DNA of 63,988 nucleotides, filler included, from Octopus bimaculoides (lineage: Eukaryota), in the NCBI RefSeq assembly GCF_001194135.2. It is 7 parts of 5 records of this genome, joined end to end, with 100 filler letters (N's around TTAATTAATTAA, not from the genome) between each part and the next. Parts side by side here need not be neighbours in the genome. Positions count along the whole stretch, not along the records: positions 56,523 to 62,771 come from NC_068983.1; 6 more parts are not named here. One strand, given 5' to 3'. Below, piece by piece: positions 1 through 63,988 of this stretch (positions are counted from its first letter, which is position 1; every line of letters starts with the position of its first letter). A program made the position numbers and the translations under genes. Under the pieces are notes generated by a model. The model was not told the DNA's origin and did no database searches. It saw only the letters and a list, made by a program, of their open reading frames with translations.

Positions 1-140
1 TATGTTCACGAAGTATTTTGTGTTATACACAACTTATACAAAATTTTAAAACAAAATAGGTCTTTTAAGAGGTGAAAAATGCAACTTACATGGGAGCCGA
101 TGTGTCTACCGTCCGTCCATGATGATAGATAGATAGATAG

Positions 141-430
141 AACCCTCTTAAGTATGAAATAGCCTGGATATGGAAAATGAAGAAGATGAAGGACCCAGTT
201 ATTGTTGGGTCCTTGGAAACAGTATTAAAAGGCATCAAGAAGAACATAAAGGAAATTGGAATATAGTGCCCAGTAGAACTGTTAGAAAAGGTTTCCTCCT
301 TGGCACGACCAGAATAATAGAAAAGTATTAGATGGTTGAAAAGAACAAATAACATGGTACCATAGGCTGCAGGTAGTAATTCTGCTAAGCATGTAAAACT
401 CCAGTACCTCCAAAAAAACCTGTAATAAAG
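141..430 (+). mobile_element. 5'-truncated 3' end of an R4/Dong-like (RLE) non-LTR retrotransposon
   Basis: Manual translation gives LKYEIAWIWKMKKMKDPVIVGSLETVLKGIKKNIKEIGI*CPVELLEK, then after a frameshift LLGT.RII.KVLD. This matches the C-terminus of the copies at 38.9, 47.6 and 49.0 kb. It ends in an (AAT)/(GAT) tract at ~430-500. Confidence 0.7.
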
Positions 431-509
431 AGATAATAATAATAATTACGATAATGATGATGAAGATGGCACTGACAATGACGACAACAATAATGATGAT
501 GATTTCTTT

Positions 510-800
510 TATTTGCTGTAACTACACATGGCTCTAATGATTACAGCATAAACAAGAGATGAAGATATGATAAAGTTAACTCAAAATTGATGTTTTCCTC
601 AAGATATTACAAGATGAATATTAGGAAGATAAATATCAAGCATGAGGACTGTTTGATCAGAATATCTGCAATGCACCATTATTAAGGCACCTTTGTTGCT
701 GCTCAGATTCAGAACACTCGACCATATCTCGGGTTCTAGCAGTTTTTGAAGCAAACTATCTGCCCTACTACCAGATTGTGGCCAACCACAAGATATGTAT
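510..800 (-). mobile_element. Possible very degenerate RLE non-LTR 3' end, tail-to-tail with the 141-430 copy
   Basis: The minus strand reads GSRADSLLQK(TA).., loosely like the LQKTALLGTARI.R.VL terminus, and runs into the same microsatellite. The match is weak. Confidence 0.25.
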
Positions 801-1282
801 ACCATGTAGTAGTTAAATTTTGTGTGCATGCATGTGCATCTTGGAAATTCTAGTCTTGTTGATGGTTACTGCATCCATAGCTAGTGACCTGAAGTTATTG
901 ATTAAGTGACTCTACTTTCATGCTGACCTAAGACCACGTACATTTAAATAATATACTCTGAATATAGCTACGTAAATGTTTCAGCAGTCAATATCATTTA
1001 CAGTCATCTCTGAGCTACAGTTTTATATAACATCACTGATTTTGTATAGAAGTTGGAGTTGGCCCTTTTGGATTTACCGGATGTGCCTGCATAGATTGTA
1101 TTGCCCCAGGGTGGGTGGAAAACTCAAGGGTTGGCCAGGTGGTACACATCTAGCTACACCACAGATTTTAAACATGTTTTATTCCAAATATGTATGCATG
1201 TCCAGGCACTAAAAATCATTATTGTTTTTTGTATGTATATTTGGTGTGCAAGATTCTTGATGTGGATACATGTGTTGAAAGA

Positions 1283-1465
1283 AATACAATTAAACCTTGG
1301 GAGAGGCATTATGCCAGTAATAAACACACGCACTGGTTCAGTCCTTTATTAATTTATAAACAAAAAAAAAAAGAAAACTAAATACTGTTTATAAATTAAT
1401 AAAGGAATGAACCAGTGTGTGTGTTTATTACCGGCATAATGCCTCTCCCAAGGTTTAATTGTATT
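1283..1465. repeat. Inverted repeat, 80-bp arms (1283-1362 / 1386-1465), 23-nt A-rich spacer
   Basis: Arms compared by eye: 3 mismatches in 80 bp. The ORF track shows the same peptide (IKPWERHYA..KHTHWF) on both strands. Confidence 0.95.
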
Positions 1466-2767
1466 ATTGTTTTTGTTTATCTTTATATTACAACAGTCAA
1501 GCAGGTTAATGATCAAAGGAATTCTAGCCACAACCCTGCCATATTGTCAGAATATTTTACCTTAGGCCATATTAGAAACATATATTGAAAGTGATTTGAC
1601 TGATATTCCCTGCTGGCCAAGAAACCATGTATAACCAATTATTAGTTTGTGCACTGAAAGTTTGTACTTGAAGTTGTGTTGTACCACTCTCTTTACACAC
1701 CAAATAAGAGCATTAAAAAGAAAAACATTATAATTTATGTAGGTTAGAGGTGTACTGAATCTGAAACGTTTTGAAGAATATTGTGTTCTTTTGAAATGTC
1801 TGGGAATGAATTACATTTGCAAAAATGCTATGCACAACCATCGGCATGTTTCTGAAAAACAGGTAAGTAAAGCTGATGAACTGGAATATTTTGTATATTT
1901 TAAAAAAATATCTAGCACAGAGTCAGAGTAAAGTTTGTAAACATTTGCCTGATCATCTAAAAGTGGAAAAAAATTGTTGTATACGTAGCTAGTGTTTCAG
2001 ACAGTTTTATTTATTTACTTCTGAAAAAAAATTGAGAAATGCTTAACCAAGTACATTTTCGAATGAGACAATATTGAAAAATGGTATTCTTATAAGTTTG
2101 TATTTTTTATACAATAAAATTTATAAAATATATTTACTCCTATGTATGTATGTGCTCACACATACACACATGCATATATGTATATATGCACTCACATATA
2201 TGTGTGTGTGTGTTTGTTTATTTATATATATATATATGTATATATATACCAAAGTAAAATATATGTACATGTTTACATTTCTCTCACTAAATATACTCCT
2301 CCCTTCCTTATTTATGTGTTTGGGTGTTTCAATGTGCAACCATAAAGTAAAAGCGATCAATACAATCAAGTAGAGTATGTAACTACTTTTATTGTAAGTG
2401 AAGATTATTCCTTTATTGTAATAATAGCATAGTATACAGGACAAAATTTCTCTTCCCATAATTTCTGAGAAGAGCTCTACTATTGTCAACTTGGACATGC
2501 TATGCAACTCAGTAACCCACCCATCTCACCTAACCTCTATCCCAACTACTGACCAAAGGTGAGAATACATCGAGACTCCAATCTCATGTTAGTTTGAGCT
2601 GACCTGCTTACTCCAAAACAGGCCTCACCAATTTCCCTCTTCCTCACTTGATGTCACCTTCCTTTATACTTCCAGTCCATCCCTTTGGCTGTTCCCTTCA
2701 CATGCTTAACATCTTTGGCCCTGACCCACTATGCCAAGATCTAATTATCACTCCAGGCACTCACATT

Positions 2768-2936
2768 CAGGTGTGGCTGTGTGGTAAGTAGCTTGCTTAC
2801 CAACCACATGGTTCCGGGTTCAGTCCCACTGGGTGACACCTTTTGCAAGTGTCTGCTACTATAGCCTCAGGCCAACCAAAGCCTTGTGAGTGGATTTGGT
2901 AGACGGAAACTGAAAGAAGCCCGTCGTATATATGTG

Positions 2937-2967
<31 letters not shown>

Positions 2968-3177
2968 TTGTTTGTCTGAGTTTGTCCCCCCAACATCGCT
3001 TGACAACCGATGCTGGTGTGTTTACATCCCCGTAACCTAGTGGTTCGGCAAAAGAGACAGGTAGAATAAGTACTAGACTTCCAAAGAATGAGTCCTGGGG
3101 TCGATTTGCTCAACTAAAGGTGGTGCTCCAGCATGGCTGCAATCAAATGACTGAAACAAGTAAATGAGTAAAAGAGT
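2768..3177 (+). mobile_element. tRNA-derived SINE, family A, near full length
   Basis: A-box-like TGGCTGTGTGG and B-box-like GGTTCAGTCC in the head, an internal (TA)n/(TG)n tract, and 3' end ...CAAATGACTGAAACAAGTAAA. More than 15 related copies occur in the window. Confidence 0.9.
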
Positions 3178-3259
3178 AATACTGTAATTAGTTCATTTTT
3201 AGCAGTAGTGATTGCTAGGCTTGCACTGTAATATCTGAGATTCTATTAACCTATAGCAC

Positions 3260-3720
3260 TGTTGGAATTTACACTGCAGACAACAGAACTTTCCTATATA
3301 GCTATTCTCTGTGATACTCTGCCCATAAAAATAGAAGAGATAAGCAGATGTCAAAATTGCAAAGATAGGTACAATTATGAGGGTTTCTAATATGTCTAAG
3401 ATGCGATAAAAGGAAAATACTAGGGATATAGAAGAATAATGAACTCAGATGCTTCCACTGGAAAACTATTCCATGATTTATAAAAAGCAATAAGAATTCC
3501 TGGACTGAGAATGTATTTATTACATGGTTGAGATAATTCCACAGGGAGCTGATTCAGAGGAAAAGAAAAGTCATAATGTTTGTTCACAACTGCACTACCA
3601 ACCCAGCAATAGCAAAAGATAAATTAGTCAAACTAATGATTCTCCCAACACACACAACATTGGGAATACAACCATAGAACAAAAGAATTGGATAAGTTTT
3701 GAAATTCTTGTCATTGTTAA
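3260..3720 (+). pseudogene. Tigger/pogo (CENP-B-like DDE_1) transposase fossil
   Basis: Translation includes ..SNKNSWTENVFITWLR*FHRELIQRKRKVIMFVHNCTTNP..VKLMILPTHTTLGIQP*NKRIG, matching the pogo pattern AWMT..F..W..RKILL.VDN..HP..FLPPNTTS.LQP.DQGII. Stops are present. Confidence 0.65.
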
Positions 3721-4940
3721 TTTTCCAGGAATAAAAGCAAATTACCAAATGAAAATCACATTACTGGATATTATTTATCAAATCAAAAACGTCATATAAT
3801 ATTTTTTTAAGACTTCCACTTTCACTAGTTCAGTTCCAGAGGGTTAATTTTACAGCTGAGATGTGACGTTTGCTTCAGAAATGAGCTTACTATGACAACA
3901 GAAGAACAATTTCAAGTGTATTGGAGACAGGATAATGATGGGAATGGTTAAAGTTGTGATACTATTTGTTTCAAGAAATTAGACTAGGCTCTTTATGCTG
4001 ATAGTGAGCAAGATTCTTAGAAGCAAAAAACTGAAAATATTGACAGGTTTTATGCCATTGAAAACTTGTAGGAATCAGTAGCAGCTAGAAACTGAAGTCA
4101 AAGATCATGGTATGTATCAATCAGGTACCATAGTGATGCCAAAGTATTTATAGTTGTATAAACTACAAATTTGTTATTTTAATTCATTATTTGCTGAATC
4201 TCATATTGGAAATGGATTAAAACATGAATACTTCAACAAATGAAACAATATATTCCCCCCAGAAAACATAAGCAATAATTTTTTTTTTGGGGGGGGGGAG
4301 AAATTGTTGTAAATCGATTAAATATATAATTTGAAATTATCTATGACCATTTTCCAATATATGAAACTAATAAATATTATTTTTTGCTGCTTCAAACTAA
4401 TATTTCTTCATGATTTAAAAATAAAAACTACACAAACTGCATTGTAAGTAAAACATTCTTTATTGTTGCTTTATTCTATAATTTATACATGTGGAATATA
4501 GCCACAATATCTTACAATTGATACTGTATTGAAATTACGTATCTTATCAGCAACTATGTAAATTCAATTAATTGCATACTTTAGTTAATTTTATAGGAAT
4601 TTCAATTACTAACATGATGCAGTTAAATGAATCAACTACATAAAAAAGGTGTGATACATTACTACCAGTTTCTTCCCTCAAATGAGTCAATGAAGGAGCT
4701 TCTTTGTGGTTGGTTTAAATTTTAGAAATATTAACAGGCGAAACCATTGGTACATAGGTAATCGTTTTTTTTATTTCGTATATTTTCATTTGTCTTGCTC
4801 ATTTTTACAGTCTGGCGTTATGGCTGAAATTTTTTTCTTGAGAACATACTCTTCATGGTTAGGTGATTTGGCATCTATTTCTAGCATATAGGAGTCCACT
4901 TTGGTGGTCATTCCTCTTAATTTTGTATATTTATATATAT

Positions 4941-5007
<67 letters not shown>

Positions 5008-5567
5008 ATATGTATTGTGTGTGTGTATGTGTTTTTGTGCATGCATGTGTGTATATGTGTGTGATGGATTTTACCTGTTTCAATAGTGAGGATTCTGTTT
5101 GATCAAGTGAACTAGCTACTCATAAGATTAATGCAACAGACAGTTGCAGGCCAAATGAAAATTATTGAAATTGTTACATGGCAAGACCATTGAATTACAG
5201 ATACAATCCTTTCAGAAGGCCACTTCATAATTTCCAATACCTGAATTTTACTCAAAGTTATGGTGAAAGATAATTGTTCTCAATGTCATGCAAAGGAACT
5301 GAACCATGGACATCATGATTGTGAAACAAACTTCTTAACTAACACTACTAAGCTTGCATCTGTCTATTTGTCTGTCTGTCTTTCTTTCTTTCTTTTTCTC
5401 TCTCTCTTTATATATATATATATATGTATATGTATANNNNNNNNNNGTGTGTGTGTGTGTATGTATGTATGTATGCATGTGTGTAATGCACATACATATG
5501 CATATTATTTATCTATCTGTTTGTCTGTCTCTCTCTCTCTTTCTCTCTCTTCTCTGTGTGTGTGTAT

Positions 5568-5606
5568 ATCGTTTAACGTCCGCTTTCCATGCTAGCATGG
5601 GTTGGA
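5568..5606 (-). mobile_element. RTE-type LINE 3' terminal fragment
   Basis: CGTTTAACGTCCGCTTTCCATGCTAGCATGGGTTGGA closely matches the RTE tails at 21.0 and 45.5 kb. Confidence 0.7.
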
Positions 5607-6194
5607 TAATGTGTGTGTGTGTGTGTGCGTAGTTACACACACACACACACACACAGAGTCTGTGTGTAAATGTAACCATACATATAATAATATGTTATTG
5701 ATTACCTTCAGTGCATAATCATATAGTATTAAATCAAGACAACACTTAAATCTTAGCTAGGAATATATATTGGACAAAAACAGAAAGATAAGTCATGAAT
5801 ATTGATGTGTACCTCTTTATGCAATATGCAAATCTCACAGCTTCTAAATAATTCAATTAAATTCCTATGGTGTTATAATTTACCACTGAAAAATGTATGG
5901 GATTAGAAAATTATATAAACTTGATACGCATTTTGTATTCGGAAATTTCTTTAATTTTTGCAGTTATCATATGTCTGTTCTTATATTCTCTTCTCTTCAT
6001 GCATTTTCAACTTTCTCTTTCAGTCTGCCATGGACATTACTTTATTCATACTTTAATTGTGTAGTTTTATTTATTTTCTTAATCACAAAATGAAGGAGCA
6101 CCATATTTTAATTGATGAAAATTCTGAGAGATATAATATAATATCACATAAATGATGCATAATTCATATAGCAGAGAAATCAAGATTTACATGA

Positions 6195-6300
6195 ACAACA
6201 AGTGGTGGTGGTGGTGGCGTTGGCGGTGGTGGTGGTGGTGGTGGCGTTGGCAGCAGTAATAGTAGTAGTAGTAGTAGGCGGAGGAGGAGTTGAAGAAGAA
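6195..6300. repeat. Compound trinucleotide microsatellite (GGT/AGT/GGA/GAA)
   Basis: Directly visible; it produces the poly-H/poly-Y ORF 6187-6501. Confidence 0.9.
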
Positions 6301-8194
6301 GCTAATAATAGTATGAGGAATTAAGATTATAAAACTAACAATACCAGAACAAGAGGAAACCAAAATCTGTGACAAAACAAAATGAAGAGCAAGGATGATA
6401 TATAAGAAATTGAAGTAGAGCACAACATGTATGAGAATCTGTAGAATTAAGAGACAGAAAATATTACTTAAACTAAAATTTGAAAAGAAAATCTTTTCCA
6501 ATTTTCCAACAAAAGCTTATTAGTTACTTGCACTGATAAAAGTTTAGGTTTTGCCATCAAAGGCCTATTTTTATGTAGAAAACTTTGAAATATTATCATA
6601 TTTATCTTTGATTAGATTTGCAGCCATATTATAGAAAATAGAAACTGGTTCTTGTATATTACTACTGAAGAGTATTTTAGGGCAATATAATTATTAAAAC
6701 TTTCTAAAATTGTAAGAATTGGAATGAACTTATAATCCAAAATAATGTTATTTGTTCTAATGATACTATTTAGCTGCTGCTGCTGCCCCCTAGAGTCTTA
6801 CAGGAGTGATTACATTCCTATGCATCTTGTCAAACTTTATTTGTGCTCACTTTACTAATAAAAGAAACTTCAAAATCTGGAATCAGCAAGGTGTTGTTTC
6901 TTCTATAACTCACAGCAAATTTCTAACATGGCAAACTTATTGTTTCAAATGATATGAAAGGAAGTATGTCAGAAAACCTGACATACTTTCACTAAAACTG
7001 ATACTCTAGTATGACTTCAACTATTGTGACAAAAATAAACTAAAATCTTATAGTACTAGTGACTTCTTCAAACTTGTCTATAATTGCCAGGTTTCAAAAT
7101 GCGTAGACAACCATCAAAACATATGTGTGCAAAGTGATCATTTGAAATCAAACTAATACAGTAATCTAAGTCAATATTTATGCTGCTTTTTATTGTTTGC
7201 ATGTATCACAAATCTCTCAGTGGAAATCAACACTGTGTAATATATGTTAACAATAACTACTTTAATAACCCTTGGGTAATTTCTTAATAAAGCAAAACTC
7301 TGTTTTTTAATCATAAGACTTATTTGAAATGCTTTGGGAATTATGAACATTCTAGAAATAGCAAACCGGTGGTGATATGTTCATTAAAGCATAATAACAA
7401 ATGTTAATCTATTTTATGAACGTTTTTACTGAAAATGCTTGCTTATCATAATTAAATTATGCTGAATATCTATAAAAATTATGTTTTGTCTTAATTCTTC
7501 ATAATTAGATTTAAAATTCTTCAAACATTTTGCTGCTATAGCCACTGTATGACATGAAATTATAATTTGATGCAAAAAATTACTGAATGTCTATTTGGAC
7601 TTTAAAATTTGTTTCTGCATTAAAAAATCATAAATGAAGTATAAAGATACTTTCTTGGAATTAAAAATATTATTATCATCCTTTTTTTTTAAATAAATTT
7701 TCAGGTATAGGAAAAGTAACAGGTCTAATGTTTGTTATAACATAATACCATTTTCTTAATGCTAAATTAAAATAATTATAAGTTACGCTATATGAGTAAA
7801 TGGTTTTCTGATTATAATTGCTCTTGAAATTTGTTCTTGCTAATAACAATAGTAATTAACAGCAGTGCTCCTCAGTGAGTGACTCATAAGCAGCACATTT
7901 TCCCCGCAAAAATTTGCCTTGTGTCTCTCTTAATATCAGGAAAGCTCGTCTTTCTTTCCTCAACAAGCAACATTTGTTCTTAAAATCCTAATGTAAATTC
8001 CGCAACTTTGGTCAATGCCATAAGATGATATGCCAGTAGAGTTAGAAAATTGGCTACTTAATGATATATTTTTGAATTCAGTCTCATGGTATTGTACATT
8101 GAGTAAGTAAATGTCTTGTAATATTCCTGGACAACCAAAGCCGTGTGAGTATATTTAAAGGACAGAAATTGAGAGAAGTCAATTGTATATATTT

Positions 8195-8590
8195 ATATTC
8201 TTTTATTTGTTTCAGTCATTTGACTGCGGCCTTGCTGGAGCACCACCTTTAGTTGATTAAATCAACCCCAGGACTTATTCTTTGTAAGCCTAATACTTAT
8301 TCTATTGGTGTCTTTTGCCAAACCGCTAAGTTACAGGAATGTAAACGCACCAACATTGGTTGTTAAGTGATGGTGGGGGGACAAACACAAACATAGACTC
8401 ACGCACACACACACCACACGCATGCACACACACACGCACGCACACACACACACATACACACACAACAGGCTTCTTTCAGTTTCTGTCTACCAAATCCACT
8501 CACAAGGCTTTGGTTGGCCCAAGGCTATAGTAGAAGACACTCGCCCAAGGTACCATGCAGTGGGACTGAACCTAGAACCGTATGGTTGGT
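8195..8590 (-). mobile_element. SINE family A, near full length
   Basis: Reverse-complement match to 2768-3177, with an internal (CA)n tract. Confidence 0.9.
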
Positions 8591-8694
8591 AAGCAAGCTA
8601 CTTACCACATTATATNNNNNNNNNNNNNNNNNNNNNNNNNNNNNNNNNNNNNNNNNNNNNNNNNNNNNNNNNNNNNNNNNNNNNNNNNNNATAT

Positions 8695-9080
8695 ATAAAC
8701 AAATAGTAAATGAGTATATGCATATATACGTACAGGTATGTGCATACCGACATCCACCCGTATGTATAGGTGCATATCTGGGTACAGGACATTGCAAACA
8801 AAACGTAGAGGAGAAAACACGCAAGCCACATAGAGAACATTCGACGCATCGTTAAAACGGCTCTTCCCATGGACTACGAATTAAATTTGTATACACAAAT
8901 TAAATCTTGCCATGGAGGAATGTAGTGGTGGACAAAAAACAAGACAGGAAAACAAACAGAAAAGGCTTTACGGCCAGACGAGAAAAATTATGTGTATGAA
9001 GGCTGTGAGGCACGAACTTGAAAGTAGGGACGAAGTAGTTCGCGTGTTTGCTCGGCGATAGCCAAGGAAGAAAAGGATTT
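8695..9080. repeat. Dispersed repeat family X (unclassified, possibly Penelope-like terminal repeat)
   Basis: 8695-8810 matches 15120-15235; 8975-9070 matches 61420-61510. Confidence 0.75.
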
Positions 9081-11198
9081 ATATATATATATATATATTT
9101 GTGTTTTGTGTGTGTGCATGTACACATGCATGCACATGTGTATGTATGCACATGTACATACGTGTGTGTGCACATGTGTGCATGCATGTTTATGTTTGCT
9201 GCATATTTGTTGATATTGCTCTTCTCTGAAAATCACTGAGCTGCAATCAGTGATGTCAGTGTCATTTCTCCATGAACAAACTATTTACTGGCTTTCAGCC
9301 TTTGAAGAGATGTAAAATAAGAGATCCCTTATTTGAAGAACAAGTAAGAGTTAGCAACAAGAGGACCATCCAGTTATAAATCTATGCCTCAAGAATATAT
9401 TTTCTAACCCATGCTAGTGTGGTAAAACAGATGTAAAAATGTATGAATGAGAGCATCTGTACTCATTGTTATTACCAACTGTTTTCTTGTACAATATAAC
9501 AAGTCATATCATCAGGTTATCTACATAAAATAACTATCCTTACACTGTTTTGATGTAGTACCTTGTGCATTGATAAAATATTCATGTAAGGTTAGATATG
9601 AATATCAATATTTTGTACATGTTCACTTCTTAAACAAGAAAATTAGACATGAAATTGAAGAAAATATATTTGATACAATTTTGAAAGAGAAACAATTATT
9701 TAAAATGTTTTCATCCAACTGGAGTTTAAAGCAAATGATTTCATTTTCCAAACTTTTATTGGTAGAAATTTTATATTTGTAGTTACATATGTAGCGGCCT
9801 TATGGAGACAAGTTTAGTTTCACTGCTTTGCCACATGTATTATTTTACCCGTTCAGAGCTATTAGCCACTCAATCATTTTTGGCCGAGATAAATAGAATA
9901 CATGACTATTTTCTATGTTGCCATGTGTTATTTTAGCTAGAGACTGTTAGTCTGTGAGCTATATTTTGGCAATTTTAGAGAAGTCACGATTTCCTCACCC
10001 TTTCTTAACCATCACTTGCAGCTGCTACCTTATTTTGCTGTCCCTCTCTCTCACACACTTTCTCCCTCTCTTTTTCTCTCAAAGCTACACATTAGCTTTG
10101 GTCTTGCCTTTACAGAATAATTTCTATCAGTTTAAATGTAAGTATTTTGTATGATTTTTCTCTTTACTGATGGACATTTATATTCTTGCATATGTTTTTC
10201 TCTACAATTTAGAAAGTATCTATGTATATGAACATTTCTATAGCACAAATGATCCAGTTAACTTTGTAAAACAAGGAAATATATATATGCATTACTGAAT
10301 ACAATTATGTAAACTTTGTCTTGACTGATCTTGTAAATTATGATCTGTTATATTCCATAGTGAATTCTATCCTCTCTCAAATTTGTGTCCACAGACCAGC
10401 TACTACGTAATTGTTATTACATCATTTCACTAAAAAGATTGGCAGTGATCTGCTTTTTTGTTAGTATATATGAAATAAAAGACAAAAGTCATATATACTT
10501 CATTATCACCGTTTCTCTACTAGCAATTCCATTAATTTTCTACAAATATATTATTCTGAATTATGAAACCTCTAAAGAAAAGCTTATATCCTAAATCCTA
10601 TTCTAATGTTCAAAGAAAACTGTTGAATTCACTTTCACTATTAATGTATGTACAAGCCACATTAGTAGATGATGCATTCATTAGTTTCGACACTCATAAA
10701 TAAATGAATTTGAATAGAAGTTGTGAGAATCATATTCTGTCTGTTGGCTAATAAGTGAGGTTATTAAGTATCTACTAAAATTAGTGACATCAATGATAAC
10801 TAATGTGGATTGAGTAATGTGTAGATGTTAATGTTGGATGATCAAATTATTGCGTGCATATCTACAGTTAGCAGGTAGGCAGACAAATGATTAAGAATGG
10901 TCCATCAATCTCTGGGGTTTTTTTTCTGTTATGCTATGCTTGTGAAGCTGAGGACCATACTGAACACATGTGAAATGCAGTGGTGAATTGTATGGGGTAC
11001 AATATGACAGTTTGAAAATATATTTTCTGCATTGCCTAGTCTATTTCAGTCTATGTAGTTATCATTTTGGCAGTGTGCATCCCAGTACTGTGTTGGCGGT
11101 TATTGTAAATGAAGTTATTTCTGTCTGTTTATGTTTTTCATTTTTGATTCAGCTGAGTTGGAGAGATTAGGTTCTTAGAATGTTCTTATATTCTAGAG

Positions 11199-11501
11199 CA
11201 TAGGTTCTCAAAGTGTGCATTGAGACAGTCCAGGTGGGTGCTAGTGCCTAAGGGGGTGGTAGAGAAAAAGAAGGCATTGGGACGAAGGCAGTGGATTGGG
11301 GGACGCTATGAATTTATTATAATATTATTATAGTATTGTATATAAATTATATAATATTATATTAAATATCAAATGACTCATCATATATATAAATTAGTAA
11401 AATATAAAATATCTATTTATACATAAAAATAGGGGTGGGGACGCTGAGGGTATTATGTGGCCATGAGTGGGGCAGTGGCCCAAAATATTTGAGCACCTCT
11501 G
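11199..11501. mobile_element. hAT (Charlie-like) MITE with 8-bp TSD TTCTAGAG
   Basis: TTCTAGAG at 11191-11198 and 11502-11509. Imperfect TIRs CATAGGTTCTCAAA / rc CAGAGGTGCTCAAA. An NTCTAGAN target is typical of Charlie-type hATs. Confidence 0.85.
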
Positions 11502-11696
11502 TTCTAGAGTACTGAATATGTGCTTGGGTGTTTGGAGGCATTTTTCATACAGTGGAATGGATCATAAGAAATGAAGCTTTCAACGGTGAAAAAACAGTGT
11601 TCCTTAAATGTCCAATGGCTTTTTACTTTTAGTATTTTCATAACCATGCAAAAGCATTGCTTTTCGTTCTTTGTAATTTATTGTATTTTCTTGTAG

Positions 11697-11788
11697 AGGG
11701 ACCTAGACCTCGGGCAACTCTCACATATTCTGCAATGGATCTAATATTTGCATCCTGTTCTTGCTGCTTTTTCTATGAGGCAAATTAG
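11697..11788 (+). CDS. Candidate terminal coding exon, (E)GPRPRATLTYSAMDLIFASCSCCFFYEAN*
   Basis: Strong acceptor TTTATTGTATTTTCTTGTAG at 11696 and an open phase-1 frame to TAG; no homology recognised. Confidence 0.2.
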
Positions 11789-11809
11789 TGTGTGTGTGTG
11801 TGAGAAAGA

Positions 11810-11905
11810 GAGAGAGAGAGAGAGCGCAGCAGAGAGAGAGAGGGCAGCAGAGAGAGAGAGGGCAGCAGAGAGAGAGAGGGCAGCAGAGAGAGAGAGAGAG
11901 AGCGA
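11810..11905. repeat. (GA)n-derived 18-bp minisatellite GAGGGCAGCAGAGAGAGA x4
   Basis: Directly visible tandem units; they give the AAERER repeat in the ORF track. Confidence 0.9.
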
Positions 11906-13688
11906 GATCTATGCATGTTTATATACAGTTTTGCACCCTTTGTCTTTTATGTGTGCAGTGAAATTTGAAATATCATATGTAACTCCTAGTATTTGTATCT
12001 TCTTTATCAGTGGTATGTTTATGCTGTCAAATGTGTGACTTGTATTTCATCTTCTTTGGCGAGATGAGTGGTGAGAGGATTTGATTCTGAAGGAATTTAG
12101 GGTAAAACTCAACAAAGGCTTGTTGATTTGATTGGTCGTATACTAGCTAATGTTTTGTTTTGTTTGTTAACATGTTAAGTATTTTGTCCATAAGTTGAAA
12201 GTCAGAAATGGATTGAAAGTTGTGTTAATGCCAATGGTGAGTAGAAAGCTGCTTATCATTTCGTTGCTGTTGAAACCATTCTGGATCTACTGTATTATGT
12301 TAATCATTAGTCAAGTGATCTAAATTTGTATTGTGATTTTAACAGGGGAATGCTTTATACTGAGTTATCAGTTCAATACTACTACTAGATACCTACAATA
12401 TCTTTTGTGGAGTCCATTCTGTTCAAAGCATTTAGGCTAAGTTTCCAGTTTGAGTATATCTTTCTCTTTCCCTTCACCTGTTTTGGAGGTTCTGTAACAG
12501 TCATAAGTACTGCCTTCACTCTGGATAAAAGATTAGAAATATGCTGACAGTGCATTTTACTGTACACTGTTCTAATTTTTTACTGAGTCTGCTTTTCTTG
12601 TTGTTTCGTTGAGGTATATTNNNNNNNNNNNNNNNNNNNNNNNNNNNNNNNNNNNNNNNNNNNNNNNNNNNNNNNNNNNNNNNNNNNNNNNNNNNNNNNN
12701 NNNNNNNNNNNNNNNNNNNNNNNNNNNNNNNNNNNNNNNNNNNNNNNTGTTCTAATTTTTTACTGAGTCTGCTTTTCTTGTTGTTTCGTTGAGGTATATT
12801 TTGTAACTGTTTTGTGAATATATTTTTTGGATGCATCTGAATTTGTTTTCAGGAATGTTTGTTCTGCAATACCTGTTTTACTGATTGTGATATTGCTGAA
12901 GTCTAAAAACTTCTTAATGGAACTAGTTCCAGGGAGACGTTTTAAGTTTGTAAAAATGTTTCCGTGCAGTGCATTGATGCATGACTGTGTTGTGATGACG
13001 AGTGGTGGATAGCCTGGAATCTAGATGTGTTAAGCAGAAGGAAATTGTGAGGAAAGAGTTTTTGTAGATAACATCATGAGGCATGAATACTTTGTGTGTA
13101 ATGTGATGATGCTATTATATCACCCGCAAAGATTTTGTATTAATTTAGCACCTGGATAAATTGAGAGCATTAATCCAGCAACTTGATGCTGTTATGCTAT
13201 ATTGCATAAAATAGCGTAAGCCATAAATATCATCATGATCAACATCAGTTTTGTTTTTGTTCATAGTTGTGTTGAAAATTGGGATATTCACCATGATACA
13301 GAAAATAGGAACAGCATACAGATAAATAGATAAATATTTTATACAGTAGAAATTATCTGCAAAATATATATTTCTGTTTTCCCTTGTGATGACTGGGATG
13401 AGCCTCACCAATTAAAAGATTGTGTAGATGATTCAAAATAAGTTGCAATTCAACATTAAAACATGTCATTCAGGCTATATGAAAGGAATAAGTACAAATG
13501 TATGTAGAATATAGTTAATTCAGCTGAGAGAGAAGTGAACAGAATGTTCTACAAATTTATTGATAAGAGAAACTTGTGTGTGCGTGTGTTTGTGTGTGTG
13601 TGCATGCAAATACATACATACACATATATAAATGTAAACACACAAACACAGGCCAGATATGTATATGCACACACACACACACATGCAA

Positions 13689-13723
<35 letters not shown>

Positions 13724-13939
13724 NNNNNNNNNNTATATATATATACAATATGTGGTATAAGATGACAGAAAGTGTTTAATTAATATTACACTTCTTATCA
13801 GAATAGCTGATGCTGGATGTGAATATACTAAAATAAACCTCTGCTAAATTATAGAATTCTTATAGAAAACAATTAAATGTGTGTCTTACTCTCCAAAATA
13901 AACATGACAATGGAAGCATAGAGATAATTATATAGCCAA

Positions 13940-14075
13940 GGGCATGGCTGTGTGATAAGTTTGCTTTCAAGCCACATGGTTCCAGGTTCAGTCCCACTGT
14001 GTAGCACCTTGGGCAAGTGTCTTCTACTATAGTCTTGTGAGTGAATTTGGCAGATGGAAACTAGAAGAAGGCCAT
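13940..14075 (+). mobile_element. SINE family A head fragment
   Basis: Matches 2768-2930. Confidence 0.8.
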
Positions 14076-14180
14076 AATATAAGGATGTAAACAAACCAAC
14101 GTTAATTATCAAACAGTGGTGAGAGAGAAACACAAATGCAAAAGCATACCTACCCATAATAAATACATATATGTGTATGT

Positions 14181-14239
<59 letters not shown>

Positions 14240-14914
14240 NNNNNNNNNNNNNNNNNNNNNNNNNNNNNNNNNNNNNNNNNNNNNNNNNNNNNNNNNNNNN
14301 NNNNNNNNNNNNNNNNNNNNNNNNNNNNNNNNNNNNNNNNNNNNNNNNNNNNNNNNNNNNNNNNNNNNNNNNNNNNNNNNNNNNNNNNNNNNNNNNNNNN
14401 NNNNNNNNNNNNNNNNNNNNNNNNNNNNNNNNNNNNNNNNNNNNNNNNNNNNNNNNNNNNNNNNNNNNNNNNNNNNNNNNNNNNNNNNNNNNNNNNNNNN
14501 NNNNNNNNNNNNNNNNNNNNNNNNNNNNNNNNNNNNNNNNNNNNNNNNNNNNNNNNNNNNNNNNNNNNNNNNNNNNNNNNNNNNNNNNNNNNNNNNNNNN
14601 NNNNNNNNNNNNNNNNNNNNNNNNNNNNNNNNNNNNNNNNNNNNNNNNNNNNNNNNNNNNNNNNNNNNNNNNNNNNNNNNNNNNNNNNNNNNNNNNNNNN
14701 NNNNNNNNNNNNNNNNNNNNNNNNNNNNNNNNNNNNNNNNNNNNNNNNNNNNNNNNNNNNNNNNNNNNNNNNNNNNNNNNNNNNNNNNNNNNNNNNNNNN
14801 NNNNNNNNNNNNNNNNNNNNNNNNNNNNNNNNNNNNNNNNNNNNNNNNNNNNNNNNNNNNNNNNNNNNNNNNNNNNNNNNNNNNNNNNNNNNNNNNNNNN
14901 NNNNNNNNNNNNNN

Positions 14915-15238
14915 AAACAAAGGGAGGAAGTACGAGGGGGAAAAGAGATACGTAGTAGTAACAGAGGAAGAACGAGAGGGGTAAAGCGAGATGCGTAGTA
15001 GTAAAGAGGAAGAACGAGAGGGGGGAAAATGATAGAGAAAGAGAAAGAGATAGAGTAGCGTCGGAAAATATGAAGTTACGAAAACTACTTACAAATTGGA
15101 GATGCTGCGTTCAGTCATGTAAAAACAAATAGTAAATGAGTATATGCGTATATACGTACAGGTATGTGCATACCGACATCCACCCGTATGTATAGGTGCA
15201 TATCTGGGTACAGGACATTGCAAACAAAACGAAGACGA
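14915..15238. repeat. Dispersed repeat family X fragment
   Basis: 14915-15030 matches 61575-61740; 15120-15235 matches 8695-8810. Confidence 0.75.
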
Positions 15239-16030
15239 GGGTGCAGTGAATAAACTGTTGTCTAAACATTTCATTTTAACAAATATGTTTACCAAAATTA
15301 CATAAAAATATCTTGGAATACTAAAGAGTAAATTTATTTGATAAAATCACCATTGGTTTCAACCACGACCTCCAGATGACATCAGAATCTCCTGCGACTC
15401 TTCTAGACAGTCTATTTGTTTAAGTTAGTGAATGCTGCACTAATCCTTGCCTTCAGTTCATCTTTGGTGTTACAAGGAGTTTTGTTGGTATCTCGCACAA
15501 CTGCAATCCTCACATAATAATCAAGGGGGCTGCAGACTGGAGAATTAGGTGGCCAGATGTTAGGAGTGATGTGGTTACAGAAATTTTCTAACAGCTATGA
15601 CTGTGTTCTCCTGCTTGTGTGGCATGGTGCAGAGTCCTGTTGCCAGACATATGGTCTTCCGGCAGTCGACCCTGGGCAGCACTACCTCTTCCAGGCACTT
15701 GATGTAGGCCTCCATGTTAAGTCTGAAGATATGTGGGAAGATAAATGAAGGCATAACGTTACCATCACTAGTGATCACTCCAAACACCATGATTTTGAAC
15801 TGGATGTTTGATTTTTATTACTCTTGGTACATGTCCTCAGATTGCACTGTACCCAAATTGACACTCAAACAGTCTGAAACGTTCATATTGCAGCTTCTGG
15901 CATGAATGCCAAGCAGTACAGCGTGTTGCTTTCAAATTTCTGGAAGAGTGAATTGCATCATGGTGCTGGTTTTCTCACAGACAGTGCCCAACGGGCCCTA
16001 CTATACTCTGTAGTTAACAAAATCAAAACC
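15239..16030 (-). mobile_element. Tc1/mariner DD37D (maT-type) transposon, internally deleted, disrupted transposase
   Basis: MVFGVITSDGNVMPSFIFPH..LNMEAYIKCLEEVVLP, then WQQDSAPCH...WPPNSPVCSPLDYYV. I counted 37 residues between the two Asp positions. A TIR-like end GGTGCAGTGAATAAA lies near 15240. Confidence 0.85.
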
Positions 16031-16055
16031 ACGATATATATGTATGTATGTATGT

Positions 16056-16097
<42 letters not shown>

Positions 16098-16149
16098 AAC
16101 TAGGGCTTCTTTCAGTTTCCACCCATCAAATCCACTCACAAGTCTTTTG

Positions 16150-16188
<39 letters not shown>

Positions 16189-16784
16189 TGTATGGCTGAA
16201 AAGATTGCTTCCAATCATATGATTTTGTGTTCAGTCTTATTGTGTGGTAACTTGGGCAAGTTTTATCTATTAAAGCCCCCGGCCAACAAGAGTTATAATT
16301 GGTTTGAAAATTTAAGTTTACTTCAGCTTTTATTTTACAACATGAATAAATTATAAATATGCTTATGATGATAAACAATAGCACTTAGAGGTACTATATT
16401 ATCTTACTATTGCCTACATGTATACATATATATATTCATGTGCAAATGACCAGCTAAAATCTATTTACAAATATGACTAATGTTCTAAATTTCATATGGG
16501 ATTTACATCTACTAATTCTTTATTGCTCCACTCAGCCTATTAATGCTGTTTTTAGTTATTACTAAGTACTTATCTATACTTTGATATTTTTGCTATGAAA
16601 TATTGTTTTGTATTTATATTATTGTCAGTTTTTATTAGGATATTTGTATACTATTTGAGGCATCACCCATTTGTAAATAGGATACTGTACTTTTTGTGAT
16701 TTTTATGTATTTATGTATTTTTTATGCATTTCCTGTATGTGATCTATCTAAATATTTGTTTGTAGTAATATCTATTCTGAGTTC

Positions 16785-16990
16785 TGAGGTAGCAAACTGG
16801 CAGAATTATTAGCACATTAGGCAAAACGCTTACCAGTATATCATGTCTTTACATTCTGAATTCAAATTCTGCTGAGGTCAACTTTGCCTTTCATCCTTTC
16901 TAGGTTGATAAAATAGGTATCAGTTGGCTACAAGGGTCAATCTAATTGACTTATCTCCACCCTAAAATTACTGGCCTTGAGCCAAAATTT
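16785..16990 (+). mobile_element. tRNA-derived SINE family B
   Basis: Head GGTAGCAAACTGGCAGAATT.., B-box-like GAATTCAAATTC, and core CCTTTCATCCTTTCTAGGTTGATAAAATAGGTATCAG. Homologous to 44020-44225 and 47975-48178. Confidence 0.75.
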
Positions 16991-17236
16991 TAGATCAACA
17001 TTTATACATTGTACTAGTGTTCTGATAATGTTTTCTGTTCTGTTTGTTTTGCTCTATAAATTTGTTATAGCCTATTTCACTCTCTCTATATATATACATA
17101 TATATGCAACATTGTGTCTGGATATGCACTTTACAAGTGATTTTCAGAGTTTAAGATGTGAAGCTATATTCAGTTCTACCATAAGTGATCATCTATTGGA
17201 CATACATAACACGTTCGTAATAGATATGTATATAAG

Positions 17237-17385
17237 CACAGGAGTGGCTGTGTCATAAGAAGCTTTCTACCCAACCACATGGTTCCTGGTTCAGTCCCAT
17301 TGCATGGTACCTTGGGCAAGTGTCTTCTGCTACAGCCTCAGGCCAACCAAAGCCTTGTGAATGGATTTGGTAGACAGAAACTGCT
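17237..17385 (+). mobile_element. SINE family A head
   Basis: Matches 2768-2910; followed by long (TA)n(GA)n. Confidence 0.85.
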
Positions 17386-17386
17386 G

Positions 17387-17517
<131 letters not shown>

Positions 17518-17616
17518 TCAATTCGAGGATGTCAGATCCTCATTAGGGATTGAATAATTTTAAAATTCCACTGTTTAATCACTATCATATCAGGAGAAAG
17601 CCTCAATGATATGTTA

Positions 17617-18231
17617 GAAAGAAAATGGAGAATTATGGATGTATAAATAATTTATTTGTATGATATAATGAGGTTGAAAGGTTTTTATAAAAGACAATAT
17701 AAATAAATTATAAATTATAAAGCTCTAAAAGATATGGAAGATGCTACACACTTTCATATATGTTTTGATTTATGCTCACAGGTGATTCATAATTCTAAGT
17801 ATTTGAATAATGTCATATGCTAATAATTGATCATCACTTTCAACAGTATGGAGCAGAATCACGTCAAGGCTTTATGAGCTTATACAACAAATGTCAACAT
17901 ATTTCTTGAAAGGATGAAGAGTAATTTGCCTGCAACCTTTCAAGAGAAATGTCAACTTTTGTTGTATAAGCTCATAAAACCCTGATGAGATTCTGCCCCA
18001 TATAGTTGAAAGTGATGACCAATTATTAGCATATGACCCTACCCAAATGCTTAGAATTACAAATCATCTATGGGCATGAATAAAAACATATATGTAGGTG
18101 TTTGGCATCTTCCATTTCTTTTAGAGCTTTATAATTAATATGTTATTTGTATTGTTTATAAAAAACCGTTTCAACCTCATTATATCATACAAATAAATTA
18201 TTTATACATCCCTAATTCTCCATTTTCTTTC
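17617..18231. repeat. Long inverted repeat/foldback, ~297-bp arms (17617-17913 / 17936-18231), 22-nt spacer
   Basis: Arms aligned by eye throughout, e.g. GGATGTATAAATAATTTATTTGTATGATATAATGAGGTTGAAA is present in both orientations. Roughly 85% identity (estimate). Confidence 0.9.
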
Positions 18232-18315
18232 TTTCATTATATATATGTATGATTGATCGCTGACCAAAACATTCAATTTTTTTTCTCCGTGTTTTTCTCC
18301 TTGTTTTCTCCGTAT

Positions 18316-18352
18316 TCTTTCTGTTGAAGAGTGTAGATCGAAACGTTAAAGA
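18316..18352 (+). ncRNA. Minimal type I hammerhead-like motif (variant core CUGUUGA) in a Penelope-like terminal fragment (~18280-18445)
   Basis: TCTTT-CTGTTGA-A-GAGTGTAGATC-GAAA-CG-TT-AAAGA: helix I TCTTT/AAAGA is perfect, stem II is imperfect, and A6 is replaced by U. Confidence 0.45.
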
Positions 18353-18444
18353 CTTTCTCTATTCCCAAGCGTTAAACTAATACATCCTTTTGTTGTTTAC
18401 ACCACCTGTCCTTGTCTGTTGTTGTTTTTTTCGTAAATTCTCCC

Positions 18445-18516
<72 letters not shown>

Positions 18517-18519
18517 ATA

Positions 18520-18730
18520 TTTGTGTGTCTGTGCTTGTCTCCCCACCATTGTTTGAAAACTGATGTTGGTGTGTTGATGTCTCTGTAACTTAGGGATTTA
18601 GCAAAAGAGATTGATACAATAAGTGAAGTGCTAGGCTTGCAAAGAATGGGTCCTGGGGTTGATTTGCTTGACTGAAGGTGGTAATTCAGCATGGCCGCAG
18701 TCAAATGACTGAAACAAGAGAAATGAAAGA
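18520..18730 (+). mobile_element. SINE family A, 3' half
   Basis: Matches 2960-3170. Confidence 0.8.
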
Positions 18731-20244
18731 AATGTGTGTGCGTGCGCATGTGTGTGTGTGTGTCTATTTTGATATAGTAACAGCACTTGGAATTTCCATG
18801 GATTATTACATAGCCTATTTTCACGGTGCTGTTGTTAACAATCTTCCCTGTCAGTAATAACGACCTTTGATTTCCTTCAAACTTTGATGAATCTTTGCTG
18901 CTTACTAAAAGTGCAGCATCGTTTAGTTAATAAATACACTGTAGTTGGGTAATAATTGAAATTAAGTTTAAGTTGTAATATTTATGATATGCTTTATTGA
19001 TAGGGAAAGGTTTCTGTCAAACACTATACCTTTAATATTTTTCTTTTTATGCATAATGGATTAAAATATATACATGATGAAATACTGGGATTTTAAGAGT
19101 ACAATATATAATACATTAATATTGTAATACAAAATATCCTGAACCACTTAAAAGAGCGTTCATTCACAGGAAAGATTCAAAAGAACTTTTGCACATTAAG
19201 GGATATCTAATTTATGCATGTATACCAAAAACTGCATGTTTCACATGTTTTTCAGTGTAGTTTTGAACATTCATTTGTGCATGTTTGTGTGTGTGTGCAT
19301 GTGCGTGTGTGTTTCAGTATTTGCTTTGTGTCTCATGTTGGCAAATATGAAAAGTTATAAAGATAGTTTGATAGATTCACATACATATGGGAATGCTCAC
19401 CACAGCAAGCACACATGAAATTGTTAGTTGTTAATGTATTCATGGTGTAGAGACAACAGTGTTGCTTGTCAGTGGCGGTTGTGGAGGTGATGGCAAGTAC
19501 ATTGGTGTTGATAATAATAAACTGTGGGAAATGCAGAAGGAATGAGAAAGGAAGAAATGTATGAGAGAAAGTGATTCCTAAAAGTACAAAAATGTCACAG
19601 CCTTTTACTTCTTTAGGTGCACTGTACGACGTTAGATTTAAGTCTCCTGAATGGAGAGACATCATTAGCATCAGTGAGCAGATACAAATCAATAACTCTT
19701 CTCATGTAGAGTGTCAGTGACCAAGTCATTAAGGTACAGCAGAAGACATTGATATGCAATAACATAATTAGTATGAAAATAAAAGTAAATATAATGTTTT
19801 TAATAACACAATGTAATCATTTTAATCCCAATACGCAAAAAAATTGCTTACAAAATCATTTGGTGATCAATTGCAACTGAGGTATTACATGCTTGCTTTA
19901 TAAATCAAAAAAAAAATGTATGTGACTTCGTTTATATATTGTGATTAATACAATGTGTTACCAAGAAAATATTGTTTGATGTATATGAACAAATATTTAT
20001 CATTTTTTTATAACATCTGTAGACAAACAGGGGTTACATTAAGTGGAGCATCATCAATAGAAACACTAAAAAATAAAACAAAATTATAAATGAATTGGTG
20101 TAACACAGAAATTATTAATATTCAAATTAAAGGAATGCAGCATTAGAAAAATCTCCAATATCCAAATGAAAAAGTTAAGCGTGTATGTGTGTGTGTGTGT
20201 GTGTGTGTATGCATGTGTGTACAATGTCAGTATGCATGCACGAC

Positions 20245-21040
20245 AGAGTTTAAATGTCTTGCGAGAAAAGTTGGGCAAAAAAGGCAGCAGATGTGGTGAG
20301 CAAGAGAGATGACTGCACTGGTATGATCATGTGATGCAAATGGACGAAGACAGCTGTGTGTAGAAGGGCCAATCTCTAACTGTGGAGGGAGCCTATAGAA
20401 GAGGTAGACCCAGGAAGACATGGGGCGAGAAGATGAAGCATGATCTCTGAATGGTGGACCTCATGGAGGCAATGACAAGTAACTGAGACCTTTGGTGATA
20501 TACCATGCTTAAGACCCATCAAGCCAAGTGAAATCACAGTTATGGCTGATGCCATTGTCGTGTAACTGGCACTCAAGCTGGTGGCACGTGAAAAGTACCC
20601 TTCTAATGTTGGGTGAGATATTGTGCTTCAGAACACCCATCAAGCCAAGTGAAATCATAGTCGTGGCTGATGCCAGTGTCACATATCTGGAACCTGTGCC
20701 AGTAGCATGTAAAAAATATCTTTTGAACTTTGGGATTCACAGAGACTGACAAGTGACCAAGATCTTTGGTAATACGCTGTGCTTGAGAAGACCTGTCAAG
20801 CCAAGTGAGACTGTAGATGTGGCCAATGCTGGTGTTCCATAACTGGCACCCATGCCAGTGGCACATAAAATGCACCCACTGCACTCTTGAAGTGGTTGGT
20901 GTTAGGAAGGGCATCCAGCCGTAGAAACCATGCCAAATCAGACTGAAACCTGGTGCAGCTCCCCAGCTTACCAATTTTCAATCAAACTGTCCAACCAATG
21001 CCAGCATGGAAAATGGACGTTCAATTATGATGATGATGAT
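20245..21040 (+). mobile_element. RTE-clade LINE 3' end with tandemly duplicated 3' UTR segments
   Basis: LREKLG..R*LHWYDHVMQMDEDSCV*KGQSLTVEGAYRRGRPRKTWGEKMKHDL is a typical RTE C-terminus. CAAGCCAAGTGA is repeated at ~20520, 20640 and 20797. It ends ...GCATGGAAAATGGACGTT..(GAT)n. Confidence 0.85.
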
Positions 21041-21049
21041 ATATACACA

Positions 21050-21435
21050 TATAGCTGTGTGGTAAGAAATATTGCTTCCTAACCTCATGGTTCCGGATTC
21101 AGTCCCACTACATGACACCTTGAGCAAATGCCTTCTACTATACTGCTCAGTCATCCAATATGTATGTTGTGAGTGTATAATTTGGTAAACAGAAACTGAA
21201 TGAAGCCTGTTGTGTATGTGTGTATTTGTGTATGTGTTTGTCCAATATCACCACTTGACAACTGGAGTTGGCTTGTTTATATTCCTACAACTTAACAGTT
21301 CAGCAAAAGAGGCCAATAGACTAAGTACTAGGCTTAAAAATAAGCATTGAAGTTGATTTGTTCAACTAAACCCATGAAGGCGATGCACCAGAATGGTTGC
21401 AATCCAATGACTGAAAAGATAAAAATAAAAGATAA
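21050..21435 (+). mobile_element. SINE family A, old diverged copy
   Basis: Head, TG tract and 3' end are all recognisable against 2768-3177. Confidence 0.75.
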
Positions 21436-21454
21436 CAAAGATAGCTGCAGTGAT

Positions 21455-22110
21455 CTATGGATATGTTGGACAATACCATGGAGTTTCTCTAGTATACAAA
21501 AAAGCTATGGGCATGATACAAGGAATAAGGAAGGATCAAGACTTCTAGAATTCTGTGATTCAAATAACCCAACCATTTGCAATACAGATTCAAGAAACTA
21601 ACAAACCACTTGATCACCTACTAATATGGATTTTATTGTCACCAGAAAATGAGTTAAGCAGTTCATTGTATATGCCAAGACTTTACCCCTTGAAAAATGT
21701 ACTACTCAGCATAAATTAGCAATTAATGGCTTAAGAATTAAACCTAGGTTGACTCAGAAACAAAAGATAATTTGGAGAAAGGAGACATGAAAGTTTAAAT
21801 AACTTTCAGTAAGTTGTAGATTCAGAGAATTTCTTCTCGATGCTTATAAGAGAAAGGATGATGAAAACTGGAAATTCCTTCAAGACAATCAGCTGAAAAC
21901 TATCAACTAAATCTATGGCAGTGCACAAGGAGGTAGATGGAGTTGTTATAGCAGTGACAGGTTTGGAAAGACTTAAGGAAAGAGGCAGCAAAGAGCAATA
22001 ACAAGTTCTTAGAAAAGCAGCTAGGCATCAAGTATATTTAGCTATGGCAAGAGCAGAATAGAAAAAGGTTTGCACATGTTTAGATTTGTATTTTTCACAT
22101 TTATTGCATA
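21455..22110 (+). mobile_element. RTE LINE fragment: APE endonuclease C-terminus and linker, degraded
   Basis: RNKEGSRLLEFCDSNNPTICNT, HLITY, DFIVTRK, TQHKL, then WKFLQDN and ARHQVYLA. Many stops and frameshifts. Confidence 0.7.
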
Positions 22111-22826
22111 TAAATTTATTATTTTTGCAATGGACCCAACAATTTCTAATAATACACCAATGTGCTATAATATGCAGAGTTTGGGAATTACTAGACAGTC
22201 GTATATATAGTATCTGTTGGCATACACTAGAAACTTGTATATTATAAAATTTCTTATTTAAGAAATACATAATTACCAATGAAGTTTTTCTTCATCAATT
22301 ACAGAGCAAAATAACTGATAATTCCTCATTGTTTGGAACAAAGAATTGTATAAAGATAAAAATGTTTTCTGATATTTGCTATAATTACAAGACATTATAT
22401 ATCCTACACAAAGAGGTTTACCATAACAGCCTGAGGTAAACCATATTCTTTCTTTCTCTTTCAAAAAATAAAATACACAAATAAAAGTGTATAAAGTCCA
22501 GGTACTGGAGACAAGTATAAAGAGAAAGAAACAAATAGTATCAAAGGCAGAACAGAAAATTCTCAAAAAAGAAAAAAATTAGAATATATTTGTTTAACCT
22601 TGAGACATTTCCTTTGTTAAATTCAAAAGCACATATAGAAGTGTGCAAACATTCTGCTTCTATACATATTTCTCTTTCTTTCACTTGTATACAATATTTG
22701 CATATATATATATATATATATATATANNNNNNNNNNNNNNNNNNNNNNNNNNNNNNNNNNNNNNNNNNNNTTAATTAATTAANNNNNNNNNNNNNNNNNN
22801 NNNNNNNNNNNNNNNNNNNNNNNNNN

Positions 22827-22867
<41 letters not shown>

Positions 22868-22868
<1 letters not shown>

Positions 22869-22910
22869 CAATCCAGTGAAGGCTTGCAGGTCAAAACTTC
22901 GAAGTCATTG
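22868..22910 (+). ncRNA. Degenerate or variant hammerhead-like motif
   Basis: GCAAT-CCAGTGA-A-GGC(TTGCAG)GTC-AAAA-CTTCGAAG-TC-ATTG: helix topology and a palindromic stem III with a GUC site are present, but four core nucleotides are non-canonical. Confidence 0.3.
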
Positions 22911-24358
22911 TCACCACTATTCTTTAAGTGCTATGATAAACATGCGCTATACAAAAGTATTGAGGAATTCTTCAGTTTAATATAGTCTCTTTATTATAAC
23001 TCTATATAATACGATAATTTTCATACATATATACATATATTTGTGTGGGTGTGCGTGAGTGTGTGTGTGGGGCGTTCTCGCAGGTCACTGCTGGGATATA
23101 TATATTGTGGTTTTAACACGCCATGTCTATGAAGAGATTTTCGGTAGAACAAAACCACCATATCATACCTTTCAACAGTATGTATGTATACTTTAAGTAT
23201 AATACATATAATAGTGATAGAGAAAGAAAGAGAAAGAGCGAATAAAAAATGATTAGTTTTCAGAAATATATTTTCTTTCAAAGAATATAACATCGCCGTA
23301 TTAACAAAGATATCTATCAAATATACGTTCATGCATCAACAATTTGTTATTAACATACAAAAATTTCGTAGGATCATATTATTGATACAAAGCGATTTAA
23401 TCACATAACCTGATTTTGTACATTCTCAACTAACAGACAGGATGAGGCTTGAAATTTCTATTAGTCTCCCCTTTTGTCAATCGTTTACAATTTGTCACTT
23501 TCTTTCTACAAATTTGTATGACATTTTCCTACACACACACACACANNNNNNNNNNNNNNNNNNNNNNNNNNNNNNNNNNNNNNNNNNNNNNNNNNNNNNN
23601 NNNNNNNNNNNNNNNNNNNNNNNNNNNNNNNNNNNNNNNNNNNNNNNNNNNNNNNNNNNNNNNNNNNNNNNNNNNNNNNNNNNNNNNNNNNNNNNNNNNN
23701 NNNNNNNNNNNNNNNNNNNNNNNNNNNNNNNNNNNNNNNNNNNNNNNNNNNNNNNNNNNNNNNNNNNNNNNNNNNNNNNNNNNNNNNNNNNNNNNNNNNN
23801 NNNNNNNNNNNNNNNNNNNNNNNNNNNNNNNNNNNNNNNNNNNNNNNNNNNNNNNNNNNNNNNNNNNNNNNNNNNNNNNNNNNNNNNNNNNNNNNNNNNN
23901 NNNNNNNNNNNNNNNNNNNNNNNNNNNNNNNNNNNNNNNNNNNNNNNNNNNNNNNNNNNNNNNNNNNNNNNNNNNNNNNNNNNNNNNNNNNNNNNNNNNN
24001 NNNNNNNNNNNNNNNNNNNNNNNNNNNNNNNNNNNNNNNNNNNNNNNNNNNNNNNNNNNNNNNNNNNNNNNNNNNNNNNNNNNNNNNNNNNNNNNNNNNN
24101 NNNNNNNNNNNNNNNNNNNNNNNNNNNNNNNNNNNNNNNNNNNNNNNNNNNNNNNNNNNNNNNNNNNNNNNNNNNNNNNNNNNNNNNNNNNTATATATAT
24201 ATATATATATATATGCATATATGTAAGCATGTATGTATGTATGCATGTATGTATGTATGTTTGTATGTATGTATGTATGTATAATCGTTTTCTAATTATA
24301 TAAATCTGTATATTGTTAGCTTGTTGGCTATGTGTATTTATTATGATATATGTTGCAG

Positions 24359-24499
24359 CTCTCAAAGAACCCACAACGTTGAAAGAGAACACTAACATGA
24401 AATACACAAAATTGGAGGGATTGATACCAAATGCTACCTACAGTTTTCGTGTCCATGCTATTAATATCTACGGCGTCGGAGAAAGCAGCCTCCCATCTA
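24359..24499 (+). CDS. Coding exon, C-terminal half of a fibronectin type III domain (cell-adhesion/receptor or muscle-type multi-FN3 protein; gene not identified)
   Basis: Acceptor TGTTGCAG at 24358, donor GTAAGT at 24500, 141 bp, phase 1-1. Peptide LKEPTTLKENTNMKYTKLEGLIPNATYSFRVHAINIYGVGESSLPS carries the FN3 signature L.P.T.Y..RV.A.N..G.G..S. Confidence 0.9.
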
Positions 24500-24723
24500 G
24501 TAAGTTGTGGTATTTCGCTTGTTTTATTAAATGATATTCATAACACTCAAAATACACGAACTTATTTTCGATAGTACACACACATACACATACACTCACA
24601 CGCACGCACACACACACTGAATGATATAGCTATAGAGATTTACATTTAGGTTTATATACACTCTTTGCATGAGTGGGATTGGTGTCCTCATCTTGAGTGC
24701 TGTTTTCAGTAAATTTTCTCAAG

Positions 24724-24785
24724 GTGACCGCGTTACATTAACCAATGCCTTTATAAACTACGCTGTGCCTATAGACAACGACAGA
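24724..24785 (+). CDS. Candidate next small exon of the FN3 gene, (S)DRVTLTNAFINYAVPIDNDR
   Basis: Acceptor TTTTCTCAAG, donor GTGAGT at 24786, open frame, and start phase compatible with the FN3 exon; no homology recognised. Confidence 0.35.
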
Positions 24786-25629
24786 GTGAGTGAATTTTTA
24801 AGGCATATAAACTTATTACTATCTTATATCAGCCCCATACCGATTGGATAATACAATTTTATATTTCTGAGATGAGTTTTCGTATTATATATTTACATTA
24901 GTCGATTAATTGATTTGTGAGTAATAACTTAGCGATGACAATGAGTTGGTAAAATGAAAAGTGCTGTATTTACCCCGGGAGCATTTATTTTCGATAGCTT
25001 TACTACAATAAATTAGAAGCCAGCTATAATTAAACATTATTAATTAACAATCTTCAAGAACTTCCAGGATTTTAAATACTATTTGGGTGGATAGATAGTC
25101 ATACGAGTTAATATATAACTTTGTCACGTGAACGTTTTTGCGCAGTTCAGAATGGTTCTGGTATAGTTTATCTGGAATGATAAATTTCTCTGTTAAGGTA
25201 AATATAGACTCGGAGTATTGAATAAATTTCTAGTTCTAATTCTTTAGGAATGTGAAGGCTTTCATCACTCTGCTTTAATAACAATGGTCAAGTAAGTCTA
25301 AAAAACTGGATAACAATTAAGGTATATAATATATTGGCTGTTCTTTCCGAGGTGTCAGTGTATTTAACAAGTACTAGTTTAGTGTTGTTTACTTTATTAA
25401 CAAGTGAAGGAAAATCATAAGGTAGTGCTTTTATAAGAATTAATTCAGTAAATCTTTTAATTCAGAACACCAGAATACAAAAGAATATTTAGTATGTATG
25501 TACAAAAATAACGTCTTGTTAAGACGAATGACAGTGTGAGATTTTTAGAAGAAAGCAATTACATTTATGGCATCTTCCTTCCTCAATTATATATAGATTA
25601 TTCTTGTCTGCTCCAGATACAATGCCCGA

Positions 25630-25730
25630 AATTTTTGGGCCAGTCGATTAGATCGACCCCAGTACGCAACTGGTACTTAATTTATCGACCCCGAAAGGAT
25701 GAAACACAAAGCCGACCTCGGCGGAATTAT
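25630..25730 (-). mobile_element. SINE family B core fragment
   Basis: TCGACCCCAGTACGCAACTGGTACTTAATTTATCGACCCCGAAAGGATGAAA is the reverse complement of the family B core. Confidence 0.8.
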
Positions 25731-28700
25731 ATATAGATTATTGTGAAGGAAAAGTGTTGCAAGTGAAATTCTAGACGCTTTGAAAATTTGATTTACTTAG
25801 TATTTTCTATAAGCCTATAACATTCACTGAAATATATGCAATGCCTTCTGTTGAAAATAAAGATAAGGCTTTGCAAAGAAGACAAAATGTCTAATTACAA
25901 TGTTCTTGCTTTTACTAAGGAATTTAGGTAGAGCAAAATATTTTGTGTAATAAGATCCGAGACGTGAGTATAACAAAATGTCTATAATTTTTTTAAGCAT
26001 AGGTATATAAGTGAAGAAGACTGAGAATATATTTGTTCGTACTTTTCTGAAGGTAGTTCATCTCCAGAATTAGGAGTTAACTAGCTACTGTTCTGATCGT
26101 GGGCAATGGATTGACAATAACGGTAGTGGATCGAAGAAAATGTCTTGCAGTGTTTAGTTTTGTTACTTTACATTCTAAAGTTGTCACTAAATGTCGTCGA
26201 TAAAAATAAGTATTCCTCAAGTGCTAGGTGAAAATAGATATAATCGTCTGTACCTTTCCCTAGTGAACCTAGTTTTATGTTAAAAATGGATATTAAGTAT
26301 GCAAGGTGGGAAAAGGTGTAGCATATTGGAGTAGTGTTCTAGGGTCGACTTTTCTACAAAGTAACGAGCACAAAACTCATTGTGTGCGCCAAGTCAACTC
26401 TCGTTGACTTAATTGTAAAATAGATCCAATCTAATCGACATATAACAGGAAGTTCATTAGTTGTGAAGATTAAAACATTGTTCTCTGTGTGTAGCAATTG
26501 AAGAAACAGTCAGAATGCAGCTTTATTCTACGTATTTTTACCCCATAATGTCAAATTACCATATGTCTTGATGACATCTTGATATTAAAATTTCTTGGAG
26601 GGAGTAAAGTGAGTATAAATGTGATAAAACATTTGTATGGAGAGTATTATAGTATACCAGAGTGAAATATTTTTTATGTATCATCTGCCGAATTAATAAT
26701 TATGGAAATAATCGCCGATAGCTAGGTTATTTCACTCACCACTGCTATATTGTTGATTAAAGATTGAATGCATGTTCCTGGGTGTTAACATCAATTGTAC
26801 AGTTGATAGCATTCAGACCAGATCTTCGGTCTAAGACAAGATAACTTTTAATTGTGGTTCAAGAATCCTATGAGCGCTGTTTCATTTCCCCTTTCTAGCA
26901 CAAGTTTCAGAAGACCTGCCTTTGCTCCGTTGACTAAGCCCAAAGTTATTGTAAAGAGTAACTTATACTAAAGGCTGACTTATACTATGAAAATTGCTGA
27001 ATTATACAAACTGTTTCTTTAAGGTAGGTCATATTATTTAGGTTAAGTTTTATTACCTTAAGTCAGTTTGTTTAATTCAAGTCAGGTCAGCTTCTGTATG
27101 CGGTTGGTACTATGCAGTACAATGCAATATGCCTAATAGTCAAGTGCTCGCTCTCTAAACCATTTCCCAGTTCGCTTGAAAAGAAGTTTGTGTGTAGACA
27201 TCCTGTAGGATTAAAAAGTAAAACATGTTGAAGTGAGAAAGAGTACCTTACAAACAGGCGTTCTTATGCTCTTGCAGTCTCTTACATAAAATATTTCCCT
27301 ATCTGATATGAAAATATTTCAACTCATTAAAAGCTATTTGTCAAGCAGGTGTTGTGCATTGAAGAAAAGAATTGTCATCATATTTCTTCCTAGCATTTAA
27401 TCAGATTCTACTTGCGTGTATGTTTTTTGTCGTTTTAAATGCATCAATTTTCTATGTAATATTATTCACCAAATTGGATCTAGATATTTAGAATTTTGTT
27501 TTTCTGAAAAAGGGAGCTATTTGTGAATTCATTTTTATATTAATAAAGAAACATTAATGGATCAATAAGTTATCAATCGTTCTTTTTAAATACTCATATA
27601 CGTATGTTTCGTGACAAACGAAACAAAATAGAAATATGCTATCAAAAATGTAATATGACGACTTGATTTCTCTATCTTTTTTTACGCTTGTATTTTACAC
27701 TTGTTATTGATATATTGGAGTGATATAGGAACAACCACAATCATATTTCTCTTCACATTTGTGGTTTTGTGCCTAAATGTAAATGCATACCTTTCTTTGA
27801 AGCAACACTTCAAAGAAAACTTTACCTCCCCCGTACTTTCCAAAAATATCGCATAAATGTAAATGGCTGCGATTTTAAAATGTGTAAAATCTTTCTACCA
27901 ATTAAATAATAAAGTGAAGGCGAATGCATCCCTAGATGATAAGATCTTAAGTAGATGATAAAAACACCTCGATTCTGTTCAGCGAAAGGCCACTACTTCC
28001 AGACCTTTGGAAGTCTTACTTTGTTTATGTTGTCTATATGCAAAAGTGATGCATATAGACAACATATGCAAGTGATGCATATAGACATATGTATGTATGT
28101 TTGTGTTATTGTCCAATTTTATTTCAAGATTAATTGCCAATCGAGAAAGAGCCGGTTTCTACTCTAGATCCAAGTCTCCTTCATTGGAATTTCAACATCA
28201 ACAACAGGGTATTTTTGTTTGTATGTATATATATATATAGGGTGAGAAGTTAATCCGAGCTTTGGCTTTTCCTTCTTTTCTCTTAACGTACCAAACATCA
28301 AAGTCATTGAAGACTCAAAATCTATTTGTGAATTGTAACATAATTTTCTCTATAATACACGATTTAAACAATTCTTTTGAGAGGTTTTATTGATAGTGTT
28401 GAGTTAGATAAATTCGGTTCCAGTTTATTTTTATTTTTCACTTTAAGACAGGTTCCCAAAACTTTGTGTTTCATGATTAAGTTGCCTGTATCGGAAAAAG
28501 TTTAGACAAGCTTCCCCACGTATTCGAAATGTTACCAATCTATTTAAACAGAGACAATATTAGAAAAGTTTCAATATCTTTGAAAAAAGAACGATACAAA
28601 CTCTCTCCTTCTGGATATGATTTTAAATGCAACACGAGTTCGTAAAATGTGTGTGTGGGGGGTAATATGTGCGTGCTGTGAAGCATGGTACTTAACCAAA

Positions 28701-29052
28701 TATCAAATTCATTCGAAGGTCCACCACACCACTCCTACTTCCAGTGCGGTTCGACGTGGGATATCAAACCAAGGGATAGGCTAACGCACAGAATGCAAGC
28801 CACATAAAAGTGTTAATGAAATACAAAAAACCACTTAGAGTATTTTATGATTAATCAAACATACACGCGTACACATTCTTACACACTCGTAAAATTTCCA
28901 AAGTAGGCAACAATGAAGAGGGAGGGAGAGAAACAAAGGGACAAGTACAAATTATTGTGTGCAATGAAATTCCATCAGCAACCACTCCAATAATTACAAT
29001 GGCATTGATAACAACAACTATAACAATAATAATGCCATCACCTGACAACCAA

Positions 29053-29232
29053 TATTTGTGTGTTTGTCCCCGTAACCTAGCTGTTCAGCCAAAGAGACTG
29101 ATAGAATAAGTACTAGACGTACAACAAATAAATCATGAGATCGATTTCTTTGACTAAAACCCTTTAAGGTGGCGTTCAAACATGGCCGTAGTCAAATGAC
29201 TGAAACGTGTAAAAGAATAAAAGTATAAAAGA
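29053..29232 (+). mobile_element. SINE family A, 3' half
   Basis: Matches 2975-3170. Confidence 0.75.
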
Positions 29233-29521
29233 ATATCTATATATATATATAACTGCTCAAAAATCCTCATCAGATTGAAAGCATGTAAATGTTACTGCAA
29301 GCATGCAGCTTGGTGGATGAAAGTACTTCTGCTCCTCTATTCAAATTATTTTTTCTGGGCACCAATGATACATACACACACACACACACACACACAGAGA
29401 CACACACACACACACANNNNNNNNNNNNNNNNNNNNNNNNNNNNNNNNNNNNNNNNNNNNTTAATTAATTAANNNNNNNNNNNNNNNNNNNNNNNNNNNN
29501 NNNNNNNNNNNNNNNNATATA

Positions 29522-29890
29522 TAGGCGTGGGAGTGGGTGTGTGGTAAGTAACTTGCTTACGAACCACATGGTTCCGGGTTCAGTCCCACTGCGTGGCAAC
29601 TTGGGCATGTGTCTTCTAGCATAGCCTCGAGCCGACCAAAGCCTTGTGAGTGGATTTGGTAGACGGAAACTGAAAGAAGCCCGTCGTATATATGTATTTA
29701 TATATGTATGCGTGTGCATATATTTGTGTGTTTGTGTTTGTACCCCAGCATCACTTGACAACCGATGGTGGTGTGTTTACGTCCCCGTAACTTAGCGGTT
29801 CGGCAAAAAGAACCGATAGCATAAGTACTAGGCTTCCAAAGAATAAGTCCTGGGGTCGATTTGCTCAACTAAAGGCGGTGCTCCAGCATG
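29522..29890 (+). mobile_element. SINE family A, young copy truncated near the 3' end
   Basis: Close match to 2768-3135 with intact A/B-box-like motifs. Confidence 0.9.
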
Positions 29891-30350
29891 GATATATATA
29901 TATGCATAAATAAAAAATCTCTTTATACTCACATATCTTACTCTCACCCTCACCTCTCTATTCCTTCTATCAATTTATCCTGACTGACCACTAGCCAGTA
30001 CACTTTTCCTCCCTTCATTTCTTTATCATCTCTCTCTCCACTTCTTTTCCTCTCTTCCTGTTTTTGATTTGACCTTACAAACACATTCCCTACTTTTAGG
30101 TCACTTTAAATAAATCCTCGATTCAATAACACCGTTTACTAACTAACTCTATGCTTGGAATGACCAATTTTAAATACTACTGGAACTTGCACACAAGGTA
30201 CAGGAAACTTACATGTTTACCATTCTGCTTAAATAATGGAACTGCAGATACAATATCCCTGCATATCTCACGTCTGTTTTCATTCCTCAAATTCACTCTC
30301 TATTTCATATCTTCTCTAGAATAACTATTGCTTAACCATTTTCTCGCACT

Positions 30351-30398
30351 GTTTCCGATGAAGTGATATATAAAATATCCCGGAAACAGCTGTAAGAC
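30351..30398 (+). ncRNA. Minimal type I hammerhead-like motif (one core substitution) in a probable Penelope-like terminal fragment (~29930-30460)
   Basis: GTTT-CCGATGA-A-GTGATAT(ATAAA)ATATCCC-G-GAAA-CAGCTG-TA-AGAC: palindromic stem III, GUA site, and 4-bp helix I with one G-U pair. It is followed by GACTTTCTCT, as in the 18316 motif. Confidence 0.5.
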
Positions 30399-30477
30399 TT
30401 TCTCTTTATAAATGTTCTGAAATCTTTCACAGCCTTGGATTTTTATCTCATTCTGTTAAGTTAAATATATACTCTTT

Positions 30478-30592
30478 ACTCTTTTACTCTTTTACTTGTT
30501 TCAGTCATTTGACTGCGGCCATGCTGGAGCACCGCCTTTAGTCGAGCAAATCGACCCCAGGACTTATTCTTTGTAAGCGTGGTACTTATTCT
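30478..30592 (-). mobile_element. SINE family A 3' end (rest in gap)
   Basis: Nearly identical to 51617-51730. Confidence 0.85.
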
Positions 30593-30999
30593 NNNNNNNN
30601 NNNNNNNNNNNNNNNNNNNNNNNNNNNNNNNNNNNNNNNNNNNNNNNNNNNNNNNNNNNNNNNNNNNNNNNNNNNNNNNNNNNNNNNNNNNNNNNNNNNN
30701 NNNNNNNNNNNNNNNNNNNNNNNNNNNNNNNNNNNNNNNNNNNNNNNNNNNNNNNNNNNNNNNNNNNNNNNNNNNNNNNNNNNNNNNNNNNNNNNNNNNN
30801 NNNNNNNNNNNNNNNNNNNNNNNNNNNNNNNNNNNNNNNNNNNNNNNNNNNNNNNNNNNNNNNNNNNNNNNNNNNNNNNNNNNNNNNNNNNNNNNNNNNN
30901 NNNNNNNNNNNNNNNNNNNNNNNNNNNNNNNNNNNNNNNNNNNNNNNNNNNNNNNNNNNNNNNNNNNNNNNNNNNNNNNNNNNNNNNNNNNNNNNNNNN

Positions 31000-31040
<41 letters not shown>

Positions 31041-31583
31041 TATATATATATACACACACACACATATATATATATATATACATGCACAAGTTCACACACA
31101 CATATACACACACATACATATATATGAGAAGAGGAAGAGATAGAGAGAGGGAGAGGATATATACATACATAAATGTAGTGCTACTACAAATGCGTAAAAT
31201 AAGTAAGCACAAACCAACTTTTCAACACGCACATATACACACGTATTCATATTCACGAACACAAAGCAAAGCGGTTAAACAGGATTTCATGATTTTTAGG
31301 TGAACAAACTGACAATATCTGATATCTATTGATAAATATTGCCGTAAGCATGAACAGTCGTTTTGACTAAAATGGAACAACCATTTATAAAGGACAACAG
31401 CATCCGTTGATGTTATCTACATAAAGATTCTGTGTATCATACTTCGATAACGACTTTTGCTTCATTGAAATCATATACTCTATATTACGTAGCAATAACA
31501 ATATTTATCGTCTGCCACCACTGATAGCACTCAGCTTGCATATGGTTACAAGGGACATTCATGAGCAGGAAAAAGGTTAAATA

Positions 31584-31666
31584 CTATTGAATCTTCTCTA
31601 GTTTATGGTCAATATTTATTTCTGATTCATCGGCTTCAGTGGATTTAGTGTTTCCGTCGACCTCAG
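31584..31666 (-). CDS. Candidate terminal coding exon, acidic: (x)EVDGNTKSTEADESEINIDHKLEKIQ*
   Basis: Minus-strand acceptor TTCTTCGACTTTCTTTGAAATACAG, phase-1 open frame to TAG, and a protein-like acidic composition; no homology recognised. Confidence 0.35.
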
Positions 31667-31844
31667 CTGTATTTCAAAGAAAGTCGAAGAACGTATATAT
31701 ATGAAACCTTTTAAAGATTTAGTTTAATATTCCAATAACACTCATCTTAACTTCTCATCTTAAACGTAAAATGCGTTTCTTCAGGTGATAGCTTTGGGTA
31801 TCTATTCACATACTGACTAGAAGTTCTAACATGTACATGTTTTG

Positions 31845-32420
31845 TCTTGATATAAAAAATGGGTTATAGCAAATAATCTGCTCAATACCACAGGTTTGCT
31901 TGCCTTGATGTAGTACCGGGCAATGACTCCCATAGCCACTGATCTTAATGATTGAAAGTGTTATCACGTATATATTTTGTCTTAGCTACAGCAAATATTC
32001 TTCTCAACACCACAGATTTGCTTGTCAGTTGCTTGATCTTCACAACTTCAGCATATCCTTTAGTGGCTGACTGTATGCTCGTCTCTGATCACGAGTAGAA
32101 GTAGTGGGTGAGCATTATAGCCATGTGCTAAAAGGAATTCTTTGGGGTTTGAATTATTCACCTCCGGAAAGATGAGTGTGACCTTTATTCCAGTATCTTT
32201 TGACCGGACTAGGTGACTTGAACAAAATTCTAATTGGGAACACCCTCAAGGTCATGAGCTGTTTGTTTTGATATGAGAGCACCAAGTCGCGCACATATGG
32301 TTGTGATGCATGTGCCTGGTGTACCCTTATCAGACGGGTAGCCATGATGGGCATAGTGGACTTCAACTATTTGTACTCCAGTGTCACTTTGATGGCATGC
32401 GATGCTCTCTCACTCAATAA
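31845..32420 (+). mobile_element. Non-coding retroposon family C ending in (AAT)n, with internal partial duplications
   Basis: 32180-32420 is homologous to 39350-39605. Both end CTCTCACTCAATAATAAT. Confidence 0.7.
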
Positions 32421-32627
32421 TAATTGATAATAATAATGATAATAATAATGATGATGATGATGAGATGGAAGAGGTGGGGAGGAGGAGGAGATGGAAGAAG
32501 AAGGGAGGCGGAGGAGGTGGAGGAGGCNNNNNNNNNNNNNNNNNNNNNNNNNNNNNNNNNNNNNNNNNNNNTTAATTAATTAANNNNNNNNNNNNNNNNN
32601 NNNNNNNNNNNNNNNNNNNNNNNNNNN

Positions 32628-33034
32628 TCTCTTCACTCCCACTTCTCTTCACCCCTACTCTTTCTCTCTTCTCCCTTATTCTCTCCTCTCTCTTACTCTC
32701 TCTCTCTCTCTTCTCTCGTACTCCCCCCTCTCTCACTCTTACACTCTACACTCTTACTCTCTTACTCTCTCACCTTTACTCTCTCACTCTCTTCTATCTT
32801 TCCCTCTCTCTCACTCTCTCTCACTCTTACTCTCTACATTCTTACTCTCTTACTCTCTCACCCTTACTCTCTCACTCTTCTCTCTTCCCTCTCACTCACT
32901 CTCTTTCTCTTTCCCTCTTTCTCTCCCCCATACCCCTCTTCCCTCTCTCCCACTCTCTTCTCTCTCACTCTCTTCTCTCTCACTCTCTTCTCTCTCACTC
33001 TCTTCTCTCTCACTCTCTTCTCTCTCACTCTCTT
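32628..33034. repeat. CT-rich low-complexity/minisatellite (CTCACTCTCTTCTCT units)
   Basis: Directly visible; it yields the ESEREES repeat ORF. Confidence 0.9.
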
Positions 33035-33964
33035 NNNNNNNNNNNNNNNNNNNNNNNNNNNNNNNNNNNNNNNNNNNNNNNNNNNNNNNNNNNNNNNNNN
33101 NNNNNNNNNNNNNNNNNNNNNNNNNNNNNNNNNNNNNNNNNNNNNNNNNNNNNNNNNNNNNNNNNNNNNNNNNNNNNNNNNNNNNNNNNNNNNNNNNNNN
33201 NNNNNNNNNNNNNNNNNNNNNNNNNNNNNNNNNNNNNNNNNNNNNNNNNNNNNNNNNNNNNNNNNNNNNNNNNNNNNNNNNNNNNNNNNNNNNNNNNNNN
33301 NNNNNNNNNNNNNNNNNNNNNNNNNNNNNNNNNNNNNNNNNNNNNNNNNNNNNNNNNNNNNNNNNNNNNNNNNNNNNNNNNNNNNNNNNNNNNNNNNNNN
33401 NNNNNNNNNNNNNNNNNNNNNNNNNNNNNNNNNNNNNNNNNNNNNNNNNNNNNNNNNNNNNNNNNNNNNNNNNNNNNNNNNNNNNNNNNNNNNNNNNNNN
33501 NNNNNNNNNNNNNNNNNNNNNNNNNNNNNNNNNNNNNNNNNNNNNNNNNNNNNNNNNNNNNNNNNNNNNNNNNNNNNNNNNNNNNNNNNNNNNNNNNNNN
33601 NNNNNNNNNNNNNNNNNNNNNNNNNNNNNNNNNNNNNNNNNNNNNNNNNNNNNNNNNNNNNNNNNNNNNNNNNNNNNNNNNNNNNNNNNNNNNNNNNNNN
33701 NNNNNNNNNNNNNNNNNNNNNNNNNNNNNNNNNNNNNNNNNNNNNNNNNNNNNNNNNNNNNNNNNNNNNNNNNNNNNNNNNNNNNNNNNNNNNNNNNNNN
33801 NNNNNNNNNNNNNNNNNNNNNNNNNNNNNNNNNNNNNNNNNNNNNNNNNNNNNNNNNNNNNNNNNNNNNNNNNNNNNNNNNNNNNNNNNNNNNNNNNNNN
33901 NNNNNNNNNNNNNNNNNNNTATATATATATATATATATATATATATCGCAGGTATAGCTATGTG

Positions 33965-36270
33965 TTATGAAGTATGTATTTAAACTTAGCGAGGAAAAAT
34001 GCGAATTGTTCATGCCAGAAATAAAGTATCTAGAGCAAGTTTTCGATAAAAATTTTGTCGCAGGTGAGATCCTTCAAGATCGGCTGCAAAAAAAAAAAAA
34101 AATTTCCTTTCCTGTAAACTATTGCAACGTTATAAGCGTTCTTAGGGCTCACAAACTATTACCAAACATATATGCGGAATATGCATGTGCTAAGAGCACC
34201 CATAACAACCTATTGAAAAAAGACCTTAAATGGTATTGGTCGGATAGGTACCAAAAAGCGTTCGTAGAAATTATAGCACTTTGATCCAAATTTTAAAATA
34301 GTAGTAGTACCATATCCTAGTGAAAGTGGTATACGAGCGTTAATTTTACAAGCTTACGTTTCACGCTTATGCTTCACGTTCATTGATGGCGGCTGAAAAG
34401 AAACTACAGCCAAATGGAGAAGGAGACATTAGCCATTATTTTTGCAGTGGAAAAATTTCACAAATTCATACACAGAAAGATATTCAGACTGCAGACAGAT
34501 CACCACAGAGTGTTGTCAATTTATGGATCGAAAAGAGTATCCCCATGCATACAGCCAATCGATTGCAGCGCTAGGGACAATCGTGCTAAATTATGACTTT
34601 AAGATGGATTTTCTACCATCGAAAACAAGACATTCGGATGGGCTGTCAAGATTGATACCTAAATGCAATAAACCGTTAGAGGACACAGTAATAGTGACAT
34701 GAAAACCTGAAATCGAAATGCAAAATATACTCTGCAACGTAGTACATGAACTACCTCTCACTGTAGAGGAAATAAAAATTAAAGCAGAGAAGGATGTGTT
34801 TATAATAAAAATGAAAATGATGAATTTTCAAACAAATGCATAAAATTATGTAGTTGAGCTGACAGTTTCGAAATGGTATTCCATATGTGATGGCTTAATT
34901 ATGTACGCTCAGAGGGTATGCTAAAAGAATTCCACATGGGACATCCAGGAATTACGAGAATGAAAGCACTGATGAGGAGCTACATTTACTGGCCGAATAT
35001 AGATTTGGATATTGAAAGATTGGTGAAATTCTCCAGGGGTTTGCCCTGGCAGCAAAAGCACTACCAATAAAAATTCAGCCGTGGTTCAAGACTGGCATAT
35101 CTTCATCCTGATTAGACATAGACTTCGCAGGAGCATCAAAGCGACAGTTACACGAAATAGCCGGAAATGTATAAACGTAGAAATCAAACCTCCAAAGTAA
35201 CAAAGAAATTTCTGGACGAACTTTTTGCGCAATATGGCAGACACTATAGTGTCTGAAGACGAACACAGTTCACGTCGAAGAAGTTTAGAAATTTTTGCAA
35301 AATGCATGCAGTGGAGTATATTACTACTCCGCCATACCATCCGAGATTTAATGGACTAGCGGAACGTTTTGTAGACACGTTTAAGAGGGCGCTGAAAAAT
35401 CTAGGAATGAGCTAGTAGCTGATATTGCATTGACGCAATTCTTAAGTGTCTACTGAATAACACCTAACTCCAACTCCACTTCAGGTATGACGCCGGTTGA
35501 AGTAATGCATGCCAGGAAAGTCAGGTCGGTGTTTGACAAATTACTACCAGAAGAAAAGAAAAAATGGAGAGAAACACCGAAATTAAGATAAAAAAAACTT
35601 CAAAAACAGTGACAATGTGATTTTGAAAGTATAGAGAAATGGAAAGGAAAGTTGAGAAGAAGGTATAATAAGTAACCGTTCAGGAAAAATAACGTACATG
35701 GTAAAAGGTAATACGTGGGAATACAAAATACATTTAAACCAAATGAAAAAAGTTTTAGGGAAGAGAAAATAAGACATGAAGAACCAATGGAATTTCTTTA
35801 TGAGGTTTTTGACATCTCGGTACCTCAAGGAATAGTCGAACCAACGAGTACATCGGCTTGGAAAAGAAAACAAACAGAACTTTTGCAAGCCAAAACGAAA
35901 AAATATTCCAGTCTTTTTCCGGGGAATTGCGTAATAAAGGGGGGAGAGGCGGTAATTAATATATAAGAAATAAAAGAAAAATATTGACTTCTAAGGAAAG
36001 TCAAGCTCAGAAAGGTGAGATGTGGTGAAATCCTGACACCCCTGTGGGATAACGAGTGAACGGTTCTAAACCTTATAAAGACGCATGTGTTCTGACAGTG
36101 CGAGGTACACTGTGGTGTGTGCAGTCGCATTTGTGAAGGAAATCGTAGAAGACGTTGGGAAGAGATACAATTTTGTTACGTGTTTGTTACTGATTTAGGT
36201 TCTGTAATGTTATAACCCTGTTACCGTGTAGTCTATTTCTAAACTCTAGAATATAATATATATATAGAGA
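33965..36270 (+). mobile_element. Ty3/Gypsy LTR retrotransposon remnant: RT end, RNase H, integrase, PPT and 3' LTR
   Basis: KCELFMPEIKYL; EKETLAIIFAVEKFHKFI..QTDH; HMGHPGITRMKALMRSYIYWP; YITTPPYHPRFNGLAERFVDTFKRALK. The RT-RH-IN order is Gypsy-type. PPT AAAGGGGGGAGAG lies at 35936-35948, and the LTR end is approximate. Many frameshifts. Confidence 0.9.
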
Positions 36271-36962
36271 CATATGCACATACACATATAGGTGTACATA
36301 TGTATATTTTAATCAATAAGTAGCTTTTGTTTCAAAATAGTTTAGTAACTTTCAATACTTCAGCTCACGTGCGCATAAACGCGTAAGAATATTACGTATA
36401 CGTAACTATAGATTTTCAAAAAAATTTCATAAATTATAACAGTAATTATAATTATCTGTTAATTGTAAGTCTTTTAATACAACTGGGTAACTGTTAATGA
36501 ATTTCCTAAGACATTAATTACTTTGCTTACATTAATCTATCATAAGTAACAATGCCAATTCCTGTTAAAGTAGTCGTATAATTTAAGGTAAAGGGTACTA
36601 TTATTTTTGTCAATACATTACGCACGCATACACATAGATGTATTAAACAAATATGCATATTCACATATACTAGTAACGGTTTATTATTAAATACGTTCGT
36701 TGCTAAAGTACACATATCTGAGTTTATAGAGCGACAAACAACGCATTGAGTGTAACTCCTTTCTATGAAGTTCTGCTGCTGATGAAATTCCTGATTAATG
36801 ATATTCTATATGGAAATTTATTTATTTATATTAATTCCTCAAATTCAAGTAATTGGGGATGGAAAGAGATTTAGGAGAATGGAATTTGATATTGTACAGA
36901 ATAGACATCAATTCTAATAAATTGATGTCGATGTGATAGTATTTCAATTTAGTTCTTCCTAT

Positions 36963-37016
<54 letters not shown>

Positions 37017-37759
37017 TGTGTATACTTTATTTAAAAGCAGCAGAAATATAACAAAAAGCCGTTACTCAGAGTTTCACGTTCCCGTTCATGTTAGAAATGG
37101 GAGAGAAATGACGATACGATTAAAACTAATATAAATTAAAACATGCATCTATTTCTTTGTTCGTTTCAAATAATGGTCTTAGGTATGCAATTAACAAAAT
37201 AAACAAAACAAATGAATTCAATATAGATTCAACCTATTTTTAAAAAGTCAAAAGTTTACAACAATATATACGCATACTAGACTATCTACAACATACATAT
37301 ATACGTCAAAATACGTAGATGCATACGTACAGACAACATACGTATATAAGCATATATTTGTAAGACATAAATACATGCACGAATACGCATGTATACATAT
37401 ACACATATGTACGCAATCATTCTCGCATACGAAAATTATTCAGTGCTGGAACAGGCAAGTGTATCATAAACTTATGGAGGAGGAAAGTAAGGGATGAGAA
37501 AAGAAACGTATAGATAAAGGATGGTACAAATGTAGAAAGGGAGAAAGTGTGGTTTCCTGAGGAAAGGAAGAAAGAAAGAAAGAAAGCAGGCAAGAAAGAA
37601 GGAAAGATAGAAGGGAAGAAAGAAGTAGAGAAAGAGAGAAAGAAGAAAAGAAATAAAGGAAGTGGAGTGTATATAACAAACGCACACACAATTGGATTAC
37701 ATATATATGTGTATACAAAAATGTATATTAGCATAACGTATACAGATATATAGGGATAT

Positions 37760-39085
37760 AGTCAACTAGCCCCTCTTCATGGGTGATTTGAAACTGTTCG
37801 TGAGCACAGTCCACTGTTTTAGTACTGATATTAGAATAGAATTTGGACACAAGAAGTGCGGAATAATCTACCTAAAAAGAGGCAAGGTATAGCCCCTAGC
37901 AGGGATAAAATTACCGAATAGAAACTTGATTAAATAAATTGAAGAAGAAGGATACAAATACCTTGGTGTACTAGAGTTCAACGAGATAGTTATGGATCAG
38001 GGGAAATCGCATCGATAGTAGAAGAACTAAAGAGCTAAAACTGAAAGACAAGGACGTTGCTGACTAGATATGGGATACTCCACCCCAAAAGTAATAGAGA
38101 CAGACTGTATGTACCAAGAAAACAATGGGTAAGAGCCCAGCATTAGATCAGAAGAAAAGAACCTAGTATGGTATGTAAAAAATGCCACAGAACCACTATT
38201 ATTGGAAGCAAAAAGGTCATGCTTGTGTAGGATGGATAATTGCAAAGATAAAGCACTGTACAAGCACTTGAGAATGAATGAAACTGAAAATGGGTGGGTA
38301 AAGAAAAGAATGCATGGACATCGTGATAGAAATGTTGAAGATAAGAGAAAAAAATTATGGCTATGGATGCCTAAAAGTGATTTAAAGCCGGAAACGGAGG
38401 CTCTAATCTGTGCTGCCCAACTGCAAGCATTAAGAACCGATTACATCAAATACAGAATAGACAACGCATTAGAAAGTGATAAGTGCAGAATTTGTGCACA
38501 AAATTTCTGAAACCGTATGGCATATTAGCAGTCAATGTACGCCACTAGCCCAGAATGAATATAGGAGACGTCAAATAGCAAGGCTTGTCGATTGGGCACT
38601 TGGCAGAAAGTATGTACTTCACAGAGCAAAAAAGTGGTACGAACATAAACCAGAAGGCTTCATCAAAAATGATAATGCAAAGATCCTACGGGATTTTATG
38701 ATTCAGTGCGACTATGAGATAGAGAAAAGGAAACGAGATATATTGTTAATTAAGAAAGAAAGCAAACGATGTTGGATCATAGATATAGCATGCCAAGCTG
38801 ACAAGGTATGCGATAAGGAATAAAGGACAAGTCGATAGATTTGACAGGTTATCCTGGGAGGTTAAGCAGTTGTGTTCGCTGGAAAAGAGGGTAGTAGTAC
38901 TGATAATTGTCGGACCCCTGGGAACAGTGAGTAAAAATCTTGAGAAATACATGGGACAAATAGGGTCTACTTGGAACTGCCCAAATACACCGGATGGTGC
39001 GCAAAACATAAGGTGTGTTACCTTAGTTCACTGATAATGAACAGCTGGCACCGTAGTACATCTCCAGCTTTAGAAGCTGTGAAAA
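37760..39085 (+). mobile_element. R4/Dong-like RLE non-LTR retrotransposon, 5'-truncated and degraded
   Basis: RT end LFMGDLKLF..EFGHKKC..GYKYLGVLE; LHPKSNRDRLYVPRK; CCHC knuckle CRICAQN.ETVWHISSQC; RLE-like RDILLIKKESKRCWIIDIAC. It ends directly in (AAT)n at 39086. Confidence 0.85.
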
Positions 39086-39094
39086 GCCGATTCC

Positions 39095-39126
<32 letters not shown>

Positions 39127-39214
39127 TGATGATGATGATGATGATGATGATAATAATAATAATTTTAATAATAATAATAATAATTACGAGTAGAGGTAGT
39201 GGAGAGCAAAGAAA

Positions 39215-39620
39215 TATTATTCATGGACCTTTTGAGCGAGATAGGCTACTCCAAAATTCTAACCCGAAGAAAATTCTAACCTGATCATGTGTAGAAGTAG
39301 TGGAGATCATAACCGTACTGAGAGAAATTCATTACTGGTTGTTTTATTTCATCATCCTTAAACAAATCTTATTCAGGGACTTTCTAAGCGTGATGGGCTA
39401 ATCAACCTGAAGAAAATTTTGAGCCCCACCTGTGAGGTCATGTGCTGTCTATCTTGATATGAGATCACCATGTCGCGCACATATTGTTGTGATCTATGTA
39501 TCTGGTGTAAACGTATCAGACTGGTAGTCATGATGGGTGTATTTGGTTTCGTATATCTATACCCCAGTGTCACTTTGATGGCATGGCTTGCTCTCACACT
39601 CAATAATAATAATAATAATA
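39215..39620 (+). mobile_element. Non-coding retroposon family C ending in (AAT)n
   Basis: Homologous to 32180-32420; internal duplication of the GGACC/TTT..AAGAAAATT segment. Confidence 0.7.
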
Positions 39621-42600
39621 ATGAGAAGAGAAAGAGAGAAAAGAAATAACAATAACAACAACAGCAACAGTGACGAAATAAATTTTACTATAATTACTAT
39701 ATATTTGTTCCACCCAATTTTATATCTAGTATTGTCTTAATTGTCGACATGTTCGGTTTTTTGACGAGCCTGTTAAACATCTTTAACCAAATTATTCCTT
39801 TGCTAGAAAATTACCAAATGTCTCAGTCTTCAAGCAAGAAGGTAAACATTTAAAAAAAAATTTTTTGGTATACAACAAAAAGTTTAATGAGAGCCTTTCT
39901 ATATTAAATTGAGCAAGATTGAGTTTCAGATTAATGAAAAGCAGAAAAGACAGTTCCAGGGTCTTTCTGAATGTCATATCTTCTAGTTGTGTTTAGCTTC
40001 TCGATAATATACCACATTCAATAGTAATTAATTCTCCTTAAAATCTTCTGGTTTGCATTATTGTTTTGATCAGGGCGCATCACCGACCTACATAATCCAG
40101 CTATAATATCAATAATTGCTCTCTGTTTTATTAGGCAATGACTACCTTTCCATTTAAAATGGTATCTGATTTGGCTGCAAAACATTGGCAAGTTATATTA
40201 TTTGACTCAGCTACACAGTGCAATATCGAACACAAGAACAGATTTATGACCCATTCACAAAACGGTTCAAGCAGAACCTTATTTGTTAATTCATTGTGCC
40301 TCGTAACCTTTCATACAAATATTGAATAGAATTGCTACGCTACTTTCTAAATGAGTAACAAAATCTCATGTTTTGTTTGCAATGATCAACAATATTTTGT
40401 ATTCAGCTATACAACTTTGTTTCAATACCTTTCATTGTCTACGTTTCATTGCTAATATACTCTCTCTGTTATTGTCAATGTTGTTGTTTCACTATAATTG
40501 TTGATATTGATGAAAATAGTTATTGAAATATATTCATAGAGTATATGACATGTTGTATTATTTTAATGTCACCCCAATGTTGCTAAAACATTTTATGTAT
40601 TCAGAAAATATACAGTTTTCTTCTCAGATTCTATTAGAAATCGGACACAATAAATGAATAACAATGCAGAGTAATCTTAATACAAAGACGGTTAATCGTT
40701 ATATATGTAAATGTATATATAGGATTGTGTGCATGAAGGTGCGTATGTATATACGTATATGAAAGTATGTATGTATATACATGCATACGTTATATAATAT
40801 ATACATACATACATATATAGACCGAGAGAAAATAGAGATAAAGACCTATGCATGTACACACACACACACACACACACACGCATATATATATATATATATA
40901 TATATAAACTAATATACATATTCACATATATACACAGATGTACACTTGCACTGATATATACAAATATATACCTGTATATATGCACAGGTTTAAATGCATT
41001 AATTCTATGTAGCCTTTTGTTTGTTTATTTCACCGTTTCGTTCTCCTGTATTGTTTTCCGTCCGCCNNNNNNNNNNNNNNNNNNNNNNNNNNNNNNNNNN
41101 NNNNNNNNNNNNNNNNNNNNNNNNNNNNNNNNNNNNNNNNNNNNNNNNNNNNNNNNNNNNNNNNNNNNNNNNNNNNNNNNNNNNNNNNNNNNNNNNNNNN
41201 NNNNNNNNNNNNNNNNNNNNNNNNNNNNNNNNNNNNNNNNNNNNNNNNNNNNNNNNNNNNNNNNNNNNNNNNNNNNNNNNNNNNNNNNNNNNNNNNNNNN
41301 NNNNNNNNNNNNNNNNNNNNNNNNNNNNNNNNNNNNNNNNNNNNNNNNNNNNNNNNNNNNNNNNNNNNNNNNNNNNNNNNNNNNNNNNNNNNNNNNNNNN
41401 NNNNNNNNNNNNNNNNNNNNNNNNNNNNNNNNNNNNNNNNNNNNNNNNNNNNNNNNNNNNNNNNNNNNNNNNNNNNNNNNNNNNNNNNNNNNNNNNNNNN
41501 NNNNNNNNNNNNNNNNNNNNNNNNNNNNNNNNNNNNNNNNNNNNNNNNNNNNNNNNNNNNNNNNNNNNNNNNNNNNNNNNNNNNNNNNNNNNNNNNNNNN
41601 NNNNNNNNNNNNNNNNNNNNNNNNNNNNNNNNNNNNNNNNNNNNNNNNNNNNNNNNNNNNNNNNNNNNNNNNNNNNNNNNNNNNNNNNNNNNNNNNNNNN
41701 NNNNNNNNNNNNNNNNNNNNNNNNNNNNNNNNNNNNNNNNNNNNNNNNNNNNNNNNNNNNNNNNNNNNNNNNNNNNNNNNNNNNNNNNNNNNNNNNNNNN
41801 NNNNNNNNNNNNNNNNNNNNNNNNNNNNNNNNNNNNNNNNNNNNNNNNNNNNNNNNNNNNNNNNNNNNNNNNNNNNNNNNNNNNNNNNNNNNNNNNNNNN
41901 NNNNNNNNNNNNNNNNNNNNNNNNNNNNNNNNNNNNNNNNNNNNNNNNNNNNNNNNNNNNNNNNNNNNNNNNNNNNNNNNNNNNNNNNNNNNNNNNNNNN
42001 NNNNNNNNNNNNNNNNNNNNNNNNNNNNNNNNNNNNNNNNNNNNNNNNNNNNNNNNNNNNNNNNNNATATATATACATATATGTATATATATGCATTTAA
42101 AAATATATGCGCGTGTGCACGCGTACGCCTGTGTATGTATGTATGTATGTATATGTATTTTTGTGTGTATGTGCGTCTGTGTGTGTGTGTTTGTCAGTAA
42201 TGTCCAAGCGACTGTCTCATCGAATTCAAAATTCATCTTATGATGAGACATGTGCTTCCTACACAATCCAGTCTCACAACACACACATACTCTGCGAAAC
42301 AATTACTTTTCTGCAACGGACGATTCTGTTTAATATTAATTCCAAATACGTAAAGGAAGACGCACATCCCATCGACTTAAAAAGATATGCGGAGATAGTT
42401 TTCAAATGATACCAAATAATCCACCAACATGGTAATACGTTTCGTTCAACAACTCTCTACTTGAATGTCCCATAATAATAAAAATTTACTTAGAAATGGA
42501 TTAATAGATTCTAGATACCGTCAGGTGGAGATTTTACGTTAGAGATTACTCGAGGAAAATTGTTTCAGGCGGCATTGAAGAGAATACTTTTGAATGTTTT

Positions 42601-43203
42601 AAGTAGATACCAATAATCATAGTCAGTGATTCCTTCTATTTCTTTTAGGGATTGATCTGTGGCATGACTAAATTCTCGTAATGCTTTGTTTGGAGTGAGG
42701 CGATGATAGAAGGCAGCAAGACAAAGAAGAGAATAGGGGAATATTGACACCTGGCTCTCTGGAGTGGAAGCGTCTGAGGTCCTAGAAGCGCACCGTACAA
42801 GCGATAGCGACTTTGATGGTGATGTGAGCACTCCGGCTGTTGTCCACAATATCTCCCAGGCCTCGTCTATTATTTCATTCCGTGAGTAGTTCACGGAAGA
42901 GAGTATCGTTGATTGAGAGCATTCTGTTTTCCAAAATGCGTGAGTTCAACTGTTATCTCATTTAAAAGCATTTTGCTTTTTTTTTCCGCTCTTTAATTAC
43001 TGGGCAAACGGGAGATTAATTTTGTGTTCATCGCTTTTGAAGCATGGAGTGATCTACAATTATTCTTATTTTAATGTACTTGATCACACACACACGCACA
43101 CACNNNNNNNNNNNNNNNNNNNNNNNNNNNNNNNNNNNNNNNNNNNNTTAATTAATTAANNNNNNNNNNNNNNNNNNNNNNNNNNNNNNNNNNNNNNNNN
43201 NNN

Positions 43204-43565
43204 GTTGGATGGTTTGACCAGAGCTGGCAAGCTAGGAAGATGCACCAAACTCCAGTCTGTTTTGGCATGGTTTCTACAGCTGGATGCCCTTCCTAATGCC
43301 AATCACTTTACTGAGTGTGCTGGGTGCTTTTATGTGGCACCACAGGCACTTTTACGCGGTACCACATGTTTGCTTTTATGTGATTCCACATGGGCTCTTT
43401 TACATGGAACCACATGGGCGCTTTCACACGGCACCGCCACAAGTACTTTTTATATGACATCAACACAGGACTCTTGTAGGTCAATCCTCACCACCAGGGG
43501 GACCAGTCTTAATATTTCTGCTGTGGAGTACGGGTCTTCTCGAGTACAGCAAGGTGCCAGGTAAC
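43204..43565 (-). mobile_element. RTE LINE 3' UTR fragment with short internal tandem units
   Basis: Matches the reverse complement of 20870-21000; repeated TTTT-AY-G/A-TGGCACCAC-like units at 43330-43460. Confidence 0.75.
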
Positions 43566-43891
43566 TCGGTACCCAAACACAATATACATTGGCATACACA
43601 AACTAACCACACACACACACACACACACATACACACATAGATTCACACACATGAACATGTATACACATACATACACACTTGCACCAACAAACATTTATGC
43701 ATTTAGAAACATGTGCGTATACACAAATGCATACCTATAGGGAAAGGGGGGAAAGGAAAGAGAAAGAGAAAAGGAGAAAGTAAGAGACATTGAGATAGAG
43801 GGAGAAAAAGAAAAGATGAGGCACAGACAAAAGCTGCCATATTGGAAAGGCAGAGATATTGATAATAAATTCTGCTGCAGGGTGTATCTAT

Positions 43892-43949
<58 letters not shown>

Positions 43950-44019
43950 CAACAACGACAATAATAACACCAGTCGTCATCATCATCATAATCATGATGA
44001 CGACGATTATTATTATTAA

Positions 44020-44225
44020 GGTGGGAAGCTGGCAGAATTGTTAATATGCTGGACAAAGTGCTTAGTGGCATTTCGTCTGTATATAAATTCTGTGTTCAAA
44101 TTCTGATGAGGTTGACTCTACCTTTCATCCTTTCAGGGTCAGCAAAATAACTATCAGTCAAGCACTGGGGTCAATGTAATCGACTTAACTTCTCTCCCAA
44201 AATTACTTGCCTTCTACTAAGATTT
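44020..44225 (+). mobile_element. SINE family B
   Basis: Homologous to 16785-16990; sits between (AAT)n and (TTA)n tracts. Confidence 0.8.
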
Positions 44226-44243
44226 GAAACCATTCTCAATATT

Positions 44244-44282
<39 letters not shown>

Positions 44283-45471
44283 TTTTGTTTTTTCATCTTT
44301 CTTCAAATTTTCTTCCATTTCTCGCCGAGTGTTTTCCGTACTCCTAGGGCAGAGAAGCTCATTGTATGCATTCCCAGAAAGTGCTGACCAAAATTGGATG
44401 TATGGAACCTGGAATGCTACTGAGTGTCACTGCAATTTACNNNNNNNNNNNNNNNNNNNNNNNNNNNNNNNNNNNNNNNNNNNNNNNNNNNNNNNNNNNN
44501 NNNNNNNNNNNNNNNNNNNNNNNNNNNNNNNNNNNNNNNNNNNNNNNNNNNNNNNNNNNNNNNNNNNNNNNNNNNNNNNNNNNNNNNNNNNNNNNNNNNN
44601 NNNNNNNNNNNNNNNNNNNNNNNNNNNNNNNNNNNNNNNNNNNNNNNNNNNNNNNNNNNNNNNNNNNNNNNNNNNNNNNNNNNNNNNNNNNNNNNNNNNN
44701 NNNNNNNNNNNNNNNNNNNNNNNNNNNNNNNNNNNNNNNNNNNNNNNNNNNNNNNNNNNNNNNNNNNNNNNNNNNNNNNNNNNNNNNNNNNNNNNNNNNN
44801 NNNNNNNNNNNNNNNNNNNNNNNNNNNNNNNNNNNNNNNNNNNNNNNNNNNNNNNNNNNNNNNNNNNNNNNNNNNNNNNNNNNNNNNNNNNNNNNNNNNN
44901 NNNNNNNNNNNNNNNNNNNNNNNNNNNNNNNNNNNNNNNNNNNNNNNNNNNNNNNNNNNNNNNNNNNNNNNNNNNNNNNNNNNNNNNNNNNNNNNNNNNN
45001 NNNNNNNNNNNNNNNNNNNNNNNNNNNNNNNNNNNNNNNNNNNNNNNNNNNNNNNNNNNNNNNNNNNNNNNNNNNNNNNNNNNNNNNNNNNNNNNNNNNN
45101 NNNNNNNNNNNNNNNNNNNNNNNNNNNNNNNNNNNNNNNNNNNNNNNNNNNNNNNNNNNNNNNNNNNNNNNNNNNNNNNNNNNNNNNNNNNNNNGGCGGC
45201 AGTAACAGTGGTGGAGGTAGCGGCAGTGTGGGCGGCAGCAGCGGTGGCAGAGTAGTGGCAACATGTTTACCCTTAATTTTATCCCCAAATAGAATCAGTA
45301 TAACACTTCGTGGCAACACTGGTCCTATCCAATTATTGATACAGTTGATCTGGTTGGCTTCCACATTGTTTCCATTAACTGAATTTCATTTAAGAAGCTT
45401 GGCTTAATCCAATGTCCCCTTAATGCATAGGCACACCGGGCATGTATGACCTATGTATGCTGTGGCTCACT

Positions 45472-46097
45472 GTCATCATCATCATCATCATCATCATCGT
45501 TTAACATCCGTTTTCCATGCTAGCATGGGTTGGACTGTTCAACTGTGGTCTGGGAAACCAGGAGGCTGCACCAGGCACCAGTCTGATCTGGCAGCATTTC
45601 TACAGCTGGATGCGCTTCCTAATGCCAATCACTCTGTGAGTGTAGTGGGTGCTTTTTACGTACCACCGGCACAGGGTCCAGAGGAGGCTGGCAACGGCCA
45701 TGATCGGTTGGTGCTTTTTACATGACACCGGCACAGAAGCCAGTCAAGGTGGCGCTGGCATCGGCCATGTTAGGATGGTGCTTTTTACATGCCATGGGTA
45801 TCACAACTACAATTTCCATTTGATTTTCATTTTGATGTTGATGTACTTGACTCAATAGGTCTCCTCAAGCACAGGAGGTCACCCTACGATCCTAGGTACT
45901 TTTGAATGGGCTGGGGCTGGTTATGCGAAACTGGTGTAGAATACAGCCGTGAACTCACTTTATTTGCTGGGTCTTCACAGTCACAGCATATATCCAGAGG
46001 TCTCGGTCTTTTATCATTGCCTCTGTGAGGCCCAGCATTCAAAGGTCATGCTTCACCCCCTCATTCCATGTCTTCCTGGGTCTACCTCTACCCCGGA
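45472..46097 (-). mobile_element. RTE LINE 3' end
   Basis: The minus strand reads RGRGRPRKTWNEGVKHDL*MLGLTEAMIKDRDLWIYAV, then a 3' UTR and (GAT)n tail. Confidence 0.85.
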
Positions 46098-46399
46098 ATA
46101 TTTCCAGAGCCCAGTACATTGATTTGCCCAGGGGCTTACAATACTTCTAAGATGATCCTGAGTTAACCCTAGGGTTTGGTAAAAGACACTTGCACAAGGT
46201 CCAAACACTGTGGAATTGGACCCTGGATTTCACGATTGCAACGTAAGCTTCTTAACTATTTGGACACTCTTAAGCTGATGAAAGCACTAATAACAACAAC
46301 TACAACATCAATATAGATAACAACATCAAGGACAGTACAGCATCAAAAACAATAAAAACATAAATAATAACAACAAAATAAACAACAACAACAGCAATA

Positions 46400-46755
46400 A
46401 AGTTGTTGGCACTCCGTCACTTGCGACGTCGAGGGTTCCAGTTGATCCGATCAACGGAACAGCCTGCTCGTGAAATTAACGTGCAAGTGGATGAGCACTC
46501 CACAGACACGTGTACCCTTAACATAGTTCTCGGGGATATTCAGCGTGATGGAGTGTGACAAGGCTGACCCTTTGAATTACAGGCACAACAGAAACAGGAA
46601 GTAAGAGTGAGAGAAAGTTGTGGTGAAAGAGTACAGCAGGGTTCGCCACGATCCCCTGCCGGAGCCACGTGGAGCTTCAGGTGTTTTCGCTCAATAAACA
46701 CTCACAACGCCCGATCTAGGAATCGAAACCACGATCCTATGATCGCGAGTCCGCT
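46400..46755 (-). mobile_element. tRNA-derived SINE family D (3' half shared with 54525-55160)
   Basis: GATCCGATCAACGGAACAGCCTGCTCGTGAAATTAAC is the reverse complement of the 54780-54810 segment; B-box-like GGTTTCGATTCC on the minus strand. Confidence 0.75.
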
Positions 46756-47484
46756 NNNNNNNNNNNNNNNNNNNNNNNNNNNNNNNNNNNNNNNNNNNNN
46801 NNNNNNNNNNNNNNNNNNNNNNNNNNNNNNNNNNNNNNNNNNNTAATAAAGAATGATAGGGAATAGAAGTATTTAAAAGGATCAGTGAAATTTCAAATAT
46901 TACTAAATAACATCCTTTCAACTACTTAATAGTTGACATTTTTTAAGTTTTATCACTTAATATTTAATGTCTTTAATATACCATTGATTAATCTTATTTT
47001 TTATAATGCAATTAACATTTCAATATTTCAAATTTTAATTGAAAGCAAAATTACAATATTCTAAAAGATACATATATGTAGATGTTTGGAAAAAAATTAC
47101 AAAATTTTGGTCAATTATGGTTTTGAATTAAATTCTTCAACAATTCAGATCCTACTACTCTATTTAATATAAATTCCTGGTTTTCTCTGTAAATATTGGT
47201 TTTCTTTGTAAGTTCTGGTTCTTCATAAATCTTTGTCTTCTCACTAAGTCACTAAACCATGGCCTTTCCTCTGTAAGTTTCTGGTTTTCTTTCTTTCTAT
47301 AAAGGTGCAGAAATAGCTGTGTGATTAAGAATCTTACTTTGTAACCATAGGTGTTGAGTTCAATCCCACTTAAGTCTCACTGTATGGAACATTGGGCAAT
47401 TTTTTTCTAATATAGCCTCAAGCAACAAGTGCCTTGTATGTGAATTTAGTAGATGGAAACTGTGTGGTAGCAAATAATAATAGC

Positions 47485-47538
<54 letters not shown>

Positions 47539-47621
47539 TATAATGAGAAGAAGAAGAAGAAGAAGAAGAAGAAGAAGAAGAAGAAGAAGAAGAAGAAGAA
47601 GAAGAAGAAGAAGAAGAAGAA

Positions 47622-47960
47622 GAAATTGCAGGAATGTGAACAATGAAGAGAGTGTCTGTCATTCCAGTAATTGTAGGGACACTCGGGGCACTCGCAACCA
47701 AGTTCAAGAAGCATGTCAAAAGAAATCGGAATTGACATGAGAGCAGAGTAAGCCCAAAAAACTGCTCTGCTGGGGACAGTTAGGATTTTGAGATTGGTAC
47801 TTGGATGTTAAATGTCTCCCACAATAATTTACAACCGAATATCAAAGCTTATAATGTGCAGAAAGAGACCCTGTGAGACCTCTGACAGCAGGCTGCTGTC
47901 CACTCTCACAGAATCCACCAGAACAAACAAGACCGAACATTCTGAAAAGTAAAACAATAA
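47622..47960 (+). mobile_element. R4/Dong-like RLE 3' fragment embedded in (AAT)n
   Basis: EIAGM*TMKRVSVIPVIVGTL..ATKFKKHV..AQKTALLGTVRILRLVLGC*. (AAT)n(GAA)n lies upstream and AATAATAAT downstream. Confidence 0.75.
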
Positions 47961-47974
47961 TAATCTTTTCTACT

Positions 47975-48174
47975 AAAGGCACAAGGCCTGAAATTTGTGG
48001 GGAGAGGACTAGTCAACTACATCAACCCCAGTGTTTCACTGGTACTTGATTTATCGACCCCAAAGTGATGAAAGGCAAAGTCGACCTCAGTGGAATTTGA
48101 ACTCAGAACATAGAGGCAGACGAAATATCACTAAGTATTTTGCCCGGCATGCTAACTATTCTGCCAGCTTGCCA

Positions 48175-48178
<4 letters not shown>
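47975..48178 (-). mobile_element. SINE family B
   Basis: Reverse-complement match to 44020-44225. Confidence 0.8.
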
Positions 48179-48259
<81 letters not shown>

Positions 48260-48949
48260 GAAGAAGAAGAAGAAGAAACAACAAAAGCTATAAAACAAAT
48301 GAAATCCAAACTAAAACTNNNNNNNNNNNNNNNNNNNNNNNNNNNNNNNNNNNNNNNNNNNNNNNNNNNNNNNNNNNNNNNNNNNNNNNNNNNNNNNNNN
48401 NNNNNNNNNNNNNNNNNNNNNNNNNNNNNNNNNNNNNNNNNNNNNNNNNNNNNNNNNNNNNNNNNNNNNNNNNNNNNNNNNNNNNNNNNNNNNNNNNNNN
48501 NNNNNNNNNNNNNNNNNNNNNNNNNNNNNNNNNNNNNNNNNNNNNNNNNNNNNNNNNNNNNNNNNNNNNNNNNNNNNNNNNNNNNNNNNNNNNNNNNNNN
48601 NNNNNNNNNNNNNNNNNNNNNNNNNNNNNNNNNNNNNNNNNNNNNNNNNNNNNNNNNNNNNNNNNNNNNNNNNNNNNNNNNNNNNNNNNNNNNNNNNNNN
48701 NNNNNNNNNNNNNNNNNNNNNNNNNNNNNNNNNNNNNNNNNNNNNNNNNNNNNNNNNNNNNNNNNNNNNNNNNNNNNNNNNNNNNNNNNNNNNNNNNNNN
48801 NNNNNNNNNNNNNNNNNNNNNNNNNNNNNNNNNNNNNNNNNNNNNNNNNNNNNNNNNNNNNNNNNNNNNNNNNNNNNNNNNNNNNNNNNNNNNNNNNNNN
48901 NNNNNNNNNNNNNNNNNNNNNNNNNNNNNNNNNNNNNNNNNNNNNNNNN

Positions 48950-49285
48950 TGACAACGTTTCTCTAAAAGAAATGGAAAAACTTTCAAAATACAAAGACCT
49001 GGAAATAGAGATAACTCGAATGTGGAATCTAAAAACAGAAACCATTCCTATCATAGTAGGTGCCTTAGGTATAATAAAAAAATATTCAGACAAATACATA
49101 ACAAAAATACCAGGACTTACAAATATATATAACATACAGAAAATTGCACTACTGGGTACTGCACACATTCTACGCAAAACACTTTTAATACAGTAAACAT
49201 AAGAGCACCACAGCAAACCACAGCACATACCCAAGGCGCACAGAGCTGCGCTCGGTAGTGAAGTGAAAGCACGTTATAAAAATAA
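48950..49285 (+). mobile_element. R4/Dong-like RLE 3' end, well preserved (5' part in gap)
   Basis: Open frame MEKLSKYKDLEIEITRMWNLKTETIPIIVGALGIIKKY..IQKIALLGTAHILRKTL; a short UTR is followed by (AAT)n. Confidence 0.85.
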
Positions 49286-49313
49286 AACTACTGAATAATA
49301 ATAATAATAATAT

Positions 49314-49349
<36 letters not shown>

Positions 49350-49985
49350 TAGTAAAGCAATAGCAATCATAATACTTGCGAGAAAAAGTTATTGAAAATG
49401 TTTCTAAAGAAACAGAAGGTGAATATCTATATTTATGAAAACATTCCAAATAGATGTATTTCTAAATAGCACTAAATTGGTCAGGTCAAGCTTTGTGTCA
49501 GGGGAGCTAACATGATAAGGTTAGGTGCAAAGTTTAGCAATTTTATCCAACCAGGGTCAGCAGTGACGTGTCTATGAAGCTAACTCTGAACACAATAAAA
49601 TGGAAATGCTATGAATTTCTAACTAAAATTGCATTGAAGAGTTGTTACACTGACAAACAAATATATATAGTTTCATTGATTTTTTTCAAAACTTCCATTA
49701 AATATTTAGGTTCAACAAGAGAATGACTTCTATGTCAGTTACATTTCTTCTAATAGAGAATTTAGTAGTAAATTCTATAAAAATAAAATAATTTTTCTGG
49801 AGATTTTGAAAGAAACATGAAAATTTCAGCCTGTGGTTATGAGTCTTCATACCAGTGCTCGCTGACTTACTTGTATGTGTGGCTGCATTCATTTGGTGTG
49901 GGTTGAGCTGGCTATGACCAACAAGGACACTGTATCCCTCACAAATGCTGTCCACATTTGACTGTCAGCTGATGCTGCCATTTCC

Positions 49986-50670
49986 GGATCTATTTCAAAA
50001 TGGTGGCACCAGTATTTTCTTAACGAAACACTAACGAAACACTTTGAAACTTGGGACACTGGTAGAATGTGTCATATAAAACATCTTTTACTCTTAGTCT
50101 TCTTAACAAAAAAAAGGAATTCGCAAGTTATTCCATGTTAAAGTTGTCGTATTTCTGTAATTTCAACCAATCACTGACGTCTATTCAGCTCAATAGAGTT
50201 ACTGCTGGGCGGTCATAAAAATGTTATTCCCTGTGACATATTTCATCTGGTTTAATCGTAATTTATACGCATATATTGTTTATATAATAAATTACGCTGT
50301 GNNNNNNNNNNNNNNNNNNNNNNNNNNNNNNNNNNNNNNTTTTAGAGTTCGGATTCTAGAGTTAGGGTTAGTTTTAGGGTTAGGGTTACGGTTACGGTTA
50401 CGGTTAACAGTCTAGTTAGGGTTAGGGTTAGGGGATTAATACGATATACACCGTTACAGCGCTAACTGTTTTCAACTGAATAGACGTCAGTGATTAGTAG
50501 AAATTATCGAAATAAGACAATTTTTTATATGAAATAAATTCGAATACAAAAATATTTTTCTGTTCTATAACACAAAATAGATAAGTATACGAAGTTTGAA
50601 AGTCTTTCCGTACCAAAAACACTACATAAAACATAAATGAAAACTGGCGCCCCCGTTTTAAAATAGATCC
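49986..50670. mobile_element. Non-autonomous foldback DNA transposon with 8-bp TSD CCATTTCC and internal TTAGGG repeats
   Basis: CCATTTCC at 49978-49985 and 50671-50678. TIR GGATCTATTTCAAAATGGTGGCACCAGT vs rc GGATCTATTTTAAAACGGGGGCGCCAGT. Inner inverted homology 50120-50205 / 50457-50545. TTAGGG/TTACGG units at 50362-50434. Confidence 0.9.
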
Positions 50671-50769
50671 CCATTTCCTATTGAGGTGTAGAGTTCATGT
50701 TCAGAGTTCCAGTGGGAATACCTGTAAGATATCATGACTCAGGGAGGGATGAATTATCATAACCAATGG

Positions 50770-50830
50770 GTGAAGGCACATGGCTCAGTGGTTAGAGCAT
50801 CAGGCTTACAATCATGAGGTAGTGAGTTCA
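50770..50830 (+). mobile_element. Isolated tRNA-derived SINE head
   Basis: TGGCTCAGTGGTTAGAGC A-box; the sequence breaks off at the B-box. Confidence 0.7.
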
Positions 50831-51158
50831 TAGAACTGAACAAAATCAAAAATATTAATTTTAATTGTAATGATGGAGAGGAGTAAAGAGTTTCCCTTTC
50901 CTTAATACTCACAAGAGCATAGTATGAGGGAGGTTTGGTTGCTATTTCTAGCAAATTGAACAGCCACACAGAGAGTAATTCATTGGCTCATTTGTTGATG
51001 TGTATAAGTAAACAAAAACGAAAGGAAAAACAGACAGTAGCAAACACACACACACACACACACACATATATGAATGGGCAGAATTATGATGTAAACATGC
51101 TAAAACCCCTCATAACTTTTTTTATTTTTACAAATTTTTACAAGATTTTTCCAATTCT

Positions 51159-51800
51159 GGGATCTTTGTGGTTTGTCAGTGTTTACAATTATCATTGAAA
51201 AATATTTTTAATGTATCATACAGATGCAATTTTTGACATTGAATCTGAATTTGTTATTCATTTCTTCCAAAACAAATTTGTGAAAATGTTACAGGTTTTC
51301 AAAGTTTGATCATTTTCAGAATTTTCAGCCAATCAGAAAACAGCATGTTCGCTACCTCTTCCATCATCAGGACAGGGCAGGGGAAATCAGCGTGTCAAAA
51401 CATTAAACTAGCAATGTGAGGAAATGAAATATTTAAAAGCTACAAACAAACAAACCAACAGGATTTGCTGGAAATAACAGTCAAAACATTAAAATATACA
51501 CAAGGTAAGTTAATATTAAAACATTTGCGAGCAAATTAAATATTAAAAAGCTATGAACAAGCCAACAGGAGTTGCTAGAAATAACTGTCACAACATTGTT
51601 TAAAACCGACATTTATTACTCTTTTACTATTTTACTTGTTTCAGTCATTTGACTGTGGCCATGCTGGAGCACCGCCTTTAGTCGAGCAAATCGACCCCAG
51701 GACTTATTCTTTGTAAGCCTAATACTTATTCTTTCGGTCACTTTTGCCGAAGCACTAAGTTACGAGGATGTAAACACACCAGCATCAGTTNNNNNNNNNN

Positions 51801-51831
<31 letters not shown>

Positions 51832-52501
51832 GATGGGCTTCTTTCAGTTTCCGTCTACCAAATCCACTCACAAGGCTTTGGTTGGCCCGAGGCTATAGTA
51901 GAAGACACTTGCCCAAGATGCCACGCAGTGGGACTGAACCTGGAACCATGTGGTTGGTAAGCAAGCTACTTACCACACAACCACTCCTGCGCCTAGTTAA
52001 AAAAATTCAAGAACGAAAATTTGCAATATACTCTAGGATTTTATAAAATAAATTATCTTTCTTGTATCTCCTTCTCCAAATAAATTCATAAATATAGGAG
52101 TAAACCATGCCCAAGTACTTTCAAATTGTTAAATGTAAGTCTCATCTGTTATGAAAACAAACAGTTATAGAACAAGCGGTAGTCAAACTCCTTGTGCGCA
52201 TCTGCAGCATCTTTGGTTACTATGGAAACAGAGTTCTTCGCAATCAGCTATGGAACATGTGGTGCTTCTTTGCTTTTGGTTACAATAGAAACAGATTTCT
52301 TTGCCATGGTGAAATGCTCACTTCTGATTGGCTAAAATACCCAAATTTTGCAAATTTTAAAGGCTAATAACTTTTTAATTATGGATTTATAGGGAAAATG
52401 AATTTCATTTTCATAATTAGTATACAAAACTTAATCCATATACCAAATTTGAAAACAACTGGAACAAAATTGTAAGCAGTGATGAAAACCACAAGGATCC
52501 C
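51159..52501. mobile_element. Probable old non-autonomous DNA transposon with GGGATC termini, interrupted by a SINE
   Basis: GGGATCTTTGTGGTTT..TTACAATT vs rc of AATTGTAA..AAACCACAAGGATCCC; inner inverted AGCCAATCAGAA at ~51328 / ~52325; no clear TSD. Confidence 0.5.
51617..51995 (-). mobile_element. SINE family A, young near-complete copy
   Basis: Close reverse-complement match to 29522-29890. Confidence 0.9.
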
Positions 52502-52907
52502 GATTTTGTCTTCTGCATAATGGATACGACTATGCAGAAAAAAAATTCCCCCTGCAATTTTTTTTTTAATTCATGGTTTTAAAATACAGACAGCCCGAAT
52601 CTACCATTCATTTCTCTTTATAATTTCCAAATAATTTTTAATACTTTTATTGAAGAAAGTCAATTGACGGTCTTCACACTTTTTCACATAATCCTGGACT
52701 TTACATGTGAAACGCTAGTGACACGCTGTATGTCCATCAACAATATTAGCAGACAGACAGCTGTGCAGTGGTATGACATATAGTCCCAGTTGACAAAAGC
52801 CTTCTTTTTATGAAGAAAAAAGTTGGAAGAGTCGTGAAGAAGTTTTGGATATATGTGCAATTTTTTGTGTACACGTGCATGTATAAAAATATAATTAAAA
52901 CACCGAC

Positions 52908-52949
<42 letters not shown>

Positions 52950-53222
52950 AAGCCTAATAGTGTGAGTTTTCTAAAACTCCTTTAGGACAAACAGTTTTTG
53001 CAATAAATTCCAAAATTCCAATTTAATTGGAATCTACACGATCTGAAGCATATTTGTAGAAAAGAAATATTTAATTTTCTCAAGGTTATGAAGAAGCAAA
53101 TCTTTGAGGCAAAATTGTATAGATATGCTGAAATATTTATATAGATATACAAGGATCTATATCTATATTAACTCTGTAAAAGTGTATGTGTGTGTGTGTG
53201 TATATTTGTATATTTCTGTATG

Positions 53223-53490
53223 CAGTCATTACATCCTTGCAATCTTGATAAATAAAGTACCAGTCAGTACATCCTTCTAAGATTGATAAATAAAGTACAG
53301 GTTGATAAATAAAGTACCAATCCTACATCCTTTCAAGCTGATAAATAAAGTACCAGTCATTACACCCTTGCAAGTTTGACAAATAGAGTACCAGTCAGTA
53401 CATCCTTTATAGGTTGATGAATAAAATACTAACCATTACATCCTTTCAAGGTTTATAAACTAAGTACCAGTTTAGTACTAAGATCAATTC
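53223..53490 (+). repeat. Tandem array of seven ~38-bp units (one truncated) derived from the SINE B core
   Basis: Unit CAGTCA(T/G)TACATCCTT..AAG.TTGATAAATAAAGTAC matches the SINE B core CATCCTTTC..GGT.GATAAA.TAAGTACCAGT. Confidence 0.85.
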
Positions 53491-54524
53491 AGCTTTTACT
53501 TTCTCTTTTTTTTTCCTTTTTATTTCTGGACTGTACCTGCAAAAGTCTATCCCTTGTACATTTTGCTTCACTGATTCAGCTTAAGAACTGCATTTAAGTA
53601 AGACGTGTCTATGGAATAATTCAGCTAGTTATACATTTAAATTTCATGACCAGGAATTCAGTTGCTTGAACAACTGAATGTTTAATGCAAGACTGATGAA
53701 GATTTTCCTATTATTGTTTGGTTGAATGTCTAAAATAGCTGAGATGAGTTGTTATTAACAAGATAACAGTTTTCTGGACGATTAACTTCATCAGTTCAGT
53801 ATTTCTATATTCACCTTTACATTATGCTTCAAATGAAGATCACACTAATGAAAACAGATAACGTTAGATCTATCTCCAGCCCTAAGATTCATCAGTCTTA
53901 CCCAAATTCCATGGCTTATAACTGACCTAGTCCCAACACTCCCTCGAATGTGATGACTGAAATACTGGTCTACCACAGGGTTAATCATTTATAGTCGTCG
54001 ATCACTGATTGGTGAAAGTAACTTGGAGATAATTATCAAAGTTTTAATTCTGATGATAATGATGTCGTCAGTAAGACAACATTCATTATTCCAATCATTT
54101 TTGCTTATTATAAAATTATGATAATAAATGACCAGTAATAATTAGCTCATTGATAGATAATAAGTCCCCTGGACATCAGTGTCTCAAGTCCTAAGACTCA
54201 CAGGGCCAGGTGCCTGGTTTCCATGGCATGTAAGTGAATGAGATCATTATATTCTCTCCAGTCCATTGCAGGGTTATTCATTTACAGCTGAGTAAACTGA
54301 AGCAATATGAAATGAAGTGTTTTTTCAAGAATGCAATGAACCACCCAAACAAGGAATTGAAACCATGATTTATTAACTGTTAGGCAACTCTCTAACCACT
54401 AGGACATGTGATGTCACCAGAACATAGCATAGATATAAAATAGTTGCAGGAATGGGTGTGTGGTAAGAAGTTTGCTCTAACAAGACATCCATGTTAAGTT
54501 GGATATAATAGTTACCTTTTGGCA

Positions 54525-55160
54525 GTGAAGGCATCTCAGTTAGTGGTTAGAGGTATTTGGTTCATGATTATAAAGCTGTGAGTTCAATTCCCAATGGCGT
54601 GCTGTGTTTTTTAGCAAAACACTTTATTTTACTTTGCTCCAGTCCACTCAGCTGGCAAAAATGGATTGTACCTGTAATTCAAAGGGCCAGCTGTGTGACA
54701 TTTTGTGTCACACTGAATCTCCCTGAGAAAAGCATTAAGGGTATATGTGTCTGTGGAGTGCTCAGCCACTTGCATGTTAATTTCATGAGCAGGTTGTTCC
54801 ATTGATCAGATCAACTGGAATACTCATTATAACCAATGGAGTGTCAGTTTTAGTGAAGGTGTGTGGCTTAGTGGTTAGAGTAATCGGCTCATGTTCATAT
54901 GGCCATGAGTTCGATTCCCAGGAGTACATTGTGTCCTTGAGCAAGGCACTTTATTTCACGTTGCTCCAATCGACTCAGCTGGCAAAAATGCATAGTACCA
55001 GTAATTCAAAGGGTGAGCCTTGTCACATTCTACATTACACTGAATCTCTCTGAGAACTACATTAAGGGTACATGCATTTGTAGAGGACTCAGCTACTTGT
55101 ATGTTAATTTCACAAGCAGGTTGTTCCGTTGATCAGATCACCTAGAACACTCGTCATCAT
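54525..55160 (+). mobile_element. Two head-to-tail copies of SINE family D (54525-54850, 54853-55160)
   Basis: Both start GTGAAGG..TAGTGGTTAGAG and share GAGTTC(A/G)ATTCCC, CACTTTATTT..TTGCTCCA..ACTCAGCTGGCAAAAATG and the 3' portion. Confidence 0.85.
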
Positions 55161-55260
55161 CATTTTAATAATTACCTTTTGGTATTAACACTACTTTCAC
55201 CACTATAATTTATTTCAATTATAGTTGAACAGATCTCGCAAAGTCAGCTTAATTCCTTCC

Positions 55261-55340
55261 ATTGGATAAAATTGGCCAATCAGCTTAGCTCGGCAAATTT
55301 TCAGCAAACTATTCTTGGAGCTGCCTGTTCGTTATAAAAG
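55261..55340 (+). promoter_or_regulatory. Candidate CCAAT/TATA promoter module
   Basis: ATTGG at 55261, palindromic ATTGGCCAAT at 55271-55280, and TATAAAAG at 55333-55340. Motif-only evidence. Confidence 0.25.
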
Positions 55341-56169
55341 GAAGCCTATTCACTGAATTTAATTAGAGATTTTAACTACCTTAGCTAGTGGCAGTTTCTC
55401 TAACTTCAGTTATTTTAACCTATATATATATATATTCTTTCCTATCTTCTCTCCCTCACTCTCCATCACTGCCTTGGTCAATCAGTTTAGCATCCATACC
55501 ATATTCTCTTTCTCTCCTTTATTTGCTTAATCTTTACAGATATGCAGAAGAATTCACATTATGAGTAGACTAGAGAGCCTATTTTCCTTTCTTTGCATAC
55601 ACACTCGCATCTCTTTACAACTTGATAAATTTCTCACATTTCGCAAGTGACACACAACTCTTTTTAGAGTTGTACTTGTCTGACAAGTGATTTATCTGAA
55701 ACTAAAGCAATTACAAAGTGGAAAACACACATTAGCTATTGAAAATCACACAGAAACTGTTATTTTCACTTAATCCCTTATTACTTGGCGTCAAAATTCA
55801 TTTCGTGCAGTCTGCAATCTAGTTTCTGACATGTTTTCATGTAGACAGTGTGATGAAAATTTTGACATCTAGTAATAAATGATTAGGGGAAGTTAGCAGT
55901 TTATCTGTGTGTTTTGGAGTAGTTAAAATGAGTCTTCCAAGCTTCATGCTGTAATTGCCACGCACAGCACTTTTTCACCAGATGAAAGAAGTTTTGACTG
56001 ATTCTTGCAACTTGTTGAAAGTAGAATTGATATTCTTTCTTCACAGTTTCCATGTTCATAATATTTAATGTTCCTTTATTTGAATTATATCTATGTATGA
56101 TGATGATGATATTTCTACAACACAAAAAATATTTTAATCTTTTATGCAATTTTAATCTTTTATACAATA

Positions 56170-56337
56170 GGCACAGGAGTGGCTGTGTGGTAAGTAGCTT
56201 GCTTACCAACCACATGGTTCCGGGTTCAGTCCCACTGTGTGGCACCTTGGGCAAGTGTCTTCTACTACAGCCTCAGGCCGACCAAAGCCTTGTGAGTGGA
56301 TTTGGTAGACAGAAACTGAAAAAAGCCCATCGTATAG

Positions 56338-56378
<41 letters not shown>

Positions 56379-56422
56379 TGTTTGTGTATATGTTTGTGTG
56401 TCTGTGTTTGTCCCCCCAACAT
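56170..56422 (+). mobile_element. SINE family A, 5' half
   Basis: Close match to 29522-29750. Confidence 0.9.
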
Positions 56423-56549
56423 NNNNNNNNNNNNNNNNNNNNNNNNNNNNNNNNNNNNNNNNNNNNTTAATTAATTAANNNNNNNNNNNNNNNNNNNNNN
56501 NNNNNNNNNNNNNNNNNNNNNNATATATATATATATATATATATATAGT

Positions 56550-56687
56550 AATAAGAAAATGGATGGGATCATGAGGCGGTATTCATCAACTTTTAGACAT
56601 TATATTATGTCTATTTATTTAATAGACATAATATAATGTCTAAAAGTTGATGAATACCACTTCTTCATCCCCCTCCATTTTCTTATT
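56550..56687. repeat. Hairpin with perfect 38-bp inner stem (56578-56615 / 56621-56658) and imperfect outer stem
   Basis: GGTATTCATCAACTTTTAGACATTATATTATGTCTATT, loop TATTT, then its exact reverse complement. Confidence 0.95.
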
Positions 56688-57105
56688 GCCATATAAATTA
56701 AGGGTAAAACAACTTTTACCCTCACACATTTCTTACAGTCAGTAGTGTAATTGCCATGCAATGAAAATACACTTACGTAATAATAATTGGGTATTGTATC
56801 AGCAGTATACTGGATAGATATTATCCCTTAGTTGGTTGGATTTACAACCTGTAACTCTCTTGAATTAGAGTGTATGTGTGTGCGTTTGTACGTGCGTATG
56901 TGTTGTATGCGTGTGTGTGTTGTTATAGTTGTTCAACATAACATCGAAATGATTTCCAAAGTTGTACCCTCGTATTATTTATATAAAGACATTCATCCAA
57001 TCACATTCCTTTTCATGCATACATGAAGCTTCTACGCTACCTCCTTTGTAAAAGTATCGTTTATCTATAGTTATAAAATATGATAGATTTCAATGCTATA
57101 CTCAC

Positions 57106-57216
57106 ATGCACGACAGTATCGTCCGCTATATCCAGGTCGGCATTTACAGCTGAAGCTCCGTCCTCTTCCAATACAAACGCCACCGTTCCCGCAAGGTCTC
57201 CTGTGGCATGGATTAA
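57106..57216 (-). CDS. EGF-like domain exon (third in transcript order): NPCHRRPCGNGGVCIGRGRSFSCKCRPGYSGRYCRA
   Basis: Acceptor TTTGTTCTTTTATGCGCTAG, donor GTGAGT, 111 bp, phase 1-1, open frame, C-x4-C-x5-C-x8-C-x-C-x8-C spacing. Confidence 0.9.
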
Positions 57217-57617
57217 CTAGCGCATAAAAGAACAAATAAAAGTCTTATTTCACAGTCTTATGTTTTTTACAATGCAATAACAGTAAGATTTCCTTTAAAA
57301 AATGCCCCATTAATTGCCCTTACTGATTTTCCATTTTTGTGTCTCCTTCTTCATGTTTTTCTTTTGTCTCCCCTGTTTTTCCTCACTTACAGCATGAAAA
57401 AAATAATTCCAGAAACGTTAAGACTGTCAGGCGATGGTGTGGGGGAATTCAAATATAGGCACAAACATATAAATGCACACATACACACACACACACACAC
57501 ACANNNNNNNNNNNNNNNNNNNNNNNNNNNNNNNNNNNNNNNNNNNNNNNNNNNNNNNNNNNNNNNNNNNNNNNNNNNNNNNNNNNNNNNNNNNNNNNNN
57601 NNNNNNNNNNNNNNNNN

Positions 57618-57650
<33 letters not shown>

Positions 57651-57659
57651 ACGGATACA

Positions 57660-58740
57660 TTATTTCCATTATTTACAATTGACGGATATTTGTCCACTTC
57701 TTGTTTGTTGCTAACACAACGTTTCGGTTGATATACCCTCCAGCCTTCTTCAGGTGTCTTGTGGAAATTTCGAACCTGGGTTCTCATTCCTAAGATATTT
57801 TTCGATGTTATTATTATTATTCAGGTTACTACTTTTAGTAGTCCGCGTTCTTAACCACTACACCATATGCCTGTGGACAATTACGGAGTGAATTTTAAGG
57901 CTTATAAATCTAATATTTTTCTATCCTTCCTTAATACCGGTTCCCATATGCTGCCCATACCTGCACTCGGTCTGCTTAGGAGGTTGTTGTGTCCTAGCAT
58001 ATGTGCTGCTTCTTTTAGTTTTCGTATTTTCCAGTGGTGTTCTCTGTCTATTATTTTAACTTCATCCCACAGGGGGAGGTGGTTTCCATTTTTCCATACA
58101 TGATCAGCTATACCCGATTTATCAATATTTCCCCGTGTCACAGCTTTGCGATGTTCCTCTACCCTTATTTTGAGGAGGCGACATGTTTCACCTTTGTATA
58201 AACTACCACAGCTGCATGGGATGGAGTACACGCAGTTCTTAAATCATATTCTCTTCTATTGGTGGTTTTACTAGAAGGATATATTAACGAAGTGCTGTAT
58301 TACTTTTGAATACTGTCCTGATGTCATGTGGACCGCATATCTTTCGTAACTTTTTGGAGAGGCCTTTCACATAGGGTAGACAGACTGTGGACAGTATATT
58401 GGCCTCATCTTCTCTCTTCTTCATAGTTGAAGTGGATAGTACATTTCAGCTAGTTGTTGCTTAACAGATCGTTATTGAGCTTGATCATTTCTTCGTAGTG
58501 TGTATTACGATCGCTACTTATATTCTTTTGTTTTAGGCACGGGTGTTTTAGACACTAAGCTATCCCTCTCTTTACACTATATGGATGGTGGGAATTGAAG
58601 TTGAGGTATCGTCCAGTAAAGGTCGGCTTGCTGTATACGGATGTCCTGAATTCATACTTGGTGCGTCTTATTAATACCTCCAGGAATGCCAGCTGCTTGT
58701 CTTTTTCCTTTTCCATTGTGAATGGATGGCTTTATTGAGT
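57660..58740 (-). mobile_element. Penelope-like element remnant: RT thumb end, GIY-YIG endonuclease and 3' terminal repeat
   Basis: FTMEKEKDKQLAFLEVLI..SVYSKPTFTGRYLNFNSHHP, then VYSIPCSCGSLYKGETCR..IRVEEHR..SGIADH..KLKEA. Confidence 0.9.
57713..57758 (-). ncRNA. Minimal type I hammerhead ribozyme in the Penelope 3' repeat
   Basis: GACAC-CTGAAGA-A-GGCTG(10 nt)CAACC-GAAA-CG-TT-GTGTT: intact core, 5-bp helix I, stem II with one C-A mismatch, and palindromic AACGTT. Predicted cut after GUU. Confidence 0.65.
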
Positions 58741-58779
58741 TCACATGATCTAACAGCACTTGAAAATCTTAGAACTGTA

Positions 58780-58944
58780 TATACAACGACCTTCTTTCAG
58801 TGCCCGTCTATCAAATCTGCTCAAAAGGCTTTAGTTGGCCGAGGCTATAGTTGAAGACATCTGCGAAAGGTGCCAGACAGTGGGACTGAACCTAATAACA
58901 TGTGCTTGGGAAGCTAACTTTTACTACACACCCACGCCAGTGAT

Positions 58945-58945
<1 letters not shown>
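58780..58945 (-). mobile_element. SINE family A head (co-duplicated with the EGF unit)
   Basis: It ends ..CCACGCCAGTGATT, exactly as the copy at 61745-61905. Confidence 0.8.
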
Positions 58946-58975
<30 letters not shown>

Positions 58976-59028
58976 ATGCATGTATATATGTGTGTGTGTA
59001 TGAATATTTATATATGTAAATATGAATG

Positions 59029-59072
<44 letters not shown>

Positions 59073-59312
59073 TGTGAGTGTGTATATGTGTGTGTTTGTA
59101 CGTGTGTGTTTGTTGTTGTTGGTCAACGAACCAACCAAATGATTTCCAAAGTTGTGCCCGCGTATTATTTACATCAAGACATTCATCCAATCACATTCCT
59201 TTTCATACTTAAATGAAACTTCTACCTCAGCTCCTTTGCAATACGCCTGCACTTGTAAAAGTATCGTTAATCTATAGCTATAAAATATAATTGTTTCCAA
59301 TGTTATACTCAC

Positions 59313-59423
59313 ATGCAAGACAGTATCGTCCGCTATATCCTGGTCGGCATCTACAGGCGAAGCTCCGTCCTCTTCTAAAACATACGCCACCGTTCTTGCA
59401 AGGTCTCCTATGGCATGGATTGA
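59313..59423 (-). CDS. EGF-like domain exon (second in transcript order): NPCHRRPCKNGGVCFRRGRSFACRCRPGYSGRYCLA
   Basis: Same acceptor and GTGAGT donor, 111 bp, phase 1-1, six Cys conserved. Confidence 0.9.
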
Positions 59424-59649
59424 CTAGCGCATAAAAGAACAAATAAAAGTCCTATTTCACAGTCTTATGTATTTTTACAATGCAATAACAGTGGGGTTTC
59501 CTTTTATTAATGCCCCCTTTATTTTCCTTACTTATTTCTCATTTTTGCTTTTCTCTCTCTCTCTGTATAATTTTCTTTTGTCTCCCCTATTTCTCCCTCA
59601 AAGAATGAAAAATAAAGATTTCGGAAATGTTAAGCATAAAACTATTATT

Positions 59650-59982
59650 TTATTCTTTCAGTCTACGAGCATGCTGGAGCAGCGCCTTAAAAGGTTTTAG
59701 TGGAAGAAATCGACCCCAAGACGTACTTGTTGTAAGCCTAGTACTTATTTTAACTAGGCACTTTTGCTGAACCGCTAAGTTACGGGGACGTAAACACTCC
59801 AACATCGGTTGTCAGGCGATGTTGGGGGAGGTCACATATAGGCACACAAACACATATAAATACATATGTATATATTGTTTCCATCTATCAAATCCGCTCA
59901 CAAGGCTTTGGTTGGCCCGAGGCTATAGTAGAAGACACTTGCGGAAGATGGAACGTGCTTGGGAGCAAGCTTTGTACCACAC
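59650..59982 (-). mobile_element. SINE family A in the EGF intron
   Basis: The 3' end, body and head are recognisable up to the gap. Confidence 0.8.
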
Positions 59983-60187
59983 NNNNNNNNNNNNNNNNNN
60001 NNNNNNNNNNNNNNNNNNNNNNNNNNNNNNNNNNNNNNNNNNNNNNNNNNNNNNNNNNNNNNNNNNNNNNNNNNNNNNNNNNNNNNNNNNNNNNNNNNNN
60101 NNNNNNNNNNNNNCGAAGAAACAACGTGAGGACGTGGAATAAGTACATTGTTATTAGACGCTCAGGAAAGGAAAGAAAAAAATGAGG

Positions 60188-60222
60188 ATTTAACGTATCG
60201 ATCGGAGATCTTCGTCAGAAAT
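60188..60222 (-). ncRNA. Minimal hammerhead-like motif (GAAA mutated to GAUA) in a Penelope-like fragment (~60114-60240)
   Basis: ATTT-CTGACGA-A-GATC(TCC)GATC-GATA-CG-TT-AAAT: intact CUGACGA, perfect stem II, and 4-bp helix I. Confidence 0.5.
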
Positions 60223-60475
60223 ATAGGAAAAGTTCAGTGTGCGAGAGAGAGAGAGAGTGTGTGTGTGTGTGTTTGTTCTTGTTGTTCAACATAACATCGA
60301 AATTATTTCCAAAATTGTACACTGACGTTATTTACGTAAAGCCATTCATCCAATCACATCCTTTTCATACATAAATGAAGCTTCTACCTCACCTCCTCTG
60401 CAACTCATTCTACACTTGTAAAAGCATCGTTAATCTACAGCGATAAAATATGATTGTTTTCAATGCTATACTCAC

Positions 60476-60586
60476 ATGCATGACAGTATCGTCCGCTATA
60501 TCCAGGTCGACATTTACAGCTGAAGCTCCGTCCTCTTCCAATACATGCGCCACCGTTCTTGCAAGGTCTCCTATGGCATGGATTAA
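60476..60586 (-). CDS. EGF-like domain exon (first in transcript order): NPCHRRPCKNGGACIGRGRSFSCKCRPGYSGRYCHA
   Basis: Same acceptor and GTGAGT donor, 111 bp, phase 1-1, six Cys conserved. Confidence 0.9.
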
Positions 60587-60819
60587 CTAGCGCATAAAAG
60601 AACAAATAAAATTCCTATTTCACAGTCTTATGTATTTTTACAATGCAATAACAGTGGGCTTTCTTTTTATTAATGTGCCCTTCATTGTCTTTACGTATAT
60701 TCCATTTTTGCTTCTAACTCTTTATGTGTTTTTGTTTTCTTGTCTCACCTATTTCTCCCTCACTTACAGCATGAAAAAAAGGATTTTTAAAAATGTTAAG
60801 CATAAAACTTCATTCTCTT

Positions 60820-61030
60820 ATTCTTTCAATCATTTGACTGCGCCCATGCTGGGGCACCGCGTTAATGGGTTTTAATCCGAGAGATCGACCCCATGAGTTA
60901 TTACTTGTCAGCATAATACTATTTTTATTTGGTGACTTTTGCTGAACCTCTATGTTATGGGGGCGTAAACACACCAAAACTTGTAGCCAAGAATAGTGGG
61001 GGGGCTGATATAAGCACACACACACATAAT
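60820..61030 (-). mobile_element. SINE family A 3' half, diverged
   Basis: TCATTTGACTGCG.CCATGCTGG.GCACCGC.TTA; same position relative to the EGF exon as the 59650 copy. Confidence 0.75.
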
Positions 61031-61419
61031 TACATATATATATATATATATANNNNNNNNNNNNNNNNNNNNNNNNNNNNNNNNNNNNNNNNNNNNNNNN
61101 NNNNNNNNNNNNNNNNNNNNNNNNNNNNNNNNNNNNNNNNNNNNNNNNNNNNNNNNNNNNNNNNNNNNNNNNNNNNNNNNNNNNNNNNNNNNNNNNNNNN
61201 NNNNNNNNNNNNNNNNNNNNNNNNNNNNNNNNNNNNNNNNNNNNNNNNNNNNNNNNNNNNNNNNNNNNNNNNNNNNNNNNNNNNNNNNNNNNNNNNNNNN
61301 NNNNNNNNNNNNNNNNNNNNNNNNNNNNNNNNNNNNNNNNNNNNNNNNNNNNNNNNNNNNNNNNNNNNNNNNNNNNNNNNNNNNNNNNNNNNNNNNNNNN
61401 NNNNNNNNNNNNNNNNNNN

Positions 61420-61740
61420 CAGACGAGAAAAATTATTTGTGTATGAACGCTGTGAGGCACGAACTTGAAAGTAGGGACGAGGTAGTTCGCGTGTTTGCTC
61501 GGAAGAAAAGGATTATTGACCGGAAGCATGTGACCATGCCGGTGTAAGGGGAAGAGAGAGAGTGGTAGAGGGAGAAACAAAGGGAGGAAGTAGAAGAATA
61601 GGTGAGCAACTAGAGGAAAAGAGAAAGAGAGGAAGTACGAGGGTGGGGGAAAGAGATACGTAGTAGTAACAGAGGAAGAACGAGAGGGGTAAAGCGAGAT
61701 ACGTAGTAGTAAAGAGGAAGAACGAGAGGGGGAAAAATGA
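61420..61740. repeat. Dispersed repeat family X fragment
   Basis: Matches 8975-9070 and 14915-15030. Confidence 0.75.
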
Positions 61741-61744
61741 TGTA

Positions 61745-61905
61745 TACAACTGGCTTCTTTCAGTTTCCGTCTATCAACTCCGCTCACAAGGCCTTGGCTG
61801 GCCCGACGCTATAGTAGAATTGTGCAAAGTGCCACGCAGTGGAACTGAATTCAGAACCATGTGCTTGAGAAGCAAGCTTCTCACCACACAGCCACGCCAG
61901 TGATT
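61745..61905 (-). mobile_element. SINE family A head
   Basis: Matches 51835-51990 and 58780-58945. Confidence 0.85.
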
Positions 61906-61906
61906 C

Positions 61907-61963
<57 letters not shown>

Positions 61964-61977
61964 GTATATATATATAG

Positions 61978-62026
<49 letters not shown>

Positions 62027-62424
62027 ACAATATATAAGGGAATGTAAAATTCCAAACATACAGGAATATTCAATTTAGTACTATCAAATTTAATTTTATA
62101 ATAAATAATATATGTATATAAATATAATTTTGAGTTCACAAGAGATCATTGATAAGATAAGTGATGCCGTTTATTTTATTAATAATGTTTAGCGTTCGAA
62201 TTTATTTATCTAATAACACTATCTTTTTATATGTATTTCTGTTAATAAAGATGTTTACCACTAGTCCACAGATATTATTTTAGATGAATCATACCTTTAA
62301 CTTGAATGATTAGTATTAAGCGTTTGCATTTCATTTATTGTACAAATGAGAGCTTTCCTACAAGGACTGATTTTTTTATTATTTATTTAGTAAGATACGT
62401 TATTTGAATTCTTATTTTTCCTGA

Positions 62425-62530
62425 GACCTGAGAAGTGACCGTATTTTGAGTAAAATATAATCTTGATCAATTTGTTATGAACTGAACTGGTTTTTTCTAC
62501 TATAATGTGGCCACGAAACGCGCGTAGTCA
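62425..62530 (+). ncRNA. Degenerate hammerhead-like motif with long stem II insert
   Basis: GAC-CTGAGAA-GTGACC(68 nt)GGCCAC-GAAA-CGCGCG-TA-GTC: palindromic stem III, GUA site, 3-bp helix I, and one nucleotide missing from the core. Confidence 0.4.
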
Positions 62531-62734
62531 ACACTTTACATTCTATTTTGTCAATTTACTCAGTTGAATTAAATTTTTAGTGCAGTAATTTATAGATTTT
62601 TATGGATTTTATACTTTCCTTTAGATTTTATAGATTTTTAAGTTAGTATTTTGTAGAATACGGTTTTCTTGATGGTGATTGGTCTCCTTCATTGTTTGAA
62701 TTGTATATCGGTGTTTCTTCTTTAAATTATATTC

Positions 62735-62771
<37 letters not shown>

Positions 62772-63988
62772 NNNNNNNNNNNNNNNNNNNNNNNNNNNNN
62801 NNNNNNNNNNNNNNNTTAATTAATTAANNNNNNNNNNNNNNNNNNNNNNNNNNNNNNNNNNNNNNNNNNNNTAATGGAGCAGGGGAAGTTTTAACATAAG
62901 GCACCTAGGTCAAAAGTATATAAAATAAAGTTGCTATATTGTGTACAGATACAGTAAATGTTTATTCATAGTTTTCATTAATCAGAATAATGTATCAGTA
63001 TTGTTTTACATATGCTAAGTTTGAAATACTTGAGATACCAATATTTGCTTAATTAATATGTGAATAAATAAAAGCTAATTATAAATTAATAATGAAATAA
63101 AAAGAAATAGTGTATAGTAATGTAAATAATCAATCAATGCAGTATGCAAAAACCATGAAGTGGTATTAATTTAAAATGCTATGGTAAAGTACATTTAGAC
63201 TTATTTACACCAATATAAGGAATTACACGCTGTTTCAAATTAATCATACATCCCAAGTAAATATAATTATCAGTTATAGTACTTATTGTGCATTTATACA
63301 CTACGGTTCGGGTGAGACATCGGCCTAATAATGGACAACAGGACTTATTTCTACAATAAGATGTGAAATGAAATTTTTCTTTTTATATATTGGACTAAAG
63401 ATTGTTTAAAAATTTAACTTATATGTCTAATATCATTTAAAGGACACATAAGAGATAAAATTTATAACTAATGTAAAGAATTAATACATAGGATTTACAT
63501 GGTTTATAATGATGGACTCATCAAGGTTTAAGAAACTGATAAAATGAATGATTGAAATTAACATAGAATATAATGGTAAACTAAACTACTAATAGAGAAC
63601 ATGATAATTATGTACTAATTTAATTAGATCACACTATCTTAAATTATCAGGAACTTGTATTAACTAACATGGGCTAAGTACAAAATAATAATGGAACAAG
63701 GATTAGATTTATTTAAGTCACCCATAAAATAATAATAATACTATAACAACAATGGAATAACATGAATCCTTTAGGGTCATGCATCAAATAAAATTTTAAA
63801 AGGTTTGAAAACTATCAGAAACTATTAAGAAATTTCAAAACATCCTATTCATTTAAGTTAGGTAAGATACACACTAAACTAACAGCAATAGCAAAAGTGA
63901 TATGAAAAAAATTTAAGTAAAACCATATATCATCCATGGATAATGTTAAAATTTTAGTTTTCACAGGAAGGTGCCACGCAATGGGACT

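Follow-up and report, generated by a model that had tools for sequence, protein, structure and literature searches.

Matrilins are secreted proteins in which each EGF module is encoded by one symmetric exon. The EGF foot proteins of mussels contain little else than EGF modules, with a high content of Lys and Tyr/DOPA. Calcium-binding EGF modules (cbEGF) are recognized by the N-terminal consensus D/N-x-D/N-E/Q-C together with a D/N...Y/F hydroxylation consensus between C3 and C4. A structural EGF protein has also been described in Octopus bimaculoides itself: octovafibrin, an egg-tether protein, has Cys at repeat positions 5, 10, 16, 25, 27 and 36, D/N at position 3 and Y/F at position 23 (PMC10336842).

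We analysed a window of 63,988 nucleotides from the genome of O. bimaculoides, one piece of which carries three EGF exons on the minus strand. This piece was 100% identical, gaps included, to positions 32551-38799 of locus L001 (GCA_001194135.2, chromosome record CM046603.1). The spliced peptide of the exons, in the order C-B-A, matched exactly residues 558-668 of the RefSeq protein XP_052822702.1, which bears the automatic name "neurogenic locus notch homolog protein 1". The junctions predicted in the initial annotation, 60476->59423 and 59313->57216, coincide exactly with the ones in this model. The exons had been regarded as hidden and possibly undescribed, but they are already annotated CDS of XP_052822702.1. 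With tblastn and a splice-pattern scan 11 EGF exons of the array were mapped; the three exons first reported as the array are real, but a single array holds all 11, and of the 16 strongly cationic EGF modules in the protein they supply only 3. Orthologues were found in O. sinensis (LOC115209189) and O. vulgaris (CAI9719088.1). The exons are known from the public model, the gene itself has never been studied, and the strong positive charge of the repeats is unusual. Our reading, which we give a probability of about three in four, is that the window holds exons 4-6 of an 11-exon, tandem-duplicated array in one gene, and that this gene encodes a secreted protein of matrix or mucus in which the EGF array is a polycationic spacer.

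Three homologous minus-strand units, each with a 111-bp phase 1-1 exon encoding six Cys and no acidic residue, were confirmed where they had first been placed (Table 1). All three exons are preceded by the acceptor ...ttatgcgctAG and followed by the donor GTGAGT. Exon C gave a tblastn match of 100% at L001 34738-34845, with the AG acceptor and GTGAGT donor in place, and exons B and A are located at L001 35899-36009 and 38106-38216, respectively. The phase-1 peptides are (F)NPCHRRPCKNGGACIGRGRSFSCKCRPGYSGRYCHA for 60586..60476, (F)NPCHRRPCKNGGVCFRRGRSFACRCRPGYSGRYCLA for 59423..59313 and (F)NPCHRRPCGNGGVCIGRGRSFSCKCRPGYSGRYCRA for 57216..57106. It had been stated that none of the exons was listed in its true frame, but the mechanical ORF list contains all three in frame, within the minus-strand ORFs 57071..57235, 59278..59442 and 60435..60605.

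Each module contains 6 Cys, 8-9 Arg/Lys, 2 Tyr and 1-2 Phe, and 0 Asp/Glu. The Cys spacing, read directly from the sequence, is C-x4-C-x5-C-x8-C-x-C-x8-C, as in EGF-like modules. Pfam EGF (PF00008) was found in three stretches of the exon peptides with E=1.9e-19 (70 bits, cut-off 21.5), and hEGF (PF12661) with 53 bits (cut-off 29.3). The modules start with F-N-P-C without any acidic residue and do not fit cbEGF (PF07645), and EGF_CA reached 29.3 bits (cut-off 27) in one stretch only, far under the generic EGF score. The lack of a calcium-binding consensus, as claimed at first, is borne out by the sequence, and each exon codes for exactly one EGF module of the non-calcium-binding type, for which three disulfides are predicted. 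Since the exons are symmetric (phase 1-1), units can be gained, lost or skipped in any number with the reading frame unchanged.

Table 1. Features of the EGF exon array, with positions in the window
Feature	Position	Strand	Description or basis
EGF exon C	60476..60586	-	exon 4 of 11-exon second EGF array; residues ~557-594 of XP_052822702.1; 111 nt, phase 1-1
EGF exon B	59313..59423	-	exon 5 of 11-exon array; residues ~594-631 of XP_052822702.1; 111 nt, phase 1-1
EGF exon A	57106..57216	-	exon 6 of 11-exon array; residues ~631-668 of XP_052822702.1; 111 nt, phase 1-1
Repeat unit C, exon and homologous intron flanks	60255..60830	-	alignment; repeat families D2, D6, D12, D14
Repeat unit B, exon and homologous intron flanks	59090..59660	-	repeat search and alignment
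Repeat unit A, exon and homologous intron flanks	56900..57440	-	repeat search and alignment
SINE-like dispersed repeat, intronic, 234 nt upstream of exon B	59657..59982	-	5' end cut by gap 59983-60113
3' half of homologous SINE copy upstream of exon C	60845..61045	-	5' half in gap 61053-61419; repeats D7, D8
Homologous SINE remnant upstream of exon A	57425..57477	-	adjoins (TG)n/(TA)n microsatellite containing gap 57504-57617; repeat D8
Degenerate retroelement-like insertion, intron between exons B and A	57670..58800	-	broken ORFs, unit spacing
Assembly gap, intronic	57504..57617		at microsatellite
Assembly gap, intronic	59983..60113		at SINE
Assembly gap, intronic, upstream of unit C	61053..61419		interrupts SINE copy

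The three units align over 581 columns with a mean column identity of 89%, and indels are present in the flanking sequence, with none in the exons. Further copies of the SINE-like repeat occur in the L001 locus, some in either orientation. Exons C, B, A and e7 each have one 210-260 nt upstream, always in the same orientation, and both O. bimaculoides and O. sinensis have a same-orientation SINE 200-290 nt upstream of array exons. The duplicated unit may thus have comprised the exon with its flanking intron sequence, including a SINE that had inserted there before, and the array would have grown as such ~1.1 kb units were duplicated in tandem or exchanged by unequal crossing-over. Exons B and A are 2207 nt apart, as compared to a spacing of 1163 nt otherwise; the excess is accounted for by the retroelement-like insertion, which lies outside the gene product. 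The Pfam search gave no family for this insertion, which might be Penelope-like and contain a GIY-YIG domain. Identical gaps are present in the public assembly. As each exon lies with its splice sites within an uninterrupted block, no reading frame crosses a gap.

A different view of the same exons is that they are dead or spurious, i.e. decaying, haplotype or assembly duplicates that were strung together ab initio and that the functional transcript skips. Every unit is on a separate contig between gaps, so that unit order and number depend on scaffolding, and the expression, tissue and exon usage of XP_052822702.1 are taken from the automated RefSeq model. The older RefSeq model XP_014776970.1 lacks exactly residues 446-1043 in frame (598 residues, the whole block including the window exons), so the block could be skipped in some or all transcripts. 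In addition, the young copies give an overall dN/dS of only ~0.6-0.8. However, all six young copies retain splice sites, an open frame, exact length and six Cys, and among their ~26 substitutions no Cys codon was hit and no stop was introduced (neutral P ~0.007). The copies are 6-20% divergent with introns included, and are therefore neither alleles nor assembly duplicates. In the gap-poor assembly of O. sinensis, at least 14 such exons are intact in the orthologous gene, and the old units are 92-93% conserved between O. bimaculoides and O. sinensis. All 3 differences between exons e3 and e4 are synonymous, with 0 nonsynonymous changes, and of the two open frames the EGF frame has the lower dN/dS. 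When old units are compared with young ones, the exon is the best conserved part (79%, in comparison to 59-66% for the flanks and 49% for random sequence). That the young copies have stayed acid-free is not significant when they are taken alone (P ~0.2). Altogether we consider it unlikely that the exons are dead or spurious.

The number of young-type exons was at least 6 in O. bimaculoides and at least 10 in O. sinensis, where three units are 94-96% identical to one another. These differing counts suggest that turnover of the array may be continuing. The window units are 80-87% identical mutually, as compared to 92-93% for orthologous units of the two species, and the three of them therefore predate the O. 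bimaculoides/O. sinensis split. The array had been described as expanding; copy number does differ between octopus species, but the units in the window are not freshly expanded. The proposal that it is cephalopod-specific held in so far as close relatives were found only in octopods (Octopus, Argonauta), but comparable cationic, acid-free 37-aa EGF arrays are present in the soft coral Xenia.

XP_052822702.1 has 1545 aa, in the order signal peptide, 5 cationic EGF, VWA, 1+11 EGF, VWA, 4 near-neutral EGF, VWD and a Cys-rich tail; the group of 11 is the strongly cationic array to which the window exons belong. With the full protein Pfam reported EGF in 20 stretches, VWA twice (~219-404 and 856-1042, with 12 EGF between them) and VWD once (76 bits, cut-off 22.9). 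C8 and TIL were not reported for it by Pfam at E<=0.001, and precomputed matches list both in paralogues. With its last exon 25 kb away, the model is uncertain at the 3' end. No transmembrane segment was found in a scan of XP_052822702.1; the sole hydrophobic 19-aa window is at residues 1-23, and the signal peptide was judged by eye and hydrophobicity only. The whole protein has a net charge of +184 and a pI of 9.7, and its 16 strongly cationic EGF modules contain a single acidic residue in ~600 residues. Array modules have a net charge of ~+8 for every 37 residues, which places them about 4 SD away from EGF modules of the ordinary kind, and among 4,584 EGF modules from 322 other EGF-rich proteins only 0.15% were acid-free with a net charge of at least +7. 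The polycationic acid-free array is thus a real statistical outlier. A secreted polycationic product, as predicted in the initial annotation, is consistent with this net charge and with a hydrophobic segment at the N terminus only, but the EGF-only, Mfp-2-like protein envisaged there proved to be a VWA/EGF/VWD multidomain protein.

According to its RefSeq name the gene would encode a Notch-type signalling receptor or ligand, and the best sequence matches among solved structures were indeed EGF repeats of Delta-like 1 and Notch1. However, Pfam reported no LNR (PF00066), NOD/NODP, ankyrin, DSL or MNNL on the full 1545-aa model, no transmembrane segment is present, VWA and VWD domains are found instead, and the window modules have no cbEGF, O-fucose or O-glucose consensus sites. 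A Notch-type role is therefore extremely improbable. Since Notch-specific domains are absent the name is misleading, and the gene is better described as one for a matrilin/zonadhesin-like secreted protein.

We favour a secreted, polycationic protein, and from its domains the product would be a disulfide-multimerising matrix or mucus glycoprotein, with a matrilin-2-like VWA-EGFn-VWA core and a mucin/zonadhesin-like VWD tail. As a stiff spacer, stapled by disulfides and rich in arginine, the EGF array could bind polyanions (sulfated glycans, mucins) and so cross-link a secreted gel or matrix; the polyanion binding we infer purely from composition. Paralogues of XP_052822702.1 were detected in octopus skin mucus, the proteome of which is enriched for VWD and VWA proteins. 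O. sinensis has paralogues with a cationic EGF array, VWA and VWD, and to their C-terminus the mucus-detected protein shows 94% identity. It is only ~40% identical to XP_052822702.1 in the VWD region and belongs to a different gene. More tentatively, octopods may possess a lineage-restricted secreted VWA/VWD family, in which EGF arrays of varying copy number have been driven to an acid-free, Arg-rich state. In mucus, cartilage or egg envelopes such arrays could serve for cross-linking through their charge, or as a component that coacervates. If true, such a cationic EGF cross-linker would be a material principle undescribed for EGF domains, possibly convergent with a soft-coral protein.

The exon call from raw sequence was correct but rediscovers annotated CDS, and therefore adds no new gene. 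The public models are defective, as the 2015-era O. bimaculoides model drops the 598 residues and the RefSeq O. sinensis models translate 8 such EGF exons out of frame, so that proteomics searches against the latter would miss the array. Together with octovafibrin, the protein makes the octopus a source of EGF-based structural proteins and of candidate biomaterials.

Among known systems, XP_052822702.1 shares with the matrilin-2/VWA2 type the core of VWA, ~12 EGF and VWA, the coding of each EGF module by one symmetric exon and the predicted secretion, and neighbouring family members are named "matrilin-2(-like)" by NCBI. It differs in having a VWD and a Cys-rich tail at the C terminus, with no coiled-coil family (Pfam only), an additional N-terminal EGF array, and EGF modules that are extremely basic and acid-free. 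Membership in the matrilin class was rejected, as the VWA-EGF-VWA order is present but a C-terminal coiled-coil was not reported by Pfam. Zonadhesin, gel-forming mucins and IgGFc-binding protein (VWD-C8-TIL) likewise have VWD followed by a Cys-rich tail, and members of the XP_052822702.1 family are automatically named zonadhesin; however, XP_052822702.1 has only one VWD unit and lacks a mucin PTS domain, and its N-terminal two-thirds are EGF and VWA.

Mfp-2 and Pvfp-5 are likewise secreted material proteins with tandem basic EGF modules. The octopus protein could accordingly be imagined as an underwater adhesive, for example of suckers or egg attachment, with cationic Tyr-bearing EGF modules engaged in cation-pi/DOPA chemistry. 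The Tyr, Phe and Arg/Lys content of the modules would suit this, a PDB sequence search matched PVFP-5 (7qab, E=5.6e-10), and a relative in Argonauta is automatically named "adhesive plaque matrix protein 2-like". The likeness is however generic to EGF, with Notch and Delta repeats scoring far higher, and the octopus modules are Arg-rich and embedded in a protein dominated by VWA and VWD, which are missing from mussel foot proteins. We regard such an adhesive as an unlikely identity for the gene product.

Octovafibrin, from the same species, is a secreted structural rod of 29 tandem 37-aa non-calcium-binding EGF repeats with a Cys register that, counting from Ala, is exactly that of the window repeats (PMC10336842). 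An egg-case or egg-tether fibre protein of this kind, made in the oviducal gland, would also be a tandem 37-aa EGF rod. However, octovafibrin is a different protein with its own gene (XP_014771937.1), which has C-type lectin termini, diverse repeats, several of them with acidic residues, and no VWA or VWD, and it was reported as the sole detectable thread protein. None of its 22 MS/MS peptides was found in 153 proteins (including XP_014776970.1, excluding full XP_052822702.1) or within the three window exon peptides, and several of the peptides are acid-rich. Identity with octovafibrin was rejected, as Pfam shows no lectin domain in XP_052822702.1 and the published peptides are absent from the window exons; a fibre protein of the same kind is improbable.

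XP_046863735.1 of the soft coral Xenia sp. ("Notch protein-like isoform X8") was the sole other protein in the background set with acid-free EGF modules of at least +7, and has 7 such near-identical repeats with a 37-aa period. Its modules are Lys-rich and its flanking domains are different, without VWA or VWD. As Xenia belongs to a distant phylum, convergence is suggested.

Three homologous units were aligned on the minus strand of the piece at 56523-62771 (581 aligned columns, mean column identity 89%), at the places where the initial annotation had put them. A splice-pattern search delimited one exon in each, here named C, B and A. A pyrimidine tract and AG precede every exon and GTGAGT follows it. 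Translated in phase 1, the exons give NPCHRRPCKNGGACIGRGRSFSCKCRPGYSGRYCHA and two near variants, with a Phe codon split T|TT at every junction. Each module contains six Cys and 8-9 Arg+Lys and is devoid of Asp and Glu, as had been described. The Pfam EGF model, a check that had been proposed, matched in three stretches with 70 bits (cut-off 21.5, E=1.9e-19). The true frame had been said to be absent from the ORF track; the mechanical ORF list has all three modules in frame.

Next to these exons we considered the gene to which they belong. When the spliced 110-aa peptide was the query, a word-indexed search gave three weak matches and missed an exact 110-aa match in the same collection, so its silence is not proof of absence. 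An exhaustive profile search, whose top 150 were mostly long multi-EGF proteins, became informative after re-ranking by the best single-repeat score and led to P0013 (XP_014776970.1, O. bimaculoides "notch homolog protein 2-like"). With P0013 as query we found P0154 (XP_052822702.1, "neurogenic locus notch homolog protein 1" [O. bimaculoides], 1545 aa). The spliced C-B-A peptide is identical to residues 558-668 of P0154, and the piece lies at 32551-38799 of its coding locus L001 (GCA_001194135.2 CM046603.1:46175635-46266211) with 100% identity and equal gaps. Therefore the junctions predicted in the initial annotation are exactly those of the current RefSeq model, and the exons it had regarded as hidden and perhaps undescribed are already annotated coding sequence of a misnamed gene, catalogued but unstudied. 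The older P0013 equals P0154 minus residues 446-1043, in frame, the missing part being exactly the 11-EGF array and the second VWA domain, which is why the exons could look unannotated. This omission may stem from incomplete annotation or mark a true large exon-skipping isoform.

Exact database look-ups of the window ORFs and isoform X2 returned no record, and a literature search by accession numbers found no paper mentioning the gene. Papers on the argonaut egg case and the O. maya oviducal gland held nothing specific to the XP_052822702.1 gene, and a homology search for transcript-derived fragments found no octopus RNA-derived sequences. For the predicted expression and exon usage of the array, the basis is the automated model together with evolutionary constraint.

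Features of the window piece and of the second EGF array (array 2); positions are those of the whole stretch except in the last row
Feature	Position	Strand	Remark
Exon C (e4)	60586..60476	minus	111 nt, splice-pattern search
Exon B (e5)	59423..59313	minus	111 nt, splice-pattern search
Exon A (e6)	57216..57106	minus	111 nt, splice-pattern search
70 nt upstream of acceptors	57217-57286; 59424-59493; 60587-60656		95% conserved among six young units vs exon 91%
Phase-0 open frames	57061-57183; 59169-59390; 60410-60553	minus	acidic peptide ...VLEEDGASAVNADLDIADDTV.H
N runs inside piece	57504-57617; 59983-60113; 61053-61419
SINE-like repeat copies/fragments	57425-57477; 58807-58872; 59657-59982; 60845-61045; 61763-61819		internal TA/TG microsatellite
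Degenerate retroelement-like insertion	57670-58800	minus	intron between exons B and A; broken ORFs, e.g. MYSIPCSCGSLYKGETCRLLKIRVEEH...
Near-perfect palindrome	56565-56671		51-nt arms, 92% complementary, 5-nt spacer
CT-rich stretch	61420-61760	minus	43-nt direct repeats at 61622-61707
Array 2 EGF exons e1-e11, starts in L001	25073, 27583, 28659, 34736 (C), 35899 (B), 38106 (A), 40591, 42994, 44282, 45736, 47450		tblastn + splice-pattern scan

P0154 consists of a signal peptide, five cationic EGF modules (38-aa period), a VWA domain, 1+11 EGF modules (37-aa period), of which the 11 are strongly cationic, a second VWA domain, four near-neutral EGF modules, a VWD domain and a Cys-rich tail. Pfam reported no LNR, NOD, ankyrin or DSL domain in P0154 and its sole hydrophobic window is the N-terminal signal; identity as a Notch receptor was therefore rejected. 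The O-fucose consensus C-K-N-G-G-T-C was seen in sister exon e2, and the O-glucose consensus C-H-S-R-P-C in e10 and e11 and in 6 of 10 young exons of the orthologous O. sinensis locus L002 (9896-22952); both are absent from exons C, B and A. A seventh O. sinensis young exon has C-H-S-K-P-C, which also fits the O-glucose consensus. By the consensus patterns of the Notch literature, these are putative sites.

The net charge (K+R-D-E) of P0154 is +184 and its pI 9.7; array 2 alone carries +91, and only one of its 411 residues is acidic. As background we used 4,584 EGF modules of 322 other EGF-rich proteins, whose mean net charge was -0.95 (SD 2.1). Only 0.15% of these modules combined the lack of acidic residues with a net charge of at least +7, and all came from one Xenia soft-coral protein. 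The cationic, acid-free character of the EGF modules is thus a real outlier. The protein from Xenia sp. (XP_046863735.1, P0050) has seven near-identical acid-free EGF repeats with a 37-aa period, and P0217 of another cnidarian, Porites lutea, likewise has runs of strongly cationic EGF modules. These cnidarian runs may have arisen by convergence with those of octopods.

Exons of the window units are 89-94% identical and free of indels, in comparison to 78-86% identity in their flanks. Among the six young units e2-e7, divergence was 8.7% in the exon, 14-20% in the downstream intron and 3.9% in the 70 nt before the acceptor. The excess conservation of the pre-acceptor sequence vanishes against older units; possible causes are a gene-conversion tract or signals required for the splicing machinery to define exons within a repeat array. 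When old units are compared with young ones, the exon is the most conserved part (79%, with 59-66% in flanks and 49% for random sequence). The dN/dS of the young exons is only about 0.6-0.8, and their approximately 26 substitutions spare all Cys codons and create no stop (neutral probability ~0.007). The three differences between e3 and e4 (C) are all synonymous. A second, phase-0 frame is open in all three units and its acidic peptide mirrors the composition of the Arg/Gly codons. We rejected a phase-0 product because of a stop in e7 and a higher dN/dS (0.88-3.8 vs 0.57-0.83 for the EGF frame); Pfam support was also absent, and the phase-0 frame is probably non-functional.

The same frame has entered the public O. 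sinensis models. In XP_036356792.1 and its isoforms the first ~300 residues are "LIHAIADLARTVAYVLEEDGASAVNADLDIADDTVMH" x8, i.e. the 111-nt exon read in phase 0. The models P0267, P0155 and P0268 of the orthologue LOC115209189 read eight EGF exons (L002 9896-24131) in this way, so that the N-terminal ~300 aa are acidic, contain no Cys and lack a signal peptide; in phase 1 the same genomic exons encode cationic EGF modules. The actual 5' end of LOC115209189 appears to lie on an unplaced scaffold, in the "matrilin-2" model P0278, whose signal peptide is shared with the P0154 gene. L002 (GCA_006345805.1 CM016861.1:23644582-23712123), with a single 100-N gap, contains at least 10 exons encoding NPCH[SKT][RK]PCKNGG[VL]CIGRGRSFSCKCRPGYSGR[NH]C[HQ]A and four older cationic exons. 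The idea that the "GRGRSFSC" repeats are exclusive to O. bimaculoides was rejected; it had arisen from the frame shift in the O. sinensis models.

Orthologous old units of the two species are 92-93% identical (measured over the exon and 150 nt of either flank), whereas the window units are 80-87% identical to one another, so their duplication is older than the species split. The O. sinensis units s5-s7, at 94-96% identity, were duplicated after it. A comparison of repeat number across octopus species had been suggested, and for these two it gave at least six young-type exons in O. bimaculoides vs at least 10 in O. sinensis. By these sequence counts the array appears to be still turning over, with a species-dependent copy number. 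An expanding array had been proposed; the three window units are not new.

All exons and splice sites were untouched by the three N runs, and each exon lies in its own unbroken block; the reading frames are therefore free of gaps. Each of the runs adjoins a SINE-like repeat, either at its 5' end or at its internal (TA)n/(TG)n microsatellite, and this repeat is found at the same position in every unit, starting from the exon 210-260 nt in the upstream direction. Breaks in a short-read assembly are to be expected at such sites, and the public assembly carries identical gaps. As every unit is a separate contig, unit order and number rest on scaffolding. Further units could be hidden in gaps, chiefly the 2.5-kb and 1.1-kb gaps bounding the piece, and would leave the frame intact because every unit is 111 nt and phase 1-1. 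The position and orientation of the SINE match in the EGF units of both species, so it is part of the duplicated unit; ARAGORN found no tRNA-like gene in the copies. The insertion between exons B and A gave no Pfam match even at E<=10. It may be a Penelope-like element, with a resemblance to the C-terminal reverse-transcriptase and GIY-YIG portions. The palindrome downstream of unit A may represent a MITE-like element or form a hairpin. The CT-rich stretch, flanked by a gap on one side and on the other by the SINE copy that precedes unit C, has no counterpart in other units.

What remains noteworthy about the gene is how extremely charged its EGF arrays are, together with the faults in public models. 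Automated names in the P0154 family include matrilin-2, zonadhesin, VWA2 and fibropellin. The supplementary table of the octopus skin-mucus proteome lists A0A7E6ERF9 (LOC115209190) and LOC115209496. LOC115209190 adjoins the O. sinensis orthologue of the P0154 gene, and A0A7E6ERF9 shares 94% identity with the C-terminal end of O. sinensis paralogues with a WSC-like N-terminus, cationic EGF (5-9 modules, regex-detected), VWA and VWD. One or more of the cationic-EGF paralogues are therefore secreted into mucus. Published octovafibrin peptides were absent from the window exon peptides and from the protein set compared, which did not include the full model P0154.

Based on its architecture, the mucus paralogue, the octovafibrin precedent and structure matches, we favour P0154 as a putative secreted glycoprotein of matrix or mucus that multimerises and whose Arg-rich rod of EGF modules would bind polyanions. 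Its VWA-EGF12-VWA core matches the architecture of matrilin-2, and its VWD tail that of multimerising secreted proteins. The nearest solved structures by sequence were EGF repeats of Delta-like 1 and Notch1, and mussel PVFP-5 was also matched (E=5.6e-10). In O. bimaculoides itself, octovafibrin demonstrates that load-bearing secreted fibres can be built from 37-aa non-Ca EGF arrays (PMC10336842); its Cys spacing is identical to that of the window modules, but gene and composition differ.
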